Notes: generated by a model not told the origin, from the sequence alone. A stretch of 64,000 bases of DNA from Candidatus Woesebacteria bacterium (GCA_020060565.1 JAGVAE010000002.1:243270-307269); one strand, 5' to 3'. Shown: positions 1-64,000, numbered from the stretch's first letter. A program made the numbers and translations.

Positions 1-171
1 AGACCCTCTTTTATAGATGCAGAGGATCCCTCAAAGGCAAGAATTTTATATGATCTTTTTGTGGCCAAACTTAGACAAAATGATATAAAAGTTGAAACAG
101 GAAGTTTTGGTGATTATATGAAAATAGAAACTGAAATTGATGGACCAGTAACAATTTTGTATGAAAATTAA
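1..171 (+). CDS. dtd: D-aminoacyl-tRNA deacylase, C-terminal fragment (5' end outside window)
   Basis: The frame is open from base 1 and translates as ...[22 protein letters not shown]. This resembles the conserved Dtd C-terminus (NDGPVT motif). The stop at 169-171 overlaps the ATG of the next gene. Confidence 0.55.
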   Translation, partial: RPSFIDAEDPSKARILYDLFVAKLRQNDIKVETGSFGDYMKIETEIDGPVTILYEN

Positions 172-775
172 ACTTGATGGAGTGGCTAGGATATTGTCCG
201 GTTTTGTACTAGTAATAGTAGCTGTGGTTATTGTTTTGACTGCATTTTGGGTAGGGTTTTCAAGAGGTTTTATTTATGGCAAAAATGAACAAATTGCTCA
301 GGATCAAAAATATATTTCCCAGATTGCTTCAGCTACAACCATTCCTGCTGCAACTTCCAAACCTGTTACTAAAGTTGTCTATGTGACTCCAGTTCCTGTT
401 TCTAAAATTACTTGGGGAGGGCCTCAATTATGGGAAGCAGTAAACAAAAGAAGGATAGAGCTTGGAGTAAACTCTCTATCTGTTCGAGACGAAATTTGTA
501 CACTTTCATCAATTCGTTTAAATGAGATTCTGAAATTGGGAGCTTTGGATGGTCATGCAGGGTTTAGTAAACTAGCAGAAAGAACCGACTTAAAACCAAC
601 TTTTGAAAAATACAACTTAAGTGAATTTTTGGTTTCAGGAGCTGATTCCCCCCAGGAAGCGGTTAACCTTTGGGAAAACACATTGGGGCACAAGGAACTT
701 CTAAGTGGTGGACAATATGTTTGGGGATGTATTTATGCTCAGGAGGGGTTTGGTGTGGCAATTGCTGCTTACTAA
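161..775 (+). CDS. CAP/SCP (YkwD-like) domain protein with N-terminal membrane anchor
   Basis: This is a 204 aa ORF with an N-terminal TM helix. The C-terminal ~110 aa ([19 protein letters not shown]) resembles CAP/PR-1 family signature regions. It is a paralogue of the ORF at 59035-59517. Confidence 0.45.
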
Positions 776-1356
776 ATCAATCCATTTCTTTTTAGGAACT
801 CATTCAATTTTTTCTTTGAAGTGAACTGGCGGCCGATAGAGACAAATAAACGATTTATGTCTGGCCAGTATTTTTTGGGTAATGTTTTTACTAATTCTTT
901 TTCTGTTTGCTGGGGGGTTTTGGTATGAACCCAACTTAAAAGATTACTAATTCTATGAACATGAGTATCAACTGCAATTGCTGGGATTTTGAAAGCTCTG
1001 TTTAAGATTAAGTTTGCAGTTTTTCTACCCACCCCTGGTAGTTTTATGAGTTCTTCCATTGTGTTTGGAACATAGATTATCTGGTTTGACAATTTTTTAA
1101 TGTGTTTTGCTTTTGTTTTATAGAATCCAACAGGGTAGATTAACTTTTCTATTTCTTTTGTTTCTAGTTTTGCAAGACTTTTTAATGTTGGAGCTTTTTT
1201 AAATAATCTTTTTGAAGCCTCAAGTGTTACTTCATCTTTAGTTCTTGCAGACATGAGGGTTGATATTAAGGTTTTGTAAGGATCGTCTCCAAACACTTCT
1301 AATGGGACGGTAATATAATGTTTTTTGAAAATGGTGAAGACTTTGGAATAATTCAT
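772..1356 (-). CDS. HhH-GPD DNA glycosylase, endonuclease III-like (no C-terminal Fe-S Cys cluster)
   Basis: The helix-hairpin-helix GPD motif [17 protein letters not shown]...AVDTHVHRI is present. The ORF extends to a GTG at 1374, and the first ATG is at 1356. The C-terminal 4-Cys cluster is absent. Confidence 0.6.
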
Positions 1357-1427
1357 TTTAGGTGTGGAGAACACAAAAGGGGCCGGTCAAACCGGTGCCC
1401 TTTTGCTTTAAGTGTTCAATCTAAAGG

Positions 1428-1565
1428 TTATTTGCCTCCGATCTTGAACATGGTTGTGCCACAGACTTCACAAACAGCTTTTGTAGCTTTCTTACCATTC
1501 TTCATGGTAACTTCTTGTGCATCTTTTCCTTCTCTCTTGGCACGGCACTTTACACAGTACATCAT
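1428..1565 (-). CDS. small zinc-ribbon protein (CxxC...CxxC, 45 aa)
   Basis: This ORF is absent from the supplied six-frame track. The minus strand reads MMYCVKCRAKREGKDAQEVTMKNGKKATKAVCEVCGTTMFKIGGK with a GGTGAG RBS 7 nt upstream. Two CxxC pairs indicate a zinc ribbon. Confidence 0.5.
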   Translation of the reverse strand: MMYCVKCRAKREGKDAQEVTMKNGKKATKAVCEVCGTTMFKIGGK

Positions 1566-1586
1566 AAATTTCTCACCCCCTTTTCA

Positions 1587-1865
1587 TTAGGACAGAATAA
1601 ACTTACTCCAGGCTAAGTATACTACCAACTCTAGTATTATCACGAAGCTGACTAGGATCAGACTCTTTATTATGTCTTTTTTGATTCTGCCTTGAGTTTC
1701 TTCTTTTGCCTGAATCTCGGCTTTTTTTGAGGCTGATAGCTTCGTAGGAATTGCTTTTTCGTCCAATTGTGATTCCCCCTTGACATGAGCCTCGGAAGGA
1801 GCCCAAGAATACAAAAAATTATAATGTGGGTGCTCTTTGTTTTTGCGTGTTCTTGTTATTGCCAC
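1587..1865 (-). CDS. hypothetical Lys-rich protein with C-terminal TM helix
   Basis: This is a 92 aa ORF that fits the gap between flanking genes. No recognisable domain was found. Confidence 0.3.
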   Translation of the reverse strand: MAITRTRKNKEHPHYNFLYSWAPSEAHVKGESQLDEKAIPTKLSASKKAEIQAKEETQGRIKKDIIKSLILVSFVIILELVVYLAWSKFILS

Positions 1866-1939
1866 GGCACCAATTTACAACGAATACAAGTTTTTTACAA
1901 TAAATAATATGAGACGATGAGTTTCTAACGAATCAGACC

Positions 1940-1968
1940 TTGACACTTTTATTTCAAGATGTAAGAAT
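1940..1968 (+). promoter_or_regulatory. sigma70-like promoter (TTGACA-16-TAAGAAT) followed by a 7-bp-stem hairpin (1975-2001) upstream of the 2024 gene
   Basis: TTGACA lies at 1940-1945 and TAAGAAT at 1962-1968. The GCCTAAA...TTTAGGC inverted repeat lies between the promoter and the ATG. Confidence 0.4.
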
Positions 1969-2023
1969 GATTGAGCCTAAATATTGTTCAAATGTTTAGG
2001 CCTGCCAAAAACCTTAATATATT

Positions 2024-2467
2024 ATGCTAGTTTATATTGCTTTATCGGTTTTTGGTCTCTGGCTGATTATTGTCAGCCTGATTTTATTTAAAGAGTTTGT
2101 ACTTTTTAAAAAACTTACCAAGGGTGTTGAAGTTGACGACTTAAAAAAAGTCTTAGAAGGTGTTCTTTCTAAAGAACTTAAAAACGAGAAAAGGATAAAT
2201 GAACTAGTTAAATGTATAAACCAACTTGAAGAAGATGGACATTTACATATACAGAAAGTGGGGCTTGTCAGATTCAATCCTTTTAAGGAGTTGGGTGGGG
2301 ATCATAGTTTTTCCCTAGCAATTTTAGATGGTGAAGATAGTGGAGTTATTATTACCAGTCTTCATACTAGGGATAGAACAAGGGTATATATGAAGGAGAT
2401 TGTAAAAGGTAAGACAAATATAGAGCTTTCAGATGAAGAAAAGAAAGCACTAGTAAATGCTAAGTAA
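2024..2467 (+). CDS. DUF4446-like membrane-anchored protein
   Basis: The protein has an N-terminal TM helix. The central LVRFNPFKELGGDHSFSLAILDGEDSGVIITSL region was recalled as characteristic of DUF4446. Confidence 0.4.
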   Translation: MLVYIALSVFGLWLIIVSLILFKEFVLFKKLTKGVEVDDLKKVLEGVLSKELKNEKRINELVKCINQLEEDGHLHIQKVGLVRFNPFKELGGDHSFSLAILDGEDSGVIITSLHTRDRTRVYMKEIVKGKTNIELSDEEKKALVNAK

Positions 2468-2487
2468 AATAATGTAAAGTAAATAGT

Positions 2488-3729
2488 ATGCAAAAGTTTA
2501 ATTTAAATTTTAATAATCTTAAATCAAATAAGACAACTTTAATTGCCAGTTTTGTTGGACTATTTTTGGTTTCTATTGGATTGTCACTTCTTGTTTTTTC
2601 TTTGATTTCTCCTAAAGGAGCAAGTCAGTTGGTTAGTACAATAGCCCAAAAAGCTAGAGTGGATTTAACGGCTCCTAAAGTTGCTGAATGCCCAATAAAT
2701 GGGATGATGTATACCAAAGCTGAAAAAGATATATGGGAAAAGAGACGTCCAGTGGCTGTAATGATTGAAAACAATGTTGAGGCTCGTCCTGAATCGGGTC
2801 TTTCTAAAGCAGATGTTGTCTATGAAGCAGTGGCAGAAGGTGGAATAACCAGATTTACTTCAATTTTCTATTGTGGAGTTGCTGCTCAAAATGTCAAAGC
2901 GGCACCCATAAGGAGTGCTAGAGTTTATTTTATAAACATGGCTGCAGGATATGGAACTAATCCAATTTATCTTCACCAGGGTGGAGCTAATAATTTTTGC
3001 CCCGATTGTCCTGGAGGAGTTAAGTCTAGATTTGATATAGATAAAACTGTGGACGCGTACGCTCTTCTTGACAAGCTTGGTTGGAGGAATGGGTCGAAAG
3101 GGAATGGTATGGATGGAGGTTTTAATATTGGTTTTCCCATTGTTGTTCGTGATCAGTACAGGTTGAGTAGTACTCCAACTGCTTGGGAGCATTCGGTTGT
3201 TGCTGATATGGATGAGGTTTATAAAGAAGCTGATAAACGAGGATATAATTTTGAAGATGGGAATGGGGTTGCTTGGACTAAAGGATTTACGAAGTGGACT
3301 TTTCAAGATGGAAAAGCCGTTAGCTCCCCAACGGCCAGCGATATTAAATTTGGGTTCTGGAACAATCAGCCGGATTACGATGTTGAATGGAAGTATGATG
3401 CTACTACAAATTCATACATGAGATTTAATGGAGGAGTTGCTCATATTGATAATGAATTTGATAAACCACAAATATCTGCTAAAAATGTTGTGATAATGTT
3501 TGCTACAGAAAAAGGTCCAGTAGACAATGAAAAACATATGTTTTATCAAGTAATAGGGACAGGGAAGGCAAAAGTATTTCAGAATGGAACAGTGATTGAT
3601 GGAACTTGGTCAAAGGCCTCTGCACTTGACAGGGAGATATTTTATGATACAAATGGGAAAGAAATAGAAATGGTTCGTGGTACAACTTGGGTTGAGATAG
3701 TTCCTGCCGGAAATAACATTAGTTATTAA
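2488..3729 (+). CDS. DUF3048 (YerB-like) secreted or lipoprotein
   Basis: The protein has an N-terminal TM or signal sequence. The PVAVMIENNVEARPESGLSKADVVYEAVAEGGITRF block is typical of the DUF3048 N-domain. Confidence 0.55.
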   Translation: MQKFNLNFNNLKSNKTTLIASFVGLFLVSIGLSLLVFSLISPKGASQLVSTIAQKARVDLTAPKVAECPINGMMYTKAEKDIWEKRRPVAVMIENNVEARPESGLSKADVVYEAVAEGGITRFTSIFYCGVAAQNVKAAPIRSARVYFINMAAGYGTNPIYLHQGGANNFCPDCPGGVKSRFDIDKTVDAYALLDKLGWRNGSKGNGMDGGFNIGFPIVVRDQYRLSSTPTAWEHSVVADMDEVYKEADKRGYNFEDGNGVAWTKGFTKWTFQDGKAVSSPTASDIKFGFWNNQPDYDVEWKYDATTNSYMRFNGGVAHIDNEFDKPQISAKNVVIMFATEKGPVDNEKHMFYQVIGTGKAKVFQNGTVIDGTWSKASALDREIFYDTNGKEIEMVRGTTWVEIVPAGNNISY

Positions 3730-3730
3730 A

Positions 3731-4315
3731 ATGGCAGCATTAAGTGATCTTATTACTTCTAAAGTTAGGATAAAAATTTTGGAGCTTTTTTTCTCCAACC
3801 TTAAAGAGATCTATCATGTCAGAGGAATTGTTAGAGAAACCAGTGAAGAAATAAATGCGGTCAGGCGTGAGTTAACCAAGCTTGAAGCAGATGGGGTTTT
3901 AAGAAAAGAGCCTAGAGGAAATAGGGTTTATTATTCAGTAAGAAATGAACATCCATTCTATGGAGATTTGATTTCTATGGTAGCCAAAACCACAGGACTT
4001 GGGAGGCAGTTGATTGAAAATAAAAATAAAATAGGTAAAGCCTCTTTTATTATGTTTTCTGGAAAGTTTGTCAGAATGAAAGATAGAAAGAGAGAAGACG
4101 ACGTTGATATTTTGGTAGTTGGAGAAGTTGTTCTTCCTGAGTTGGCCTCTTTAATTCGGGTAGAAGAAAGTAAACGCGCTAGGGAAATTAACTATACTGT
4201 AATGAGCAGAGAAGAATTTGATTTTAGGAAGAAAAGACGTGATCCATTTCTCCTTGGAATTTTAGCTGGTAGCCGTGCTATGATTATTGGCGATGAGGAA
4301 GACTTGGTCAATTAG
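3731..4315 (+). CDS. winged-helix DNA-binding protein (putative transcriptional regulator)
   Basis: This is a 194 aa protein. The N-terminal region (KVRIKILELF...NAVRRELTKLEADGVL) is HTH/wHTH-like. Confidence 0.4.
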   Translation: MAALSDLITSKVRIKILELFFSNLKEIYHVRGIVRETSEEINAVRRELTKLEADGVLRKEPRGNRVYYSVRNEHPFYGDLISMVAKTTGLGRQLIENKNKIGKASFIMFSGKFVRMKDRKREDDVDILVVGEVVLPELASLIRVEESKRAREINYTVMSREEFDFRKKRRDPFLLGILAGSRAMIIGDEEDLVN

Positions 4316-5549
4316 CTTCATAATTTTAATAACATTAGCGGCAACTTATATAGGTTTGCCTATCAATAATAAATTTGATTTAAAATTGGGATTGGATTTG
4401 GCTGGTGGTAGCCGTCTTATTTTTGAAGCTGATATGACCAATATCCCGACTGAAAAAGGTAAAACCGCCCTGGAATCAGTTAAGAATGTGATTGAAAGAA
4501 GAGTTAATCTTTTTGGTGTTTCTGAACCATCAATCCAAACATCTAATTTTGAGGGTAAAGATAGAATAATAGTAGAACTACCGGGAATAAGCGATACTCA
4601 AACTGCAATTTCCTTAATAGGTCAGACCGCACAACTTGAGTTTGCTGAAGTTGTTGAAATACCTGCAACAGATACTGCTTCAGCCTCCTCAACTTTAATT
4701 CCAACAAACCTTACAGGAGCGGACTTGGAAAGTGCAGCTGTTGTTTTTGACAGTCAAACAGGTAAACCCACAATTTCTCTGCAGTTCACAAAAGAAGGTG
4801 GAGATAAGTTTGCAAAAATTACAGCTAAAAATATTGGTAAACCCCTACCAATAATACTTGATGAACAGATTGTTTCTGCCCCTACAGTACAACAAGAAAT
4901 TACAGGGGGGACAGCCCAGATTAGTGGAAGTTTTACCATTGATGAGGCCAAACAACTTGCGATCCAGCTTAATGCTGGAGCTCTTCCTGTTCCGGTTAAT
5001 CTTGTTCAAGAAACCTCAGTTGGGGCAACCTTGGGGGCGGTTTCTATTAAACAAAGTGTAGTTGCTGGGATTGTTGGAATTTCCATGGTTATGTTATTTA
5101 TGATTTTGGCTTATGGTAAGTTTGGACTAGTTGCTGATGTTGGACTTTTTATTTTTGGAGTGATCACACTTGCACTTTATAAATTAATTCCAGTTACATT
5201 GACTCTTCCTGGAATTGCTGGATTTATGCTTTCTATTGGAATGGCGGTTGATAGTAATATTCTTATTTTTGAAAGATTCAAAGAAGAAAAACCCAAACAT
5301 GCTTTATCTGATGCACTGGAAATTTCCTTCGGGCGCGCTTGGGATTCTATCCGTGACGCAAATATTGCAACACTTGTCACAAGCTTTATTTTAATAAATC
5401 CTCTTGATTGGTCAATCTTGCCTTCATCGGGCCCTGTAAGAGGATTTGCAATTACCTTGGCTCTGGGAATTGGGATTAGTTTATTTACAGGGATTGTTGT
5501 TAGCAGAAACTTACTAAGAATATTTATTAGAGAGGAGAAGAAAAAATGA
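4293..5549 (+). CDS. secD: protein translocase subunit SecD
   Basis: The 420 aa ORF begins with a TTG at 4287, and the first ATG is at 4293. It has an N-terminal TM helix, a large periplasmic domain and a C-terminal 6-TM SecD/SecF fold (LSIGMAVDSNILIFER). It is followed by secF with an ATGA overlap. Confidence 0.85.
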   Translation: MRKTWSISFIILITLAATYIGLPINNKFDLKLGLDLAGGSRLIFEADMTNIPTEKGKTALESVKNVIERRVNLFGVSEPSIQTSNFEGKDRIIVELPGISDTQTAISLIGQTAQLEFAEVVEIPATDTASASSTLIPTNLTGADLESAAVVFDSQTGKPTISLQFTKEGGDKFAKITAKNIGKPLPIILDEQIVSAPTVQQEITGGTAQISGSFTIDEAKQLAIQLNAGALPVPVNLVQETSVGATLGAVSIKQSVVAGIVGISMVMLFMILAYGKFGLVADVGLFIFGVITLALYKLIPVTLTLPGIAGFMLSIGMAVDSNILIFERFKEEKPKHALSDALEISFGRAWDSIRDANIATLVTSFILINPLDWSILPSSGPVRGFAITLALGIGISLFTGIVVSRNLLRIFIREEKKK

Positions 5550-6340
5550 TTAATTGGATGAAGTTTAGACCATTATATTTGGCTGTTTCTACTCTAGTTA
5601 TTGTGGGTGGGATAGTTAGTGTCGCCACTTGGGGACTTAAGTTTGGAATTGATTTTACAGGAGGAACTTTGATTGAATATAGACTTGCAAGTGGAGAAAA
5701 GAAGGTTGAAAGATATGGACAGCTTGAGGAAACCGAGCTTGAAAAAATTAGAAATGATTTCAAAAACGAAGGGATAGTGGAAGAAAGATTAGAGAGGGTA
5801 GGACCTACCATTGGACCAGAACTTGTTAAAAAAACAATTTATGGACTTGTTATTTCAATGAGTGCAATACTTCTTTGGATTGCCTATCAGTTTAAAAATA
5901 TGAAGTTTGGTATTTCAGCAACTGTGGCTACCATTCATGATATTTTGGTACTTGTTGGAGTTTATTCAATTGTAAGTCACTTTACAGGAGCTGAAGTTGA
6001 TTTTCTTTTTGTAACAGCGCTTCTTACTGTGATTTCATTTTCTGTTCATGACACTATTGTTGTTTACGATAGAATCCGTGAACTACACAAAAAATCTGGA
6101 GAGGATATTAAAGAATTGGCAAACCATGCCTTAAGTGAAACAATGACCAGATCAATTAATAATTCATTTACAATAATATTCATGTTGGTGGCTCTTATTC
6201 TTATGGGTGGGGAAACCACAAAATGGTTTTCAGTAGCACTTCTAATAGGGACCGTATCGGGAACTTATTCCTCACCATTTGTTGCAGTTCCAATACTTGT
6301 TACTTGGGACGAACTTCAGAAGAAGTTTAAGAAGAAATAG
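5546..6340 (+). CDS. secF: protein translocase subunit SecF
   Basis: The 264 aa product has the 6-TM SecF architecture with a DTIVVYDRIRE motif and lies immediately after secD. Confidence 0.85.
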   Translation: MINWMKFRPLYLAVSTLVIVGGIVSVATWGLKFGIDFTGGTLIEYRLASGEKKVERYGQLEETELEKIRNDFKNEGIVEERLERVGPTIGPELVKKTIYGLVISMSAILLWIAYQFKNMKFGISATVATIHDILVLVGVYSIVSHFTGAEVDFLFVTALLTVISFSVHDTIVVYDRIRELHKKSGEDIKELANHALSETMTRSINNSFTIIFMLVALILMGGETTKWFSVALLIGTVSGTYSSPFVAVPILVTWDELQKKFKKK

Positions 6341-7673
6341 TTTTTATTTTTTTAAGTAATTCTTCTTTTGTGTTTTCCACTTTTTTCTCAACCACTTCTT
6401 CAAATAACTTTTCTAAAATTTCTCCAACTTTGGGAGATGGGGGAATGTTTAATTCATTCATAACATCTTTCCCGTTGATCTTTAGATCTTTTAAAGAAAA
6501 TGGCTGTTTTTGGACTTCAATTAGTCTTTTTTTAAATTCTTCCAATCTCCAACTGGTTTCTCTAGCTCCTCCACCAAGTCTATCTGCTACACGAAGGGCC
6601 AACATGTCTTCAATGTAGGTGGGGGTAACATTTCTTAAGATTCTTCTTATGGCATTGTCTGTTTGATGTTCATCAACTGTAAATTGGTGCCAGCGAACTA
6701 GCGTTACAAACTTGTCTGTTTCTTTTTTTGAAAATCTTAATCTTTCTGCAATGTTTTCTGCAATTCTGGTTGATACCATTTCGTGGTTATAGAAAGTAAT
6801 GACTCCACTTTCCAATTTCCTATAAGTTTGGGGTTTGCCTATGTCATGAACTAGTGTCGCAAATCTTGTTATTGGATCTTCACTTTTACAGTTTTTAAGT
6901 GACATTAGTAAATGATTTCCTACATCATATATATGGTGTCTTCCTGGAGATTTTTGTTCTACTCCAAAACATTTTTCCATTTCAGGTAAAATTTTGTTCA
7001 AAAGACTAGTGGAACGGAACAAAACCATTCCCTCATATGGGTTGGGAGATTTTAAGAGTTTAAAAAGTTCGTCTTTCACTCTCTCTTTGGCGATTTTGTT
7101 TATTAATGGAACATTTTTTTTGATGGCTTCAAATGTTTCTTTTTCTATAGTAAAACCTAGCTCTGAAGCAATTCTTACCGCCCTCATCATACGCAAGGCA
7201 TCTTCACCAAAGCGCTCATTTGGATCCCCAACTGCTTTTATTTGTTTTTCTTTAATATCTTTCTGACCTGAGAATAAATCAATTACTTTTAAGTCTTTAT
7301 CAAAAGCTAGAGCGTTTATTGTAAAATCACGTCTTTCTAAATCTTCTTCTAGAGTCTTGCCCCAGGTTATTTTGTCTGGATGTCTGGAATCTGAATATCC
7401 CTGCTCGGTTCTAAAGGTTGTTATTTCAAATGGCTTAAGATTATCGTCGCATGACAAACCTACTGTGCCGTAGGTGTTGTCATAGAATCCATCTGGAATT
7501 ACCTTTAAAATTTGTTCTGGGGTAGCATTGGTTGTAAAGTCCCAGTCATTGACCAGTCTGCCCATTAGAACGTCACGTACAGCACCACCGACGATGTAAA
7601 TCTCATACCCTGCTTTGGTGAATCTTTCTAATATGTCTGTTACTGATTTTGGTAGATGGACATTACTTTCCAT
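6327..7673 (-). CDS. cca: CCA-adding tRNA nucleotidyltransferase with HD domain
   Basis: The nucleotidyltransferase head GGAVRDVLMGRLVNDWDFTT is followed by an HD domain with HHIYDVGNHLL and LVHDIGK. Confidence 0.8.
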   Translation of the reverse strand: MESNVHLPKSVTDILERFTKAGYEIYIVGGAVRDVLMGRLVNDWDFTTNATPEQILKVIPDGFYDNTYGTVGLSCDDNLKPFEITTFRTEQGYSDSRHPDKITWGKTLEEDLERRDFTINALAFDKDLKVIDLFSGQKDIKEKQIKAVGDPNERFGEDALRMMRAVRIASELGFTIEKETFEAIKKNVPLINKIAKERVKDELFKLLKSPNPYEGMVLFRSTSLLNKILPEMEKCFGVEQKSPGRHHIYDVGNHLLMSLKNCKSEDPITRFATLVHDIGKPQTYRKLESGVITFYNHEMVSTRIAENIAERLRFSKKETDKFVTLVRWHQFTVDEHQTDNAIRRILRNVTPTYIEDMLALRVADRLGGGARETSWRLEEFKKRLIEVQKQPFSLKDLKINGKDVMNELNIPPSPKVGEILEKLFEEVVEKKVENTKEELLKKIKTISS

Positions 7674-7711
7674 ATAAGTTAAATTATACCAGCATTCAAA
7701 GGTGTAAAAAT

Positions 7712-9313
7712 ATGAGATGGGAGGTACTACATAAAGGGAAAGTTAAGGATCCAATATCTATTATTGATATTCTTCTTAAAAACCGTGGAATTAAGAACAA
7801 AAAGATTTTTTTTAATCCCACTGATCCTTCCAAAATTTCTCTTAAAGACTTGGGAGTTAAATCATTAGAAGTTAAAAAATCTATAGAAAGAATAAAGAAA
7901 GCCAAAAAAAATAAAGAGTTTGTTATTGTTTATGGTGATTATGATGCTGATGGAATAACTGCTACTGCCATTATGTGGGAGAGCCTACATGCTTTTGGAC
8001 TTGATGTTTTGCCTCATATTCCCGATAGATTTGAGGAAGGGTATGGAATTAATGCTGAAAGTGTAAAAAACCTTAAAAACAAGTTTCCTAGACTATCATT
8101 GATTGTTACAGTTGATAATGGAATTGTTGCATATGATGGGGTTGAGGCTGCTAATAAACTGGGAATTGATGTTGTTGTAGTTGATCATCATACAAAAGGT
8201 ACTAAAAAACTTAAGGCCTTTGGAATTATTCATAGTATTGAGGTTTGTGGATCTGCCCTTACTTGGTTTTTTGGACAGCAATTGATCAAATCTACAAATA
8301 CTTTGGAGTTGGCTGCGATTGGAACCATTGCAGATCAACTTCCTTTGGTTGGAGTAAATAGATCAGTTGTTAAGTATGGTCTTGCAGCATTAAACAAAAC
8401 CAAAAGACCAGGACTTCTGGCTCTGTTTAAAGAAGCTGGAATTGAGAATGTTGGAACATATGAAGTTGGCTATATTATTGCGCCTCGTATTAATGCTGCG
8501 GGAAGGCTTAAACACGGACTGGAATCTTTAAGGCTTCTTTGCACAAAAGATAAAGTTAAAGCATTTGATATAGCTTTGGGAATTGGAAAAACTAACTATG
8601 AACGTCAGAAAATTGTTGAGGAAGTGGTAATGATGGCAAGGAAGAATGTTGGCGATCAAAAGGTAATTGTTATTGCGGGAGAGGCCTACCATGAGGGAGT
8701 GATTGGTTTGGCAGCGGGGCGACTGGTTGAGGAATTCTACCGTCCCTCAATTGTTCTTTCTACTAAAGGGAAAGTTTCTAAAGCTTCTGCTAGGTCTATT
8801 TCTGAGTTTAATATAATTGAGGCAATAAGAGGAGTAAATCTTCATTTGGAAGGTGGGGGGCATCCAATGGCTGCAGGTTTTTCAATAGAAACAAGCAAGA
8901 TTGAGATGTTTACTAGTCAAATAAATATTTTTGCTGACAAACTTTTAACAGATGAAATATTAGAAAAGAAATTAAAAATAGATTGTGAAGTGGAGTTTGA
9001 TCAGCTAAATTACGATTTGTTGGGCCAACTTAAACAGTTTGAACCAACTGGACTGGGAAACTTTGGAGCATCCTTTTTAACAAAAGAAGTGGAAGTGGTT
9101 GAGGCAAAAACTGTGGGAAGGGAGGCAAGACACTTAAAACTGAAATTAAAGCAAGGTGAACAAATATTTGATTCAATATATTTTGGTGGGGGAGAAATGT
9201 ACTCAACATTAAATCCTAAGGCTAATGTAGATGTAGTTTATAGTCTTGAGGACAATTCTTGGAATGGATACAAGAATCTTCAGTTAAAAGTTAGAGATCT
9301 TAAGACTAATTAG
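7712..9313 (+). CDS. recJ: single-stranded-DNA-specific exonuclease RecJ
   Basis: The product has a DHH domain (VIVYGDYDADGITATAIM, VVDHH) and a DHHA1 domain (GGGHPMAAGF). The ORF extends upstream to a TTG at 7649. The ATG at 7712 has an AAGGTG RBS and avoids overlap with cca. Confidence 0.8.
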   Translation: MRWEVLHKGKVKDPISIIDILLKNRGIKNKKIFFNPTDPSKISLKDLGVKSLEVKKSIERIKKAKKNKEFVIVYGDYDADGITATAIMWESLHAFGLDVLPHIPDRFEEGYGINAESVKNLKNKFPRLSLIVTVDNGIVAYDGVEAANKLGIDVVVVDHHTKGTKKLKAFGIIHSIEVCGSALTWFFGQQLIKSTNTLELAAIGTIADQLPLVGVNRSVVKYGLAALNKTKRPGLLALFKEAGIENVGTYEVGYIIAPRINAAGRLKHGLESLRLLCTKDKVKAFDIALGIGKTNYERQKIVEEVVMMARKNVGDQKVIVIAGEAYHEGVIGLAAGRLVEEFYRPSIVLSTKGKVSKASARSISEFNIIEAIRGVNLHLEGGGHPMAAGFSIETSKIEMFTSQINIFADKLLTDEILEKKLKIDCEVEFDQLNYDLLGQLKQFEPTGLGNFGASFLTKEVEVVEAKTVGREARHLKLKLKQGEQIFDSIYFGGGEMYSTLNPKANVDVVYSLEDNSWNGYKNLQLKVRDLKTN

Positions 9314-9498
9314 CCTTCGTAAGGGGATTGCCAGTTTTCTCTAACTTGCGGTGGGGTTTGATGTTTTTTTTCAGAAGGTAAAACCCTAGAAACCATTTCT
9401 ACTTTTGTTTCAGGATGTATAACTTCGTTGGGATTTCCATAAAAATTAGCATCAGTTGTTACTCCCAAGCCTTCGAATGTTAATATTCTTTCGCTCAT
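9310..9498 (-). CDS. hypothetical small protein (62 aa)
   Basis: A strong RBS (AGGAGGTGA, 6-nt spacer) precedes the ATG at 9498. The product is MSERILTFEGLGVTTDANFYGNPNEV... with no recognisable domain. Confidence 0.4.
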   Translation of the reverse strand: MSERILTFEGLGVTTDANFYGNPNEVIHPETKVEMVSRVLPSEKKHQTPPQVRENWQSPYEG

Positions 9499-9660
9499 CA
9501 GAATCACCTCCTATCATTGTTGTAATGTTGTCTCCATGTAAAAGTTCCACCTCAGAAATCTTACCAGATATAAAAATTTCTGCTAATTCTTTAATTATCC
9601 CTTCAGGCACTCCAGCCTGTTGGTTAAATGTTTGTCCGTTTTCTTTATTCATACTTTTGG

Positions 9661-9689
9661 CATTAAAAAACCTCTTTTTTAAAGAGGTT
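9661..9689 (-). terminator. hairpin plus U-tract (rho-independent terminator-like) inside the 5' leader of the 9498 ORF
   Basis: On the minus strand, AACCTCTT-loop-AAGAGGTT is followed by UUUUUU. It overlaps the 3' arm of an alternative 11-bp stem at 9686-9696 and 9707-9717. Confidence 0.35.
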
Positions 9690-9783
9690 AACGCTTGCAA
9701 AAACCAAAGCGCTAACCCCCTTAGGTAAGGAGGTTAAAGCGAATGACAATGGTTCTAGCCGTAAATATCATATTTGTATAGGT

Positions 9784-9813
9784 ATTATATCATGTTTTTT
9801 TGATATAATTCAA
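9784..9813 (-). promoter_or_regulatory. minus-strand promoter (TTGAAT-18-TATAAT) for the leader and 9498 ORF, overlapping the aspS -10
   Basis: The reverse complement of 9784-9813 reads TTGAAT tatatcaaaaaaacatga TATAAT. Confidence 0.35.
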
Positions 9814-9816
9814 GAC

Positions 9817-11145
9817 ATGGAAAGAACATTGATAGCTGATACTCCAAAGCTAGTTGGGGAGAAAGTAAAAATTAAGGGATTTGTTCATGTGGTTCGTGCC
9901 CATGGCAAGATTGCCTTTGCAGATATCACTGACAGGAGTGGGGTTATTCAGGTTGTGGGTGGGGAAGATCTGGCAGCTCTTAGACCTCAGTATGTGGTTG
10001 AGATTGAAGGAACTGTTAATTCTAGGCCTGAAAAGATGGTTAATGACAAGATTGATACTGGAAAGGTTGAGCTTTCTGTAGAAAAAATTGTAGTTATTGC
10101 TAAGTCTGAAGAGATGCCTTTTGACATGGGGGCAGAAGAACTTAATTTGGAACTTCCCACACTATTAGATTACCGTGCCTTAACTCTAAGGTATCCCAAG
10201 GTTATAGCAATATTTAAAGTTCAGGAAGTTGTCATTGATGCTTTCAGACGTGCGCTTCAGGCCAAGGATTTTATGGAGTTTCAAGCACCTTCTATAATAT
10301 CGTCAGTTCCTGAAGGTGGAGCTGAAGTTTTTAAAGTTGATTATTTTGGCCGCAATGTTTATCTTTCCCAAAGTCCACAACTTTATAAATCATTACTTGT
10401 TGGGGCTTTTGAGCGTGTTTTTAGTGTGAATAAAATATTTAGAGCTGAGCCAAGTGTGACTACAAGGCATTTAACTGAAGTAACTAGTTTGGATGCAGAG
10501 TTTGGTTTTATAGATTCCTGGGAAGAAGTTCAGGAAATGGAGGAGTATGTAGTTAGATTCATTTTCTCTGAGGTTGAAAAGAAGTGTACCAAAGAGCTTG
10601 CCATGTTTGGGGCAACTCTTCCAAAACTTTCTGACAAAATTCCACAAGTTAAATTAAGAGATGCACAGGAAATTATTTTTAAACGAACAGGAAGAGACAT
10701 ACGGGAAGAAAAAGATTTAGCACCTGAGGATGAACGCGAGATTTGTAAGTGGGCGCTGGAGGAAAAAGGAAGTGATTTGGTATTTATTTCTCATTTTGTA
10801 ACAAAGAAGAAGCCTTTCTATGTTTATCCAGATCCTAAGGACCCAACTTATGCATTCTCGGTCGACCTTTTAGGTCGGGGTGTTGAATGGTCAAGTGGGG
10901 GGCAAAGATTAAATGATTACAAAACTATTCTTGAACATGTGAGAGAGTGGGGACTTAAAGAAGAAGATATTGAGCTTTATTTGCAATCTTTTAAGTATGG
11001 TGTTCCCCCATTGGGAGGATTTGCACTGGGTGCGGAGCGCGTGACAATGCACATTTTGGGACTTAAAAATATCCGTGAGGCTTCACTTTTTCCAAGAGAT
11101 ATGGAAAGGGTAGATGTCAGACTCTCCGAGACTGATCAAAAGTAA
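9817..11145 (+). CDS. aspS: aspartate--tRNA ligase, archaeal/eukaryal-type (class IIb)
   Basis: The 442 aa product has an N-terminal OB fold and class II motifs (FRAEPSVTTRHLTEVTSLDAEFGF, GGQR, GGFALGAERV). Its size fits the short archaeal-type AspRS/AsnRS group, and FRAEPS favours Asp. A TATAAT lies 7 nt upstream of the ATG, which suggests a leaderless mRNA. Confidence 0.75.
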   Translation: MERTLIADTPKLVGEKVKIKGFVHVVRAHGKIAFADITDRSGVIQVVGGEDLAALRPQYVVEIEGTVNSRPEKMVNDKIDTGKVELSVEKIVVIAKSEEMPFDMGAEELNLELPTLLDYRALTLRYPKVIAIFKVQEVVIDAFRRALQAKDFMEFQAPSIISSVPEGGAEVFKVDYFGRNVYLSQSPQLYKSLLVGAFERVFSVNKIFRAEPSVTTRHLTEVTSLDAEFGFIDSWEEVQEMEEYVVRFIFSEVEKKCTKELAMFGATLPKLSDKIPQVKLRDAQEIIFKRTGRDIREEKDLAPEDEREICKWALEEKGSDLVFISHFVTKKKPFYVYPDPKDPTYAFSVDLLGRGVEWSSGGQRLNDYKTILEHVREWGLKEEDIELYLQSFKYGVPPLGGFALGAERVTMHILGLKNIREASLFPRDMERVDVRLSETDQK

Positions 11146-11146
11146 T

Positions 11147-12082
11147 ATGAAGTTTCTTACCAAAAAGAATAATTTTTTGTTTTTGGCTATATTAGTTTTT
11201 GTTTTTGTGACTTCTTGTGCACTTTCTTTGACAGGACAACTTGAGATTACAAAAGAATTAATTGATCAGTTGTCACAAAAAACAACCAAGACGTTTCCTC
11301 CAATACCAGTTTTAACAAACGGATCATCATTCCCAACTCTTTCTGCTCAAGGAGTGATTGCAATGGATTTGGATAGTGGAATTACTCTTTATGAAAAAAA
11401 TGCAGATGCAAAGCTTTTACCTGCTTCAACTACCAAGATTGTTACTGCACTGGTTTCACTTGATGAGTATAAATTGGATCAAGTTTTAACTGTAGGAAAG
11501 GAAGTAAGGGTTGATGGACAAAAAATGGGACTTAGGGTTGGGGAAAAGATGAAGTTTGAGGACTTACTTTATGGTCTTTTGGTCTATTCTGCAAATGATG
11601 CTGCCCAGACCTTGGCACAGAACTATCCTGGGGGGTACTCTGCTTTTATTGTGGCTATGAATCAAAAAGCTAGCGAACTATCCATGACCAATAGTCTTTT
11701 TGATAATCCAGTGGGACTTGATACCAATGGACAACGTTCAACTGCAAAAGATCTAATTCGTGTTTCAGAAGTCGCAATGAGAAATCCTGTTTTTGCAAAG
11801 GTGGTAGGAACCAAACAAATAACAATAAGTGATGCTTCTGGGAACAAACCATATAATCTTAAAAACATAAACCAACTATTAGGAGTCGTACCTGGCGTCA
11901 TAGGGGTTAAAACCGGTTGGACGGAAAATGCTCGCGAAAATCTTGTTACTTATATAGAACGTGACGGTCACAAAATCATGATTGCACTTTTAGGAAGTCA
12001 GGATAGATTTGGGGAGACCAAAGAATTAATCAATTGGATATTTGAAAGCCATAAGTGGCAGGAAGTTAAATTACCTTCTTAA
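11147..12082 (+). CDS. D-alanyl-D-alanine carboxypeptidase (PBP5-like serine peptidase S11)
   Basis: A signal peptide is followed by the SxxK (ASTTKIVT), SxN (SANDAA) and KTG (KTGWT) motifs. An alternative ATG at 11114 would overlap the aspS 3' end. Confidence 0.75.
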   Translation: MKFLTKKNNFLFLAILVFVFVTSCALSLTGQLEITKELIDQLSQKTTKTFPPIPVLTNGSSFPTLSAQGVIAMDLDSGITLYEKNADAKLLPASTTKIVTALVSLDEYKLDQVLTVGKEVRVDGQKMGLRVGEKMKFEDLLYGLLVYSANDAAQTLAQNYPGGYSAFIVAMNQKASELSMTNSLFDNPVGLDTNGQRSTAKDLIRVSEVAMRNPVFAKVVGTKQITISDASGNKPYNLKNINQLLGVVPGVIGVKTGWTENARENLVTYIERDGHKIMIALLGSQDRFGETKELINWIFESHKWQEVKLPS

Positions 12083-12083
12083 T

Positions 12084-13157
12084 TTAATTTCCGTAATAAG
12101 TGGGGCTAACTGCTGGTAAGTATCCAACAAAACTATTGGTGGGATCACTGTCTCCAGAGTCAAAAACATAAACTGGTTGGTAGAAGTCAGAGCTTGAATC
12201 GGGGTCAAAATAGGCAAGGTAAATTTTCCTTATTTTAAGTGAATCTCCATCTTTATACTTTCCCATACTAGCAATATAGGCTTTTCCTCCTTGGAGTTGG
12301 GCAAAAGCTTCTTGGGGAGTAATTATTGGATATGTTGAGTATTGTGATTCATCTACTGGGTAATAATGATACTGGGCTGCAATAATTCTTTGATCTTTTT
12401 GCTGACCTCCACTTACTATTGCCCAGACGTTACTTTGGGCTGGGTCTGTGGTTACGCTTGGTAAATTATCATATGATTTTCTAAATAGATTTACTTTTAC
12501 TACGTCAGCCTCAGAAAGGGCAATGACATTTTCCAATTTTCCGCTTGTCAATTTTAAATAGTTGGGAATCATTGGTCCATCACTTAAGTCAGAAGAAAGA
12601 ACACCAGCATTTGAAAGAATCCCCCTAAATTGGGAAGCCGCGACTTCTGCTACTGGAGGCCTTGTGTCAATTGGAGTTCTGTCTGCAGTTAAATCATAAC
12701 TTATGGAAAACGCTCCCGTTATTATGTTTATTTCCATTATTGATGGAAATCTTGGATTTCTAAACTTATATAAAGAATCTGATTCTTGAATTGGATTAGG
12801 GTCATCAAACCCCAGAGCATCAGCTTTTGTTTTTGCGGTATCAAGTGAAAGAAGATTTGAGTTTACTTTAGGCATGAAATAGACTTTTGCCTGGGTTGAA
12901 ATGTCCGTTGGATATGTTCCAGTTGGAGTTTCCAGAGTATATGTCAATTTTGGATCGAGAGTAGAAAGTGGAAAAGGAATTTTTGTTAGTTTACCAAATT
13001 TAACAGTTGGATCAGGAAGACCAGGAGGAAATATCTTAAGATAAACAGATACACCAGCATTAAAAAGAATTCTTCCTATGGTTAAAAATATAATAAAGTA
13101 GATTGTATAGCGTATTGTTTTTCTTGCAGTTATGGCAACTTGGGTCAGGCTACTCAT
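12084..13157 (-). CDS. hypothetical membrane-anchored secreted protein
   Basis: The ORF extends to 13247 but would overlap gltX. The ATG at 13157 gives MSSLTQ... with an N-terminal TM helix and no recognised domain. Confidence 0.45.
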   Translation of the reverse strand: MSSLTQVAITARKTIRYTIYFIIFLTIGRILFNAGVSVYLKIFPPGLPDPTVKFGKLTKIPFPLSTLDPKLTYTLETPTGTYPTDISTQAKVYFMPKVNSNLLSLDTAKTKADALGFDDPNPIQESDSLYKFRNPRFPSIMEINIITGAFSISYDLTADRTPIDTRPPVAEVAASQFRGILSNAGVLSSDLSDGPMIPNYLKLTSGKLENVIALSEADVVKVNLFRKSYDNLPSVTTDPAQSNVWAIVSGGQQKDQRIIAAQYHYYPVDESQYSTYPIITPQEAFAQLQGGKAYIASMGKYKDGDSLKIRKIYLAYFDPDSSSDFYQPVYVFDSGDSDPTNSFVGYLPAVSPTYYGN

Positions 13158-13171
13158 GATATAATCATAGC

Positions 13172-14479
13172 ATGATTCGTACTCGTTTTGCGCCAAGTCC
13201 AACAGGCTCAATGCACATTGGAAATTTAAGGACTGCTTTTTATGCATACGCGCTAGCCAAACACAATAATGGTGAATTTATTCTTAGAATTGAAGATACT
13301 GATAAAAAAAGGGAAATTGAGGGTGGTGCCAATGATATTAAAGATTTATTAACAATATTCGACATTAAGTGGGATGAATATTATATCCAATCGGAAAGAT
13401 TAGATTTATACAAAAAAGCTGCTGAAAAATTAGTTGAGGACGGCCATGCTTTTTATTGTCAATGTGAAGCAAAAAATGCTAAAGAGGATGGTTTTTCAAA
13501 AGATCTCCGAGACCCTTGTCGTGACAAAAATCTAACTTCTGGGGCAGTTAAACTTAAAGTTCCTGAAAATGAATGGATAACATTTAAGGATTTTGTATTA
13601 CAAAAAAAAGTATCTTGGAATACTTCAACAATTGGAGACGCCACACTTTTTAAGACCGACGGTTTTCCAACTTATCACTTGGCTGTAGTTGTTGATGATA
13701 ATGATTTGAAAATAAGCCATGTTTTAAGGGGTCATGATTGGATGCCATCTACCCCAATACATATACTTGTCTATAAATATTTAGGATTTGATGTTCCAGA
13801 GATTGGGCATTTGACTGACATTATGGATCCTGATGGCGGAAAATTAAGTAAAAGAAAAGGAAGTACTTCAGTACGCGGTTTACTTACTGAAGGATATTTA
13901 CCAGAAGCGTTATTAAATTTTGTAATACTTCTAGGTTGGGCACCGAAAGATAATCGTGAGATGTTTACTTTAGAAGAATTTGTAAAATATTTTGATCCCA
14001 ATGGTTTTCAGAAGGGTAATCCTGTATTTAATAGGGAAAAACTTGATTGGTTTAATGGAGAATATATTCGCAAACTCAGTGACACTGAGCTTTACGAAAA
14101 ATTCCAATTTTCAAATTCCAATTTTCAAACAATGGAAGAAAATAAAAAATTACAAATAACAAAACTTGTAAAAGACAGGATTAAAAAAATATCAGATCTT
14201 GATGCGTTAGCAAAGTTCTTTTGGGAGGAACCAAAAGAAATAGATATGAATCTTTTTGGAAAAAACTACAAAGAGCATTTAACAAAAGCGCAGGAAGCTA
14301 TTGAAAAATCAATTCCACTTGATACAGTTTCTAAAAATAATGATTTTAAAGTTGGGGATTTTTTCATGGATTTAAGGATTGCAATAACTGGTACAAAGTT
14401 TACTCCTCCTATAAATGAATCAATTGAAATTTTAGGAAAAGAAAAAAGTATAAAAAGAATTAGAAAAATATTGGAATAA
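13172..14479 (+). CDS. gltX: glutamate--tRNA ligase
   Basis: The class I HIGH motif (FAPSPTGSMHIGNLRTA) and KMSKS motif (KLSKRKG) are present. A TATAAT lies 6 nt upstream of the ATG. Confidence 0.85.
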   Translation: MIRTRFAPSPTGSMHIGNLRTAFYAYALAKHNNGEFILRIEDTDKKREIEGGANDIKDLLTIFDIKWDEYYIQSERLDLYKKAAEKLVEDGHAFYCQCEAKNAKEDGFSKDLRDPCRDKNLTSGAVKLKVPENEWITFKDFVLQKKVSWNTSTIGDATLFKTDGFPTYHLAVVVDDNDLKISHVLRGHDWMPSTPIHILVYKYLGFDVPEIGHLTDIMDPDGGKLSKRKGSTSVRGLLTEGYLPEALLNFVILLGWAPKDNREMFTLEEFVKYFDPNGFQKGNPVFNREKLDWFNGEYIRKLSDTELYEKFQFSNSNFQTMEENKKLQITKLVKDRIKKISDLDALAKFFWEEPKEIDMNLFGKNYKEHLTKAQEAIEKSIPLDTVSKNNDFKVGDFFMDLRIAITGTKFTPPINESIEILGKEKSIKRIRKILE

Positions 14480-14511
14480 TTGGAACAAACGAAGTTTAAA
14501 TTCGAAACAAT

Positions 14512-15498
14512 ATGGCTCACGACCCGCCCAACACAACTTACAATCTGAATAAAGAGAGGATTGATACAGAGTTTCTACGTAATAAACTTAAACTTAGGAA
14601 TCTTGAAGTTAAAGACTCTTTTAACAAAAAATATCCACATGTACAGAAATTCTTTGAGGACAGGGGGATATCATTAAATAAACTTCGTGAACATTCAGCC
14701 AGGGTAATTACTGCGGGAGCCCTTACTGGATCACTTTTTTTTGCTTCCCCTGTCATGTCAAATAAAATGCCTAACACTACTGAGATTGTAAAAAGTTTGA
14801 CAAATCTTAGTACAGATGACGATTCAGGTGTAAACACAATTCCACTGAATCAAAGACTGCTTGTTAAAATACGGGAGCATTTACCATCTCAGATTGGTCC
14901 TTTAAATAGATCTCAGGAAAAGAATTTAGAAAAAATATTTTTGGATATCATTGGGATTAATACTAAAGCAACGTTGGAGGGGGAACATTTAAATACCACT
15001 TATGGATACATTGGAGCTGAACAACATTTAATTAGATACCCCGGGGATACTATTTCTAATCATGAATTAACAACTGACGATGAAGGGATTGCCCCAGGCA
15101 GGGGTGCTTGGGGTTATTTTGCAAGAAGTAAGGAAGAATTGACCAAGGAAGATATTGAAAATGAAAAATGGTATGCAGTAGTTCAAACTTTATATCTTCC
15201 GGATTGGAACTCGCGTGTTGCCTACTTAAGAGATTGGTATAAATACAGAAAGATTTTAATAGTAAACACAATTAATGGTAATGCTGTGGTTGCTGACATA
15301 GCAGATAGTGGTCCAGCTGCTTTTACTGGGAAACATTTTGGGGGAAGCCCTGCGGTTATGGATTATCTGGGGGGGTCACGTTACAAAAAAGGACCCGTGG
15401 TTGTGTTTTTTGTTGACGATCCTGAAAACAGGGTTCCGCTTGGTCCTGTAGAGTACAATAATATTAATATTCCAACAGTTGCTCTGACTGAGATTTAA
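14512..15498 (+). CDS. hypothetical membrane-anchored protein with C-terminal RlpA-like double-psi beta-barrel (DPBB) domain
   Basis: The C-terminal ILIVNTINGNAVVADIADSGP...AVMDYLG resembles the RlpA/expansin DPBB core (VxVTNxxNGRSVVVRINDRGP...IDLSxAAxxLG). One TM helix is present near the N-terminus. Confidence 0.4.
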   Translation: MAHDPPNTTYNLNKERIDTEFLRNKLKLRNLEVKDSFNKKYPHVQKFFEDRGISLNKLREHSARVITAGALTGSLFFASPVMSNKMPNTTEIVKSLTNLSTDDDSGVNTIPLNQRLLVKIREHLPSQIGPLNRSQEKNLEKIFLDIIGINTKATLEGEHLNTTYGYIGAEQHLIRYPGDTISNHELTTDDEGIAPGRGAWGYFARSKEELTKEDIENEKWYAVVQTLYLPDWNSRVAYLRDWYKYRKILIVNTINGNAVVADIADSGPAAFTGKHFGGSPAVMDYLGGSRYKKGPVVVFFVDDPENRVPLGPVEYNNINIPTVALTEI

Positions 15499-15509
15499 CT
15501 AAAAAATAT

Positions 15510-15845
15510 ATGTCAAAACTATTTTTCGATTACCTTATAAATCTTAAAGAAATCGACAAACAAATTAAGAGACTAACTAATACCCGGGAAGAGAGGGAAG
15601 AACTTTGGGGTTTAGTTGATGAAATGGTCCACCACAAAGTTGTGGGCTGCATACTTGATAAAATGCCGAAAAATAATCATGAAGAATTCTTGGGATTGTT
15701 TCAAAAAAGTCCACACGATGAAAAATTATTATTTGATTATTTAAAGGAAACAATTGGAGATAATATTGAGGAACTTATTAGGCAAGAAATAGGAGATCTC
15801 TCAACGGATATTTTAAATGATATTAAATCCTCATCGGGTAAATAA
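15510..15845 (+). CDS. hypothetical protein (111 aa)
   Basis: This is a compact acidic ORF with no recognised motif. Confidence 0.4.
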   Translation: MSKLFFDYLINLKEIDKQIKRLTNTREEREELWGLVDEMVHHKVVGCILDKMPKNNHEEFLGLFQKSPHDEKLLFDYLKETIGDNIEELIRQEIGDLSTDILNDIKSSSGK

Positions 15846-15910
15846 CTTGAAATAAATAATATTTTAAATTAAAATCTTCACTTAGTGCTTAAAAAGCCTT
15901 AGAATGAAAT

Positions 15911-16936
15911 ATGGTATCAAAATTTAAAAATTTTAAAAACAAACTAGGAAAATGGTTTTGGGTAATTCTAGTTATTTTAATACTGGGAGTTGGAGGGTTC
16001 TTCTTTTTTAGTAAAAAATCAGAGAATGGGAGCGTGAAAACTGTTGTTCAAAAGGGAGAGGTTAAAGAAGAGCTAATTCTTACGGGTTCCATTAAAGCAG
16101 ATAAGCATGTAATTCTTTATTTCCCAACAGGGGGAAAAATTGCAGGTGTTTATGTCAAAGAAGGTGAGTGGGTAAAAACTGGACGTGCACTAACTGCACT
16201 TGATAGAACAATTCTCAATTCAACTTATCAGCAGGCTTTAAATACCCACAAAAGTTATCAAGCTACAGCCGAAAATGTTGTGGATAGTGTAAAAGACCAT
16301 AAAAGCGATGAAACATTTACTCAGAAAGCAACTCGTACAACAGCTGAAGTAAATCGCGACAACGCCTATGATGCAGTGAAAGCAGCCGAATATAATCTTA
16401 AAAATGCCACCCTATATGCTCCTTTTGAAGGTGTCATAACTTCTCTTCCTTTTTCAAGTCCTGGAGTAAATATAAATTTAACCGATGCTCAAGTGGAACT
16501 ACTCGACCCTACCAGTATTTATTTTGAAGTAGATGCAGACCAAAGTGAAGTTATTGATATTAAAGATAAACAATCAGTTGAAATTGTTCTTGATTCATAT
16601 CGAGACAAGTCTTTCGTAGGAACTGTATCGTTCATCTCTTATACCCCAAAAGCAGGAAAAGCTAGCACTGTTTATAAAGTAAAAGTGGAACTTGATACAG
16701 TACAAATGAAAGAGCTTTTACCAAGAATCGGCATGAGTGGGGATGCTAAATTTATTCTTTCTCAAAAGTCTGATGTACTTTTTGTTCCCAATCGTTTTGT
16801 TAATTCAGATAAGGAAGGAAAATATGTAAATCTTGGTGGAAAAGACAAAAAAGTGAGAGTTACGATTGGAATTGAGGGTGAAGATAGGGTTGAGATAATC
16901 TCAGGGGTAAAAGAGGGCGATGTTTTATATGATTAA
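15911..16936 (+). CDS. efflux periplasmic adaptor (HlyD/MacA family membrane fusion protein)
   Basis: An N-terminal TM helix is followed by lipoyl and beta-barrel regions typical of membrane fusion proteins. It is the first gene of an MFP, ABC ATPase and FtsX-like permease operon. Confidence 0.65.
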   Translation: MVSKFKNFKNKLGKWFWVILVILILGVGGFFFFSKKSENGSVKTVVQKGEVKEELILTGSIKADKHVILYFPTGGKIAGVYVKEGEWVKTGRALTALDRTILNSTYQQALNTHKSYQATAENVVDSVKDHKSDETFTQKATRTTAEVNRDNAYDAVKAAEYNLKNATLYAPFEGVITSLPFSSPGVNINLTDAQVELLDPTSIYFEVDADQSEVIDIKDKQSVEIVLDSYRDKSFVGTVSFISYTPKAGKASTVYKVKVELDTVQMKELLPRIGMSGDAKFILSQKSDVLFVPNRFVNSDKEGKYVNLGGKDKKVRVTIGIEGEDRVEIISGVKEGDVLYD

Positions 16937-17606
16937 ACTTGAAAATGTTTTTAAATCCTACATATTGGGAGATGAAGAGGTAGTAGCTGTTAAAGATGTT
17001 AGCCTAACCATTAAAGAGAAAGAGTTTATAGGAATAATGGGTACTTCAGGAAGCGGAAAATCTACATTAATGCATCTAATTGGTCTTCTGGAACAGCCAT
17101 CAAAAGGTAAAATTTATTTAGACGGAAAAGATATTTCCAAACTTACTGATAATGAGCTTTCAAAAATTAGAAATAAAACAGTAGGTTTTGTTTTTCAATC
17201 GTTTAATCTAATTAACCGCTTTACAGTTTTTGAAAATATTCTTTTACCAACGAAATATTCAAAGGAACTCCTTAAGTTTGATCCTAAAGCCAAAGCGGAA
17301 GATTTACTCAAAAGGTTTGGGATATACGAAAGACGAAATTTCTTTCCGAATAAAATTTCAGGAGGTCAACAACAGAGAGTGGCAATTGTAAGAGCTTTGA
17401 TTATGGGGCCAAAAATTATCCTCGCCGATGAGCCGACTGGGAATTTGGATAGTAAAACAGGGGAAGAAATATTGGACATTCTAGGAAACTTAAATAGAGA
17501 ATTTGGTGTAACTGTTATTTTGGTTACCCATGAACACGATATTGCAGCAAAAACTAAAAGACAGATTTATATCAAAGACGGACAATTAGTGGAAAGATAT
17601 TTATAG
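16929..17606 (+). CDS. ABC transporter ATP-binding protein (MacB/LolD-type)
   Basis: The Walker A (GTSGSGKST), signature (LSGGQQQRVAIVRAL) and Walker B (ILADEPTGNLD) motifs are present. It has an ATGATTAA overlap with the upstream gene. Confidence 0.85.
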   Translation: MIKLENVFKSYILGDEEVVAVKDVSLTIKEKEFIGIMGTSGSGKSTLMHLIGLLEQPSKGKIYLDGKDISKLTDNELSKIRNKTVGFVFQSFNLINRFTVFENILLPTKYSKELLKFDPKAKAEDLLKRFGIYERRNFFPNKISGGQQQRVAIVRALIMGPKIILADEPTGNLDSKTGEEILDILGNLNREFGVTVILVTHEHDIAAKTKRQIYIKDGQLVERYL

Positions 17607-18803
17607 ATGGTAAATATAAAAGAATATACACATTTGATGAAGGCGGCTATTGAAGATTTTAGGCGCAATAAAGTTAGAACCGCACTAACCTCCCTGGGGA
17701 TCATGATCGGAGTTATGTCAGTTGTGCTTTTAATTGCATTAGGGTTGGGGCTTAAAAATTATATTGAAGATCAGTTTAATAGCATGGGAGCAAATCTGGT
17801 AATGATTATGCCTGGAAGTGGTATTTCTGGGGGTACTGGAGCTGGAATGGTAGGTGGAGCAGAATTTGACGAGCGGGATGTAAATAGTCTAATTAGAATT
17901 CCAAACGTTAAATATGTTATTCCTGTATTTTTTAAAGCAGCAGGTGTTGAAGCTGGAGGAGAGAAAAAAAATTCATATATCATGGGAGTAAATGAAGATT
18001 ATTTCAGATTAATGAATAAAGAGCTTATCGGTGGGGAAGAATTTACCAAATCAGACGTAGCTGCAGGAACAAAAGTTACCGTTTTGGGTTATGCACTAGC
18101 TGATAATCTCTTTGAAAATCCCACCGATGCAGTGGGAAAAACTGTAAGACTTGAAAATTTGAGGGTAAAAGTGATTGGAGTAATGGAAAAAACTGGAGAC
18201 AATGAAGGCGATAATGCAGTAATTCTGCCATATAAAGCAACATATGGAAGTTTAAATCCAAAGAAGACTTTTTGGTCTTTATATATTGGAGTTGAATCAA
18301 AAGATCAGGTTACCAACGTAAAAGAGGGTGTAGAGGAAACTCTTTTGAAAAGATACAAAGAAGACGATTTTTCGGTAACCGATCAAACTGATCTTCTTTC
18401 CACAGTTAACCAAATTTTTAATATAGTCAATTCTGTTCTTATAGCCATAGGTTCCATTTCACTTCTTGTTGGGGGAATAGGAATAATGAACATTATGTAT
18501 GCAACCGTTACAGAAAGAACTAAGGAAGTTGGGATAAGGCGTGCTGTTGGGGCAACACAAAGAGATATTTTATTGCAATTTTTAACGGAGAGTTTGATCC
18601 TTTCAGTTTTTGGTGGAGTTTTGGGACTTATTTTTGCTTCTTTAATAGTTCTTGTTGTTAGGATTTTCTTCCCTGCTGCAATTAATTTATTATCCGTTCT
18701 CATCACTTTTGGAATCTCCTCAGCCATTGGAGTATTCTTTGGAGTGTTTCCTGCCAGACGTGCCGCAAGACTAACCCCAATCGAGGCAATAAGGTATGAA
18801 TAA
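17607..18803 (+). CDS. ABC transporter permease (FtsX/MacB family)
   Basis: The MacB-like topology is present: TM1, a large periplasmic domain, then three C-terminal TM helices. Confidence 0.75.
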   Translation: MVNIKEYTHLMKAAIEDFRRNKVRTALTSLGIMIGVMSVVLLIALGLGLKNYIEDQFNSMGANLVMIMPGSGISGGTGAGMVGGAEFDERDVNSLIRIPNVKYVIPVFFKAAGVEAGGEKKNSYIMGVNEDYFRLMNKELIGGEEFTKSDVAAGTKVTVLGYALADNLFENPTDAVGKTVRLENLRVKVIGVMEKTGDNEGDNAVILPYKATYGSLNPKKTFWSLYIGVESKDQVTNVKEGVEETLLKRYKEDDFSVTDQTDLLSTVNQIFNIVNSVLIAIGSISLLVGGIGIMNIMYATVTERTKEVGIRRAVGATQRDILLQFLTESLILSVFGGVLGLIFASLIVLVVRIFFPAAINLLSVLITFGISSAIGVFFGVFPARRAARLTPIEAIRYE

Positions 18804-18820
18804 AAACTGAAACTCTTTTA

Positions 18821-19489
18821 ATGATGAAAAAAATATTATTATTTATAATTTCATTCTTAATTACTTTAGTCGCTGTTGTTGGTTATTTTAAAGTGACTCA
18901 AAAACTTTCATCAATTAATTTACCTACTCTTCCATCGTTATCGTTTTCCGATATAGTAAGGTTTTCCAGATTTTCGTTGGAAAAAGCTCCCAGCCAAAGT
19001 TTAGTGGGGGTAATTACGTCAATGGAGGGGGAAGTGATGCATGAGGAAAGATTGGCAACAACTTCTGCAAAAATTAATATCCCAATTCCTATACAACAAG
19101 GTGAGTCCTTATCTACTGGTATTGATGGAAGAATTATTTTAATTTTTGAAAAAGCTGCAGAAATAATCATTTCTGCCGAGACCACAGTTAATGTTATCCA
19201 AACCCTTCCTGCAAACCTTGTTTTTTATCAAACCAAGGGATCCGCCACATATATAAAATTAGCAGACATTCCTGTATCCATTCGCACAAGACGTCTTCTT
19301 ATAGAAAATTACGGTGATATTACCGTTACATTAGATAAAGTAGAACCTGTTATTACAATAGCTGTTAATTCGGGGAGTGCTACTTTTGCATATAACAATT
19401 TAGATAACGTTAGTCAGGTTTTGTTAGTTAATGAAGGAAAAACTTTAACTTTCAATGAGAGTACCCGGCAAGTGGTTCAAGAATATTAG
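18821..19489 (+). CDS. hypothetical secreted or membrane-anchored protein
   Basis: The 222 aa product has an N-terminal TM helix or signal sequence. Confidence 0.4.
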   Translation: MMKKILLFIISFLITLVAVVGYFKVTQKLSSINLPTLPSLSFSDIVRFSRFSLEKAPSQSLVGVITSMEGEVMHEERLATTSAKINIPIPIQQGESLSTGIDGRIILIFEKAAEIIISAETTVNVIQTLPANLVFYQTKGSATYIKLADIPVSIRTRRLLIENYGDITVTLDKVEPVITIAVNSGSATFAYNNLDNVSQVLLVNEGKTLTFNESTRQVVQEY

Positions 19490-20618
19490 CTCCTTCATAC
19501 CCCAGTGCCCAAAGAGCCATTCCTCCTAGATTTTGTGATTTCACAAAATCGACTTTTATTTGTGTTGAAAATTTATCAGGGTAAAAAACTTGCTGGTAAG
19601 TATTTGTGTCGGTATTTTTATAGAGAAAATAGTTTTCACTATCTGTTTTGTTGAATTGGGCAGAGCAGGTGGCACAAGAACTTAATAGTTCTTCAACCGA
19701 TCTACTACTTATTGAATATGCAGATCCAGGAAGAACTGCTGCCCTGGGTACTGGATTCAGACTTTCCCAGGAATAACCATACAATGGAACCGCGAGAATT
19801 AGTTTATTTGCGGGAACAAGAGTTAAGGCTGCTTGAACCGCGCTTTGAATATCAAATTCAGATACTATTCCAGCACCGGTTTGAGGGGCAACGGCACCTG
19901 TAACAAAACTTCCTGGGTTGTGGAAGTCGTAGCCCATCAAAACCATATAATCAACTATTTTTGAAAGAGCAGCTGGATCTGCCAAATTTTTATCACGTAC
20001 AAAAGCAATTCCTGGGGCGTCAACCGTGATAGTTATTTTAGGATCAAGTCTATTTCTTACCTCTTTAACAAATGTGGTGTAGCGGTTTCTTTGATCTAGT
20101 GTTGCCTCTCCTACCCTTTCAATATCCAAATTTAAGTCAGAAAATTCATATTTTGATATTACAGGAGAAAGATCGTTTATTAAATTTTGAGCACTGACTG
20201 CTGGATCTTCTAAGAACTTGTCGATTTTTTCATCATCTCCACTAAAAACTGTTAAGGATAGTTCAATGCCATTTTTCTTGGCTATTGTTAAATAATCATC
20301 AACCTTACCTGTTGAAAGTGTGTGCCAACCTGGGTCACTTTCCCCTGGGGAAGTAAATTTTTGGATTTTACCGTCACTATCAATTGTCACATTGAAATAA
20401 GAAAGTTGAGTAATATAAGGGGAATAATCAGCTTGGGCTCTACTAATTAGCCAGAAAGGTAAAAACCCAATCACGATTTTTTTTGGAGCTTTAAAAACAT
20501 CGGCTACACTGCCATTTTTATTTCCAATATTAAGTATGTTAGTTTTAGTAACTAGGAAATAACCAAGAAAAACTCCTGCAATTATTCCAGCCCAAATAAT
20601 TAATGTTTTTTGAAACAT
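19452..20618 (-). CDS. glycoside hydrolase family 18-like protein (chitinase/YdhD-like), membrane-anchored
   Basis: A DxxDxDxE-like motif (SDLNLDIE) and MVLMGYDFH resemble GH18 catalytic regions. An N-terminal TM helix is present. Confidence 0.5.
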   Translation of the reverse strand: MFQKTLIIWAGIIAGVFLGYFLVTKTNILNIGNKNGSVADVFKAPKKIVIGFLPFWLISRAQADYSPYITQLSYFNVTIDSDGKIQKFTSPGESDPGWHTLSTGKVDDYLTIAKKNGIELSLTVFSGDDEKIDKFLEDPAVSAQNLINDLSPVISKYEFSDLNLDIERVGEATLDQRNRYTTFVKEVRNRLDPKITITVDAPGIAFVRDKNLADPAALSKIVDYMVLMGYDFHNPGSFVTGAVAPQTGAGIVSEFDIQSAVQAALTLVPANKLILAVPLYGYSWESLNPVPRAAVLPGSAYSISSRSVEELLSSCATCSAQFNKTDSENYFLYKNTDTNTYQQVFYPDKFSTQIKVDFVKSQNLGGMALWALGYEGANILEPLAGYSH

Positions 20619-20622
20619 ATAT

Positions 20623-21198
20623 CTATTCTAATCTAAATCCTTGAGATATTCCTAAATCAATAAACCCATTAACGTCAAGCAGAGTATCTTTAATTTTACA
20701 TGAGGTGAATGACGCTCCCTTTATTTTTGCTTCGGTAAAGTTTGTCTTTGTAAAATTACATCTTTCAAATACCACACCCTCTAAATTAGTACCTATAAAA
20801 TTTACATTTTCCAGGTTACACCAAACAAAAACGGAACCTTGTAAGTCAGCTTCACTAAAACTACAGTTTCTTAAATCAAAATTACGTTTTTCACTTTTAC
20901 TACCCAGTTTTAATTTTTGAAATATACAATTTTCGGCAACCGCTTTAGCAAAATCACAGTTTATAATTGAACAATTTCCAAAATCCAAAAAACTTAACTT
21001 AGTTCCCGGGAATTTGCAACCTGAAAAACTAGCCGATTCAATTATGCTTTCTGAAAAATTACAGGTATCAAATATGCAGTTATTAAAATTTGTAAATTTA
21101 AAAGTTAGGCCGTTAAATTTACACGATTCAAAAGTTATATCATCAAAATCCTTTCCCTGAATTTCTTTTTCAGCAAATATTTTCCTTTTGAAAGACAT
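20623..21198 (-). CDS. pentapeptide-repeat protein
   Basis: The product consists of tandem A(D/N)LxX-like pentapeptide repeats (CKFNGLTFKFTNFNNCIFDTCNFSES...). The ATG at 21198 was chosen to avoid overlap with the divergent Nudix gene. Confidence 0.7.
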   Translation of the reverse strand: MSFKRKIFAEKEIQGKDFDDITFESCKFNGLTFKFTNFNNCIFDTCNFSESIIESASFSGCKFPGTKLSFLDFGNCSIINCDFAKAVAENCIFQKLKLGSKSEKRNFDLRNCSFSEADLQGSVFVWCNLENVNFIGTNLEGVVFERCNFTKTNFTEAKIKGASFTSCKIKDTLLDVNGFIDLGISQGFRLE

Positions 21199-21216
21199 GC
21201 CTATATAATAGCACTT

Positions 21217-21702
21217 GTGATTACTTGTCAATTTGAGAATAAAAGTAAAGTAGGGCTTAGACATGTGGTTGTAGGGGTGCTTATTGTCAAAAACAGAAAA
21301 GTATTTCTTACAAGAAGGGGAACTTTCAGAGGAAAACCAATATTAGAATTCAGAAAGTGGTCATTGCCTAGTGGATTTATGGATAGAAATGAAACATTGA
21401 TGGAAACTGCAAAACGTGAGGTTTGGGAGGAAACTGGATGGAAAATAGATAAACTTAAACTATTTAAAATAGTTGATAATCCAAAAAGACCACATGATGG
21501 AGGTAGACAAAATGTAAGTTTTGTATATATTGCCAACCCTGTTAGTCAAGTTGCTATTAAAAGTGAGGAAGTTTTGGAATCGGAGTGGTTTGATTTAAAC
21601 AGTCTACCTTCAAAAAAAGAAGTTGCCTTTGACTATTACGAGACTCTAATTTTATTTAAAAAATATCTAAAGAAAAAGTTCCCACTTCCTGTTTTGGAGT
21701 AA
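21217..21702 (+). CDS. NUDIX hydrolase
   Basis: The Nudix box is GFMDRNETLMETAKREVWEETG. There is no in-frame ATG before the first beta-strand, so the start appears to be the GTG at 21217. Confidence 0.65.
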   Translation: MITCQFENKSKVGLRHVVVGVLIVKNRKVFLTRRGTFRGKPILEFRKWSLPSGFMDRNETLMETAKREVWEETGWKIDKLKLFKIVDNPKRPHDGGRQNVSFVYIANPVSQVAIKSEEVLESEWFDLNSLPSKKEVAFDYYETLILFKKYLKKKFPLPVLE

Positions 21703-21765
21703 ATTTAAAATTATTTACTTCTTTTTAATTTATTTTTTTATTATACAATCACTATTGTGAACACG

Positions 21766-22998
21766 ATGCTTGCCGCCGCCCTAAAACAAATTAAAGATTA
21801 TTCCTCTGTTTTGGCCGAGGATTATGAGGATAAAAAAACATTTAAAAAAGCAATTGATGCAATTCTTATTCCACAAAGAATTATTAAAGGAAAAATTAGT
21901 GTAAATGTTGATGGGAAGAAAAAAACATTTCAGGCTTTTAGAATTCAACACAATGATGCAAGAGGTCCTTTTAAGGGAGGAATCAGGTTTCATCCAAATG
22001 TAACCGAAGATGAAGTTCGGGCACTTGCTACTCTTATGAGTCTTAAATGCGCTGTAGCAGGAATTCCATATGGTGGGGCAAAAGGAGGAGTGGTTGTGGA
22101 TCCTTCAAAACTTTCAAAAGATGAATTGAAAGATTTATCTACCTCCTATGCCAAGTTTATTGCTCCATATATAGGAGTTTGGCGTGATGTTCCAGCTCCT
22201 GATGTTAATACCGATGGGCAAGTTATGTCCTGGATGCTTGAGACATATGAAAAGAAAATTGGGCTTCTTTCTCCTGGAACTTTTACAGGTAAACCATTGG
22301 AACTCGGAGGATCATTGGGTCGCACTGAGGCAACTGGGCAAGGTGGTGTGTTTGTTTTGGATGTTTATGCCCGGGCAAAAGGAATAAAAGTGAAATCATC
22401 AACTGTTGCAGTCCAGGGTTTCGGAAATGTTGGTTTTTGGTTTGCAAAACTGGCAAAAGAATTAGGGTTTAGGGTAGTAGCTATATCTGACTCAAAGGGT
22501 GGGGTATATGATAAAAAAGGAGTAGATGTTGATAAGTTAATGAGACTAAAAGAAGAAGGTAAGATGCTTCCAATAAATATTACAAATGATGAGCTTTTAA
22601 CACTCCCCATTACTTTTTTGGTTCCTGCGGCACTGGAAAATTCAATTACAAAAGATAATGTAGGTAAAATCAGAGCCAAGGTTATTATTGAAATGGCAAA
22701 TGGGCCAACAACGAGTGAGGCGGATAAATATTTGTATGAAAAAGGAATCGATGTTGTTCCTGACATTCTAGCTAATAGTGGGGGAGTTACAGTTTCCTAC
22801 TTTGAATGGGTACAGAACCTTAGCGGATATTATTGGACAAAAGAGCGGGTAAATTTGGAACTTAAAAATATTATTACCAAGGCGTTTATGGATATTTATA
22901 AAGTTAAAACTTTAAAGAAAATCTCATTTAGAGGTGCTGCAAATTATTTATCACTTAAGAGGATGGTTGATGCAATGATGCTTCGAGGACGGGTGTAA
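21766..22998 (+). CDS. gdhA: NAD(P)-dependent glutamate dehydrogenase
   Basis: The GDH signature includes GGIRFHP and IPYGGAKGG, and a Rossmann motif GFGNVG is present. The ORF extends to a GTG at 21757. Confidence 0.85.
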   Translation: MLAAALKQIKDYSSVLAEDYEDKKTFKKAIDAILIPQRIIKGKISVNVDGKKKTFQAFRIQHNDARGPFKGGIRFHPNVTEDEVRALATLMSLKCAVAGIPYGGAKGGVVVDPSKLSKDELKDLSTSYAKFIAPYIGVWRDVPAPDVNTDGQVMSWMLETYEKKIGLLSPGTFTGKPLELGGSLGRTEATGQGGVFVLDVYARAKGIKVKSSTVAVQGFGNVGFWFAKLAKELGFRVVAISDSKGGVYDKKGVDVDKLMRLKEEGKMLPINITNDELLTLPITFLVPAALENSITKDNVGKIRAKVIIEMANGPTTSEADKYLYEKGIDVVPDILANSGGVTVSYFEWVQNLSGYYWTKERVNLELKNIITKAFMDIYKVKTLKKISFRGAANYLSLKRMVDAMMLRGRV

Positions 22999-23014
22999 AA
23001 ATGGAAATTACGAA

Positions 23015-23254
23015 TTAATTGACAACTTTCGCTGGTTTTTTCGCGGCCATTCTTTCCTGTTTTTGAAGGAATGAGGTGTGTCTTTTTTCTTGCTCAATAA
23101 ATAACATGCTATCAACTTTTTTTTGACATTCGGGATCTGGACATATGGTTTCCGTTGTGGAAATAATACTATTGCCAATTTTTTCTTCCTTAACCGAGAG
23201 AATTATCCTTTGTTTTCCACACCTTACACAAACTGTGGTGTTGTTATTGTTCAA
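23015..23254 (-). CDS. hypothetical zinc-ribbon protein (TTG start)
   Basis: The product carries CVRCGK...CPDPEC. It has only a TTG start, so confidence is low. Confidence 0.3.
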   Translation of the reverse strand: MNNNNTTVCVRCGKQRIILSVKEEKIGNSIISTTETICPDPECQKKVDSMLFIEQEKRHTSFLQKQERMAAKKPAKVVN

Positions 23255-23278
23255 GCTGGGTTCATTATAACACGGAAC

Positions 23279-23443
23279 CTACATTTTAAGAAGCTCGAGA
23301 AGTTTGTAGATTAGAAATGCTGGCCAGACTAAAGCTTTAAGAAACCCAATTACTCCTTCTCCAAAATTTGTTGCGTGTTGGATAAAATAAACAACAGCCC
23401 CAATAAAACCCAGTCCATAAAAACCACACAAATCGCCCTTCAT
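23279..23443 (-). CDS. small hydrophobic membrane protein
   Basis: An AAAGGAGG RBS lies upstream of the ATG at 23443. The product MKGDLCGFYGLGFIGAVVYFIQ... has two predicted TM helices. Confidence 0.4.
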   Translation of the reverse strand: MKGDLCGFYGLGFIGAVVYFIQHATNFGEGVIGFLKALVWPAFLIYKLLELLKM

Positions 23444-23518
23444 TGGTTTACATCCTCCTTTCTTCATATAAATAAATAATATCAATAGTCAGAATCTATG
23501 TAAAGAGGATTTTGAAGT

Positions 23519-24502
23519 TTAATATTTAGAATAGTATACACCTCTTGTTGTGCCTAGTTTTTTAATTAATTTTTGATCTTGGAGTTTTTTAAGATCATAG
23601 CGAAGAGTCCTCTCACTTATCCTTGCAAATCTTCTTCTAATTTGATCAAGTGTAATAATTTTATGCTCCTTTATTATTTTTAATATTTCACTTCGGCGAG
23701 GGAGTAGAAAATCGGTTATATCTGGATTTTGTTTTTCAAGAATTAGTTTTGTTGTTTTCGCAGCTGCTTTTGAAATTGCAGTGAGCATAAATTCAACATA
23801 ATCTGTAGTGTCTTTTTCAGATTCTTCAAGCATTCTGTAATATTCACTTCTGTGATTGTCTAAATATTCTTCCAGAGATAAAATTCCCTTCATTCCATAT
23901 CCATTTATACTTAATACCTCTTGCATTAAAAGTCTACCGACCCTTCCACTACCATCCAAAAATGGATGAATTTTTTCAAAGGAATAATGTGCAAGAACTG
24001 CTTTTATTGGGATTAACTTTTCTTTAGGACTGTTTACGTATTTAATAAGTTTTTTAATAAGCGGCATTACTAGTTGTGGAGGAGGAGGCATATAAATAAC
24101 AATACCTGCGGAATTGAAAATGGCTTCCATGTTATGTCTAAATTTGCCCAAATTTTCGTGATTAATTAGATTTTTCATTGTAATTTTCTGAAGATTTAAG
24201 ATATCAAAAGTATCAACTTTGTTTCTTTTTTTGTCATAAATCCAATTTAACGCCTTTAATATGTTTGTAACTTCAAGTTTTTTTTGGTCTTTTGAGGGAA
24301 TTTTGTTAAGATCGTCAAAGATTAAAGTATTTCCTTCGATTCTTGCTGAAAACAAAGAACTTTTTAAAGTTGACTCCCGTCTTATATTCATTTCAATCTC
24401 TGGAGGAATGAAAGTGGATTCAATTACAGCACGAGATGCTTCTATTGAGGATAAAAGTTCAGAAATATTTGATGTTAGTCTGTATTTTGGAGGAATCAAC
24501 AT
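23519..24502 (-). CDS. Fic/Doc family protein (Fido domain, class II with intrinsic inhibitory motif) and C-terminal wHTH
   Basis: The Fic motif is HPFLDGSGRVGRLL and the N-terminal SxxxEG inhibitory motif is SARIEGN. The C-terminal ~70 aa are HTH-like. Confidence 0.8.
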   Translation of the reverse strand: MLIPPKYRLTSNISELLSSIEASRAVIESTFIPPEIEMNIRRESTLKSSLFSARIEGNTLIFDDLNKIPSKDQKKLEVTNILKALNWIYDKKRNKVDTFDILNLQKITMKNLINHENLGKFRHNMEAIFNSAGIVIYMPPPPQLVMPLIKKLIKYVNSPKEKLIPIKAVLAHYSFEKIHPFLDGSGRVGRLLMQEVLSINGYGMKGILSLEEYLDNHRSEYYRMLEESEKDTTDYVEFMLTAISKAAAKTTKLILEKQNPDITDFLLPRRSEILKIIKEHKIITLDQIRRRFARISERTLRYDLKKLQDQKLIKKLGTTRGVYYSKY

Positions 24503-24510
24503 ACCCCAAT

Positions 24511-24580
24511 ATTACCAGATGTTGCCGAATACTGCCAGATGTTGCCGAATATTAGAAGATGTTGGAAGATATTAGACAAA
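24511..24580. repeat. about 3.5 tandem copies of a 20-bp direct repeat (ATTACCAGATGTTGCCGAAT consensus) immediately upstream of the Fic start
   Basis: The copies lie at 24511-24530, 24531-24550 (one mismatch), 24551-24570 (degenerate) and 24571-24580 (partial). Phasing is exactly 20 bp. Confidence 0.8.
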
Positions 24581-25750
24581 AGTTAGTGCAATACCTTTTT
24601 TATCTGCTCTGCCCGTTCTTCCTATTCTATGGATATAGTTTTCGTAAGACTCAGGAAGGTCGTAATTAATAACATGACTTACATTTGGAATGTCTAAACC
24701 GCGAGAGGCAACATCAGTTGCTATTAAGATTTGAATAATATCCTGTTTAAATTTGTCCAAAATTCTTATCCTTTGACCTTGATTTTTATTACCATGAATG
24801 GCGTCTGCTTTAAAGCCACGACCGATAAGTTCATTTGAAAGTTTTTGAACTCCATGTTTGGTTCTGCCAAAAATTAGTACTTTTTCAAAATCCTGTGTAA
24901 TTAAGAGTTTATGTAGTTCCTCAATTTTGGTGTTGGGACTTACAATTCTGACAACTTCCTGTTTGACTTGGGTTGTAATATCTCCAGATTTGACTGAAAC
25001 AGTAATTGGGTTTTTTACGAAACTACCAATAATTCCTGCCACTTTTGCATCCACCGTTGCCGAAAAGAAAAGAGATTGTCGATCTGTTGAAAGCATGGAA
25101 ATCATATTTTTAATGGTTGGTAAAAAGCCAACATCAACCATATGATCTGCTTCATCAAGTACCACAGAACCAAAATAGGCTAGATTTAAACCATGCGAAC
25201 GAATATGATCTTCAAGTCGTCCTGGTGTTCCTATTACAAAATTGGGGTTTCTGCGCAAGTCTTCTTTTTGTCTCCACATATTTGCCCCTCCAATACAAAG
25301 AGCTGAATAGACATTTAGATTTTTTGCAAATGAATTAAACTCATCTCTAATTTGAGCTGCAAGTTCACGAGTTGGTGTGACTATTAAAACTCTTTGATTC
25401 CTATCTCTTATTACCTTTTCTATTAAAGGAATTAAAAAAGCTGCGGTTTTACCTGTTCCTGTATTAGCCATTCCAATTAAATCGTACCCTTCGATAATTG
25501 GGGGAATTGCTTGATCTTGAATGGGGGTAGGTGTTTTATACCCCTTGGCAAGAACATTGTTTCTGAGAGTTTCTGATATTTTAAAATCAGAAAACTGGTT
25601 GACTACTTTATAATCTTCGATTTCACTTCTTGTTGAGGGAAGATTAACTATTTGACTTGGGTCAAAAGTCTTAATTCTTCTGCCTACGGAACCATAGGCC
25701 CTACGGGCAGGGGGCCACCTTCTTTTATTGTTATTGAATCGGTTATACAT
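24572..25750 (-). CDS. DEAD-box ATP-dependent RNA helicase
   Basis: The Q-motif, Walker A (MANTGTGKTAAF), DEAD box (VLDEADHM), SAT motif and motif VI HRIGRTGR are present. The ATG at 25750 gives MYNRF..., and the ORF extends to 25825. Confidence 0.85.
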   Translation of the reverse strand: MYNRFNNNKRRWPPARRAYGSVGRRIKTFDPSQIVNLPSTRSEIEDYKVVNQFSDFKISETLRNNVLAKGYKTPTPIQDQAIPPIIEGYDLIGMANTGTGKTAAFLIPLIEKVIRDRNQRVLIVTPTRELAAQIRDEFNSFAKNLNVYSALCIGGANMWRQKEDLRRNPNFVIGTPGRLEDHIRSHGLNLAYFGSVVLDEADHMVDVGFLPTIKNMISMLSTDRQSLFFSATVDAKVAGIIGSFVKNPITVSVKSGDITTQVKQEVVRIVSPNTKIEELHKLLITQDFEKVLIFGRTKHGVQKLSNELIGRGFKADAIHGNKNQGQRIRILDKFKQDIIQILIATDVASRGLDIPNVSHVINYDLPESYENYIHRIGRTGRADKKGIALTFV

Positions 25751-25935
25751 AATTGTGGGAATAGAACTGCTTAAAACAAAATAAATTCTTAAAAAAAAGT
25801 ATCTCGTGTGAAGAAAAAGATACAAATAAAATTAACTAAATTTGGGGTACCTTTGTCTCTCTTTAAGCAGGTCTATGCCTGCAATTAACTAACTATCCTG
25901 TAGTATATCAGGGAATATGGAAGATGTCAAGAAAG

Positions 25936-26109
25936 AGCTTTAATGATGGCTTCTCTAATGTTTTTGCCCCCAAACCAGCCGTTGAGGAAAACTATTGCAT
26001 GCTTATTCTTGTTCCATTCCTGAAGGTAATATTTGTCTATTCTGCCCCCTTTTTGTTTCAGTGCTGTCACCAACTTATTTAGCGAAAGTGAATTGTTGAT
26101 AAGTCTATT
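25936..26109 (-). pseudogene. start-less 61-codon reading frame overlapping the GIY-YIG 3' end out of frame (possible remnant or frameshifted C-terminal extension)
   Basis: The minus-strand frame reads ...LNKLVTALKQKGGRIDKYYLQEWNKNKHAIVFLNGWFGGKNIREAIIKALS* with no start codon. It begins right after an in-frame stop inside the GIY-YIG gene end. Confidence 0.25.
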
Positions 26110-26341
26110 GTATCAGATTTTCCTTCTTTTTTCTTGGCCAATTTTTTATTTCTGCCTCGCGCTTGAGGGCTTCAGATTTTGTTGAATATTCCTCTTTATA
26201 AATTATTTTTATTGGTTTATGACTTTTGGTATAACGAGCACCGTGACCATCCAGGTGGTCTTTGAAACGTTTATCAATATTGTTAGTGGAACCAGTATAA
26301 AAGCTACCATCTGTACAAAGAAGAATATAGGTAAACCACAT
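26105..26341 (-). CDS. GIY-YIG nuclease superfamily protein (UPF0213/YhbQ-like)
   Basis: The pattern WFTYILLCTDGSFYTGSTNNIDKRFKDH...ARYT matches the GIY-YIG short family. Confidence 0.7.
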   Translation of the reverse strand: MWFTYILLCTDGSFYTGSTNNIDKRFKDHLDGHGARYTKSHKPIKIIYKEEYSTKSEALKREAEIKNWPRKKKENLIQ

Positions 26342-26344
26342 TTT

Positions 26345-27289
26345 CTATGTTTCTAATAACTTTCTCGCTTGTGTAAAATCTTTTGTTTCCATAAGTTTTT
26401 GGCGCAAGATACTGGCACCTTTGAAATTGTTTATATACATCTTAAAAAACTTCTTCATTGGTTCAAAAGCTTTAGGAGAAGTATTTTCCTTTTGATTAAG
26501 TTTCATATGTTTTAGGAGGATTCCAATATAATCTTCTTCTGTATGTTTTTGGGGGATGTGATTAAATACCCAGGGGTTTTTAAAGATTCCCCGTCCTATC
26601 ATGACTCCATCTACATTATATTTTTTTTGAAAATCTAATATTTGAGAATAACTTTCAACATCTCCATTTCCAATGATTAAAGTTTCTGGGGCAATTTTGT
26701 TTCTAATTCTTACTGCCTTTTTTATTTCTTCCCAATTGGCATTTCCTTTACTCATTTGTTTTGCTGTTCTGCCGTGGATTGTAAATGCGTCAATTTTTTG
26801 TTCGAGTAAAAAAGTAAACCATTCTGTGGTCATGGCTGGTGTATCTCCAAGTCTTGTTTTTATACTGATGGGCAATTTATCTGCTCCTTTTTTAACTGCA
26901 GCTATTATTTCTTTTACTAAGCTAGGATTATTAATCATTGCTGCCCCCGCCCCGCTCTTTACAACTTCCCTAACTGGGCAACCCATGTTGATGTCAATTC
27001 CATCAAACTTTAATTTCTGAATGAGTTGCGCTGATTTATAGAAAGCATCGGGTTTGGTTCCCCAGATTTGTGCAACAATGGGTTTTTGTTTTTCACTAAA
27101 TTTTAATCTTGGAATAGTTTTTTCAAATCCTTCGGAAGTAAGCGCTTCTATATTTGTGAATTCTGTGAATATTACATCTGGTTTGGGAAGGTAAGTTGAA
27201 ACTACCTCGCGAAATACGTAATCGGTCACATTTTCCATGGGAGCAAGGATGGTAAATGGACAGGGAAGTTCATTCCAGAAATTAGACAT
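26345..27289 (-). CDS. tRNA-dihydrouridine synthase
   Basis: The Dus TIM-barrel motifs are LAPMENVTD, NMGCP and the catalytic region. Confidence 0.8.
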   Translation of the reverse strand: MSNFWNELPCPFTILAPMENVTDYVFREVVSTYLPKPDVIFTEFTNIEALTSEGFEKTIPRLKFSEKQKPIVAQIWGTKPDAFYKSAQLIQKLKFDGIDINMGCPVREVVKSGAGAAMINNPSLVKEIIAAVKKGADKLPISIKTRLGDTPAMTTEWFTFLLEQKIDAFTIHGRTAKQMSKGNANWEEIKKAVRIRNKIAPETLIIGNGDVESYSQILDFQKKYNVDGVMIGRGIFKNPWVFNHIPQKHTEEDYIGILLKHMKLNQKENTSPKAFEPMKKFFKMYINNFKGASILRQKLMETKDFTQARKLLET

Positions 27290-27836
27290 TTTTTGTGTTC
27301 TTGGATTTTATTCCAAACAAGACCATTGATAAGTAGACCAGAGGGGTTCCGATGGCAATTTCAGAAAGAACTGGATATTGTTGGAAAAAAATATTTATAT
27401 TGCTGCCAAAAAAATAATATAGAAAAAGAATAAAAACAATTATTAAGATGTAAACAAACTTCGTAATTGTTTTATTGTCTGGTGTTAATATGTGAATCAC
27501 AATTAAAAAAAGAAAACTAACCCAGGACCCCGCAAGTAATTTGTCAGGGAGATAATTTCTAACACTACTATCAATATTTAACAATGCAAGTAAATATGCC
27601 AAAAATAGGGGAGAAATAAAAAGTAGTCCGATCTCTGTAAATCCTCGATTTTTTTCGCTTTTGGTTATAACTTTTCTAACAATAAGACTGGCGATGTAAA
27701 TCAGTAAGCTAAATAATAAATAAATCTGCTTATTGGCAATTATTGAGTTAAAAACAAAGAATAAACTGCCAGAAAACAAAAAGAAAACAACAGCTAAATC
27801 AAAAGTACTATTTATCTTTGTAATAGTGTTTTTCAT
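27282..27836 (-). CDS. hypothetical polytopic membrane protein
   Basis: The 184 aa product has about 5 TM helices and overlaps both neighbours in an operon. Confidence 0.45.
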   Translation of the reverse strand: MKNTITKINSTFDLAVVFFLFSGSLFFVFNSIIANKQIYLLFSLLIYIASLIVRKVITKSEKNRGFTEIGLLFISPLFLAYLLALLNIDSSVRNYLPDKLLAGSWVSFLFLIVIHILTPDNKTITKFVYILIIVFILFLYYFFGSNINIFFQQYPVLSEIAIGTPLVYLSMVLFGIKSKNTKNV

Positions 27837-29203
27837 TAAAATAAATTTTTAATCGTTAAACTTACAAAAAACACAAAAAACAGAAATCCTATCGTTAATA
27901 GAAGTTTTATAATGAACGAGGATTGATAATGGGTTTTTAAACTTCTTTTGTTGAGAAAAAAGATCAGTGGGAAAGCAACCATCATTGCAACAGCGTTTAA
28001 TACTGCACTAAGAGTTAGAAGAAAGCGAGGTTCGTCGATGCCAAAAAGAAGAACAATTGTACCAAGAATTATTTGGGACCAAAGAACAATAAAAAATGCC
28101 AGTGAAGGATTTGTAGTATCTCCCGGTTTATGAAAAAGTAGTAGAATGTTTTCTGATACAATTCTCGATGTTGACTCCAAAACTCCGATTTGAGTAGAAA
28201 AAAGCATTAATGCTGCCACGATTAAAAAACCGATTCCAAAAACCTGACCAACATGGGATGAAAGAGAGGAACTTTGTTGATATAAAAAATCAATTCCAGA
28301 ACTAGACGCTTGACCAAAAACCAAACTTTTTGCCAGAACAGACATTAGTATAATTGTTGTTAAACCCAAGAACCAAAATATTATGAAATGTTCAGCGGCT
28401 ACTATCTTCCACCATTTTTTCCAAAGTGTTAAGTTTTCTTTACTGTGGGTAAAAACTTGCCCTCCAAGCTCCATTTTTTTGATACCAGGAGAGAATAAGG
28501 AAGTAATCTTACCTGTGAACTTTCCCATACCAAAACCCTTCTCTTTAATGTAATACGATTGTGCAAAATTAAGATTTCCTCCGGCACCCGAGTAAGCAAA
28601 AGCTCCTAAGAAAGCGGCAAAAGCAACACCTGGAGGGAAAAACCACCAATTACCTCCTTTACCAATAAGTCCAACTGCAGCCTCTGTCCAATCAACTTGT
28701 TTGGTAACCAGAAATACTAACAAAATAATGAAAGGTAGTCCAACTAGAATAATCCCTCTTTGTAGATATTCCATTGTCTTATGAAGCGTTTTGCCTAAAG
28801 AAAGGACTAATCCAACAAAGATCAAAAAAAGTATCGGCAATATTTTTAAATGAGGAATGTCAAATAAATTTGCTATTATTTGAGACGAAGCGGAAGAAAA
28901 TCCCGGAAGCGACCAAGGAATGAAAGTGGAAAGTATGAACCAAATAGGGAGCCATTTAGCCATTTTTTTAAATCCTACAAAAACACTTTCCCCCCAGGCT
29001 AGGGTATAGCGCATTATCTCCAAATTCAAAATATACTGAAAAGTAATTCCCAAAAAACCACCCCACAGAAGTCCCAAACCCCAAACTGCGGAGAGATATG
29101 GCCACATAATGAGTTCTCCACTGCCCAACGCCAGACCAAGGAGAATAAATGAAGGACCTATTGTATTTAAAAATTTTGGTGGAGGTGGTAACTTATTATT
29201 CAT
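27836..29203 (-). CDS. integral membrane transporter-like protein (about 11 TM; weak NRAMP-like resemblance)
   Basis: The 455 aa product has an N-terminal GPSFILLGLALGSGELIMWP segment faintly reminiscent of the NRAMP GPGFL...DPGN region. No firm family assignment was made. Confidence 0.35.
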   Translation of the reverse strand: MNNKLPPPPKFLNTIGPSFILLGLALGSGELIMWPYLSAVWGLGLLWGGFLGITFQYILNLEIMRYTLAWGESVFVGFKKMAKWLPIWFILSTFIPWSLPGFSSASSQIIANLFDIPHLKILPILFLIFVGLVLSLGKTLHKTMEYLQRGIILVGLPFIILLVFLVTKQVDWTEAAVGLIGKGGNWWFFPPGVAFAAFLGAFAYSGAGGNLNFAQSYYIKEKGFGMGKFTGKITSLFSPGIKKMELGGQVFTHSKENLTLWKKWWKIVAAEHFIIFWFLGLTTIILMSVLAKSLVFGQASSSGIDFLYQQSSSLSSHVGQVFGIGFLIVAALMLFSTQIGVLESTSRIVSENILLLFHKPGDTTNPSLAFFIVLWSQIILGTIVLLFGIDEPRFLLTLSAVLNAVAMMVAFPLIFFLNKRSLKTHYQSSFIIKLLLTIGFLFFVFFVSLTIKNLF

Positions 29204-29204
29204 A

Positions 29205-29795
29205 TTAAATATTGTCTTTCTTCAGCCTCAATAGGTTAGTAACAGCTATCAATTCGCAACCTTCTTCTAAAGCTATTAGTTGATGATAAATATTAACAGG
29301 TATATGGCTTTGGGTGTTGACAAATTCTGTAACCAAAGCTATTGCAAAAAACACAAAAGAAAGAAATAGTATATTTTTTTCTTCCTGAGAAAAATATTTA
29401 ATAAGTCTAGCGATGTAAATTATCAGTACCAACAATAAAGGGAATAGAAGTAATATCCATGTGACTGATTTGTATCCAAGTTTATTTGCCATAAAAAGAA
29501 GATTTGAAGTAAATTCTGGGAATAATACTCTGAATATATTCTCTGTTTTTTCGTGTATGACTAACACTTCATCAATACCAATATATACCAGTAAAATACC
29601 AAACAATTTAAAACCAACCATTTTAAGTAAATATAAACCAATTATTATCGCTTTAATTCCTTGATAAAAAGTAGGTAGATTAAACTCGTAATCCAAATTG
29701 ACAAAACTAAAATGCATACCCCATATTAGATGAGATATGACCATCAATATATCAAAGATAAACAAAATAAAAACAATCCTTTTGTGAATAATCAT
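29205..29795 (-). CDS. hypothetical polytopic membrane protein
   Basis: There are about 6 TM helices. The ATG at 29795 was chosen, and the ORF extends to a TTG at 29801. Confidence 0.4.
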   Translation of the reverse strand: MIIHKRIVFILFIFDILMVISHLIWGMHFSFVNLDYEFNLPTFYQGIKAIIIGLYLLKMVGFKLFGILLVYIGIDEVLVIHEKTENIFRVLFPEFTSNLLFMANKLGYKSVTWILLLFPLLLVLIIYIARLIKYFSQEEKNILFLSFVFFAIALVTEFVNTQSHIPVNIYHQLIALEEGCELIAVTNLLRLKKDNI

Positions 29796-29854
29796 GATCA
29801 AATATATTTTACTTTATTTTAAAGAACTAGATTGAAGAACTAAATGTGCAGCTA

Positions 29855-29883
29855 TTGACAAACAAATAGATAGAGCCTATACT
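29855..29883 (+). promoter_or_regulatory. sigma70-like promoter TTGACA-17-TATACT upstream of the DUF5320/DUF134/znu cluster
   Basis: TTGACA lies at 29855-29860 and TATACT at 29878-29883. An AAGGGGGTGA RBS precedes the ATG at 29926. Confidence 0.5.
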
Positions 29884-29925
29884 GAATAGGTATTCAATAT
29901 AAATATATGAAAGGGGGTGAAAGAT

Positions 29926-30138
29926 ATGCCAAAATTTGATGGAACAGGACCACAAGGAATGGGTCCAATGACAGGACGAGGACTTGGTCCTTGTGGAGGG
30001 CGTATAAAACTTGGTGGAGGTCGAGGTTTTAGGTGTGGTTTGGGAAGGTGTTTCGGTTGGAAATCTCTATCCGATTACAAAAAGGCTCTTGAGGAAGAGC
30101 TTGAAGAAGTGAAAAAACAAGAAAAGGGCCTTAAATAA
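29926..30138 (+). CDS. DUF5320 family Gly-rich small protein
   Basis: MPKFDGTGPQGMGPMTGRGLGPCGGR... followed by a C-terminal coiled region matches the DUF5320 pattern (MPRGDGTGPxGxGPMTGRG). The ORF extends to a GTG at 29917. Confidence 0.65.
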   Translation: MPKFDGTGPQGMGPMTGRGLGPCGGRIKLGGGRGFRCGLGRCFGWKSLSDYKKALEEELEEVKKQEKGLK

Positions 30139-30143
30139 TTATT

Positions 30144-30419
30144 ATGCCTAGACATAAAATGCTCCGCTGTGTGCGGTTTAATCCGGATGTTTATTATTTT
30201 AAACCTCAGGGTATTCCTTTAAGAATGCTTGAGGAAGTTGTACTTTTGCCTGACGAGGTTGAAGCACTAAAGTTGTATGAAGTAGATGGGTTGGAGCAGA
30301 TAAGAGCTTGTGAGAAAATGAAGATTTCTCAACCCACTTTTGCCAGAATATTAGCTAGTGCAAATAAAAAAATTTCGGAAGCCATAATTAAAGGAAAGGC
30401 TATTCGGATTGAAAAATAG
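30144..30419 (+). CDS. DUF134 (UPF0251) putative DNA-binding protein
   Basis: MPRHKMLRCVRFNPDVYYFKPQGIP...LEALKL...ISQPTFARIL...KGKAIRI matches the DUF134 consensus. Confidence 0.65.
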   Translation: MPRHKMLRCVRFNPDVYYFKPQGIPLRMLEEVVLLPDEVEALKLYEVDGLEQIRACEKMKISQPTFARILASANKKISEAIIKGKAIRIEK

Positions 30420-30456
30420 TTTGTGATAATTGTGGTAAAATTCATAACGTGACCAT

Positions 30457-31380
30457 ATGACAAGAAACAAATTTTTACTTTTGTTAAGTGCAGTACTGTT
30501 TTTAATTATTAGTTTTGTTTATGTCAATTACAGAAGTGTTGTAATTCCTTCTGGTGATAAAGTAGCTGTAACCATTTTTCCACTTTACGATATCGTAAAA
30601 AATATTGCAGGAGACGAAGTAAAAGTTGTTAATATTCTTCCTCCAGGTGCCAGTCCTCACACCTTTGATCCAACTCCACAGGAAGTTAAAAAGATTGTAG
30701 GTAGTCGAGCAATATTTTCCATAGGTCATGGACTTGATAATTGGTCTCAAATATTAGCTAAATCAGTGGATATTAATAACATTATTACAGTCGACAAAAA
30801 TATAGAATTGATTGATAGTACTCACGAACATGGGGAAGTTGAAGATGAACATGAACATGAAAGTGAAAGTGATGGGAAGGACCCTCACTACTGGCTATCT
30901 GTACCAAACGCTATTGGTATTGCATCTCAGATAAAGGATGAATTATCAAATTTATTTCCAGAAAAAACCTCACAATTTGAAGAGAACTTTAATGATTACG
31001 AAATACGTCTGCAAAACTTGGATACTGATATATATTCAAAATTTAAGAAATTACCTAACAATAAAATTTCCACCTTTCATAATGCATGGGCATATTTCGG
31101 AAGAGATCATGGGCTGGTGATTACTACCACTTTTGAAGAATTTCCTGGTGAAGAGCCTACTGTAGAATATTTGAAAGAGTTTCAAAAGAAGATAAAAGAT
31201 AATAATGTCAAAGTAATTTTTTCTGAACCCCAATTTTCTACGAAGTCTCTTGAACCAATCGTAAAAGATCTGGATATTACAATTTCTACTCTTGATCCAA
31301 TTGGAGGGGTCCCCGGCCGTGAATCTTTTGAGGCATTAATGAATTACAATGCCGAAAAGATTATCAACGCTTTACAATGA
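30457..31380 (+). CDS. znuA: metal ABC transporter substrate-binding protein (ZnuA/TroA cluster 9) with His/Asp/Glu-rich loop
   Basis: An N-terminal TM or signal sequence is present. The HEHGEVEDEHEHESESDGKDPHYW loop is typical of Zn-specific ZnuA. Confidence 0.75.
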   Translation: MTRNKFLLLLSAVLFLIISFVYVNYRSVVIPSGDKVAVTIFPLYDIVKNIAGDEVKVVNILPPGASPHTFDPTPQEVKKIVGSRAIFSIGHGLDNWSQILAKSVDINNIITVDKNIELIDSTHEHGEVEDEHEHESESDGKDPHYWLSVPNAIGIASQIKDELSNLFPEKTSQFEENFNDYEIRLQNLDTDIYSKFKKLPNNKISTFHNAWAYFGRDHGLVITTTFEEFPGEEPTVEYLKEFQKKIKDNNVKVIFSEPQFSTKSLEPIVKDLDITISTLDPIGGVPGRESFEALMNYNAEKIINALQ

Positions 31381-32108
31381 AACAAAACGCACTTGAGGTA
31401 AAAGACCTAACTGTCACATATCCTGAATATGCCAACAATGCTATAGAAAATGTGACCTTTTCAGTTGAGGAAGGAACAATGGCCGCCCTTATTGGTCCCA
31501 ACGGTTCGGGAAAGACATCAATAATAAGAAGTATATTGGGGCTTATTGACTATAAAGGAGAAATAAAAGTGTTTGGTAAGCCTGTGCATGAAGCCCGACA
31601 CACCATAGGGTATGTACCCCAAAGGTTCTCATTTGATCCAACTTTTCCAGTTACCGTTTTTGAATTCATATCAATGGTGCTTTCTGAAAATACAAAGAAA
31701 AAACATTTGATTTCGGAAACTCTAGATTATGTTGAGGGAACGGATTTGGTGGGTAGGAAACTATCATCTTTGTCCGGGGGACAGCTGCAAAGAGTTCTTC
31801 TAGCTCGGGCACTGGTTAAAAAACCATCACTTCTTTTACTTGATGAGCCTGAAGCGGGTGTTGATATTGGTGGCGAGCAAACATTTTATGATTTAATGGA
31901 AAAGCTGGTTAAGGATGAAAAAATAACCGCGCTTATTGCAAGTCATGAACTTGATATTGTTTATGCCTATGCCCAGAAAGCAATATGTGTAAATAAAAAG
32001 ATGCTTTGTTCTGGAGTTCCTAAGGAGGTATTAAATCAGGAAACTTTCTTGGAGCTTTATGGCAGGGGTCTAAAGTTTTTTGGTCATACAGGTCATCACC
32101 ACAGCTAA
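31377..32108 (+). CDS. znuC: metal ABC transporter ATP-binding protein
   Basis: The Walker A (GPNGSGKTS), signature (LSGGQLQRV) and Walker B (LLLDEPEAG) motifs are present. The His-rich C-terminus is GHTGHHHS. Confidence 0.8.
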   Translation: MKQNALEVKDLTVTYPEYANNAIENVTFSVEEGTMAALIGPNGSGKTSIIRSILGLIDYKGEIKVFGKPVHEARHTIGYVPQRFSFDPTFPVTVFEFISMVLSENTKKKHLISETLDYVEGTDLVGRKLSSLSGGQLQRVLLARALVKKPSLLLLDEPEAGVDIGGEQTFYDLMEKLVKDEKITALIASHELDIVYAYAQKAICVNKKMLCSGVPKEVLNQETFLELYGRGLKFFGHTGHHHS

Positions 32109-32113
32109 CAAAT

Positions 32114-32923
32114 ATGCAAGAAATTATCGGTTCACTACAATATCCTTTTGTTCAACGAGCCCTCTTGGGTGGAATTTTGGTTGCGGTTTTGACATCATGG
32201 ATGGGAATCTTGGTGGTTCTCAGACAATCATCTTTTTTTGGTGATGCAATTGCTCACTCATCATTAATGGGAATTGCCCTGGGGCTTCTTTTGGGAATCA
32301 ATCCGATTGCGGTTGCAGCCATCTATGCCATTTTCGTTTCGTTTCTTCTTCCTTTTTTGAGAAAACACAGTCATTTGCCGCAAGACTCACTTCTAGGGTT
32401 TATCCTCCCTTTTTCAATGGGACTTGGGGTAATACTTCTGGCATTAATTCCGGGTTACCAACCTGAGCTTATAAGTTTTTTATTTGGTAGTATTTTAGCA
32501 ATCGGTTGGGGAGATATTGCAATAACTGCGATATTAGCTTTGGTTACTTTCCTTGTGATGTTTATTCTTAGAGGTAAACTTACATTTGCTTCTTTTGATA
32601 GCGAATACGCAAAAGTGACTGGAATAAAAGTGTCTATGATAGATACTATTTACCATGTTCTACTTGCCGTAACTGTTGTTGCAGGTATACGTCTAGTGGG
32701 TATTATACTCGTTAATGCTCTTTTGGTTATTCCTGCAAGTACGGTAAGACTCTTTGCCCGTTCCTTAAAGGATATGTTTATATTTACTCCTATTTTGGCA
32801 ATTATTATTATGATTGTGGGACTTTTAGCATCTTTCACTTTTGACATACCTTCAGGCCCAACAATTGCCGTTACTTCGGGTCTGCTGTTTTTGATAACAC
32901 TTGTTTTTACAAAATTTAAATGA
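32114..32923 (+). CDS. znuB: metal ABC transporter permease
   Basis: The 269 aa product has about 8 TM helices and the ABC-3 family architecture. Confidence 0.75.
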   Translation: MQEIIGSLQYPFVQRALLGGILVAVLTSWMGILVVLRQSSFFGDAIAHSSLMGIALGLLLGINPIAVAAIYAIFVSFLLPFLRKHSHLPQDSLLGFILPFSMGLGVILLALIPGYQPELISFLFGSILAIGWGDIAITAILALVTFLVMFILRGKLTFASFDSEYAKVTGIKVSMIDTIYHVLLAVTVVAGIRLVGIILVNALLVIPASTVRLFARSLKDMFIFTPILAIIIMIVGLLASFTFDIPSGPTIAVTSGLLFLITLVFTKFK

Positions 32924-33996
32924 AAAAAATAGTGATTTCAATTGCTATCATCGTTTTGGGTTTTTCATTTGCTTTATCTCCAATAAAAGCTCAAGAAACA
33001 GAGCTAGAAGGGCATATTGAAGAATCTTTAGAGGCAAAAGTGACGCAAGTGTTAGTAGAAAAGACACAGAAATTAAGACTGTTGGTGACTAAGGGGTCTT
33101 TAAAGGATAGAGAAATTGAAATTGAAAGCGGGAATATTCCCTCGGTTAATCTACCCAAATATAAAATTGGAGATAAAGTAATTGTTTCATATTCTAAAGA
33201 TTTTGATGGAAACGACTTTTTCTACATTACAGACTTTGTTAGACGTGATTCTTTAGTTTGGCTGTTTTTAATTTTCATTGTGGTTACGGTTACTATTGCC
33301 AGGTGGCGTGGTCTACTTTCACTTCTGGGAATGGGTCTTTCTTTTTTGGTAATCTTTCTTCTAATTCTTCCCAGGATTTTGGCGGGGGATAATCCGGTAG
33401 AAATTGCGATATTGGGTTCACTCATAATTATTCCCGTCACATTTTTCCTTTCTCACGGATTTAATAAAAAGACAGGAGTTGCAATTGCAGGGACACTAGT
33501 TGCTTTGGTTGTTACAGGAATACTTTCAGGATTTTTTGTTGAAGCTTCAAAATTAACAGGTTTTGCTTCTGAGGAGGCAGCTTTTCTTCAATCAGCAAAA
33601 GATGGTCTGGTAAACATTAAAGGACTCCTTTTAGCAGGAATCATTATTGGAGTTTTGGGAGTACTTGATGATATTACAATTTCCCAATCAGCCATTGTTT
33701 TTCAACTCAAAGAAGCCAATGAAAAAATGAAGTTTAAAGAACTTTACAAAAGGGCCATGAGTGTTGGACAGGATCATATATCCTCAATGGTTAATACCCT
33801 AATCTTAGTTTACACAGGGGCATCTCTACCCCTTCTTCTTTTATTTATTAATAATCCCCATCCTTTTTCTGAAGTGATAAATTATGAGATTGTTGCTGAT
33901 GAAATAGTTAGAACGTTGGTGGGAAGCATAGGACTTGTTTTAGCTGTTCCTGTAACAACTTTGCTGGCGGCATTAGTAGTAGATAAAAAAATATGA
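32920..33996 (+). CDS. YibE/F-like membrane protein
   Basis: A signal sequence, an N-terminal extracytoplasmic domain and a multi-TM region are present. The resemblance to YibE/F is from recall only. Confidence 0.35.
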   Translation: MKKIVISIAIIVLGFSFALSPIKAQETELEGHIEESLEAKVTQVLVEKTQKLRLLVTKGSLKDREIEIESGNIPSVNLPKYKIGDKVIVSYSKDFDGNDFFYITDFVRRDSLVWLFLIFIVVTVTIARWRGLLSLLGMGLSFLVIFLLILPRILAGDNPVEIAILGSLIIIPVTFFLSHGFNKKTGVAIAGTLVALVVTGILSGFFVEASKLTGFASEEAAFLQSAKDGLVNIKGLLLAGIIIGVLGVLDDITISQSAIVFQLKEANEKMKFKELYKRAMSVGQDHISSMVNTLILVYTGASLPLLLLFINNPHPFSEVINYEIVADEIVRTLVGSIGLVLAVPVTTLLAALVVDKKI

Positions 33997-34265
33997 AGGT
34001 AATAAAAATTGGTGCTGTCTGGTGTAATGGCTGTCTTGTTATGCGTCCACGCTGGATAGAAATAGAAAAAGAAAATCCATGGCTTAATACTGAATATTTA
34101 GATTATGATAAAAACAGAGAGATTATGAAAAAATATAAGGTTGAGAGCGGAAAACTTCCTGTATTTATATTTCTAGGAAAAGACGGCAATGAAATTATAC
34201 GTCTTTTTGGGGAGATCGAGAAAAAAGACTTATTAAAAACTGTCGACAAGTATAAAAATCTATAA
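33993..34265 (+). CDS. thioredoxin-fold protein (WCNGC active site)
   Basis: The 90 aa product carries a CxxC motif within AVWCNGC. Confidence 0.5.
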   Translation: MKVIKIGAVWCNGCLVMRPRWIEIEKENPWLNTEYLDYDKNREIMKKYKVESGKLPVFIFLGKDGNEIIRLFGEIEKKDLLKTVDKYKNL

Positions 34266-34270
34266 AAATT

Positions 34271-35461
34271 ATGTTTAAGAAAATAATTGCGATATTTTTT
34301 GTTTTGTTTTTTTTGTTTATTCCTGATTTGGTTTCGGCTCAGGAAAACAAAGTAAATATATATTTCTTTTGGTCACAATCCTGCCCCCACTGTGCTAAAG
34401 AAAAAGCATTTCTTCAGGAAATTGCACCCAAGTATCCCAATTTAGTACTTCACGATTATGAAGTGAATTTGACGGAAAACTATTCATTGTTGCAAAAAAT
34501 TGGCGATGAATTGAACATTGTAACGGGTGGAGTGCCAATTACGATTATTGGTAATTCACATTTTGTAGGATATTTGGATGACGAGACAACCGGTCAGACA
34601 ATAATTAATTTGATTGAAGAGGTAAGTTTAAAAGGAGATTCTAATTCTGTTGGAAAAATTATCAGTAGCAAAGAAGAAACGGTTGTACCGACGTCAAATA
34701 TTAAAAGTGTTCCCGAACAAATTAAAGTTCCTATTCTAGGTAGTGTTGATACCAAGAAACTTTCCCTGCCAATTTTAACCATTGTGATAGCTGCGATGGA
34801 TGGTTTTAATCCTTGTGCTATGTGGACTCTTTTATTCCTTATAAGTCTTCTTTTAGGAATGAAAGATAGAAAAAGGATGTGGATATTGGGTGGTACGTTT
34901 ATTGTCACATCAGCGGTTGTTTATTTTCTTTTCCTTTCTGCGTGGCTTAATCTATTTTTATTCTTGGGTTTTATTGTTTGGGTTCGTATTGCCATTGGAA
35001 TTTTGGCAATTGGGGCAGGTGGATATTATCTCAGGGATTATGTCAAAAACAAATCTGGTGGTTGTAATGTAATGGGGGACACAAAAAGACAAAAGATATT
35101 TGAAAAAATCAGAGATATAACCCAAAGAAAAGAATTTCTTCTAGCACTTGGTGGAATAATCATTCTTGCCTTGACGGTTAATATAGTTGAACTTGTTTGT
35201 TCTGCAGGACTTCCTGCGATTTATACCCAAATACTAAGTCTTTCTCATTTAAATCCATGGCAGCACTATGGATATTTACTTTTATATGTTTTGATATTCA
35301 TGCTGGATGATTTGTTTATTTTCTTCACAGCCATGATTACACTCCAGGCAACAGGAATTCAAAGTAAATATTCAAGGTTTTCCCATCTTGTTGGAGGAGT
35401 ATTGATGGTAATTATTGGTTTACTTCTTCTATTTAAACCGGAACTTCTGATGTTTGGGTAA
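34271..35461 (+). CDS. thiol-disulfide oxidoreductase membrane protein (Trx-like CPHC domain fused to a Cys-containing polytopic domain)
   Basis: A signal sequence is followed by WSQSCPHC (Trx-like). Then come about 6 TM helices with conserved Cys (FNPCAMW, VCSAGLP) resembling CcdA/DsbD-type membrane domains. Confidence 0.4.
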   Translation: MFKKIIAIFFVLFFLFIPDLVSAQENKVNIYFFWSQSCPHCAKEKAFLQEIAPKYPNLVLHDYEVNLTENYSLLQKIGDELNIVTGGVPITIIGNSHFVGYLDDETTGQTIINLIEEVSLKGDSNSVGKIISSKEETVVPTSNIKSVPEQIKVPILGSVDTKKLSLPILTIVIAAMDGFNPCAMWTLLFLISLLLGMKDRKRMWILGGTFIVTSAVVYFLFLSAWLNLFLFLGFIVWVRIAIGILAIGAGGYYLRDYVKNKSGGCNVMGDTKRQKIFEKIRDITQRKEFLLALGGIIILALTVNIVELVCSAGLPAIYTQILSLSHLNPWQHYGYLLLYVLIFMLDDLFIFFTAMITLQATGIQSKYSRFSHLVGGVLMVIIGLLLLFKPELLMFG

Positions 35462-35491
35462 GTCCTTTTGTGTTAATCCTCTCTCAGAATT

Positions 35492-36289
35492 TTAAGGATC
35501 AATAACCCATTTATCACCATTACCGGGATCTATCGTTCCTGGGTCGATTGTGTTTCCTGGATTGCCTTGGACGGTATTGGGTGATGTATTCATATTTCCT
35601 CCTGCGGGCACTGGTTCGTTAATTGTTCCACCTGTTTTGATTTCCACAGTTTTAATATCATTAGTAGCAGATCCACCACTAGTTGTTCCTGGAGCAAACA
35701 TCAATTTTGAACCTCCTTCGTAGATCACTCCTGAAGTTCCTCCTGGCCCTGTTCCTGGGGCCCACACATGTTCAACTTTGTTTAAAAATTCAGTTTGTCC
35801 TTCTGTTCCGTTTACTTCCACAACCCTTTGTGCCACTCGATTTACAACCTGCTCCTGAATTTGAATAACATTTTGTTTTCCATCTTCACCAACTTTTGTT
35901 TTAATTTTTTCCATGGTCTTTTGTTGTTCTATCGTTCTTTCTGCAACTATTCCCAAAACTTTTCCGTCACCAATTTCTGTTAACAAATGATTTTGTCTTT
36001 CTTTTATTTCTGCATAATTGTAAAGTACGCCCTGCACTTTTTCGTTATTTCCTTCTTCTGTATAGTTTTGTGCCATAGTTAGCCTTTTTTCAGCTTGTTT
36101 TTCCAATACGGCTATTTTATTTTCAATCCTAAAGGCAAAGAAATATTCAATTCCCTCTTGGATTTTTAGTACGATCGAATCCTCTGAAGTGAATACTTGT
36201 TGTAGATCAACTGCTTTTGAAGTCTTTGGAGTAAGGAAACAGACGGAGAAGAAAAACAATACCAATAAAAATATCTTTTTAATATTCAT
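35492..36289 (-). CDS. hypothetical secreted protein with coiled N-domain and G/T/P-rich C-terminus
   Basis: A signal peptide MNIKKIFLLVLFFFSVCFLTPKTSKA is present. The C-terminus is low-complexity (GTGPGGTSG...GNPGNTIDPGTIDPG). Confidence 0.45.
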   Translation of the reverse strand: MNIKKIFLLVLFFFSVCFLTPKTSKAVDLQQVFTSEDSIVLKIQEGIEYFFAFRIENKIAVLEKQAEKRLTMAQNYTEEGNNEKVQGVLYNYAEIKERQNHLLTEIGDGKVLGIVAERTIEQQKTMEKIKTKVGEDGKQNVIQIQEQVVNRVAQRVVEVNGTEGQTEFLNKVEHVWAPGTGPGGTSGVIYEGGSKLMFAPGTTSGGSATNDIKTVEIKTGGTINEPVPAGGNMNTSPNTVQGNPGNTIDPGTIDPGNGDKWVIDP

Positions 36290-36454
36290 CTAACTTAATG
36301 ATATACCAATCGTTGTTAACAAATCAAACAGATTTACTTGGTGTGTGACCACTAGGGTGCACTGTTTGGTTGTGGAACCAGGATTCCTTCACTAGATATA
36401 ATATCCACGACTATATTTCATGCTGTATACTTATAATAATTTATAGAAAATATC

Positions 36455-36853
36455 ATGTTTATAAAACTTTACCTTATTGCGTTTACTGTATTTTTAGCCA
36501 TTGACGCGGTTTGGCTTACCCTGATTGCTAAAAATTTTTATGCAAAATATATAGGGTATTTGATGGCTAAAAATCCAAATCTTATCGCAGCTTTAATTTT
36601 TTATCTTATTTTTATTGCAGGTCTTGTATTTTTTGTCATTAATCCTGCACTCGATAAAAAAATGTGGACACATGCACTTCTAGCGGGTGTATTTTTTGGA
36701 CTTGTTACCTATGCAACTTATGATCTTACCAACCTTGCAACTGTAAAAGACTGGCCATTAACTGTCACAATAGTTGATCTTATTTGGGGAATGTTTGTAT
36801 CTGCCGCAGTATCAGTTGCCACCTACTTTATAGCTCTTAAATTGGGATTATGA
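36455..36853 (+). CDS. DUF2177-like small membrane protein
   Basis: The 132 aa product has 4 TM helices. The family assignment is from recall. Confidence 0.35.
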
Positions 36854-37614
36854 ATTATTACCTTCTGCTTGCCACATCACTTCTGGGGTATATGACTTTT
36901 TGGTTTATTGTTTCTGTTATTAAAAAAAGAAATGATGTAGCAGATATTGCATGGGGGCTGGGGTTTGTACTTTTAGCATGGCTTTCATTTTATATATCTG
37001 GTTATTCATTTAAAGCACTTTTAGTAAACAGTTTAGTGACTGTTTGGGGACTACGGCTTGCTTGGCATATTTACAATCGTAATAAAAATAAACCTGAGGA
37101 TTCAAGGTACTTTGAGTGGAGAAAAACATGGAAGAATTTTTACTTAAGAAGTTTTTTACAAGTATTTTTACTTCAGGGAATTTTTCTGTTTTTAATCTCC
37201 CTTCCTGTGATGTATATAAACCATTCGGTTGCAAATGGTTTTGGAATATTAGAAGTCCTTGGACTTTTTGTTTGGAGTCTTGGTTTTTATTTTGAGAGTA
37301 CTGGAGATAGACAACTTAAAGAGTTTATTGCAAACCCCATAAATAAAGGTAAGTTGATGGATAGAGGACTATGGCGGTACTCGCGCCATCCAAATTATTT
37401 TGGAGAGGTAACTCAGTGGTGGGGAATTTTTATCATTTCGCTTTCTATACAAGGTTCGTTCTTTACGATAATTGGGCCGCTAACGATTATTCTATTAATT
37501 CTTTTTGTTTCGGGTATTCCACTTCTTGAGAAAAAATATGAAGGCCGACCGGACTGGGAAGAATATAAAAAGAGAACGAGCATTTTTATTCCACTACCTC
37601 CAAAACGACGCTGA
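36850..37614 (+). CDS. DUF1295 / steroid 5-alpha-reductase-ICMT-like membrane protein
   Basis: The [14 protein letters not shown] motif is typical of DUF1295/NnrU/ICMT-fold membrane enzymes. Confidence 0.55.
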
Positions 37615-37676
37615 ATAACAAAGGTATAGTCAGACGGTCAATTTTGCCACTTACGGTCGCTTGGTGTCCAATCTTG

Positions 37677-37747
37677 CTGCCCGACCTCGATTCGAACGAG
37701 GATTAAATGGTCCAGAACCATTTGGCCTACCGTTAGCCGATCGGGCA
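37677..37747 (-). tRNA. tRNA-Gln (anticodon CUG)
   Basis: A manual cloverleaf gives the 5' acceptor arm UGCCCGA paired with 3' UCGGGCA (U1:A72). The D-arm is GGCU/GGCC, the anticodon stem AAUGG/CCAUU, the anticodon loop UUCUGGA, the T-arm CCUCG-UUCGAAU-CGAGG and the discriminator G73. CCA is not encoded. Confidence 0.8.
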
Positions 37748-37777
37748 TTATATAGAAACAGGCATATTATATCATTC

Positions 37778-38815
37778 CTAGCCTGTGAGTTTGGAGAAAT
37801 GGGGAATTTTGTGGATTAGATATGCAATTGTAAAAGACATTGTAGCAACAAATGCAAAGAAGATGGGGTCAAATACTATTTTTCCCAAGTCATTTCCACT
37901 TAGAAAGTTGAATAGATTGTGTCCAGTGTATTTCCACAAAACCTCAAGAATTATTACATGGATAAAAAAGACAAGGTAGGAAAGTTTTGAAAATCTTTCT
38001 ACTATTGCAAATTGGAGTCTACTTTTATCGAAGGCATAGAAAAGAACCAGGAATGAAGTTAGAGTGTAAAAAAAGACACTAGGTCTCCATTGGGAATAAA
38101 AAGCTAGGTAACTACCAGATATGTTAAAACCAATTTTACCTTCTAGAAAAATATATACTCCTAAAATGGTTGTGACTAAAATTAAATAGTACCTCCATTT
38201 TTTTACTACTTCCATAATCCTGTTTTTATTTCTTGCTGCAATTATTCCAATAATGAAGAAGAAAAAGCTTAAAATTGTAATTCTTATTGGATCTGGGTAT
38301 TCAAACTTGTCGATCACATAATCCCAATAAAGAAGACTAGTTTGAATAACTCCAAGTCCGACTAGAACAAATATGTTTGATAGATATTTGTAAAACCTGT
38401 GAAGTAGAGGAAAAATTATGTAAAAGATTGCCAAAGTTGGGATAAAATAAAGTTGGTAAGAAGCGTCTCCCGTCAAAATTACATGCAATAAATTTTCGCG
38501 GTTTTGGGTGTAAACAAAAAAATAATATATAAGACTCCATAAAATATACGGCAGAAGTATCTTAGAAAGCCTTTTTTTGAGGTATGACCAAAAGTTAGTA
38601 TGATTTTGATAATTAAGTTCCAGCACAAATCCAGATATCAAGATAAATAAAGGAACTGCAAAACGGGCAATTTGATTTAGAAACAAGGTAAATGGGAAAT
38701 TAGTTAAGTCATTGTGGGTGTACTCGATTGCCCGTGTTGTAGTGTGAATTAAGATTACTGCAAGGATGGATATGGTCCGTATCGCATCAATTGATTTGAC
38801 GTACCGCTTCTCCAT
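37778..38815 (-). CDS. acyltransferase family 3 (OafA-like) membrane protein
   Basis: The N-terminal IDAIRTISILAVILIHT and about 10 TM helices are typical of Acyl_transf_3. Confidence 0.6.
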   Translation of the reverse strand: MEKRYVKSIDAIRTISILAVILIHTTTRAIEYTHNDLTNFPFTLFLNQIARFAVPLFILISGFVLELNYQNHTNFWSYLKKRLSKILLPYILWSLIYYFFVYTQNRENLLHVILTGDASYQLYFIPTLAIFYIIFPLLHRFYKYLSNIFVLVGLGVIQTSLLYWDYVIDKFEYPDPIRITILSFFFFIIGIIAARNKNRIMEVVKKWRYYLILVTTILGVYIFLEGKIGFNISGSYLAFYSQWRPSVFFYTLTSFLVLFYAFDKSRLQFAIVERFSKLSYLVFFIHVIILEVLWKYTGHNLFNFLSGNDLGKIVFDPIFFAFVATMSFTIAYLIHKIPHFSKLTG

Positions 38816-38818
38816 ATT

Positions 38819-39184
38819 TTAAAAAAGTAGGATGAGCTTTGGAAGAAAAAGAAGTATTCCGATTATTAAAGACCCAATTGAAGCAATAAGTACTGCTCCT
38901 GCCACCACATCCTTTGCCAGCTTGGCTTTAGGGTGAATTTGTGGACTTGCAAGATCAACAACTGCTTCGATAGACGTATTTACGAGTTCCAGAACCAGAA
39001 CAAATGTTATTGCGATTATAAGGGCTAACCATTCGGTTGTAGAAATATTAAGAAAAATTCCAAGGGCAATAGCCAAAACACCTAATATGATTTGAATTTT
39101 GAAATTTCTACCTTTTTTTATTGCTGCCACAAGTCCTTCAAATGCGTATCCAAAACTTTTAAGTAAAGAGTGTTTGTGTTCCAT
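38819..39184 (-). CDS. dgkA: diacylglycerol/undecaprenol kinase DgkA family
   Basis: SFGYAFEG and three TM helices match the prokaryotic DgkA family. The ATG at 39184 was chosen, and the ORF extends to 39226. Confidence 0.65.
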   Translation of the reverse strand: MEHKHSLLKSFGYAFEGLVAAIKKGRNFKIQIILGVLAIALGIFLNISTTEWLALIIAITFVLVLELVNTSIEAVVDLASPQIHPKAKLAKDVVAGAVLIASIGSLIIGILLFLPKLILLF

Positions 39185-39206
39185 AAGACTATGATACCAT
39201 TTATAT

Positions 39207-39668
39207 ATGCAAGATTTAATTATCATGTATTTGGCATCTTTTCTTATCTATTTTCTTTTTTTAGGACTTGGTATTTTATGGTTTATTGATGGAAAGATTA
39301 AAAAAGCACAAGTAAAACATGCTCTTTTTGCGTGCGTGGTTGCTTGTATAGTAGCTGTGGCTATTAAGTATTTTTTTCCCACAATAAGACCCTTTGTGGT
39401 TAATGGTGGGGATGTTGGGGTAATTGTTCCACCCACAAATGGAGCATTTCCTTCAGAACACACTATTATAGCCTTTGCTTTGGCGGTAACTATTTTTCTG
39501 CATGACAGGCGAGTTGGTTGGTTATTTTTGATATCCGCTTTAATCATTGGGGTTGCAAGAATTATTGCAAACGTTCACTATCCAATAGATATTGTTGGGG
39601 GGGCTTTTTTAGGGACGATTATTGCTGTTATTGTAGAGAAAGTGCATTTTGGTAAGATCCACTCTTGA
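39207..39668 (+). CDS. PAP2 superfamily phosphatase (undecaprenyl-diphosphatase/PgpB-like)
   Basis: The PAP2 motifs PSEHT and SRX5HX3D-like (RIIANVHYPIDIVGG) are present. Confidence 0.6.
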   Translation: MQDLIIMYLASFLIYFLFLGLGILWFIDGKIKKAQVKHALFACVVACIVAVAIKYFFPTIRPFVVNGGDVGVIVPPTNGAFPSEHTIIAFALAVTIFLHDRRVGWLFLISALIIGVARIIANVHYPIDIVGGAFLGTIIAVIVEKVHFGKIHS

Positions 39669-39694
39669 CAACTAGCACTTAATCTTCTAGACTG
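39666..39694 (+). promoter_or_regulatory. sigma70-like promoter TTGACA-17-TAGACT upstream of lon
   Basis: TTGACA lies at 39666-39671 and TAGACT at 39689-39694. The ATG is at 39713. Confidence 0.45.
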
Positions 39695-39712
39695 CTAAAT
39701 ACTCAAAAATAA

Positions 39713-42145
39713 ATGAAACAACAAGATACAACAAGGCGTGTCCCAATAGTACCGATTAGGGGAAGTGTTGTTTTTCCTCATTCAGATACACTTCTTTCTT
39801 TTGGACGAGAAAAAAGTGTTTCTGCAGTCAATTCTGCTTTTCAGGAAGATAGGGTTGTTGCAATTTTTACACAAAAAGATCCAAGAACTGTTGACCCTGG
39901 AAAAGAAGATCTATTTGAGGTAGGCACAATCGCCACCATTACCCAAATGATGTCTACAGAAGGTGAAGTTCATGCTCTAATTCGTGGTCAGGCTAGGATT
40001 ACTTTAAAGGAAGTGATTGCTCAAGAACCATTTTTAATTGGAAAGGTCGAAGAAATCCCTGAAGAGATCGGAAATTTGGCAGAGATTAATGTCATGGCCA
40101 AAAAGCTTCAAGAATTGTTTAAAAAAGCGATTAATTTAGGGAAACAGGCAGAGATAATGACCGTTATGAAACTTGTTTCTGGCAATGTTGAATCAATTGA
40201 ATTAAGCGATCAAATAGCTTCAGTTTTGGAGATTAAACCCAACGAAAAACAAAAACTTCTTGAGGAACCCAATTTAAAAAAACGTTTGGAAAAAGTGATC
40301 GAACTCTTAGCCAAAGAAGTTAATGCTCTTGAAATTGAAAGAACGATATCTTCTAAAACCCAAAAAAGGTTTGAGGATCAAATGAAGAAAGCCATGCTTA
40401 GAGAAAAGAAAAGAACAATTGAAAGGGAGTTGGGAGAAATGGATGAGGATGAAGGTGAACTATCCAGCGAAGAAGTAAAAGAATATAAGCAAAAAATTAA
40501 AGTTGCAGCAATGCCCGATGAGGTGAGAGGGAAGGCAGAGAAGGAACTTAAAAGACTTTCTGAAATGTCTCCAAATAACCCCGAAGGAGGATATTTAAGA
40601 AACTATCTTGATTGGTTGACTGATATGCCTTGGAGTAAAGTAAGTCCAAACAGCGTTTCAATCAAAAAAGCTGCAAAAATTTTGGAAGCTGAACATTATG
40701 GAATAGATAAAGCCAAGGAAAGAATTTTGGAGTTTTTGGCTGTTATGAAGATTAAAAAGGATGACAAATCAAATAAAAAAGAGGACACACTCCATGAAGC
40801 CCATCCTACAATTCTTTGTTTTATAGGTCCTCCTGGAGTAGGAAAAACTTCAATAGGCCGTTCTATTGCAAAAGCTCTAAACCGCAAGTTTGTTAGAGTG
40901 TCCTTGGGGGGAATTAGAGATGAGGCAGAGATTAGGGGACACAGAAGGACTTATATAGGAGCTCTTCCTGGTAGGATCATTCAAGGAATAAAAGATGCTG
41001 GTACAAAAAACCCTGTGTTTATGCTTGATGAGATTGATAAAATTGGAGTGGATTTTAGAGGAGATCCTTCGAGTGCACTTCTTGAAGCGTTGGATCCCGA
41101 ACAGAACAAAGAGTTTTCTGATCACTATTTAGAGGTTCCATTTGACCTTTCCCAGGTAATGTTTATTTGTACAGGTAATGTGCTTGATACAATTCCAGCT
41201 CCCTTAAAAGACAGAATGGAAATAATTACATTTCCTGGGTATACGGAAACTGAGAAGTTTAATATTGCTAAGAAGTTTCTTTGGCCAAAAACTCTTGAGG
41301 CTAATGGGATCAAAGACAAGAAAGTTGACATTACAGAAACAGGACTTAAGGAAGTTGTTGGTAGCTACACACGTGAGGCGGGAGTACGCAGTCTTGAAAG
41401 AAATTTGGCTAGTATCTGCCGTAAGATAGCTAGATTTGTGGCAGAGGGTAAGAAGTATCCTGTAAAGATTGAAACTGCCGATGTCAGGAAATTTCTAGGC
41501 TCTCATAGGTTTAATTCTCAAATTGCAGGCAAGAAGGATGAAGTAGGTCAATCAACAGGTCTTTCAGTGACTCCATTTGGAGGAGAAATACTGTTTATTG
41601 AAGTTTCTCTAATGCCAGGCAAAGGAAAACTACTTCTAACGGGACAGCTGGGGGACGTTATGAAGGAAAGTGCTAAGGCAGCTTTTACTTGGACACGATC
41701 TCATTATCATGAATTAGGACTCAGGCGAGAATTTGCGGACAATATTGATGTTCATATTCATGTTCCAGAAGGTGCTGTTCCTAAAGATGGACCTTCAGCT
41801 GGAGTTGCCATTACTACAGCTTTAGTCTCAGCCCTAACGGGAATTCCAGTTAGGCGTGAAGTGGGTATGACAGGGGAAGTCACATTAAGAGGTCATGCTC
41901 TTGAGATTGGAGGACTTAAAGAGAAGTCCATTGCAGGACATAGGGCTGGGTTAAAAGTAATAATTGCTCCAAAAGATAACAAGAAAGATTTGGATGAGAT
42001 TCCAGCCGAGGTAAAGCGCGAGATTAAATTCGCATTTGTGGAAGAAGTGGAAGAAGCACTTAAAATTGCTTTGACTGTTTGGCCGATTAAGATAAGAAGT
42101 GTGGCCAAGTTCACTCCAATGTCTGACGCTTTAATGGCAAATTAA
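39713..42145 (+). CDS. lon: ATP-dependent protease Lon
   Basis: The 810 aa product has an N-terminal LON domain, an AAA+ Walker A (GPPGVGKTS) and a C-terminal Ser-Lys protease domain (DGPSAGVAI...K). Confidence 0.9.
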
Positions 42146-42193
42146 ACAGTTTTAGTAGCACTTACGGTTAAGTTTGTTCTATCATAATCAAAA

Positions 42194-42269
42194 TGGTGAC
42201 CCCATTGGGACTCGAACCCAAGTTACCAGAATGAGAATCTGGTGTCCTAGACCGCTAGACGATGGGGCC
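42194..42269 (-). tRNA. tRNA-Glu (anticodon CUC)
   Basis: A manual cloverleaf gives acceptor GGCCCCA/UGGGGUC, anticodon stem CCAGA/UCUGG, anticodon loop UUCUCAU, T-arm UUGGG-UUCGAGU-CCCAA and discriminator A. The 3' CCA is encoded. Confidence 0.8.
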
Positions 42270-42302
42270 ATGCAATGATGTATTTTATCATATTTTGATT
42301 TC

Positions 42303-42331
42303 TTGACATGGTTAAAATAAGGGTCTACAAT
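42303..42331 (+). promoter_or_regulatory. sigma70-like promoter TTGACA-17-TACAAT upstream of the greA leader
   Basis: TTGACA lies at 42303-42308 and TACAAT at 42326-42331. Confidence 0.45.
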
Positions 42332-42440
42332 CCACATCATTGCCTAAGAATATGTTGAAAAATTTATATTTATTAACCGCTAAAGCCCTTTTTATTAAGG
42401 GTCATTAGTGGTGTTGATAAATAGGTAAAAAAATCTAACA

Positions 42441-42470
42441 CCCTCCACAAAAAAGGAGGGCTTTTAAGTT
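42441..42470 (+). terminator. intrinsic-terminator-like hairpin (CCCTCC-loop-GGAGGG plus U-tract) in the greA 5' leader
   Basis: CCCTCC (42441-42446) pairs with GGAGGG (42455-42460) and is followed by CUUUUAAGUUUU. It lies 13 nt before the greA ATG. Confidence 0.4.
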
Positions 42471-42482
42471 TTAGGAGACAAA

Positions 42483-42944
42483 ATGAACGCAAAAGTAAAT
42501 TTAACCAAAGAAGGTTTAGAGACTCTGAAAAAAGAGCTGGCGGTGCTATTGGAAGTTAAACGTCCAAAGCTAGTTGATCGTTTGAGTAATGCTAGATCTC
42601 AGGGGGATTTGAGCGAGAATAGTGATTATCAAAGTGCCAAGGAAGAATTGGAGTTTTTGGATGGACGAATTGATGAACTAACTGAAGTAGTTAAGACTGC
42701 GGTTGTTGTCAGTGTTTCAAACAATGGTAATGGAATTGGAGTTGGGACAAAAGTGACTGTAAAAGTAAATGGTAAAGAAACCGTATTTGATATGGTTGGT
42801 GAATGGGAAGCAGACCCTGTTAATAAAAAGATCTCTGACAGCTCTCCCTTAGGGCTTGCTCTGATTGGAAAAAAAGCAGGTGACAAAGTCGAAGTTGAGG
42901 CTCCTGCGGGGAAAGTACTGTATGAGATTCTTGCGATTGAGTAG
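42483..42944 (+). CDS. greA: transcription elongation factor GreA
   Basis: The 153 aa product has an N-terminal coiled-coil with acidic tip residues and a C-terminal FKBP-like domain. Confidence 0.85.
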   Translation: MNAKVNLTKEGLETLKKELAVLLEVKRPKLVDRLSNARSQGDLSENSDYQSAKEELEFLDGRIDELTEVVKTAVVVSVSNNGNGIGVGTKVTVKVNGKETVFDMVGEWEADPVNKKISDSSPLGLALIGKKAGDKVEVEAPAGKVLYEILAIE

Positions 42945-42967
42945 CCGTGCCTTTATACTAAAGGGCA

Positions 42968-44440
42968 ATGGCAAAGGCAATTGAAACATTAAAAGAAGTT
43001 AGACTTCAAAAACTTGAGTCACTTAAAAAACTGGGAATTGATCCCTATCCTTCCAAAATTAATCTTCCTGGTAAAGTTCTAAAAGTTCAGGTAGTCAGGG
43101 ACTCAATGGGTAAGGAAGTGTTGACTGCAGGTAGAATATGGTCAATACGTGAACATGGGGCAGTTGCCTTTATGGATCTCAAGGACGATACGGGTACGAT
43201 CCAGATTTTATTCCAAAAGAAGGTATTGGGAGATAACTTTAAAACTCTTAACCTTTTTGATATGGGCGACTTTTTAGCTGTAACGGGAGCTGTGATTAAG
43301 ACTCAGGCAGGAGAAATTACAGTTGATGCTACAGATTTTCAGCTACTAACCAAGTCAATAAGACCCCTTCCTTCAACATGGTATGGACTAAAAGACGAGG
43401 AAGAAAGATACCGTCAGCGTTATGTAGATCTTCTATTAAATGATGAACTACGCGATTTGTTTAAAAAGAAGGCTATCTTTTGGCAGAGTATGCGTGATTT
43501 TTTGATTGATAAAGGGTTTTTGGAGGTGGAAACTCCTGTTTTGGAAAATACTGCGGGTGGGGCTGATGCCAATCCATTTATTACTCACCATAATGCACTG
43601 GACATTGATCTATATCTTAGGATCTCAATGGGAGAACTATGGCAAAAACGATTAATGGTGGCAGGGTTTGGCAAAACATTTGAGATAGGCAGACAGTTTA
43701 GGAATGAAGGGGTTGACCGTGAACACCTTCAAGATTATACCCAGATGGAGTTTTATTTGGGATATGCAAATTATGAGGATTCAATGAAACTTGTAGAGGA
43801 AATGTATAAATATGTTGCTAAAAAAACATTTGGAACTCTTAAATTCCAAATTGGGGAATATAAAGTTGATTTGGATGATGATTGGAAGAAAATTGACTAC
43901 AAAGACACAATCTTGAAAGAAACGGGAGTTGATATTTCAAAGATTACGGAGTCAGAACTTAAAAAAGAGCTAGATAAAAGAAAGATTGAATATGGCAAAA
44001 AAGATGAAATGGGAAGACTTATTGACTCACTTTGGAAGAGTATTAGGAGGAAGATTGTAGGACCAGTTTTTCTTACGGGTCATCCCGTTTCCGTTTCTCC
44101 TCTAGCAAAAAGAATGGAAAAGAATTCTGAATATGTTGAAAGATATCAGGTAATCATTGCGGGGAGTGAAAACGGAAATGGCTACTCGGAGCTTAATGAT
44201 CCAATTGATCAAGCGGAGCGTTTTGGACAGCAGGAAAAGATGCGTGAGAAGGGAGATCTTGACGCTCAAATGGAAGATAATGATTTTGTGAGAGCATTGG
44301 AATATGGAATGCCTCCCACATCTGGTTTTGGGGTTTCCGAGCGACTTTTCTCGTTTTTTGCGGGTAAATCAATTAGAGAGACTGTTTTGTTCCCGTTATT
44401 AAGGCCTGAAAATAAAGGAAAAGGGGTGAGTAGTGAATGA
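42968..44440 (+). CDS. lysS: lysine--tRNA ligase (class II)
   Basis: An OB-fold anticodon-binding N-domain is followed by class II motifs (FRNEGVDREH, GGLGIG-like GFGVSERL). Confidence 0.85.
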   Translation: MAKAIETLKEVRLQKLESLKKLGIDPYPSKINLPGKVLKVQVVRDSMGKEVLTAGRIWSIREHGAVAFMDLKDDTGTIQILFQKKVLGDNFKTLNLFDMGDFLAVTGAVIKTQAGEITVDATDFQLLTKSIRPLPSTWYGLKDEEERYRQRYVDLLLNDELRDLFKKKAIFWQSMRDFLIDKGFLEVETPVLENTAGGADANPFITHHNALDIDLYLRISMGELWQKRLMVAGFGKTFEIGRQFRNEGVDREHLQDYTQMEFYLGYANYEDSMKLVEEMYKYVAKKTFGTLKFQIGEYKVDLDDDWKKIDYKDTILKETGVDISKITESELKKELDKRKIEYGKKDEMGRLIDSLWKSIRRKIVGPVFLTGHPVSVSPLAKRMEKNSEYVERYQVIIAGSENGNGYSELNDPIDQAERFGQQEKMREKGDLDAQMEDNDFVRALEYGMPPTSGFGVSERLFSFFAGKSIRETVLFPLLRPENKGKGVSSE

Positions 44441-44688
44441 AAGGTGATGAAAAAATGTATAAATCAATGAAAATGCAACAAATCTATGTCTTAGAATCTA
44501 TGGCGGTTTCTTTAATGGCCATGGTTTTAATTTTTGGACTTGGATTTATCTTCCCAACAATCAATCCTTATATTGTTATTAAATGGATTGTTTATGTAAC
44601 TGCAGTTTATTTTGTTTGGGCAGTTGTTGGTAATTGGGTAAGAAGATTTCTTATTTGGAGAGCAATGAGAAAGGGAAGTAAAAAATGA
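44437..44688 (+). CDS. hypothetical small membrane protein
   Basis: The 83 aa product has two TM helices and ATGA overlaps on both sides. Confidence 0.4.
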   Translation: MKGDEKMYKSMKMQQIYVLESMAVSLMAMVLIFGLGFIFPTINPYIVIKWIVYVTAVYFVWAVVGNWVRRFLIWRAMRKGSKK

Positions 44689-45242
44689 TTTCCAGGGAAG
44701 ACGCACTTACTCTCCTGCATTCCAAGATGCAATCTGTTAATTTACGAAAGCATTGTTATGCTGTTGAGGCAGTGATGAGATCTTTGGCACTTTACTTTAA
44801 GGAGGATGAAAATCTTTGGAGTATAGCTGGCCTTATTCATGATATTGATTATGAAATGTTCCCAGAAACACACCCCATTGAAGGAATAAAGATTCTTAAA
44901 GAAGAAAAGTTTCCTGTAGAAATTATTGATGCTGTAGCTGCCCATGCATGGGGATATTATGAAGGACTACCTAAGCCAAAAAATAAGATGGAATGGTCTT
45001 TATACTCATGTGATGAGTTAACGGGGTTAATTGTGGCTTGTGCACTGGTACGCCCTGACAAAAAACTTAAATCGGTTGATGTGGCATCTATTCAAAAGAA
45101 GTGGGGTCAAAAATCTTTTGCGGCAGGGGTAAATAGATCCCAGATTGAAAACTGTGAGAAAGAGTTGGGAATTCCCCTGCCTGAGTTTATTGAAATATCT
45201 TTAAAAGCAATGCAAGGAATTAGTAAGGAACTGGGATTATGA
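44685..45242 (+). CDS. HD-domain phosphohydrolase
   Basis: The HD motif is LIHDIDY, with further His residues (ETHPIEG, AAHAW). Confidence 0.55.
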   Translation: MISREDALTLLHSKMQSVNLRKHCYAVEAVMRSLALYFKEDENLWSIAGLIHDIDYEMFPETHPIEGIKILKEEKFPVEIIDAVAAHAWGYYEGLPKPKNKMEWSLYSCDELTGLIVACALVRPDKKLKSVDVASIQKKWGQKSFAAGVNRSQIENCEKELGIPLPEFIEISLKAMQGISKELGL

Positions 45243-45877
45243 ATACAAATAATAAAGATTACACTGAGTTTGAAGCTAAATTTTATCCTGTAGATAAAGA
45301 AGAATACCGCAAGAAATTGACGTCCATTGGTGCAAAATTAGTAATTCCCGAAAGAAAAATGATTAGAGTGGTTGCTACAAGTAGTGCCAATCCCTCTTTA
45401 TTAAAACACAATGCAATCAGGGTGCGTAATGAAGGTAATTTAATAAGATTAAGCCTAAAAGTATCTGCTGATAAAGACGGTAAAGTGTCTGATCAGAAAG
45501 AAATAGATGTTGAGGTTAGTGATTTTGAAAAAACCAAGGAAATATTTGAAGCAATAGGAGTAGTTTTTAATAGAAGGCAGGAAACTTTAAGGGAGGAATG
45601 GGACTATAAAGGTGCTCAAATTACAATTGATACCTGGCCAGGACTTGATATTTATTCTGAAATTGAGGCAAATTCAGAGGAGAAGGTAAAAGAAATTGCA
45701 CGGGATCTGGGTTTTGATTGGAATAAGAAAATAATTACACCCGCCCCTGAGATCTACGCAAAAGTTTATGGAATGAACATCGAAGAAGTTCTTATCAAGG
45801 TTTCAAATATTACTTTTGAAAACAATTCATTTGAAGGTATGTCTAAGATTTGGTCCCCAAAAACACAATCTGAATGA
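45239..45877 (+). CDS. CYTH-domain protein (class IV adenylate cyclase/triphosphatase-like)
   Basis: The N-terminal ExExK motif is EFEAKF, typical of CYTH. Confidence 0.5.
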   Translation: MNTNNKDYTEFEAKFYPVDKEEYRKKLTSIGAKLVIPERKMIRVVATSSANPSLLKHNAIRVRNEGNLIRLSLKVSADKDGKVSDQKEIDVEVSDFEKTKEIFEAIGVVFNRRQETLREEWDYKGAQITIDTWPGLDIYSEIEANSEEKVKEIARDLGFDWNKKIITPAPEIYAKVYGMNIEEVLIKVSNITFENNSFEGMSKIWSPKTQSE

Positions 45878-45904
45878 GCAGAAAATTGGTGATATACTCG
45901 GATT

Positions 45905-46294
45905 ATGAAAAGTGTTGTTATTTGTGGCAGTGGTAGATTTAAATCGGAAGCGAGAAAATTTGCAGCCCAATTAAAAAAACTTGGAGTGGTTGTTTTTGAA
46001 CCTTATTTCCATCGGGGTGGGGACGAGTGGAATAAACTACCTCAGCAGTACAAAGATTTTATTGCTTTAGGCCTAACTCACGATCATTTCTATAAGATTA
46101 AGATGGCAGATGTTGTATTTATATACAATAAAGGAGGATATGTGGGAAATAGTACCACTTTAGAGTTGGGATATTCTATGGCTTTAGGTAAACCAATTTA
46201 TGCATTTTCAGATAAAGACGAGGAACTTTGTAGAAGAGTTTTAGTTCGGGAAGTAATAACTGCTCCAAAAGAGTTGATAAAAAGGTTAAAATAA
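45905..46294 (+). CDS. nucleoside 2-deoxyribosyltransferase-like protein
   Basis: VVICGSGRF and GNSTTLELGYSMALGKPIYAF resemble the NDT family, which has a catalytic Glu in a TxxELGY context. Confidence 0.4.
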   Translation: MKSVVICGSGRFKSEARKFAAQLKKLGVVVFEPYFHRGGDEWNKLPQQYKDFIALGLTHDHFYKIKMADVVFIYNKGGYVGNSTTLELGYSMALGKPIYAFSDKDEELCRRVLVREVITAPKELIKRLK

Positions 46295-46298
46295 AGAT

Positions 46299-47543
46299 AT
46301 GCTTGATATTAAATTTGTTAGAGAAAATGTAGAACTTGTAAAAAAGGGTGTGACTGCAAAGGGGTATGACGCAGGTGTGGTTGATGAAGTACTAAAGCTT
46401 GATCTTAAAAAGAGAGGGCTTATCAAAGAAATTGAAGAAATACGTGCGCAAAGAAATATAGCTGCAAGCCAAAAAGATATTGAGAAGGGTAAAGAAATAA
46501 AACAAAAACTTCAAAAACTTGAGCCAGACTTGGAAAATGTTGAAAAAGAATTCCTTGAGGTTTTTGGCAAGATTCCAAATCTTCCATCGGATAAAGCTCC
46601 TGTGGGAAAAGGTGAGAAAGAAAATGTAGAGGTTAAGAAATGGGGAGAGCCTACTAAGTTTGATTTTGAACCCCTAGATCATTTAGAACTTGGGAAAAGA
46701 TTGGGGATATTGGATTTTGAAACTGGAGCTAAAGTTGCAGGGTCTCAGTTTTATTTTCTTTATGGTGATGGAGCAAGACTTGAACTTGCGCTTAGTATGT
46801 ATGTTTTTGACAAACTTTCCAAAGAAGGTTTCCTTCCTGTAATTACACCTGACTTGGCAAAGAGCAGATATTATTTGGGGACTGGGTATATGCCAAAGGG
46901 AGATGAAGCCCAAACCTATACTATTGAGGATGAAGATTTGGGACTTATTGCAACAGCTGAAGTAACTCTTGCAGGGAGCCATGCAGATGAGGTTATTCCA
47001 GAAGACGTACTTCCACTTAAGTATGTTGGCTGCTCACATTGTTTCAGAAAAGAAGCTGGAGCATATGGAAAATATTCAAAAGGCTTATATAGGGTTCATC
47101 AATTTAGTAAAACTGAAATGTTTATATACTGTAAGCCTGAAGATTCCGACAAACTTCATGAATCAATTCTTAAAATGGAAGAAAGTATCTATCAAGAGCT
47201 TGGGCTTCCTTACAGGGTACTTGAAATGTGTACTGGAGATCTTGGTGCTATGGCTGCAAGAAAGTTTGATATTGAAGCATGGATGCCAGGAAGAAATGAT
47301 TATGGTGAAATTACATCAACTTCTAACTGTACGGATTATCAGGCCAGGAACCTAAACATTAAATACAAAAAGAAGAATGGGGAAACTGAATACGTACATA
47401 TGCTTAATGGAACCGCAGTTGTAATGTCCAGAGTTCCTGTGGCAATTCTTGAAAATTTCCAAACTAAAGATGGATCAGTCGTTATCCCCAAAGTTCTTCA
47501 AAAGTGGATGGGGAAGGAAAAAATCGAAAGTAAAAATGGTTGA
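46299..47543 (+). CDS. serS: serine--tRNA ligase
   Basis: An N-terminal coiled-coil arm is followed by a class II core (FRKEAGAYG, GTAVVMSRV). Confidence 0.85.
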   Translation: MLDIKFVRENVELVKKGVTAKGYDAGVVDEVLKLDLKKRGLIKEIEEIRAQRNIAASQKDIEKGKEIKQKLQKLEPDLENVEKEFLEVFGKIPNLPSDKAPVGKGEKENVEVKKWGEPTKFDFEPLDHLELGKRLGILDFETGAKVAGSQFYFLYGDGARLELALSMYVFDKLSKEGFLPVITPDLAKSRYYLGTGYMPKGDEAQTYTIEDEDLGLIATAEVTLAGSHADEVIPEDVLPLKYVGCSHCFRKEAGAYGKYSKGLYRVHQFSKTEMFIYCKPEDSDKLHESILKMEESIYQELGLPYRVLEMCTGDLGAMAARKFDIEAWMPGRNDYGEITSTSNCTDYQARNLNIKYKKKNGETEYVHMLNGTAVVMSRVPVAILENFQTKDGSVVIPKVLQKWMGKEKIESKNG

Positions 47544-48030
47544 AGATAATTTGTTACACGAAGTTGCTATCACCGCCATTATTGTTAACCGCAGGAAATA
47601 CCTCATTACTAAAAGATCGTTAACTAAAAAGAGGTTTCCTGGGAAGTGGACTGTTCCTGGGGGTAAGTTGGAGACAAAAGATTATATAAATCTTCCGAAA
47701 GACACAGAGAATTATTGGTATAACGTACTCGAGAAAGTTTTGCGCAGGGAGGTAAAAGAGGAAGTTGGTGTTGAAATTAAAAATATTGAATATGTAACAA
47801 GTTTGGCCACCATTCATACTGATGGAAATCCTTCTTTGGTGATTTCCTGTATAGCCGACTATGTTTCAGGGCAAGTTAAACTGCAAAAAGAAGAAACGGA
47901 TGATTTTGCTTGGGTAAATCTCAAAGAAGCTAAGAAATATGATTTGATAGATGGAATTTACGATGAACTTGTAATGGCTGACAAAAAGAGAAAAGGGAGG
48001 AAGGTTGAGTGGAAAAGATCCAAAAAATAA
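47536..48030 (+). CDS. NUDIX hydrolase
   Basis: The Nudix box is GGKLE...REVKEEVGVEI. The ATG at 47536 overlaps the serS stop, and the ORF extends upstream to 47449 in a different frame. Confidence 0.65.
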   Translation: MVEDNLLHEVAITAIIVNRRKYLITKRSLTKKRFPGKWTVPGGKLETKDYINLPKDTENYWYNVLEKVLRREVKEEVGVEIKNIEYVTSLATIHTDGNPSLVISCIADYVSGQVKLQKEETDDFAWVNLKEAKKYDLIDGIYDELVMADKKRKGRKVEWKRSKK

Positions 48031-48102
48031 AATCTTCCAATAAAATACTTACATCTCGAAACAATTGACATTCTATCAACAAAGAGATATCCTCGCATCA
48101 AC

Positions 48103-48342
48103 ATGGCTGAACGTCCTACAGCAGATGAACTTATAAATAGAGGTCTTTCAAGTCCAAGAGGGGTAGATCCTTACAAATTGGATTTAGCTATCCGTAGACT
48201 TATGGATCAGGGCCAGTTTATTAGGAATTTTGGTTTTGAGGGTGTAACACAAAAAATTATAGAAATGACAAAAAGTGGTCTTGTTATAATGAATGACTTA
48301 GGAAAATATAAATGGGCTGGACCTGGAGCAAATAAATATTGA
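48103..48342 (+). CDS. hypothetical small protein (79 aa)
   Basis: This is a compact ORF between Nudix and rarA with no recognised motif. Confidence 0.35.
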   Translation: MAERPTADELINRGLSSPRGVDPYKLDLAIRRLMDQGQFIRNFGFEGVTQKIIEMTKSGLVIMNDLGKYKWAGPGANKY

Positions 48343-48343
48343 A

Positions 48344-49504
48344 CTAATCTTTCTTTGAATAATACTTTTTTCCATTAAGTTTTTCAGGAAGCAGGGAGTC
48401 TTTTGTGTATTTATCATATCCCTCTCCGTAGCCAACCTCTTTCATCAGTTTTGTTACGGGGTTTCGGATTTTTAGTGGAACTGGGAGATTTCCATATTTA
48501 TTTACATCTGCGAGGGCTTCCATATACGCATTGTATGCAGATCTATCTTTTTTAGCGGTTGAGAGGTAAACCACTCCTGCTGCTAAATTCTCCTGACATT
48601 CTGGGTAACCTATTGTGTTGCAAGCTTGAAATACCGCATTGGCAACAACTAGTGCAGTTGGTGTCGCAACATCTTCTGATGCGAATACAACCATACGTCG
48701 TGCTATATAAAGAGGGTCTTGTCCTGCAGCTACCATTCTTGCTAGATAATAAAGAGCAGCGTCTGTGTCGCTTGCGCGCATGGATTTAATGAATGCTGAG
48801 ATTATGTTAAAAAAATCTTCTCCGCGTTTATCAAAAGTGTATTGACGTTTTTGAAGTGCTGTCTCAAGATCTGGAACTTTAATAGTTGGGGAGGCTGTTA
48901 GACTTGCTGCGATCTCCAGCACGTTTAACATTACTCGGGCATCGCCATTTGAAGCCTCCAGTAAGAACTTTTCTGCTTCTTTATTTAATTTCTTTTTAAG
49001 GTGTTTTAGGGCACGGCCTAGAATTTTTAATAATTCTTTTTCTGAAAGCTGTTTAAGAATTAAAACTCTACACCTTGAAAGAAGGGGACCAATCACCTCA
49101 AAGGATGGGTTTTCAGTTGTGGCTCCAATTAAGAGGATGTCACCATGTTCAACATGGGGTAGGAGTTTATCTTGTTGGGCCTTGTTGAATCTGTGAATCT
49201 CATCCAAAAAAATTATAGGGGATTTTTTAGATTCGATTATTGCCTTTTGAATCTCTGTGATTTTGGCATTGACTGCAGAAAATTCATAAAACTCACGCTT
49301 TAAGTTGTTTGCGATTATTCTTGCTAGTGTGGTTTTACCTGTTCCTGGAGGACCCCAAAAAACAAGTGAAGGAAAGAAATTTTCTTCTTTAGTGTTATCA
49401 AGAAGTTTTTTGATAATGCCGTTTTTACCCACCAGATTTTCCTGTCCCACAAAATCTTTTAAGGATTTAGGCCTAAGAAGTTCAGGAAGGGGAATGTTTG
49501 TCAT
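48344..49504 (-). CDS. rarA: replication-associated recombination protein A (RarA/MgsA AAA+ ATPase)
   Basis: The Walker A ([11 protein letters not shown]), Walker B ([12 protein letters not shown]) and C-terminal MgsA helical domain are present. Confidence 0.85.
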
Positions 49505-49569
49505 GAGATCTAATTACTATTATTGCTCATTGTATATCCAAACAAAAACCGAAGTAAAGGATTAGTTTT

Positions 49570-50715
49570 TTATTTGTTGTATTCTGCGAGGGATGCTTTT
49601 TTGGAAATGGCAAATGCACCCATTCCTACAAGGAGGGCGACGAAGCTTGTGATGCCTCCAATTACGGGAACTATGGTGAGAACTACATAGATTAAAAGTG
49701 CTAAAGCATAACTAAGATATGGAGATTTGTTTGGTAATATCTTTGTCCCAAATGCAAATAGTGCAAAGATCTGAGCTAAATAAAGCATAACAAAATAAAG
49801 AACAAGTGTAATTAGAGCTATGGGGGCTCCAACTATTGTGATAAGAAGGATGATAAATAAGACTGGTGTCAAAAAGACTATTGCAAAGCCAATTCCCATA
49901 GACTTCCAAAAGTCAGATTTAACCACATCTGAGGTTTTAAACATAAACTTCTTGGAAAGCTTGATAAGAAGCATTCCACAAAGAAGGAGCGAAAGCATTC
50001 CAATTACCTTTCCTCCAAGCCCCACCACTCCCGCCATCTCTTTCATTTTGTTAAGATTGTTTTTCTGAGCATCAATATTAACAGGCATCTTATGTTCAAT
50101 TGTTTGTCCCTTAACTACTGAGGTTTGAGAAAGGGTTGGTTTTGTATCACTCCAGTATTCAAATTTACCTGCAATGTTTGCCTTTTCACTTAAGGTGATT
50201 TGTCCTGCTATTGCATCGAAATCTTTTAAGGCTTTACCGTTTAGTATTACTTCTCCTCCTGCCAAATCTACGTTGTCATTAATTTGTCCTTGGATATTAA
50301 TTCTTCCTCCCACTCCAACCAATGATCCTACAACGACTGCTTTATCACCAATTGTAATTTCTCCTCCAAGAACTGAAAGATTTTTACCTACTCTTCCTTT
50401 TACTGTAACCTGTCCTCCAACTACTCTTATATCTTCTCTAACATTTCCTGAGATTTCTACACTTCCACCTGCCACCAAAAGATCGCCATTAATGTTTCCA
50501 TCAATTAAAACTTTTCCTCCTGCTACATATGTGTCACCATTTACAGTTCCTGAAACATTCACATCTTCTCCATATGCAAAATATGGGTTGTGGGTAATGA
50601 TCTTTCCTTTTTCAAGTGAAACACTTTTTTGAATAGTGTCTTGTGCAGCTACCTTAAAAGGAAGTACTAAAACAACAAGTGTGGTAAGTAGTAGAGTAGA
50701 TAACAGTTTTTTCAT
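49570..50715 (-). CDS. secreted beta-helical repeat protein (bactofilin/DUF583-like repeats) with C-terminal polytopic membrane anchor
   Basis: A signal peptide is followed by about 8 repeats of GxVxGDxxVxGG type (VNGDTYVAGGKVLIDGNINGDLLVAGGSVEISGNV...). Then come about 4 TM helices. Confidence 0.45.
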   Translation of the reverse strand: MKKLLSTLLLTTLVVLVLPFKVAAQDTIQKSVSLEKGKIITHNPYFAYGEDVNVSGTVNGDTYVAGGKVLIDGNINGDLLVAGGSVEISGNVREDIRVVGGQVTVKGRVGKNLSVLGGEITIGDKAVVVGSLVGVGGRINIQGQINDNVDLAGGEVILNGKALKDFDAIAGQITLSEKANIAGKFEYWSDTKPTLSQTSVVKGQTIEHKMPVNIDAQKNNLNKMKEMAGVVGLGGKVIGMLSLLLCGMLLIKLSKKFMFKTSDVVKSDFWKSMGIGFAIVFLTPVLFIILLITIVGAPIALITLVLYFVMLYLAQIFALFAFGTKILPNKSPYLSYALALLIYVVLTIVPVIGGITSFVALLVGMGAFAISKKASLAEYNK

Positions 50716-50767
50716 ACATAATAATGGTAATACACATATTTTTTGCGGTCAATATATAATTGGTCAA

Positions 50768-51382
50768 ATGCTTGGAACAAATATTTTGGAAGAGGTGGGG
50801 TCAAAATATAATGGAACCTTGAGGGTTGTGAGAAGTTTTGGATTGGGAACTTATATTCAATCAGATGGATTAACTCAGTCTGGTGGAATTGTAGAGACCT
50901 TTTGGAAGCAGACTTTAAAACGAATTAAAAATTCAAAATTTAAAATTAAAAATTGTCTAGTCCTTGGTCTTGGTGGGGGAACTGTAGTAAAAATTATTAG
51001 GAAACTTTGGCCTGAGGCTAAAATTACAGGAATCGATATTGATCCTTTAATGGTTGAGCTTGGAAAGAAATATTTGGGACTGGATGAAACAAACCTTGAA
51101 ATAAAAATCCAGGATGCAGCAAAACCAATTCCTGGTAAGTTCTATCTGGTAGTTGTGGATTTATATCAGGGTGACAACTTTCCAAAAAAGTTCGAAAGCT
51201 CTGAGTTCAGTAGACTAGTCCACGGATATGTATCTAAGAAGGGGATCGTTATTTTTAATAGGCTTTATTACAAAGAAAAGAAAAAAATGGCTGAAGAATT
51301 TGGGGAAAAGCTTAAAGATGTTTTTAAGAATGTTCAGTATTATTACCCCGAGGCTAACATAATGTTTTTCTGCTACAATTAG
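50768..51382 (+). CDS. spermidine synthase-like SAM-dependent methyltransferase-fold protein
   Basis: VLGLGGGTVVKIIRKLWPEAKITGIDIDPLMVELGKKY and VVVDLYQGD resemble the spermine/spermidine synthase family. The ATG at 50768 avoids overlap with the convergent gene. Confidence 0.5.
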   Translation: MLGTNILEEVGSKYNGTLRVVRSFGLGTYIQSDGLTQSGGIVETFWKQTLKRIKNSKFKIKNCLVLGLGGGTVVKIIRKLWPEAKITGIDIDPLMVELGKKYLGLDETNLEIKIQDAAKPIPGKFYLVVVDLYQGDNFPKKFESSEFSRLVHGYVSKKGIVIFNRLYYKEKKKMAEEFGEKLKDVFKNVQYYYPEANIMFFCYN

Positions 51383-51387
51383 AAGTT

Positions 51388-54048
51388 ATGAATATATTTA
51401 GTAAGATTCTTGATCTTAATGCTAGAGAGATTGGTAGACTTCAGAAAGTAGTTGAAAAAATAAATTCTTTTGAAAGTAGTACTAAAAAGTTGAAAGATTC
51501 TGATTTTAAGAAAAAAACGGAAGAGTTTAAAAAACGTTTGGAAAAAGGAGAATCTTTAGATGATATGCTTCCTGAGGCATATGCTTTAGTTCGTGAAGCA
51601 TCGTGGAGAGTTTTGGGTAAAAGGCATTTTGATGTTCAAATGATGGCTGCTACTGCTCTTTTTGAAGGAAAAGTTGCTGAACAAAAAACTGGAGAAGGTA
51701 AAACCCTGTCTGCTGTCCCCGCGCTTTATCTTAGAGCTCTCACGGGGCGTGGTGTCCATTTGGTTACTGTTAATGATTACCTAGCCAGGCGTGATGCTGG
51801 ATGGAACGGACCCGTATTTCATCTTTTAGGGCTTACCATAGGGTCAATTATTCAGGAAACAAAATCGTTTATTTTTGATCCAGATTTTAATGATTCAAGC
51901 CATGGAGATGAAAGACTTGCACATTTAAAACCGAGTGACAGAAAGGAAGCATATGGTTGCGACATTCTTTATGGAACCAATAATGAATTTGGTTTTGATT
52001 ATTTGAGGGATAACATGGTTTCCTCTTTGGCTGAGATGGTGCAAAGAGGACACTACTTTGCAATAGTTGATGAGGTTGATTCTATCTTAATTGATGAGGC
52101 CCGTACCCCACTTATTATTTCAGCACCTGATACAGAACCAACTCAGAAATATTACAAATTTGCATCCCTGGTTGAGAAACTTAATTCAGATACAGATTTT
52201 AAAATTGATGAAAAAGCTAAGAGCGCAACTCTAACGGAGACAGGAATTACTCGAGTAGAAAAGATACTCGGAGTTGATAATCTATATGAGAAAGATTTTG
52301 ACTCAATTCATCATATAGAAAATGCCTTAAGGGCAAAGACTCTTTATATGAAAGATAAGGATTACGTTGTTAAAGATAACCAGGTAACAATCGTAGATGA
52401 ATTTACAGGACGTCTCATGGTAGGGCGCCGCTGGAGTGATGGACTTCATCAGGCTGTTGAGGCAAAGGAAAATGTAACTATTCAACAAGAAAGTAAAACT
52501 CTAGCAACTATTTCATTCCAGAATTACTTCAGAATGTATGAACACTTAAGCGGTATGACGGGAACTGCTGCAACAGAAGCTGAGGAATTTAGAAAAATAT
52601 ATAAATTGGATGTTGTGGTTATTCCAACTCACAGGGATATGGTTAGAAAAGACTTACCTGACACTATTTACAAAACCTTGCGTGGTAAATATGGTGCAAT
52701 AGTTGAAGATATTGGAGAACTCCACAAGAAAGGTCAGCCGGTTTTGGTGGGTACTACTTCAATTGAAAAGAATGAAATAATTTCTGAATATTTAAAAAGA
52801 AAAAAGATTCCTCACAATGTTTTAAATGCAAAGAACCACGAAAGGGAAGCAGAAATTATTGCTGAAGCAGGGAAGCCTGGAGCTGTAACAGTTGCTACCA
52901 ACATGGCAGGACGTGGAGTTGATATTGTTTTGGGAGGGGCGGAAGGGAAAGAGCGTGAGAAAGTGGTGGGAGCAGGAGGACTCCATGTAATAGGAACGGA
53001 AAGGCATGAAGCAAGACGTGTAGACAATCAGTTAAGGGGTCGTGCGGGACGACAGGGGGACCCTGGAAGTTCTCGCTTTTATCTTTCTTTGGAGGACGAT
53101 CTTATGAGAATTTTCGGTGGGGAACAAATTAGTGGAATTATGGACAAACTGAGTCTTCCCGAGGATCAGCCGATTGAAAATGGACTTATTAGCCGTGCCA
53201 TTGAACAAGCTCAAGTAAAAGTAGAAGGATTTCATTTTGATATAAGAAAACGTTTGGTTGAATTTGATGATGTTGCCAATCAACAAAGGGAAATTATTTA
53301 CACACTAAGGCGCAGAATTCTTGATTCAGGAGATGTTAAGGAAGAGGTTGTTGGAAAACTGAAACATCAAATAGAAAAAGCAGTTAATCTAGAAATAGAT
53401 TTATCAATTGCTCTTGCTGAGATAGTTCCTTTTGATGATGCTTCACTCAAACGTATAAAAAGTGAGATTGAAAAACAGGAGAACAAACAAGAATTTTTGG
53501 AAAAAGTATTAATGGATATTTATGAAAAAAGGGAAAAAGATGTGGGAGAAAAGACAATGCGCGAAGTTGAAAAGTATGCATATTTAGGTTCTATTGATCA
53601 TCTTTGGATGGATCACATTGATCGCATTGATGATTTAAGAGAAGGGGTGACTCTTCGTGCATATGGACAAAGGGATCCTTTAGTTGAGTTTAAGAATGAG
53701 GCATATAACATGTTTGAAACTTTGGTGGATAAAGTTGATGAGGAATTGTCTCATAGAATTTTTAGAATAGGTGTCGCCATCCCACAACCTGAAATTCCAT
53801 TAAATCTTGCAAGAGAAAATATTGATCAATCTGATAGTACTGGTTTGGTTGAGCCATCTAACCACTCAGCCATTAAACCATCTCTCAAACTTGGTCGCAA
53901 CGATCCATGTTGGTGTGGGTCTGGTAAAAAATGGAAAAAGTGCCATATAAATTCTGTACCACAGAGTGGACAAGAAAAGTATTTATTTGATCTATACATT
54001 TCAGACCATAAGAAATGGGAGGATGAAGTTAAGAAACTAAAAAGTTAA
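51388..54048 (+). CDS. secA: preprotein translocase ATPase SecA (with about 33-aa tail after the C-terminal zinc-binding motif)
   Basis: DEAD-like motor motifs and the C-terminal CWCGSGKKWKKCH zinc finger are present. An extra ...INSVPQSGQEKYLFDLYISDHKKWEDEVKKLKS tail follows. Confidence 0.9.
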   Translation: MNIFSKILDLNAREIGRLQKVVEKINSFESSTKKLKDSDFKKKTEEFKKRLEKGESLDDMLPEAYALVREASWRVLGKRHFDVQMMAATALFEGKVAEQKTGEGKTLSAVPALYLRALTGRGVHLVTVNDYLARRDAGWNGPVFHLLGLTIGSIIQETKSFIFDPDFNDSSHGDERLAHLKPSDRKEAYGCDILYGTNNEFGFDYLRDNMVSSLAEMVQRGHYFAIVDEVDSILIDEARTPLIISAPDTEPTQKYYKFASLVEKLNSDTDFKIDEKAKSATLTETGITRVEKILGVDNLYEKDFDSIHHIENALRAKTLYMKDKDYVVKDNQVTIVDEFTGRLMVGRRWSDGLHQAVEAKENVTIQQESKTLATISFQNYFRMYEHLSGMTGTAATEAEEFRKIYKLDVVVIPTHRDMVRKDLPDTIYKTLRGKYGAIVEDIGELHKKGQPVLVGTTSIEKNEIISEYLKRKKIPHNVLNAKNHEREAEIIAEAGKPGAVTVATNMAGRGVDIVLGGAEGKEREKVVGAGGLHVIGTERHEARRVDNQLRGRAGRQGDPGSSRFYLSLEDDLMRIFGGEQISGIMDKLSLPEDQPIENGLISRAIEQAQVKVEGFHFDIRKRLVEFDDVANQQREIIYTLRRRILDSGDVKEEVVGKLKHQIEKAVNLEIDLSIALAEIVPFDDASLKRIKSEIEKQENKQEFLEKVLMDIYEKREKDVGEKTMREVEKYAYLGSIDHLWMDHIDRIDDLREGVTLRAYGQRDPLVEFKNEAYNMFETLVDKVDEELSHRIFRIGVAIPQPEIPLNLARENIDQSDSTGLVEPSNHSAIKPSLKLGRNDPCWCGSGKKWKKCHINSVPQSGQEKYLFDLYISDHKKWEDEVKKLKS

Positions 54049-54056
54049 TCTCTACT

Positions 54057-55640
54057 TTATTCGGAAAAATAGACATTAATCTCGTTATTACCTGCTTCTA
54101 CTTTTTCTAACACGGTTCTCAAAAATTGTTTCTTTCCGAGGAAATCTAAAGTCTTCCAAAACCCGTCAAAGTCTTTGACTGCTTTCCATATTTTTTGTTT
54201 ATCTATCTTTTGTGTTTTTTGATTTTCTTGTCCCTCCGAATATTTTGTCTTCTCCGCAAGTAAATCTTTTTCCAGTTCTCTTAGACGACCTATAGCTTCA
54301 CCATATTCTTCAATATTTATTAACTCTCTTTCAAATGCCTCTTGTTGCTTTTGCCTCATGATTGGAATTTTACTTAATTCTTTTTCAACTCTGTCTAAAG
54401 GAGACTTTCTAGTCTTGGCATCTAAAGGTTTGGACGTTTCTTCGCTTATCAATCTTCTCATGGCAGGGCTGTTAAAGTAATTCCTGACTTGAGAAATAAC
54501 AGAATTTTCTAATTTACTTGCACTCATTACCCTCTGTTGACATTTGATTTTGCCATACATAGTGCCTCCACAACGGTATTCAGCTGTCTCGATATCTTTC
54601 CAATTGGGATTTCTTTTTGAATTTTTGATTCTGCGTTTACAGTAAGTAACACCATTTCCACACCTAATACATTTTGCTATTCCTGTAAGTAACCCCTTGG
54701 ACATTTGAGCCTTACCCTTATATGTTGTTCCTCTTTCTTTTAGGACTTTTTGGACACTCTCAAACAATTTCTCATCCACAATAGGTTTATGAATACCTTT
54801 AACTTCAATTCCTTCATGACCTCTCAACTTTTTTTGCTTTGAAACTTCATAATCTGCATGTCTCCATCCCCACCTCACATATCCAGCGTATGTTTTATTT
54901 CTCAGAATGTAAGAGATTACTTGTGAACTCCAATACGAACCTTTCTTAGGAGGTGTTACTCCTTCCTCGTTAAATCGTAAGGCAATAGTTCTTTTACCAG
55001 CACCAGCCTCACTCATTTGGAAGATTCTTCTTACGGTCTCAGCTTTCTCTTCCTCAACCTCAACCGATCTCAGTACTTTACCGTGTTCATCAAGCGAACG
55101 AACAATTTTATAACCATAAGGAACTTGATTAGGAATCTTGCCATTTGCAGCGATAGCGTTTTTAGCAAGCATCATACGTCTTCTAATTTTGTTACGCTCG
55201 ATTTCGCTCATAACGTCACTTACGCCTTCTACAACCAATCCAAGGTCATCATCTATCGGATCGTATTTCTTCGGGTCTCTAGGTTCAATAGGCGTTGCCA
55301 GAGAGTATGTTTGAATATATTGTCGTTTTAATGCATCTCTAATTTGTGAAGCTTTTACTTTTGAACGAGCAAGTCGGTCAAAATCTTTGACAACTACAAG
55401 ATCAAATTTGCCCGCTCTTGCGTCTGCTAATAAATTCTGCAAACCTGGTCTTTCCTCTAAAAGGTGTCCAGATATACCAGCATCTTGATATTCACATACA
55501 ATCTTCCAACCTCGCTCAATACATATCTTTTTACATGCTCCCAATTGTTCTTCTAATGACGTTTTATCTTCTTTGGCTTGTTCTTGAGTAGAGACTCTTG
55601 TGTAAATAACTGCTCGTATGTGGCCTGTAGTTTCATTCAT
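54057..55640 (-). CDS. large serine recombinase (resolvase/invertase-family integrase with recombinase domain and zinc ribbon)
   Basis: The N-terminal resolvase catalytic domain is AVIYTRVSTQEQ. Recombinase and Cys-rich zinc-ribbon regions (CIRCGNGVTYCKRR...C) follow. The ATG at about 55640 (MNETTGH) was chosen. Confidence 0.8.
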   Translation of the reverse strand: MNETTGHIRAVIYTRVSTQEQAKEDKTSLEEQLGACKKICIERGWKIVCEYQDAGISGHLLEERPGLQNLLADARAGKFDLVVVKDFDRLARSKVKASQIRDALKRQYIQTYSLATPIEPRDPKKYDPIDDDLGLVVEGVSDVMSEIERNKIRRRMMLAKNAIAANGKIPNQVPYGYKIVRSLDEHGKVLRSVEVEEEKAETVRRIFQMSEAGAGKRTIALRFNEEGVTPPKKGSYWSSQVISYILRNKTYAGYVRWGWRHADYEVSKQKKLRGHEGIEVKGIHKPIVDEKLFESVQKVLKERGTTYKGKAQMSKGLLTGIAKCIRCGNGVTYCKRRIKNSKRNPNWKDIETAEYRCGGTMYGKIKCQQRVMSASKLENSVISQVRNYFNSPAMRRLISEETSKPLDAKTRKSPLDRVEKELSKIPIMRQKQQEAFERELINIEEYGEAIGRLRELEKDLLAEKTKYSEGQENQKTQKIDKQKIWKAVKDFDGFWKTLDFLGKKQFLRTVLEKVEAGNNEINVYFSE

Positions 55641-55719
55641 ATTTATATTTTTAATTTTAGTGTGGTACAGGCAAGAATACAACCTTGACAAATAACCAGC
55701 ACAGTTATAGATTTAAGTT

Positions 55720-55743
55720 AATTAGTCTCAGCCGACTAATTAG
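55720..55743. repeat. perfect 9-bp-arm inverted repeat TAATTAGTC-tcagcc-GACTAATTA in the integrase upstream region
   Basis: The repeat was seen directly in the sequence. It lies downstream of a TTGACA-like hexamer at 55686. Confidence 0.7.
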
Positions 55744-55828
55744 AGTTTTCAAGGTAACTACCTAATAAACAAAAAGGAGGAGAGGCCTCCTAACCAAAAG
55801 GTTAAAGCTTCATAAGCACCACTTGTCG

Positions 55829-55856
55829 GCTCAGCGGAAACGCTGGGCTTTTTTAG
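55829..55856 (+). terminator. hairpin GCUCAGCG-GAAA-CGCUGGGC plus UUUUUU (rho-independent terminator-like), preceded by a GAGGCCUC hairpin; possible small RNA 3' end
   Basis: The stem and loop were seen directly in the sequence. No upstream + strand CDS is present. Confidence 0.4.
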
Positions 55857-56032
55857 TGCTTATGAAAATAAAGGTAGTTATCAAACGGAAACCAAAAGTT
55901 GAAACCTTGCAGAAGGCTTTGAGTTTGTCGTTGGGATATCTACGCTCTCAATTGGAAAATTCCGATCTCCAAGTAGTTAAACCTACTGGTAGTTGAGAAA
56001 TTTTATCCTGTCCATAACAAACACAAAGCAAT

Positions 56033-56293
56033 ATGAACAATACGCAAAACAATACTTTCCAATCAACCGATCTCACATTTGTAGCATCCTGCCTACTTGT
56101 TAATAACGATATCCAGTTAATTGCTGTTACCCAGGATCATAAGGGAATTAGGGTTTTCCATCTTTCTCCAATCGGTAAAGTAAAGGGTTTACAAGTTAAT
56201 TATTCCCGTGGGGAAATTCTACTTTCTCCACTTGCTCTAGCTAATCAAATTAGGCAATTAAAAACCTGGCCAGTTACTAACTATGACTATTGA
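56033..56293 (+). CDS. DUF5659-like small phage/mobile-element protein
   Basis: FQSTDLTFVASCLLVNNDIQLIAV...GIRVFHL...LANQIRQLK matches the recalled DUF5659 pattern (TDLYLAxxLLxKGxxL...RVxFxF...FAxALxxLK). Confidence 0.45.
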   Translation: MNNTQNNTFQSTDLTFVASCLLVNNDIQLIAVTQDHKGIRVFHLSPIGKVKGLQVNYSRGEILLSPLALANQIRQLKTWPVTNYDY

Positions 56294-57968
56294 AGAATAT
56301 TTTAGAGAACACAGCTTAAAAGAAGAAACAGCCAAACAATTTGGTTGGACTTGGAATGATAATGTAATTACTATTCCTATTTGTGACCCAGATGGTAACC
56401 TTCTCTACAATCGCTACAGACACCTAAATTACCAAGAAGAGAAAGCTAAGGGTAATCCAAGGGCATCTAAATTCTCAACTGACCCTGGTTCTCATCCTGC
56501 CTTATATGCTGTACATCTCGTTAAAGAAAAAGATACTGTTGTTCTGTGTGAAGGAGAACCAGATTGTGTAAGGCTTTGGCAGGAAGGTATACCGTCTGTG
56601 TGTGGAACTTCTGGGGTTAGAACTGTTGATAAAAAATTTACTTTACCACTAAGAGGAAAGAAAGTATTAATTGTTTTGGATACTGATGAAGATGGCCTTG
56701 AATCTATTGAGAAGTATTACAACATTCTTGTTGAGATCGGAGCAGAACCTTATATAAAGGAAATCCCACCTGAATATAAAGATGTGAGTGAGTATTTTAC
56801 CAATAGTCATACAGGCGAAGACTTTCTGAATCTTACTGAACTTGATTTAGATGATTGGCATATAAAACACGAGCCAGAAGAATTTAAGTGGGAATCTGCT
56901 GCTGATATTAGACAAAAAGAATTGCCAAAGGAAAAGTGGCTTGTTAACAAAGCTATTCCAATAGAGGGATTTACATTTTTTATAGGGCCAGAGGCTTCTA
57001 GCAAGTCGTACCAGTCACTTTCTATTGCGAAATGTGTTGTCACTGGTGAGCCATGGCTGCCCCAAAAACAAGACGAAAATGGTCAGCCTCTATTTAGGGT
57101 ACTTAAAAGAACTAGGGTTTTAATAATGGATAAAGAGTCAACCAAGCGTAGGATTCAAGATAGGTTGAGAGGATATGACATAAACACCAAGGACATTGAG
57201 TTTCTGGCTTATCCACAGAAGTTTGAGATTGCAGAAGTAAACAATACCAGAGAGGCTACAGAGTCAGGATATACTAAATTTTTTGAAAATCTTGCTATTA
57301 AAGTCAAAAAAAATGGTGTTGGGTTAATTATTCTTGACTCGTTTACGGACTTTTTTATTGGTGAAGAAAATGATAGAGGACATGTCCAAAAATTTTTTGA
57401 TTCCTTCCGCCAGATGTTTCCAGGAATAGCTATACTTTGTTTACATCATTCTTCAAAAATGCAACCTGGACAAAGAAAGCCAACATCTCAACTGGGTAGA
57501 GGTTCAACAAATATTATGGCTCAAGCATATACAGCCTTTCATTTTGAGCCTATCCGTAAGTCAAAGACTGAATTTACCGTGGAGCAAACCAAAGCTGGAG
57601 ATTCTTTAAAGCTAAATAAGTTTAAGATTGAATCTCAAATTATAAATGACCCGCTGAATAAAGGTGAGACATTGGTAACGAGCTTCGTATATTTATGTGA
57701 AGTGGATGATAAAACAGAGATTACAAGTGAGGCTTTTGATAAAGCAAAGGAAATTTTAGAAGCTGAAGGAAAAATGTTCAGAAAAGAGTTTGAATCTGAA
57801 ATGAAAGCCGAAGGCTATTCACCAAAGACTGTTACAAATATATTAAAGAGGCTGAAAGATGACGGTTTAATTAAAACAGATAGGAGTAAAGTTGAGGGGA
57901 GAACTAAAGAGATAGAGATTACTTGGCAATATGAAGGTGAAGTTGTTACAGATGATTTAGGTTTATAA
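56283..57968 (+). CDS. primase-helicase-like replication protein (TOPRIM domain plus RepA/AAA_25-like ATPase)
   Basis: The TOPRIM motif is VVLCEGEPDCVRLW..., followed by DTDEDG. The C-terminal P-loop region FIGPEASSKSYQSLSIA has a deviant Walker A, and Walker B-like VLIMDKES and LIILDSF are present. Confidence 0.65.
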   Translation: MTIEEYFREHSLKEETAKQFGWTWNDNVITIPICDPDGNLLYNRYRHLNYQEEKAKGNPRASKFSTDPGSHPALYAVHLVKEKDTVVLCEGEPDCVRLWQEGIPSVCGTSGVRTVDKKFTLPLRGKKVLIVLDTDEDGLESIEKYYNILVEIGAEPYIKEIPPEYKDVSEYFTNSHTGEDFLNLTELDLDDWHIKHEPEEFKWESAADIRQKELPKEKWLVNKAIPIEGFTFFIGPEASSKSYQSLSIAKCVVTGEPWLPQKQDENGQPLFRVLKRTRVLIMDKESTKRRIQDRLRGYDINTKDIEFLAYPQKFEIAEVNNTREATESGYTKFFENLAIKVKKNGVGLIILDSFTDFFIGEENDRGHVQKFFDSFRQMFPGIAILCLHHSSKMQPGQRKPTSQLGRGSTNIMAQAYTAFHFEPIRKSKTEFTVEQTKAGDSLKLNKFKIESQIINDPLNKGETLVTSFVYLCEVDDKTEITSEAFDKAKEILEAEGKMFRKEFESEMKAEGYSPKTVTNILKRLKDDGLIKTDRSKVEGRTKEIEITWQYEGEVVTDDLGL

Positions 57969-58081
57969 CATTAGCAATAGTCGTGGTAACGTTGCCAATG
58001 TTTTTACTTGAGGCTAAATGGGGATGGTTAGTATTCGTTTTGGCATTTTGCTTGGTAAAAAGAAAGTTACTTTGGCACATT

Positions 58082-58103
58082 GGCATATACATATGTATAT
58101 GCC
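58082..58103. repeat. perfect 22-bp palindrome GGCATATACATATGTATATGCC within an imperfect palindrome of about 45 bp
   Basis: The palindrome was seen directly. It lies in the 513-bp AT-rich non-coding region between the primase-helicase gene and the XRE repressor gene. Confidence 0.85.
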
Positions 58104-58481
58104 ATGTGATTACCAAAGTAATCTTTACTCCAAATTTTCTTTTATTTGGAAAATTTTTGTGAGATATGGCGAGCAAGGAACAAATAGTGTGTGGCTGTAG
58201 ACTACTTATATTTTCTGTCCAGCCCCACCCCCATGTATTTTCTAATTACCCAGAGACATATCAAATAAAGATGTACTGGTAGGTATTTCTTGTAAGATGG
58301 GTGGAGTATCTGTGTTTAAAATTTATTGTGCAAGCTTGAGATGGGGGGGAGACGTGTGATTTATTCAGAAATTTAGAGAAGGGGTAGCAAGGCGAGTGAA
58401 TAACCCCTACCGATAGGAAATAGCCCTTTTCTACAGCACAAAATGGCAATTTCGTCCACTACTATAAATGTTTTACCTAAT

Positions 58482-58715
58482 TTAGAAAGGAAGAATATCA
58501 GATGATTTTACATTAAGTACTTTAACTACTTTATAGAAAACTCCTAGCGAAGGGTTTACTTCGCCCCTTTCTATCTTGCTGTAATAGCTTGAATTGATAC
58601 CGACACGCACAGCAACCTCAACCTGAGTTTGTTGCTGATCCTCTCGTACTTTTTTGATTCTTCTTCCAATCTCCTTCCTAATATTGGTTGTAATGTAGTA
58701 ATCAGCCATTAGCAC
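58482..58715 (-). CDS. XRE-family helix-turn-helix transcriptional regulator (Cro/CI-like)
   Basis: The HTH_3 pattern is QQQTQVEVAVRVGINSSYYSKIERGEVNPSLGVFYKVVKVL. Confidence 0.75.
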   Translation of the reverse strand: MLMADYYITTNIRKEIGRRIKKVREDQQQTQVEVAVRVGINSSYYSKIERGEVNPSLGVFYKVVKVLNVKSSDILPF

Positions 58716-58789
58716 TATTGTGCTAGAAATGATACAATTAGACTGTCTTTATAGTGCTAATTTAGCCTCAGTCTCAAGGCTAAAAAGTT

Positions 58790-59038
58790 TTGGCTCTGAA
58801 GGCAAAATTTATGAGAAATCTAATCAAAAATAAAAAGCAACAGTTCATCTGGGTAGCCACATTTTTATTTTTGTTTTACACAAATGCACCTTTCGTTTTT
58901 GCTTTTTGTGTACTTATGGGAGCTATCGCCTTGTCGTGGATTTTTTCTGATCGGATAACCATGAAAGAGCTTAGGAAACAGATGAGGGAATCTGAGAGAT
59001 GGGAAGTAAAAAGACAAAAGTTTATTACTGGAAAATGA
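58790..59038 (+). CDS. hypothetical small membrane protein
   Basis: The 82 aa product has two TM helices and lies divergent from the XRE gene. Confidence 0.35.
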   Translation: MALKAKFMRNLIKNKKQQFIWVATFLFLFYTNAPFVFAFCVLMGAIALSWIFSDRITMKELRKQMRESERWEVKRQKFITGK

Positions 59039-59517
59039 AAAAGATTGTATTAATATTTATAGCTCTAGTGTGGTCAGGTACAGTCTTTGCCTTTGGAATG
59101 AAAGTAGGCATAGATGGAACTGAAAAGAGATTGGCAGATCCAATACTCACCCATCCCAACTACACTGGCCAAGAAATATTGGATGCAGTCAATGAATATA
59201 GACAGACAAAGAAACTATCAACACTCAGACTAGATGAAGAACTTTGTAACAACGTAGTAAATAGGTATTTAGTCTTCAAATCTCCTGAGGCGGATAAAGA
59301 AGGTCATCCTGGTTTTGATGCTTGGGCTGATGCTGAAATAAAGAAGGGTTACAAATATGTTGGTGAAGTATTCTCTGGTGAGTTTACAAAAGAAGAAGTA
59401 ATGAGTGGTTGGAAGGGTTCACCAAGTCACAATGAAGCCTTGGTAAATCCAATCTACAACCGAGGCTGCTCATATGCTGGAGATTATGGAGTTGTCGTTT
59501 TACTTGGTGCTAAATAG
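59035..59517 (+). CDS. CAP/SCP (YkwD-like) domain protein, secreted
   Basis: A signal sequence is followed by a CAP-like region (GHPGFDAW...MSGWKGSPSHNEALVNPIYNRGCSYAGDYGVVVLLG). The ATG at 59035 overlaps the upstream stop (ATGA). It is a paralogue of 161-775. Confidence 0.5.
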   Translation: MKKIVLIFIALVWSGTVFAFGMKVGIDGTEKRLADPILTHPNYTGQEILDAVNEYRQTKKLSTLRLDEELCNNVVNRYLVFKSPEADKEGHPGFDAWADAEIKKGYKYVGEVFSGEFTKEEVMSGWKGSPSHNEALVNPIYNRGCSYAGDYGVVVLLGAK

Positions 59518-60120
59518 TTAGCTTGAATACTTATATACTGCTTTTACAACACCTTCTACCCTAAAATCTTCACCTGCAATAAATGGAGCGTAAGCTGTGT
59601 TGGTAGACCCTAATATTATTTGGTCTTGCCAGTGACTAAATTTTTTAACCATAGCTACCCCACCATCTACACAAATAACAATGTCACCATCTTTGGGAGA
59701 GTTAGTGGCTCTTGCGATGATGTAATCATTCTCTTTTATTAGTGGTGTCATGGAGTCCCCTCGTGCTTTCACCATAAAGGCCTCGCTTGAAGGGAAACCG
59801 AGAATCTTGGTACTTATTGGAATTCTATCAACAGGGTTACCGTCTAAGATTCTGCCATTGGGACCACATTGGGCCAACCCGTACACGTTGAGATAGGTAA
59901 TTTCTTTATCGGGATTGTCGGCTAGAATCTGATAGTCACCAGGATTGTTGGGATTCCTTCTTAAGAATCCTTTCCTTTCCAATTGCAATATATGGTGATG
60001 GACCACGCTAGGGGAAGAGGCTCCAATCCGATCTTGGATGTTCCTTATGCTTAGTCCTTCATCCTTCTCCGATTTTAGTAAGTCTAGTATCTTTTTTTGA
60101 CTGGGATGCAGATCGGGCAT
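59518..60120 (-). CDS. LexA-like repressor (N-terminal wHTH plus C-terminal S24 peptidase domain)
   Basis: The S24 catalytic Ser lies in ARGDSM and the Lys in VKKF. The N-terminal wHTH is LSIRNIQDRIGASSPSVVHHHILQLERKGFL. The putative cleavage region reads LAQCGPNG, with Cys-Gly instead of the usual Ala-Gly. Confidence 0.7.
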   Translation of the reverse strand: MPDLHPSQKKILDLLKSEKDEGLSIRNIQDRIGASSPSVVHHHILQLERKGFLRRNPNNPGDYQILADNPDKEITYLNVYGLAQCGPNGRILDGNPVDRIPISTKILGFPSSEAFMVKARGDSMTPLIKENDYIIARATNSPKDGDIVICVDGGVAMVKKFSHWQDQIILGSTNTAYAPFIAGEDFRVEGVVKAVYKYSS

Positions 60121-60154
60121 GGGTGTATTATGCAGTATAAGTTGACAAAAATCA

Positions 60155-60174
60155 AGAACATTATTGACTGTTCT
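60155..60174. promoter_or_regulatory. inverted repeat AGAACA-N8-TGTTCT overlapping a TTGACT-16-TACAAT promoter in the divergent lexA-like/cassette intergenic region (candidate operator)
   Basis: The repeat was seen directly. TTGACT lies at 60164-60169 and TACAAT about 60186-60191. The arrangement is GAAC...GTTC-like, as in Cheo-type LexA boxes, but with longer spacing. Confidence 0.4.
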
Positions 60175-60202
60175 AGTTTTTGTAGTACAATAGTTTTTAA
60201 TT

Positions 60203-61144
60203 ATGATTCAGGTCAAAAAGAATAAGATCAGAAACTTAGACAGATATTTTGGTTTCTTAAAAGAAGGAGAGCAAATCCGACTTGTTGTTAAATCTTCTGA
60301 TGTTCCTCAAGATAAGATTGTAAAGATAGGTTTTCCTACTAGTTTAGCCAATGGTCAAAAAGTATTACCATCTCCTTTGTTTGGATCTGTTTCTAGTTTT
60401 AATGCGTTGGGTAAAGAAATTGTTAGGAAAGATTTACCAATGGAAACCGCCTACAGAACTGTTGAGTGGCACTGGGAACAGTGGGATGGACCGTACAATA
60501 CAATTCCCATGTCCAAGTTAGTTGATGTTCCATATAAGAGATACCCAAGAGACTTTGTTCCTCCACCATCTAATGAGGTTGAAATTATTCAAAAGGACAA
60601 TGATTTATTCTTTTCTTCCGAGATATTGACGTTTACTCCTGGTGACAAGGAAAACATATTGCATGTAGCAAACTTATTTTTGGAAATCTTTGGTCAGTTT
60701 GAGATTGCCAGCCACAATTTAAGCAGTTATTACACCACTAAAGAGGAAAGACTAAATTGGCAAATTTTGCCTCCTGGTGAATATCCGTGGGAGAAGGTTG
60801 AAGAGAAGCTAAAGCCACTTATTGATTCATTGCCAAAAGGAAACAGACCATGGGCCAAGTACAGGGTGGAGAAAGTTAAGGAATATAAACCAGACTTTCA
60901 TGCTATAGGAACAGGAGGGTTTTGGGGATATGTTGTTTTTGGTTTTACGAGTAAAAATCTCTATGTTTTTGAATGCATAAAGTATGGTAATGCCACCTAT
61001 GTTTTTAACCAGGATTGGAAAGAACTATCTAAACTGACAAAGGCTCAGGTTATACAAGGGGATTTAGCCAAAGCTAGGGTGATTCATCATAAATCCTGGG
61101 TAAAACAGATAGATGAAATTCTCGGAGAAAAACAAAATGGATGA
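60203..61144 (+). CDS. hypothetical protein A (313 aa), first gene of uncharacterised cassette
   Basis: No known domain was recognised. The C-terminal region contains KPDFHAIG...VFECIKYG, which may be a PD-(D/E)xK-like arrangement. Confidence 0.5.
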   Translation: MIQVKKNKIRNLDRYFGFLKEGEQIRLVVKSSDVPQDKIVKIGFPTSLANGQKVLPSPLFGSVSSFNALGKEIVRKDLPMETAYRTVEWHWEQWDGPYNTIPMSKLVDVPYKRYPRDFVPPPSNEVEIIQKDNDLFFSSEILTFTPGDKENILHVANLFLEIFGQFEIASHNLSSYYTTKEERLNWQILPPGEYPWEKVEEKLKPLIDSLPKGNRPWAKYRVEKVKEYKPDFHAIGTGGFWGYVVFGFTSKNLYVFECIKYGNATYVFNQDWKELSKLTKAQVIQGDLAKARVIHHKSWVKQIDEILGEKQNG

Positions 61145-61820
61145 TGAGATTTTAGTTAACCCACTTACCGCTGTTAGGTTGTTTGCCAGAACATACCTAG
61201 CTTTGGGTGAAGAATCTCTTTTTAAAGATAGGAAATTTAAAATAACTAGAGAGGCTTGGATAGCATCCATGTTTCTTTTGGCTCTTAAAAAACACACAAC
61301 TCAGGATTGGTATTTTAAGCCAGAAACTAAGGATGGCTCGCCTGATTTCTATTGCTACACATTTATTGAAGACAAAAGTAAGGGAGGAAATATAAAACCT
61401 CAAATTAAACTTGAAGTTTTTGAATGGAGAAAAGAAGAAGATGAGGCTAATTTTATAGAGGCTTTAAAGAAAATTAAGCTTAATAAAGTTATTGATCCCC
61501 AAATAACAATATTATGTTATATCAGAAGAAATTCAGTAATACCTCCAGCTGTAGATTTGAATAAGAAACTTAAGGAAATCTCTCCTAAGGTGAAAGATAT
61601 CTGGTATCTGGGGGATGTGACACCAGATTCTAAAACTTGGAGGATCACCCAAATATACCCGAATACTTTAGCTATAGACCTGGACTATGATGAGGTTCTA
61701 TCAACTAAAGAGCAACACAGCTTCATCCATTCTTATAGAGGAAAGTCAGAACAACTGGAGTATGAGTCGACAGGTAAAACAGTTAGATTAACACCTGAAT
61801 TTGAATTGAAAGTTGAGTAA
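61137..61820 (+). CDS. hypothetical protein B (227 aa) with PD-(D/E)xK nuclease-like motif
   Basis: An ATGGATGA overlap links it to gene A. The segment ...EAWIASMFLLAL...DGSPDFYCYTFIEDKSKGG...KLEVFEW fits a helix then beta-strand D/PD/ExK restriction-endonuclease-like core. The assignment is inference. Confidence 0.5.
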   Translation: MDDEILVNPLTAVRLFARTYLALGEESLFKDRKFKITREAWIASMFLLALKKHTTQDWYFKPETKDGSPDFYCYTFIEDKSKGGNIKPQIKLEVFEWRKEEDEANFIEALKKIKLNKVIDPQITILCYIRRNSVIPPAVDLNKKLKEISPKVKDIWYLGDVTPDSKTWRITQIYPNTLAIDLDYDEVLSTKEQHSFIHSYRGKSEQLEYESTGKTVRLTPEFELKVE

Positions 61821-61825
61821 CAAAT

Positions 61826-62476
61826 ATGAGTACTGACCAAATAATCACTATTATTTTACAGACACTTGAAGTGCTTGGTGTTCTCGGAGCAACATATTTT
61901 GCAGCTAAGACTGTGAAGCTTTCGCACAATAGTTTGATTGAGCAAAGAGAAAGTGAAGAGCCTGAGGTGGTCATATTTGTAAAACAGTCCAACAATAGTC
62001 TTAATATCATAGATTTGGTCATTAGAAATGAGGGAATAAAAAGTGCTAGAAATATCAAATTTAAGGTGATAGGTAAAAACATAACTTCATTAAGCGACAG
62101 GAAGATTCGTGATATAAGTTTGCTTAAAAATGGAATAGCCTTATTGTCAGGAGGTCAAGAAGTTGTGCAACCCCTAGGTGTAATGCTGGGAGATGCCTTT
62201 AAAGAATATAAAAATGCAAACACCAAGGTACAAGTTACCTACTCAACATCAAATGGAAAGAAGAAGTCTGATTTATTTATTTTGGATTTCAAGGGCTTGA
62301 TTGATAGAAAACTTGGTAAAGACAATATTGAATCAATTGCCGACTCCCTTAAGGATATCCAAGATGAACTACACTCAATCAAAAAGGATATCCATTTGGT
62401 AGCGAACAATGGAATCACCGAACTATTTGCACAGCCAACTTATCCTGGGAAAAATGAAGTAACGCAGCAACTTTAA
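61826..62476 (+). CDS. hypothetical protein C (216 aa), N-terminal TM anchor plus soluble domain
   Basis: It lies 5 nt after gene B. The N-terminal helix is IITIILQTLEVLGVLGATYFAA. No domain was recognised. Confidence 0.5.
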   Translation: MSTDQIITIILQTLEVLGVLGATYFAAKTVKLSHNSLIEQRESEEPEVVIFVKQSNNSLNIIDLVIRNEGIKSARNIKFKVIGKNITSLSDRKIRDISLLKNGIALLSGGQEVVQPLGVMLGDAFKEYKNANTKVQVTYSTSNGKKKSDLFILDFKGLIDRKLGKDNIESIADSLKDIQDELHSIKKDIHLVANNGITELFAQPTYPGKNEVTQQL

Positions 62477-62530
62477 AGTTATTAATAAAGTGAGAGCTTT
62501 ATAAAAAGACTCACAAGTCTTAGAATTAAA

Positions 62531-64000
62531 ATGATGACAAAGCAATTAGACCTACTTAATACTCAAGATAAAAAGAAACCTTGGTCATCTTCTTTAAGGA
62601 AAGCATTTAATTTTTCAAGAACTTCAGGATGGCCAGATGTTTTTTCTCAACAGCTAAGGAAATGGTCTAAGGACAATAAGATAGCTATTAACACCTTAAG
62701 CCTGTTCTCTGGAGGTGGAGGGCTAGATATTGGATTCCATGATGCAGGATTCAAGATAAAAGAGATGGTTGAGATAGAAGAGAAATATGTAAAAACTCTT
62801 TTGCACAATAACAAAAATTGGTTTGATGACTCAAAGATTAATTGTGTAGATATTAGAGAGTATAAACCAGAAAACCTCAAGGTAGATTTCATAATTGGAG
62901 GGCCTCCATGTCAAACCTTCTCTGCTGCTGGTAGAAGAGCAAAGGGGGTAATGGGAATAGACGATCCAAGAGGTAATCTTTTTAAGGAGTATGTACGACT
63001 TTTACAAACTTTAAAGCCAAAGGGATTTTTGTTTGAAAACGTATATGCATTAATTGGGGCACAAAAAGGGAAGCCCTGGAAGCTTATATTAGAAGGATTT
63101 GATTCCGTAGGATATAAAGTACATTATAAAGTTTTGGATGCAGCTGACTACGGAGTACCCCAGCATCGGGAAAGAATTATTATTGTAGGAATAAGGAAAG
63201 ATTTAAATAAGTCGTTTAAGTTTCCATATCCGCTTTGTGGACCAGACTCTACAGAAGAAGAACCCCATTACTCTGCAAAAGAAGCGATAGGTGGTGTGAG
63301 ATTAGACGAAAAGATTAAGCCCGTTAATGGTAAGTATGGCCACTTATTAGACGGTATTCCACCAGGATTAAATTATAGTTTCTACACAGACAAGATGGGA
63401 CACCCCAACCCTGTATTTGGTTGGAGAAGTAAGTTTTCTGATTTTCTTTATAAAGCTGATCCAAATAAACCCGTAAGAGCGATTAAAGCTCAAGGGGGAC
63501 AATATACTGGTCCTTTTAGTTGGGAAAACCGTTTTTTTCATTTATCTGAACTTAAAAGATTGCAAACATTTCCTGACAACTATGAAATTGTTGGGTCAAG
63601 GAATGTTGTTGTAGAGCAAATAGGAAATTCAGTACCCCCGCAATTTGCAAGAATACTTGCTTTATCAGTATTGGATCAAATCTTTGATGTAAAACTTCCA
63701 CTTAATATTCCATATATGGAGGATAGTATCCAGCTTGGATTTCGCACAAGGACACGAGAGTTGACGAAAGAATATGAGCAAAAAGCCAGAGAAGCTATAA
63801 AACTCATGGTAAAAAGTGATGGACCGAAGTCTAGAAGGATACCGCAGACAAAAGACATAAGGTACTTGTTGTTAAATAAAATGAAGTGGCTTAAGAAAAA
63901 AGTTGATGATGCTACTGAGATTATAGTCAAACATGCAGAAAAAGAAGGTGATGTCTGGGAGATTACTGCAAGCAATAAAAATATTGAAAATAAAAAGATT
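62531..64000 (+). CDS. DNA (cytosine-5)-methyltransferase (3' end outside window)
   Basis: This ORF is absent from the supplied six-frame track. The frame is open to the window end. Motif I is LFSGGGGLDIGF, motif IV GGPPCQTFS, motif VI ENV, motif VIII QHRERIIIVG and motif X GNSVPPQFA. A further C-terminal extension follows. Confidence 0.85.
   Translation, partial: MMTKQLDLLNTQDKKKPWSSSLRKAFNFSRTSGWPDVFSQQLRKWSKDNKIAINTLSLFSGGGGLDIGFHDAGFKIKEMVEIEEKYVKTLLHNNKNWFDDSKINCVDIREYKPENLKVDFIIGGPPCQTFSAAGRRAKGVMGIDDPRGNLFKEYVRLLQTLKPKGFLFENVYALIGAQKGKPWKLILEGFDSVGYKVHYKVLDAADYGVPQHRERIIIVGIRKDLNKSFKFPYPLCGPDSTEEEPHYSAKEAIGGVRLDEKIKPVNGKYGHLLDGIPPGLNYSFYTDKMGHPNPVFGWRSKFSDFLYKADPNKPVRAIKAQGGQYTGPFSWENRFFHLSELKRLQTFPDNYEIVGSRNVVVEQIGNSVPPQFARILALSVLDQIFDVKLPLNIPYMEDSIQLGFRTRTRELTKEYEQKAREAIKLMVKSDGPKSRRIPQTKDIRYLLLNKMKWLKKKVDDATEIIVKHAEKEGDVWEITASNKNIENKKI

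What the first reader, a model, noticed from the sequence alone, without database searches (positions are those of the whole stretch)
54000..64000. Integrated mobile element inserted at the 3' end of secA by a large serine recombinase
A large serine recombinase gene ends 8 bp after the secA stop and reads outward. Downstream are DUF5659, a primase-helicase, two repressors, a CAP-domain protein and the unknown cassette with the MTase, which is a typical integrative-element layout. SecA carries an unusual tail of about 33 aa after its terminal CWCGSGKKWKKCH zinc motif. This is consistent with integration into the secA 3' end and reconstitution of the reading frame by element sequence, but that is inference. 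The right boundary lies beyond the window.
Basis: inference. Interest (0 to 1): 0.55.

Follow-up and report, generated by a model that had tools for sequence, protein, structure and literature searches.

The report
Mobile element rewrites SecA's tail
A mobile DNA element in a tiny groundwater-type bacterium (Woesebacteria) has been inserted by its own serine integrase into the last codons of the essential secretion motor gene secA. It replaces SecA's natural 7-residue end with a 33-residue tail that travels with the element and is kept intact by selection.

Summary
secA (51388-54048, +) and a large serine recombinase gene (LSR; 54057-55640, -) converge with an 8-bp gap.

**Tail is element DNA.**
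- Of the 120 closest SecA relatives, 115 end CH-[YFW]P plus a few residues.
- The two closest (body 93% and 89% identical) have no element, and secA runs straight into FKBP-TGT.
- The window's 33-aa tail recurs only where a related LSR abuts secA. One host has a SecA body only 57% identical but a tail 88% identical.

**Family-wide target.** All seven LSR relatives I could inspect (84% to 42% identity, Woesebacteria and Daviesbacteria) sit at the secA 3' end.

**Far junction seen in relatives.** Two related islands show an element arm followed by the displaced native end (KKCH-YPLLG*, KHCH-YPQYG*).

**Junction.** attP and attB share only a 12-bp block, the K-x-C-H codons of the SEC-C zinc motif.

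**Selection on the tail.** pS is about 0.7 and pN about 0.06-0.25, the same as in the LSR gene.

**Not resolved.**
- The right end of this element lies beyond the window, and I could not fetch the source contig.
- The DUF5659 label is not supported.
- The expected long direct repeat is the wrong signature for a serine integrase.

This is a new variant of a known kind.

The parts
51388..53946 (+). Host part of secA, up to and including the His codon of the SEC-C zinc motif (…CWCGSGKKWKKCH)
   Evidence: All SecA Pfam domains are present. The body is 93% and 89% identical to SecA of element-free relatives L004 and L005.
53935..53946 (+). 12-bp block AAA AAG TGC CAT (K-K-C-H) shared by attP and attB; the crossover must lie inside it. 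The predicted central dinucleotide is AA at 53935-53936.
   Evidence: attL, attR and attB sequences aligned. Both reconstructed attP sites (L086, L001) have their best dyad axis on this AA, with 14/22 and 12/22 matches. The position in the window is inferred by homology.
53910..53972 (.). Approximate attL: host B arm plus element P' arm (ATAAATTCTGTACCACAG…)
   Evidence: The P' arm is conserved in six related elements, including a Daviesbacteria one with a 49%-identical recombinase. The extent of the site is inferred from typical serine-integrase att sizes.
53947..54048 (+). Element-encoded SecA tail, 33 codons plus stop (INSVPQSGQEKYLFDLYISDHKKWEDEVKKLKS*)
   Evidence: The tail is absent from 115/120 closest SecA proteins. 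It is 88% identical in L090, whose SecA body is only 57% identical. Window vs L090: pS 0.73 against pN 0.06, Fisher p=1e-8. The secA frame is the only one of six free of stop codons in all six elements. AlphaFold2 predicts two helices, 861-872 and 874-885, at pLDDT about 77-79.
54049..54056 (.). 8-bp spacer between the secA stop and the recombinase stop
   Evidence: Looked-up relatives have spacers of 5-20 bp, and one a 4-nt overlap.
54057..55640 (-). Large serine recombinase (integrase), 527 aa, reading toward secA
   Evidence: Pfam PF00239, PF07508 and PF13408. PHROG 95 'integrase', E=3e-101. The catalytic Ser17 and four zinc-ribbon Cys residues are invariant in a 21-sequence family alignment. 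The closest solved structure is SPbeta SprA/YokA, E=7e-19. P0121 is 100% identical and starts at this ATG.
56033..56293 (+). Conserved 86-aa core protein of unknown function, overlapping the primase start. It is a candidate accessory or directionality factor (speculative).
   Evidence: It is 68-73% identical at the same position in L206, L207, L086 and L090. It has no Pfam or PHROG hit and is not DUF5659.
56283..57968 (+). Primase-helicase (Toprim + RepA/DnaB-like AAA_25 + C-terminal wHTH)
   Evidence: Pfam. PHROG 239 and 47, DNA primase/helicase. A primase-type gene (Toprim_2/AAA_25 or DnaG zinc ribbon/DUF3987) sits at the same position in related elements.
58482..58715 (-). XRE-family HTH regulator
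   Evidence: Pfam HTH_3, E=1.6e-12. PHROG transcriptional repressor families.
58999..59517 (+). CAP/SCP-domain protein with an N-terminal hydrophobic segment (probably exported cargo)
   Evidence: Pfam PF00188, E=1.8e-6, above the cut-off. The hydrophobic N-terminus can be seen in the translation.
59518..60120 (-). LexA/CI-like self-cleaving repressor (LexA DNA-binding domain + Peptidase_S24)
   Evidence: Pfam. PHROG 4 transcriptional repressor, E=1e-23.
60203..62476 (+). Three co-oriented ORFs of unknown function (313, 235 and 216 aa) upstream of the methyltransferase
   Evidence: No Pfam match above threshold and no PADLOC match. Only two PHROG families of unknown function match the third ORF.
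62531..64000 (+). C5 cytosine DNA methyltransferase (cargo, probably part of a restriction-modification module), cut off by the window end
   Evidence: Pfam DNA_methylase, E=3e-67. PADLOC MTase_II, E=1e-82. The related element in L206 carries an MTase, a SacI-like REase and Vsr.

Best explanation
Window positions from about 53,935 to beyond 64,000 are the left part of an integrative element. The host is a Woesebacteria (CPR/Microgenomates) chromosome. The element's own large serine recombinase inserted it into the last codons of secA.

**Mechanism**
- The free, circular element carries an attP site about 100 bp downstream of the recombinase stop codon.
- attP and the chromosomal attB share only a 12-bp block, AAR-NNN-TGY-CAY. 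This encodes the K-x-C-H end of SecA's SEC-C zinc motif.
- The recombinase cuts both sites at a central dinucleotide inside that block and swaps the arms. The dinucleotide is inferred to be the AA of the Lys codon.

**Result at the left junction (attL, seen in the window)**
- secA keeps its zinc motif and then reads on into element DNA for 33 codons (53947-54045).
- It stops 8 bp before the recombinase stop.
- The native end of 5-8 residues (YPQLPPN-type) is cut off from the gene.

**Result at the right junction (attR, not seen here)**
- The native end should lie at the far junction, next to FKBP_C and TGT, beyond the window.

**Element content and the tail**
- The element has a conserved core: recombinase, 86-aa protein, primase-helicase and HTH regulator.
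- Its cargo here is a CAP-domain protein, a LexA-like repressor, three unknown ORFs and a C5 methyltransferase.
- The replacement tail is a real, selected coding sequence. The element supplies a defined C-terminal extension to an essential host protein.

**Shown versus inferred**
- Shown: the element origin of the tail, the target site, and selection on the tail.
- Inferred: the exact crossover, the present mobility of this copy, the right boundary, and what the tail does.
For: 1. **Domain architecture.** The recombinase has a full serine-integrase architecture with an invariant catalytic Ser and four invariant zinc-ribbon Cys residues.
2. **Empty sites.** The closest relatives have secA followed after 18 bp by FKBP_C and then TGT, with native tails YPQLPTK and YPQLPPN. 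Of the 120 closest SecA proteins, 115 end CH-[YFW]P plus a few residues. The window has no FKBP or TGT.
3. **Discordance between tail and SecA body**.

| Locus | SecA body identity to window | Tail |
|---|---|---|
| L004 | 93% | native |
| L005 | 89% | native |
| L090 | 57% | 88% identical (its recombinase is 84% identical) |
| L086 | 71% | 76% identical |

4. **Family-wide target.** All seven recombinase relatives looked up converge on the secA 3' end, with a 5-20 bp gap or a 4-nt overlap. Their identities are 84, 80, 79, 78, 49 and 42%, plus a truncated remnant in L001.
5. **Far junctions in relatives.** L086 shows ...FLCHFKKCH|YPLLG* next to the host gene ZnuA, which gives an 11.1-kb element. 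L001 shows ...HFKHCH|YPQYG* upstream of FKBP and TGT, with one gene (DUF2127) between.
6. **Reconstructed attP.** Two divergent elements place their best dyad axis on the same AA dinucleotide. The attB consensus over 22 unoccupied sites is TGGAA..A.TG.CAY|TATCC.CA.
7. **Selection on the tail.** Tail pS is 0.6-1.0 and pN is 0.06-0.26, against pS about 0.72 and pN about 0.11 in the recombinase gene. Fisher p=1e-8 for window vs L090. Variable sites per codon position are 14, 6 and 22. Only the secA frame is open in all six elements.
Against: - The right junction of this particular element is outside the window. The source contig (438,146 bp) could not be retrieved from any collection. So attR, the element's size and the rest of its cargo are unknown here.
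- There is no read-level or circular-form evidence of excision, and no free attP was found.
- The crossover dinucleotide rests on dyad symmetry only. The attB sites show no clear symmetry around the same position.
- Some neighbouring cases do not fit a simple one-step model. L111 has a native-looking tail followed 1.6 kb later by a decayed copy, and L110 has two displaced ends in tandem.
- The tail's function is untested. The AlphaFold2 model is poor overall (pLDDT 58.8).
Confidence: 0.9

Rival explanations
1. The tail is element DNA, but the peptide itself is an irrelevant read-through by-product. On this view its conservation reflects DNA-level constraints: the attP P' arm bound by the recombinase, or a terminator for the convergent genes.
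For: The first 6-8 tail codons ([IL]N[SR]xPQ) are conserved even in a Daviesbacteria element whose recombinase is 49% identical and whose tail is only 7 aa. That fits a protein-binding DNA arm. More distant elements make do with tails of 4-7 aa, so a long tail is not required for SecA to work.
Against: Beyond codon 8, synonymous sites are saturated while amino acids are kept. Variable sites are concentrated at third codon positions of the secA frame (14/6/22). pN/pS equals that of the recombinase gene. The frame stays open over 32-34 codons in six elements, while every other frame has stop codons in at least four of them. The tail also persists in L001, where the recombinase has decayed to 65 codons.
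Confidence: 0.1
2. The visible 10 kb is the lysogeny and replication end of a complete temperate phage. The alternative is a small satellite-like or mobilisable island. On the prophage view, the structural genes lie beyond the window.
For: An integrase, a CI/LexA-like repressor, an XRE regulator and a primase-helicase form a typical phage early region. The window ends inside cargo, so the size is unknown.
Against: The one related element with both ends visible is only 11.1 kb. It has a small-terminase-like GP3_package gene and a P4 cII-like gene but no capsid, tail or lysis genes. No PHROG structural family matches in the window part. No close relative of the recombinase exists in 2.9 million IMG/VR viral contigs; the best is 32% identical.
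Confidence: 0.2
3. The 33-aa extension is a native, lineage-specific SecA tail, and the recombinase gene merely happens to lie next to secA.
For: None beyond the uninterrupted reading frame. A few SecA relatives have other odd short tails (CHMNSNLAQK, CHMYSDLARK) whose origin I could not settle.
Against: Tail identity and SecA-body identity are discordant. The closest relatives lack the tail. Displaced native ends lie at the far junction of related elements. All seven recombinase relatives inspected sit at the same site.
Confidence: 0.02
4. The junction is an assembly chimera in a metagenome-assembled genome.
For: The source is an uncultured CPR genome. Such assemblies can break or join at mobile elements.
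Against: The same secA-tail-recombinase junction is present in independent assemblies from NCBI, JGI and ENA (L086-L090, L206-L209, L211-L212). In every one the reading frame runs continuously across the junction.
Confidence: 0.01

Closest known systems
Mycobacteriophage Bxb1 serine integrase, which integrates into the 3' end of groEL1 (from my own knowledge of the literature, not re-read here)
   Same: A large serine recombinase targets the 3' end of a conserved housekeeping gene and changes the protein's C-terminus. The att sites have a minimal common core and no long direct repeats. The integrase gene lies next to attP.
   Different: - The target here is the SEC-C zinc-motif codons of secA in CPR bacteria.
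- The zinc motif is preserved, and a defined 32-34-aa replacement tail is conserved under purifying selection across elements. This is not an incidental truncation or alteration.
- The element looks like a small replicative island of about 11 kb (in the one complete relative), not a 50-kb phage.
SPbeta prophage SprA (YokA) with its directionality factor SprB/YotN: the closest solved structures (9dxh, 9dxd)
   Same: The domain organisation is the same: catalytic domain, recombinase domain and zinc ribbon. It is the best PDB sequence match (E=7e-19 over residues 13-439). It also integrates inside a protein-coding gene.
   Different: - The homology is distant.
- By my recollection SPbeta splits spsM mid-gene and inactivates it until developmental excision, whereas this element keeps secA functional by supplying a new end.
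- No SprB-like directionality factor was identified here.
SCCmec / CcrAB integration into the 3' end of rlmH (orfX) (from my own knowledge)
   Same: A serine-recombinase-driven island is inserted at the extreme 3' end of a conserved housekeeping gene with the ORF preserved. The site is reused, and islands can accrete in tandem (compare L110).
   Different: - Ccr recombinases are a different, often two-subunit, subfamily.
- Their integration site sequence is repeated at both ends.
- No extended fusion tail is added to the host protein.
Tyrosine-integrase islands that restore the end of the target gene (tRNA/tmRNA genes; dusA-specific integrases, PMC4482086, seen)
   Same: An integrase clade is dedicated to one conserved gene across many hosts, and the element carries a replacement for the displaced gene end.
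   Different: - The enzyme family and chemistry differ (tyrosine versus serine).
- Those elements duplicate a long identical core as direct repeats and restore essentially the same sequence.
- Here only 12 bp are shared, and the restored end is a different, longer peptide.

Membership tests
Large serine recombinase (serine integrase) | N-terminal resolvase-type catalytic domain with the nucleophilic serine | tested here: met
   PF00239, E=2.3e-29, residues 27-185 of the 544-aa ORF. The motif Y-x-R-V-S-T-x-E-Q is present, with Ser17 (527-aa numbering) invariant in the 21-sequence alignment A2.
Large serine recombinase (serine integrase) | C-terminal recombinase domain plus zinc-ribbon domain (this distinguishes it from small resolvases and invertases) | tested here: met
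   PF07508, E=4.5e-22. PF13408 scores 29.3 bits against a cut-off of 25.3. C324, C327, C357 and C367 are invariant. The C-terminal part matches A118 integrase structures 4kis and 6dnw.
Large serine recombinase (serine integrase) | Short att sites with a small common core around a central dinucleotide, no long direct repeats, and a quasi-palindromic attP next to the integrase gene | tested here: met
   Tested on related elements with both junctions visible. The shared block is only 12 bp. The best dyad axis falls on the same AA in two reconstructed attP sites. attP lies about 100 bp past the recombinase stop. The window has no junction repeat. The window's own attR was not seen.
Large serine recombinase (serine integrase) | Unidirectional attP x attB integration, with excision dependent on a separate directionality factor | not testable with these tools
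   This needs biochemistry or read-level data. The conserved 86-aa ORF is only a speculative candidate.
Integrative element inserted in the 3' end of a protein gene with reconstitution of the reading frame | Occupied versus empty site comparison: synteny is broken exactly at the gene end, and the new end is absent from element-free relatives | tested here: met
Integrative element inserted in the 3' end of a protein gene with reconstitution of the reading frame | The displaced native 3' end of the gene is present at the far junction | tested here: inconclusive
   Met in relatives L086 (KKCH|YPLLG*) and L001 (KHCH|YPQYG*). For the window's own element the far junction lies beyond 64000, and the source contig could not be fetched.
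Temperate phage (prophage) | Capsid, portal, tail, terminase-large and lysis genes | tested here: inconclusive
   None is present in the visible 10 kb. None is present in the complete 11.1-kb relative L086, which has only a GP3_package small-terminase-like gene. The rest of this element is unseen.
Phage satellite (PICI/P4-like) | Integrase, repressor, primase-replicase and packaging-redirection genes (such as a small terminase) in an island of about 10-15 kb without structural genes | tested here: inconclusive
   The window has an integrase, repressors and a primase-helicase. GP3_package and Phage_P4_cII hits occur only in relative L086. No helper phage is known and no packaging gene was seen in the window.
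DUF5659 (PF18903), as claimed for ORF 56033-56293 | Match to the Pfam model, or similarity to a member | tested here: not met
   No Pfam hit at E<=5. No BLASTP alignment at E<=100 to the DUF5659 protein of L208.

The most novel reading that the evidence does not exclude
The 32-34-aa tail is not just a harmless patch. On this reading it is a functional module through which the element reprogrammes the host's essential SecA motor. A two-helix extension placed right after the C-terminal zinc domain could alter SecA autoinhibition or partner binding. It could also give an element protein a handle on SecA. Either effect might favour export of element cargo such as the CAP-domain protein, or exclude competing elements or phages. 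That would make this a mobile element that edits the C-terminus of a core housekeeping machine as part of its lifestyle, across many CPR lineages.
Probability: 0.25. Interest if true: 0.75.

Novelty: new variant of a known kind. Interest (0 to 1): 0.55.

Why it matters
- **A dedicated integrase clade in bacteria with no genetic tools.** The clade spans 42-100% identity and targets one very conserved 12-bp-cored site, the zinc-motif codons of secA. The hosts are Woesebacteria and Daviesbacteria, which have tiny genomes and few described mobile elements. The attP, attB and integrase set could become a site-specific integration tool for CPR bacteria, since secA and this motif are universal there.
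- **A practical annotation marker.** A SecA ending CH-IN[SR]xPQ… instead of CH-YP… flags an occupied site.
- **A clean natural case of selection on a fusion tail.** A mobile element supplies a selected C-terminal extension to an essential host protein. This raises a testable question about what SecA's extreme C-terminus does in organisms that lack SecB.
- **Novelty in the literature.** In the held paper library I found no description of secA as a serine-integrase target.

Tried and rejected
- **Fetching the source contig to see the right end.** An exact look-up of a window protein and of the 100%-identical recombinase P0121 returned nothing on record.
- **Large collection scans.**
  - The metagenome scan with the partial methyltransferase found at best 61% identity.
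  - The genome scan with a TGT alignment found 35 Woesebacteria-type loci but no 438,146-bp contig.
- **Looking for a free or circular form (attP) among viral contigs.** The recombinase alone gave no relative. The family alignment gave only recombinases up to 32% identical.
- **Repeat search in 53800-64000.** It gave only short chance matches and no copy of the junction.
- **Third protein search with zinc motif plus tail.** It returned only 26 short fragments. One (P0250) carries another INREPQ-type tail.
- **PDB search with the tail.** Nothing meaningful.
- **AlphaFold2 of full SecA with a 45-sequence alignment.** The model is poor (pLDDT 58.8, pTM 0.35). I used only the local helix prediction for the tail and did no fold search.
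- **attB dyad symmetry.** No consistent axis, so the crossover assignment rests on attP only.
- **DUF5659 label.** Rejected.
- **Composition.** The profile shows no G+C difference between element and host, so composition is uninformative here.
- **Rfam and promoter/terminator scans.** They found nothing relevant at the junction.

Full report
**What is in the sequence**

- secA occupies 51388-54048 (+) and encodes 886 aa with every SecA domain. The SEC-C zinc motif lies at residues 837-853.
- A 544-codon ORF on the minus strand (54057-55691) carries Resolvase, Recombinase and Zn_ribbon_recom domains. It matches the PHROG 'integrase' family 95 at E=3e-101.
- Homologues, including a 100%-identical database entry of 527 aa, start at the ATG at 55640.
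- The two genes converge. The secA stop is 54046-54048, the recombinase stop is 54057-54059, and 8 bp separate them.
- Downstream genes, in order:
  - an 86-aa ORF;
  - a Toprim/AAA_25 primase-helicase;
  - an XRE regulator;
  - a CAP-domain protein;
  - a LexA-like S24 repressor;
  - three ORFs with no Pfam match above threshold and no PADLOC match (the third matches two PHROG families of unknown function);
  - a C5 cytosine methyltransferase that runs off the window.
The 86-aa ORF has no Pfam hit at E<=5 and no similarity to a true DUF5659 protein.

**Host and empty sites**

- The SecA search places the window in Woesebacteria (CPR/Microgenomates).
- Of the 120 closest SecA proteins, 115 end CH-[YFW]P plus a few residues, typically CHYPQLPPN.
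- The two closest relatives have SecA bodies 93% and 89% identical. They share the upstream order with the window: NUDIX, MgsA-like AAA, DUF8173, spermine-synthase-like, secA.
- In those relatives secA is followed after 18 bp by FKBP_C, then TGT (with a PBP gene between them in one), LytR_C and a release factor.
- None of these downstream genes is anywhere in the window. Synteny therefore breaks exactly at the end of secA.

**The tail belongs to the element**

I looked up contigs for six recombinase relatives. All six abut the secA 3' end in convergent orientation, with a 5-20 bp gap or a 4-nt overlap.

| Relative | Recombinase identity | Locus | Note |
|---|---|---|---|
| P0122 | 84% | L090 | contig ends before the far junction |
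| P0125 | 80% | L206 | carries MTase + SacI-like REase + Vsr |
| P0126 | 79% | L207 | |
| P0128 | 78% | L086-L089 | both junctions visible; 11.1 kb |
| P0180 | 49% | L208/L209 | Daviesbacteria |
| P0226 | 42% | L211/L212 | tail is only MNGN* |

- A seventh case is L001, found through a SecA with a similar tail. It retains only the last 65 codons of the recombinase (E=7e-10 to residues 482-525).
- In the closer group (recombinase 78% identity or more) SecA ends with a 33-34-aa tail homologous to the window's.
- Tail identity follows the recombinase, not the host SecA. L090 has a SecA body 57% identical but a tail 88% identical, whereas L004 and L005 (93% and 89% body identity) have native tails.

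**Far junctions in relatives**

- In L086 (Woesebacteria GCA_001792335.1), 11.1 kb from the secA junction, the sequence reads …FLCHFKKCH|YPLLG* and is followed by the host gene ZnuA.
- In L001 the far end reads …HFKHCH|YPQYG*. One gene (DUF2127) lies between it and FKBP_C and TGT.
- These are the displaced native secA ends joined to the element's other arm. This is what integration into the gene predicts.
- Further displaced ends occur in L110 (two in tandem) and L111.

**att sites**

- Aligning the attL, attR and attB sequences shows that attP and attB share only AAR-NNN-TGY-CAY, the K-x-C-H codons (window 53935-53946).
- To the right of that block the host has TATCCNCAR… and the element has ATAAATTCTRTACCRCA….
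- Reconstructed attP sites from two divergent elements have their best dyad axis on the same AA of the Lys codon, with 14/22 and 12/22 matches.
- I take that AA as the likely crossover dinucleotide, but this is inference. attB shows no clear axis.
- Across 22 unoccupied sites the target consensus is TGGAA..A.TG.CAY|TATCC.CA. This conservation can explain how one integrase clade serves hosts whose SecA bodies differ by up to 45%.
- A serine integrase does not make long direct repeats.

**The tail is a selected coding sequence**

- Among five elements, synonymous sites in the tail are near saturation (pS 0.6-1.0) while pN is 0.06-0.26.
- For window vs L090 there are 11.5 synonymous and 4.5 non-synonymous differences in 30 codons (Fisher p=1e-8).
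- Variable sites per codon position are 14, 6 and 22.
- Only the secA frame is free of stop codons in all six elements.
- The recombinase gene gives pS about 0.72 and pN about 0.11 for the same pairs. The signal holds for codons 9-30, outside the likely recombinase-binding arm.
- Conserved residues are IN[SR]xPQ…E[KR]..F..[LM]Y..[DN][HY]..W.
- AlphaFold2 gave a poor global model but predicts two helices in the tail (861-872 and 874-885) at pLDDT about 77-79.
- More distant elements supply only 4-7 residues (LNREPQG*, MNGN*). The long tail is therefore an innovation of one subclade.
- What the tail does is unknown. I regard 'harmless but structurally constrained cap' and 'modulator of SecA' as both open.

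**Nature of the element**

- The conserved core is the recombinase, the 86-aa protein (68-73% identical across relatives), a primase or primase-helicase, and an HTH regulator.
- Cargo varies between elements:
  - restriction-modification genes in L206;
  - HigB and M78 peptidase, Beta_protein and queuosine-salvage genes in L086;
  - a CAP protein, a LexA-like repressor, unknown ORFs and a methyltransferase in the window.
- The one complete relative is 11.1 kb and has no structural genes, but it does have small-terminase-like and P4 cII-like genes.
- No close relative of the recombinase exists in IMG/VR.
- I favour a small replicative, possibly satellite-like, integrative island over a full prophage. 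The unseen remainder of this element leaves that open.

**Limits**

- The right end of this element could not be reached.
- There is no evidence on present mobility.
- The exact crossover is inferred.
- Pairwise selection statistics are not phylogenetically corrected.

**Comparison with known systems**

- The mechanism is that of known serine integrases. The closest solved relative is SPbeta SprA. Conceptually closest are Bxb1 in groEL1 and SCCmec in rlmH (from my own knowledge).
- What differs is the target (the secA zinc-motif codons), the host group (CPR), and the conserved, selected replacement tail.
- Searches of the held literature found no description of secA as a serine-integrase target, or of such elements in Patescibacteria.
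This is a new variant of a known kind, of moderate interest.

Noticed in passing
L110:1969-2010 and L110:6157-6195 (contig CAZBTH010000006.1): Two displaced secA 3' ends lie in tandem (…DCHFKMCH|YPKLSGD* and …HFKQCH|YPKPPN*), 4.2 kb apart. Unknown ORFs, an APH-type kinase and a Bro-N gene lie around them, all upstream of FKBP/TGT. This suggests repeated use of the secA site and accretion of islands. A simple serine-integrase model, in which attL and attR are not substrates, does not obviously allow that.
   Followed up: partly
L111:6253-7900: secA ends with a native-looking CHYPQYG*. Next come 1.6 kb with two unknown ORFs. Then a decayed copy (…FDKCFKHCH|YF*YG*) sits right at the FKBP start. 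Either this element's arm mimics the native tail or a different integration mechanism was used here. It remains unexplained.
   Followed up: partly
L001:6785-10690 (GCA_021790215.1): This 3.9-kb island sits at the same site. Its recombinase is reduced to its last 65 codons (E=7e-10), next to an AEP-TOTE/ResIII primase-helicase and an AAA_14/DUF4143 gene. It is a decayed, immobilised element, yet SecA keeps an intact 32-aa INREPQ-type tail. A database fragment (P0250) carries a second tail of this type.
   Followed up: yes
L210:12570-13770 (SecA P0098): This SecA ends CH-MYSDLARK (compare P0022, CH-MNSNLAQK). It is followed by a lone Fic-domain gene and then FKBP_C. I found no clear displaced secA end, only a short ATGTATAG repeat flanking the Fic gene. 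Whether these short odd tails are native or derived from an element is unresolved.
   Followed up: partly
L211/L212:4523-7581: In the most distant secA-associated relative (recombinase 42% identical) a tyrosine integrase gene (Phage_integrase) lies about 370 bp upstream of the serine recombinase gene. An AbiEii toxin and a true DUF5659 protein are in the same island.
   Followed up: no
window 56033-56293: The 86-aa ORF overlaps the primase start by 11 nt. It is a conserved core gene of the element family (68-73% identity in four relatives) with a strongly conserved YSRGEILLSPLALANQIRQLKTWP segment. It has no match in Pfam or PHROGs.
   Followed up: partly
window 60203-64000 and L206:1-5146: The window's C5 methyltransferase follows three unknown co-oriented ORFs. 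The related element in L206 carries a 636-aa methyltransferase with a SacI-like restriction enzyme, a Schlafen/AlbA_2 protein and Vsr. The window's unknown ORFs and unseen downstream genes may therefore form a restriction-modification or other defence module.
   Followed up: partly
window 37676-37747: ARAGORN calls a tRNA-Gln(CTG) here. The Rfam tRNA model reported only the tRNA-Glu at 42197-42269 at gathering threshold.
   Followed up: no
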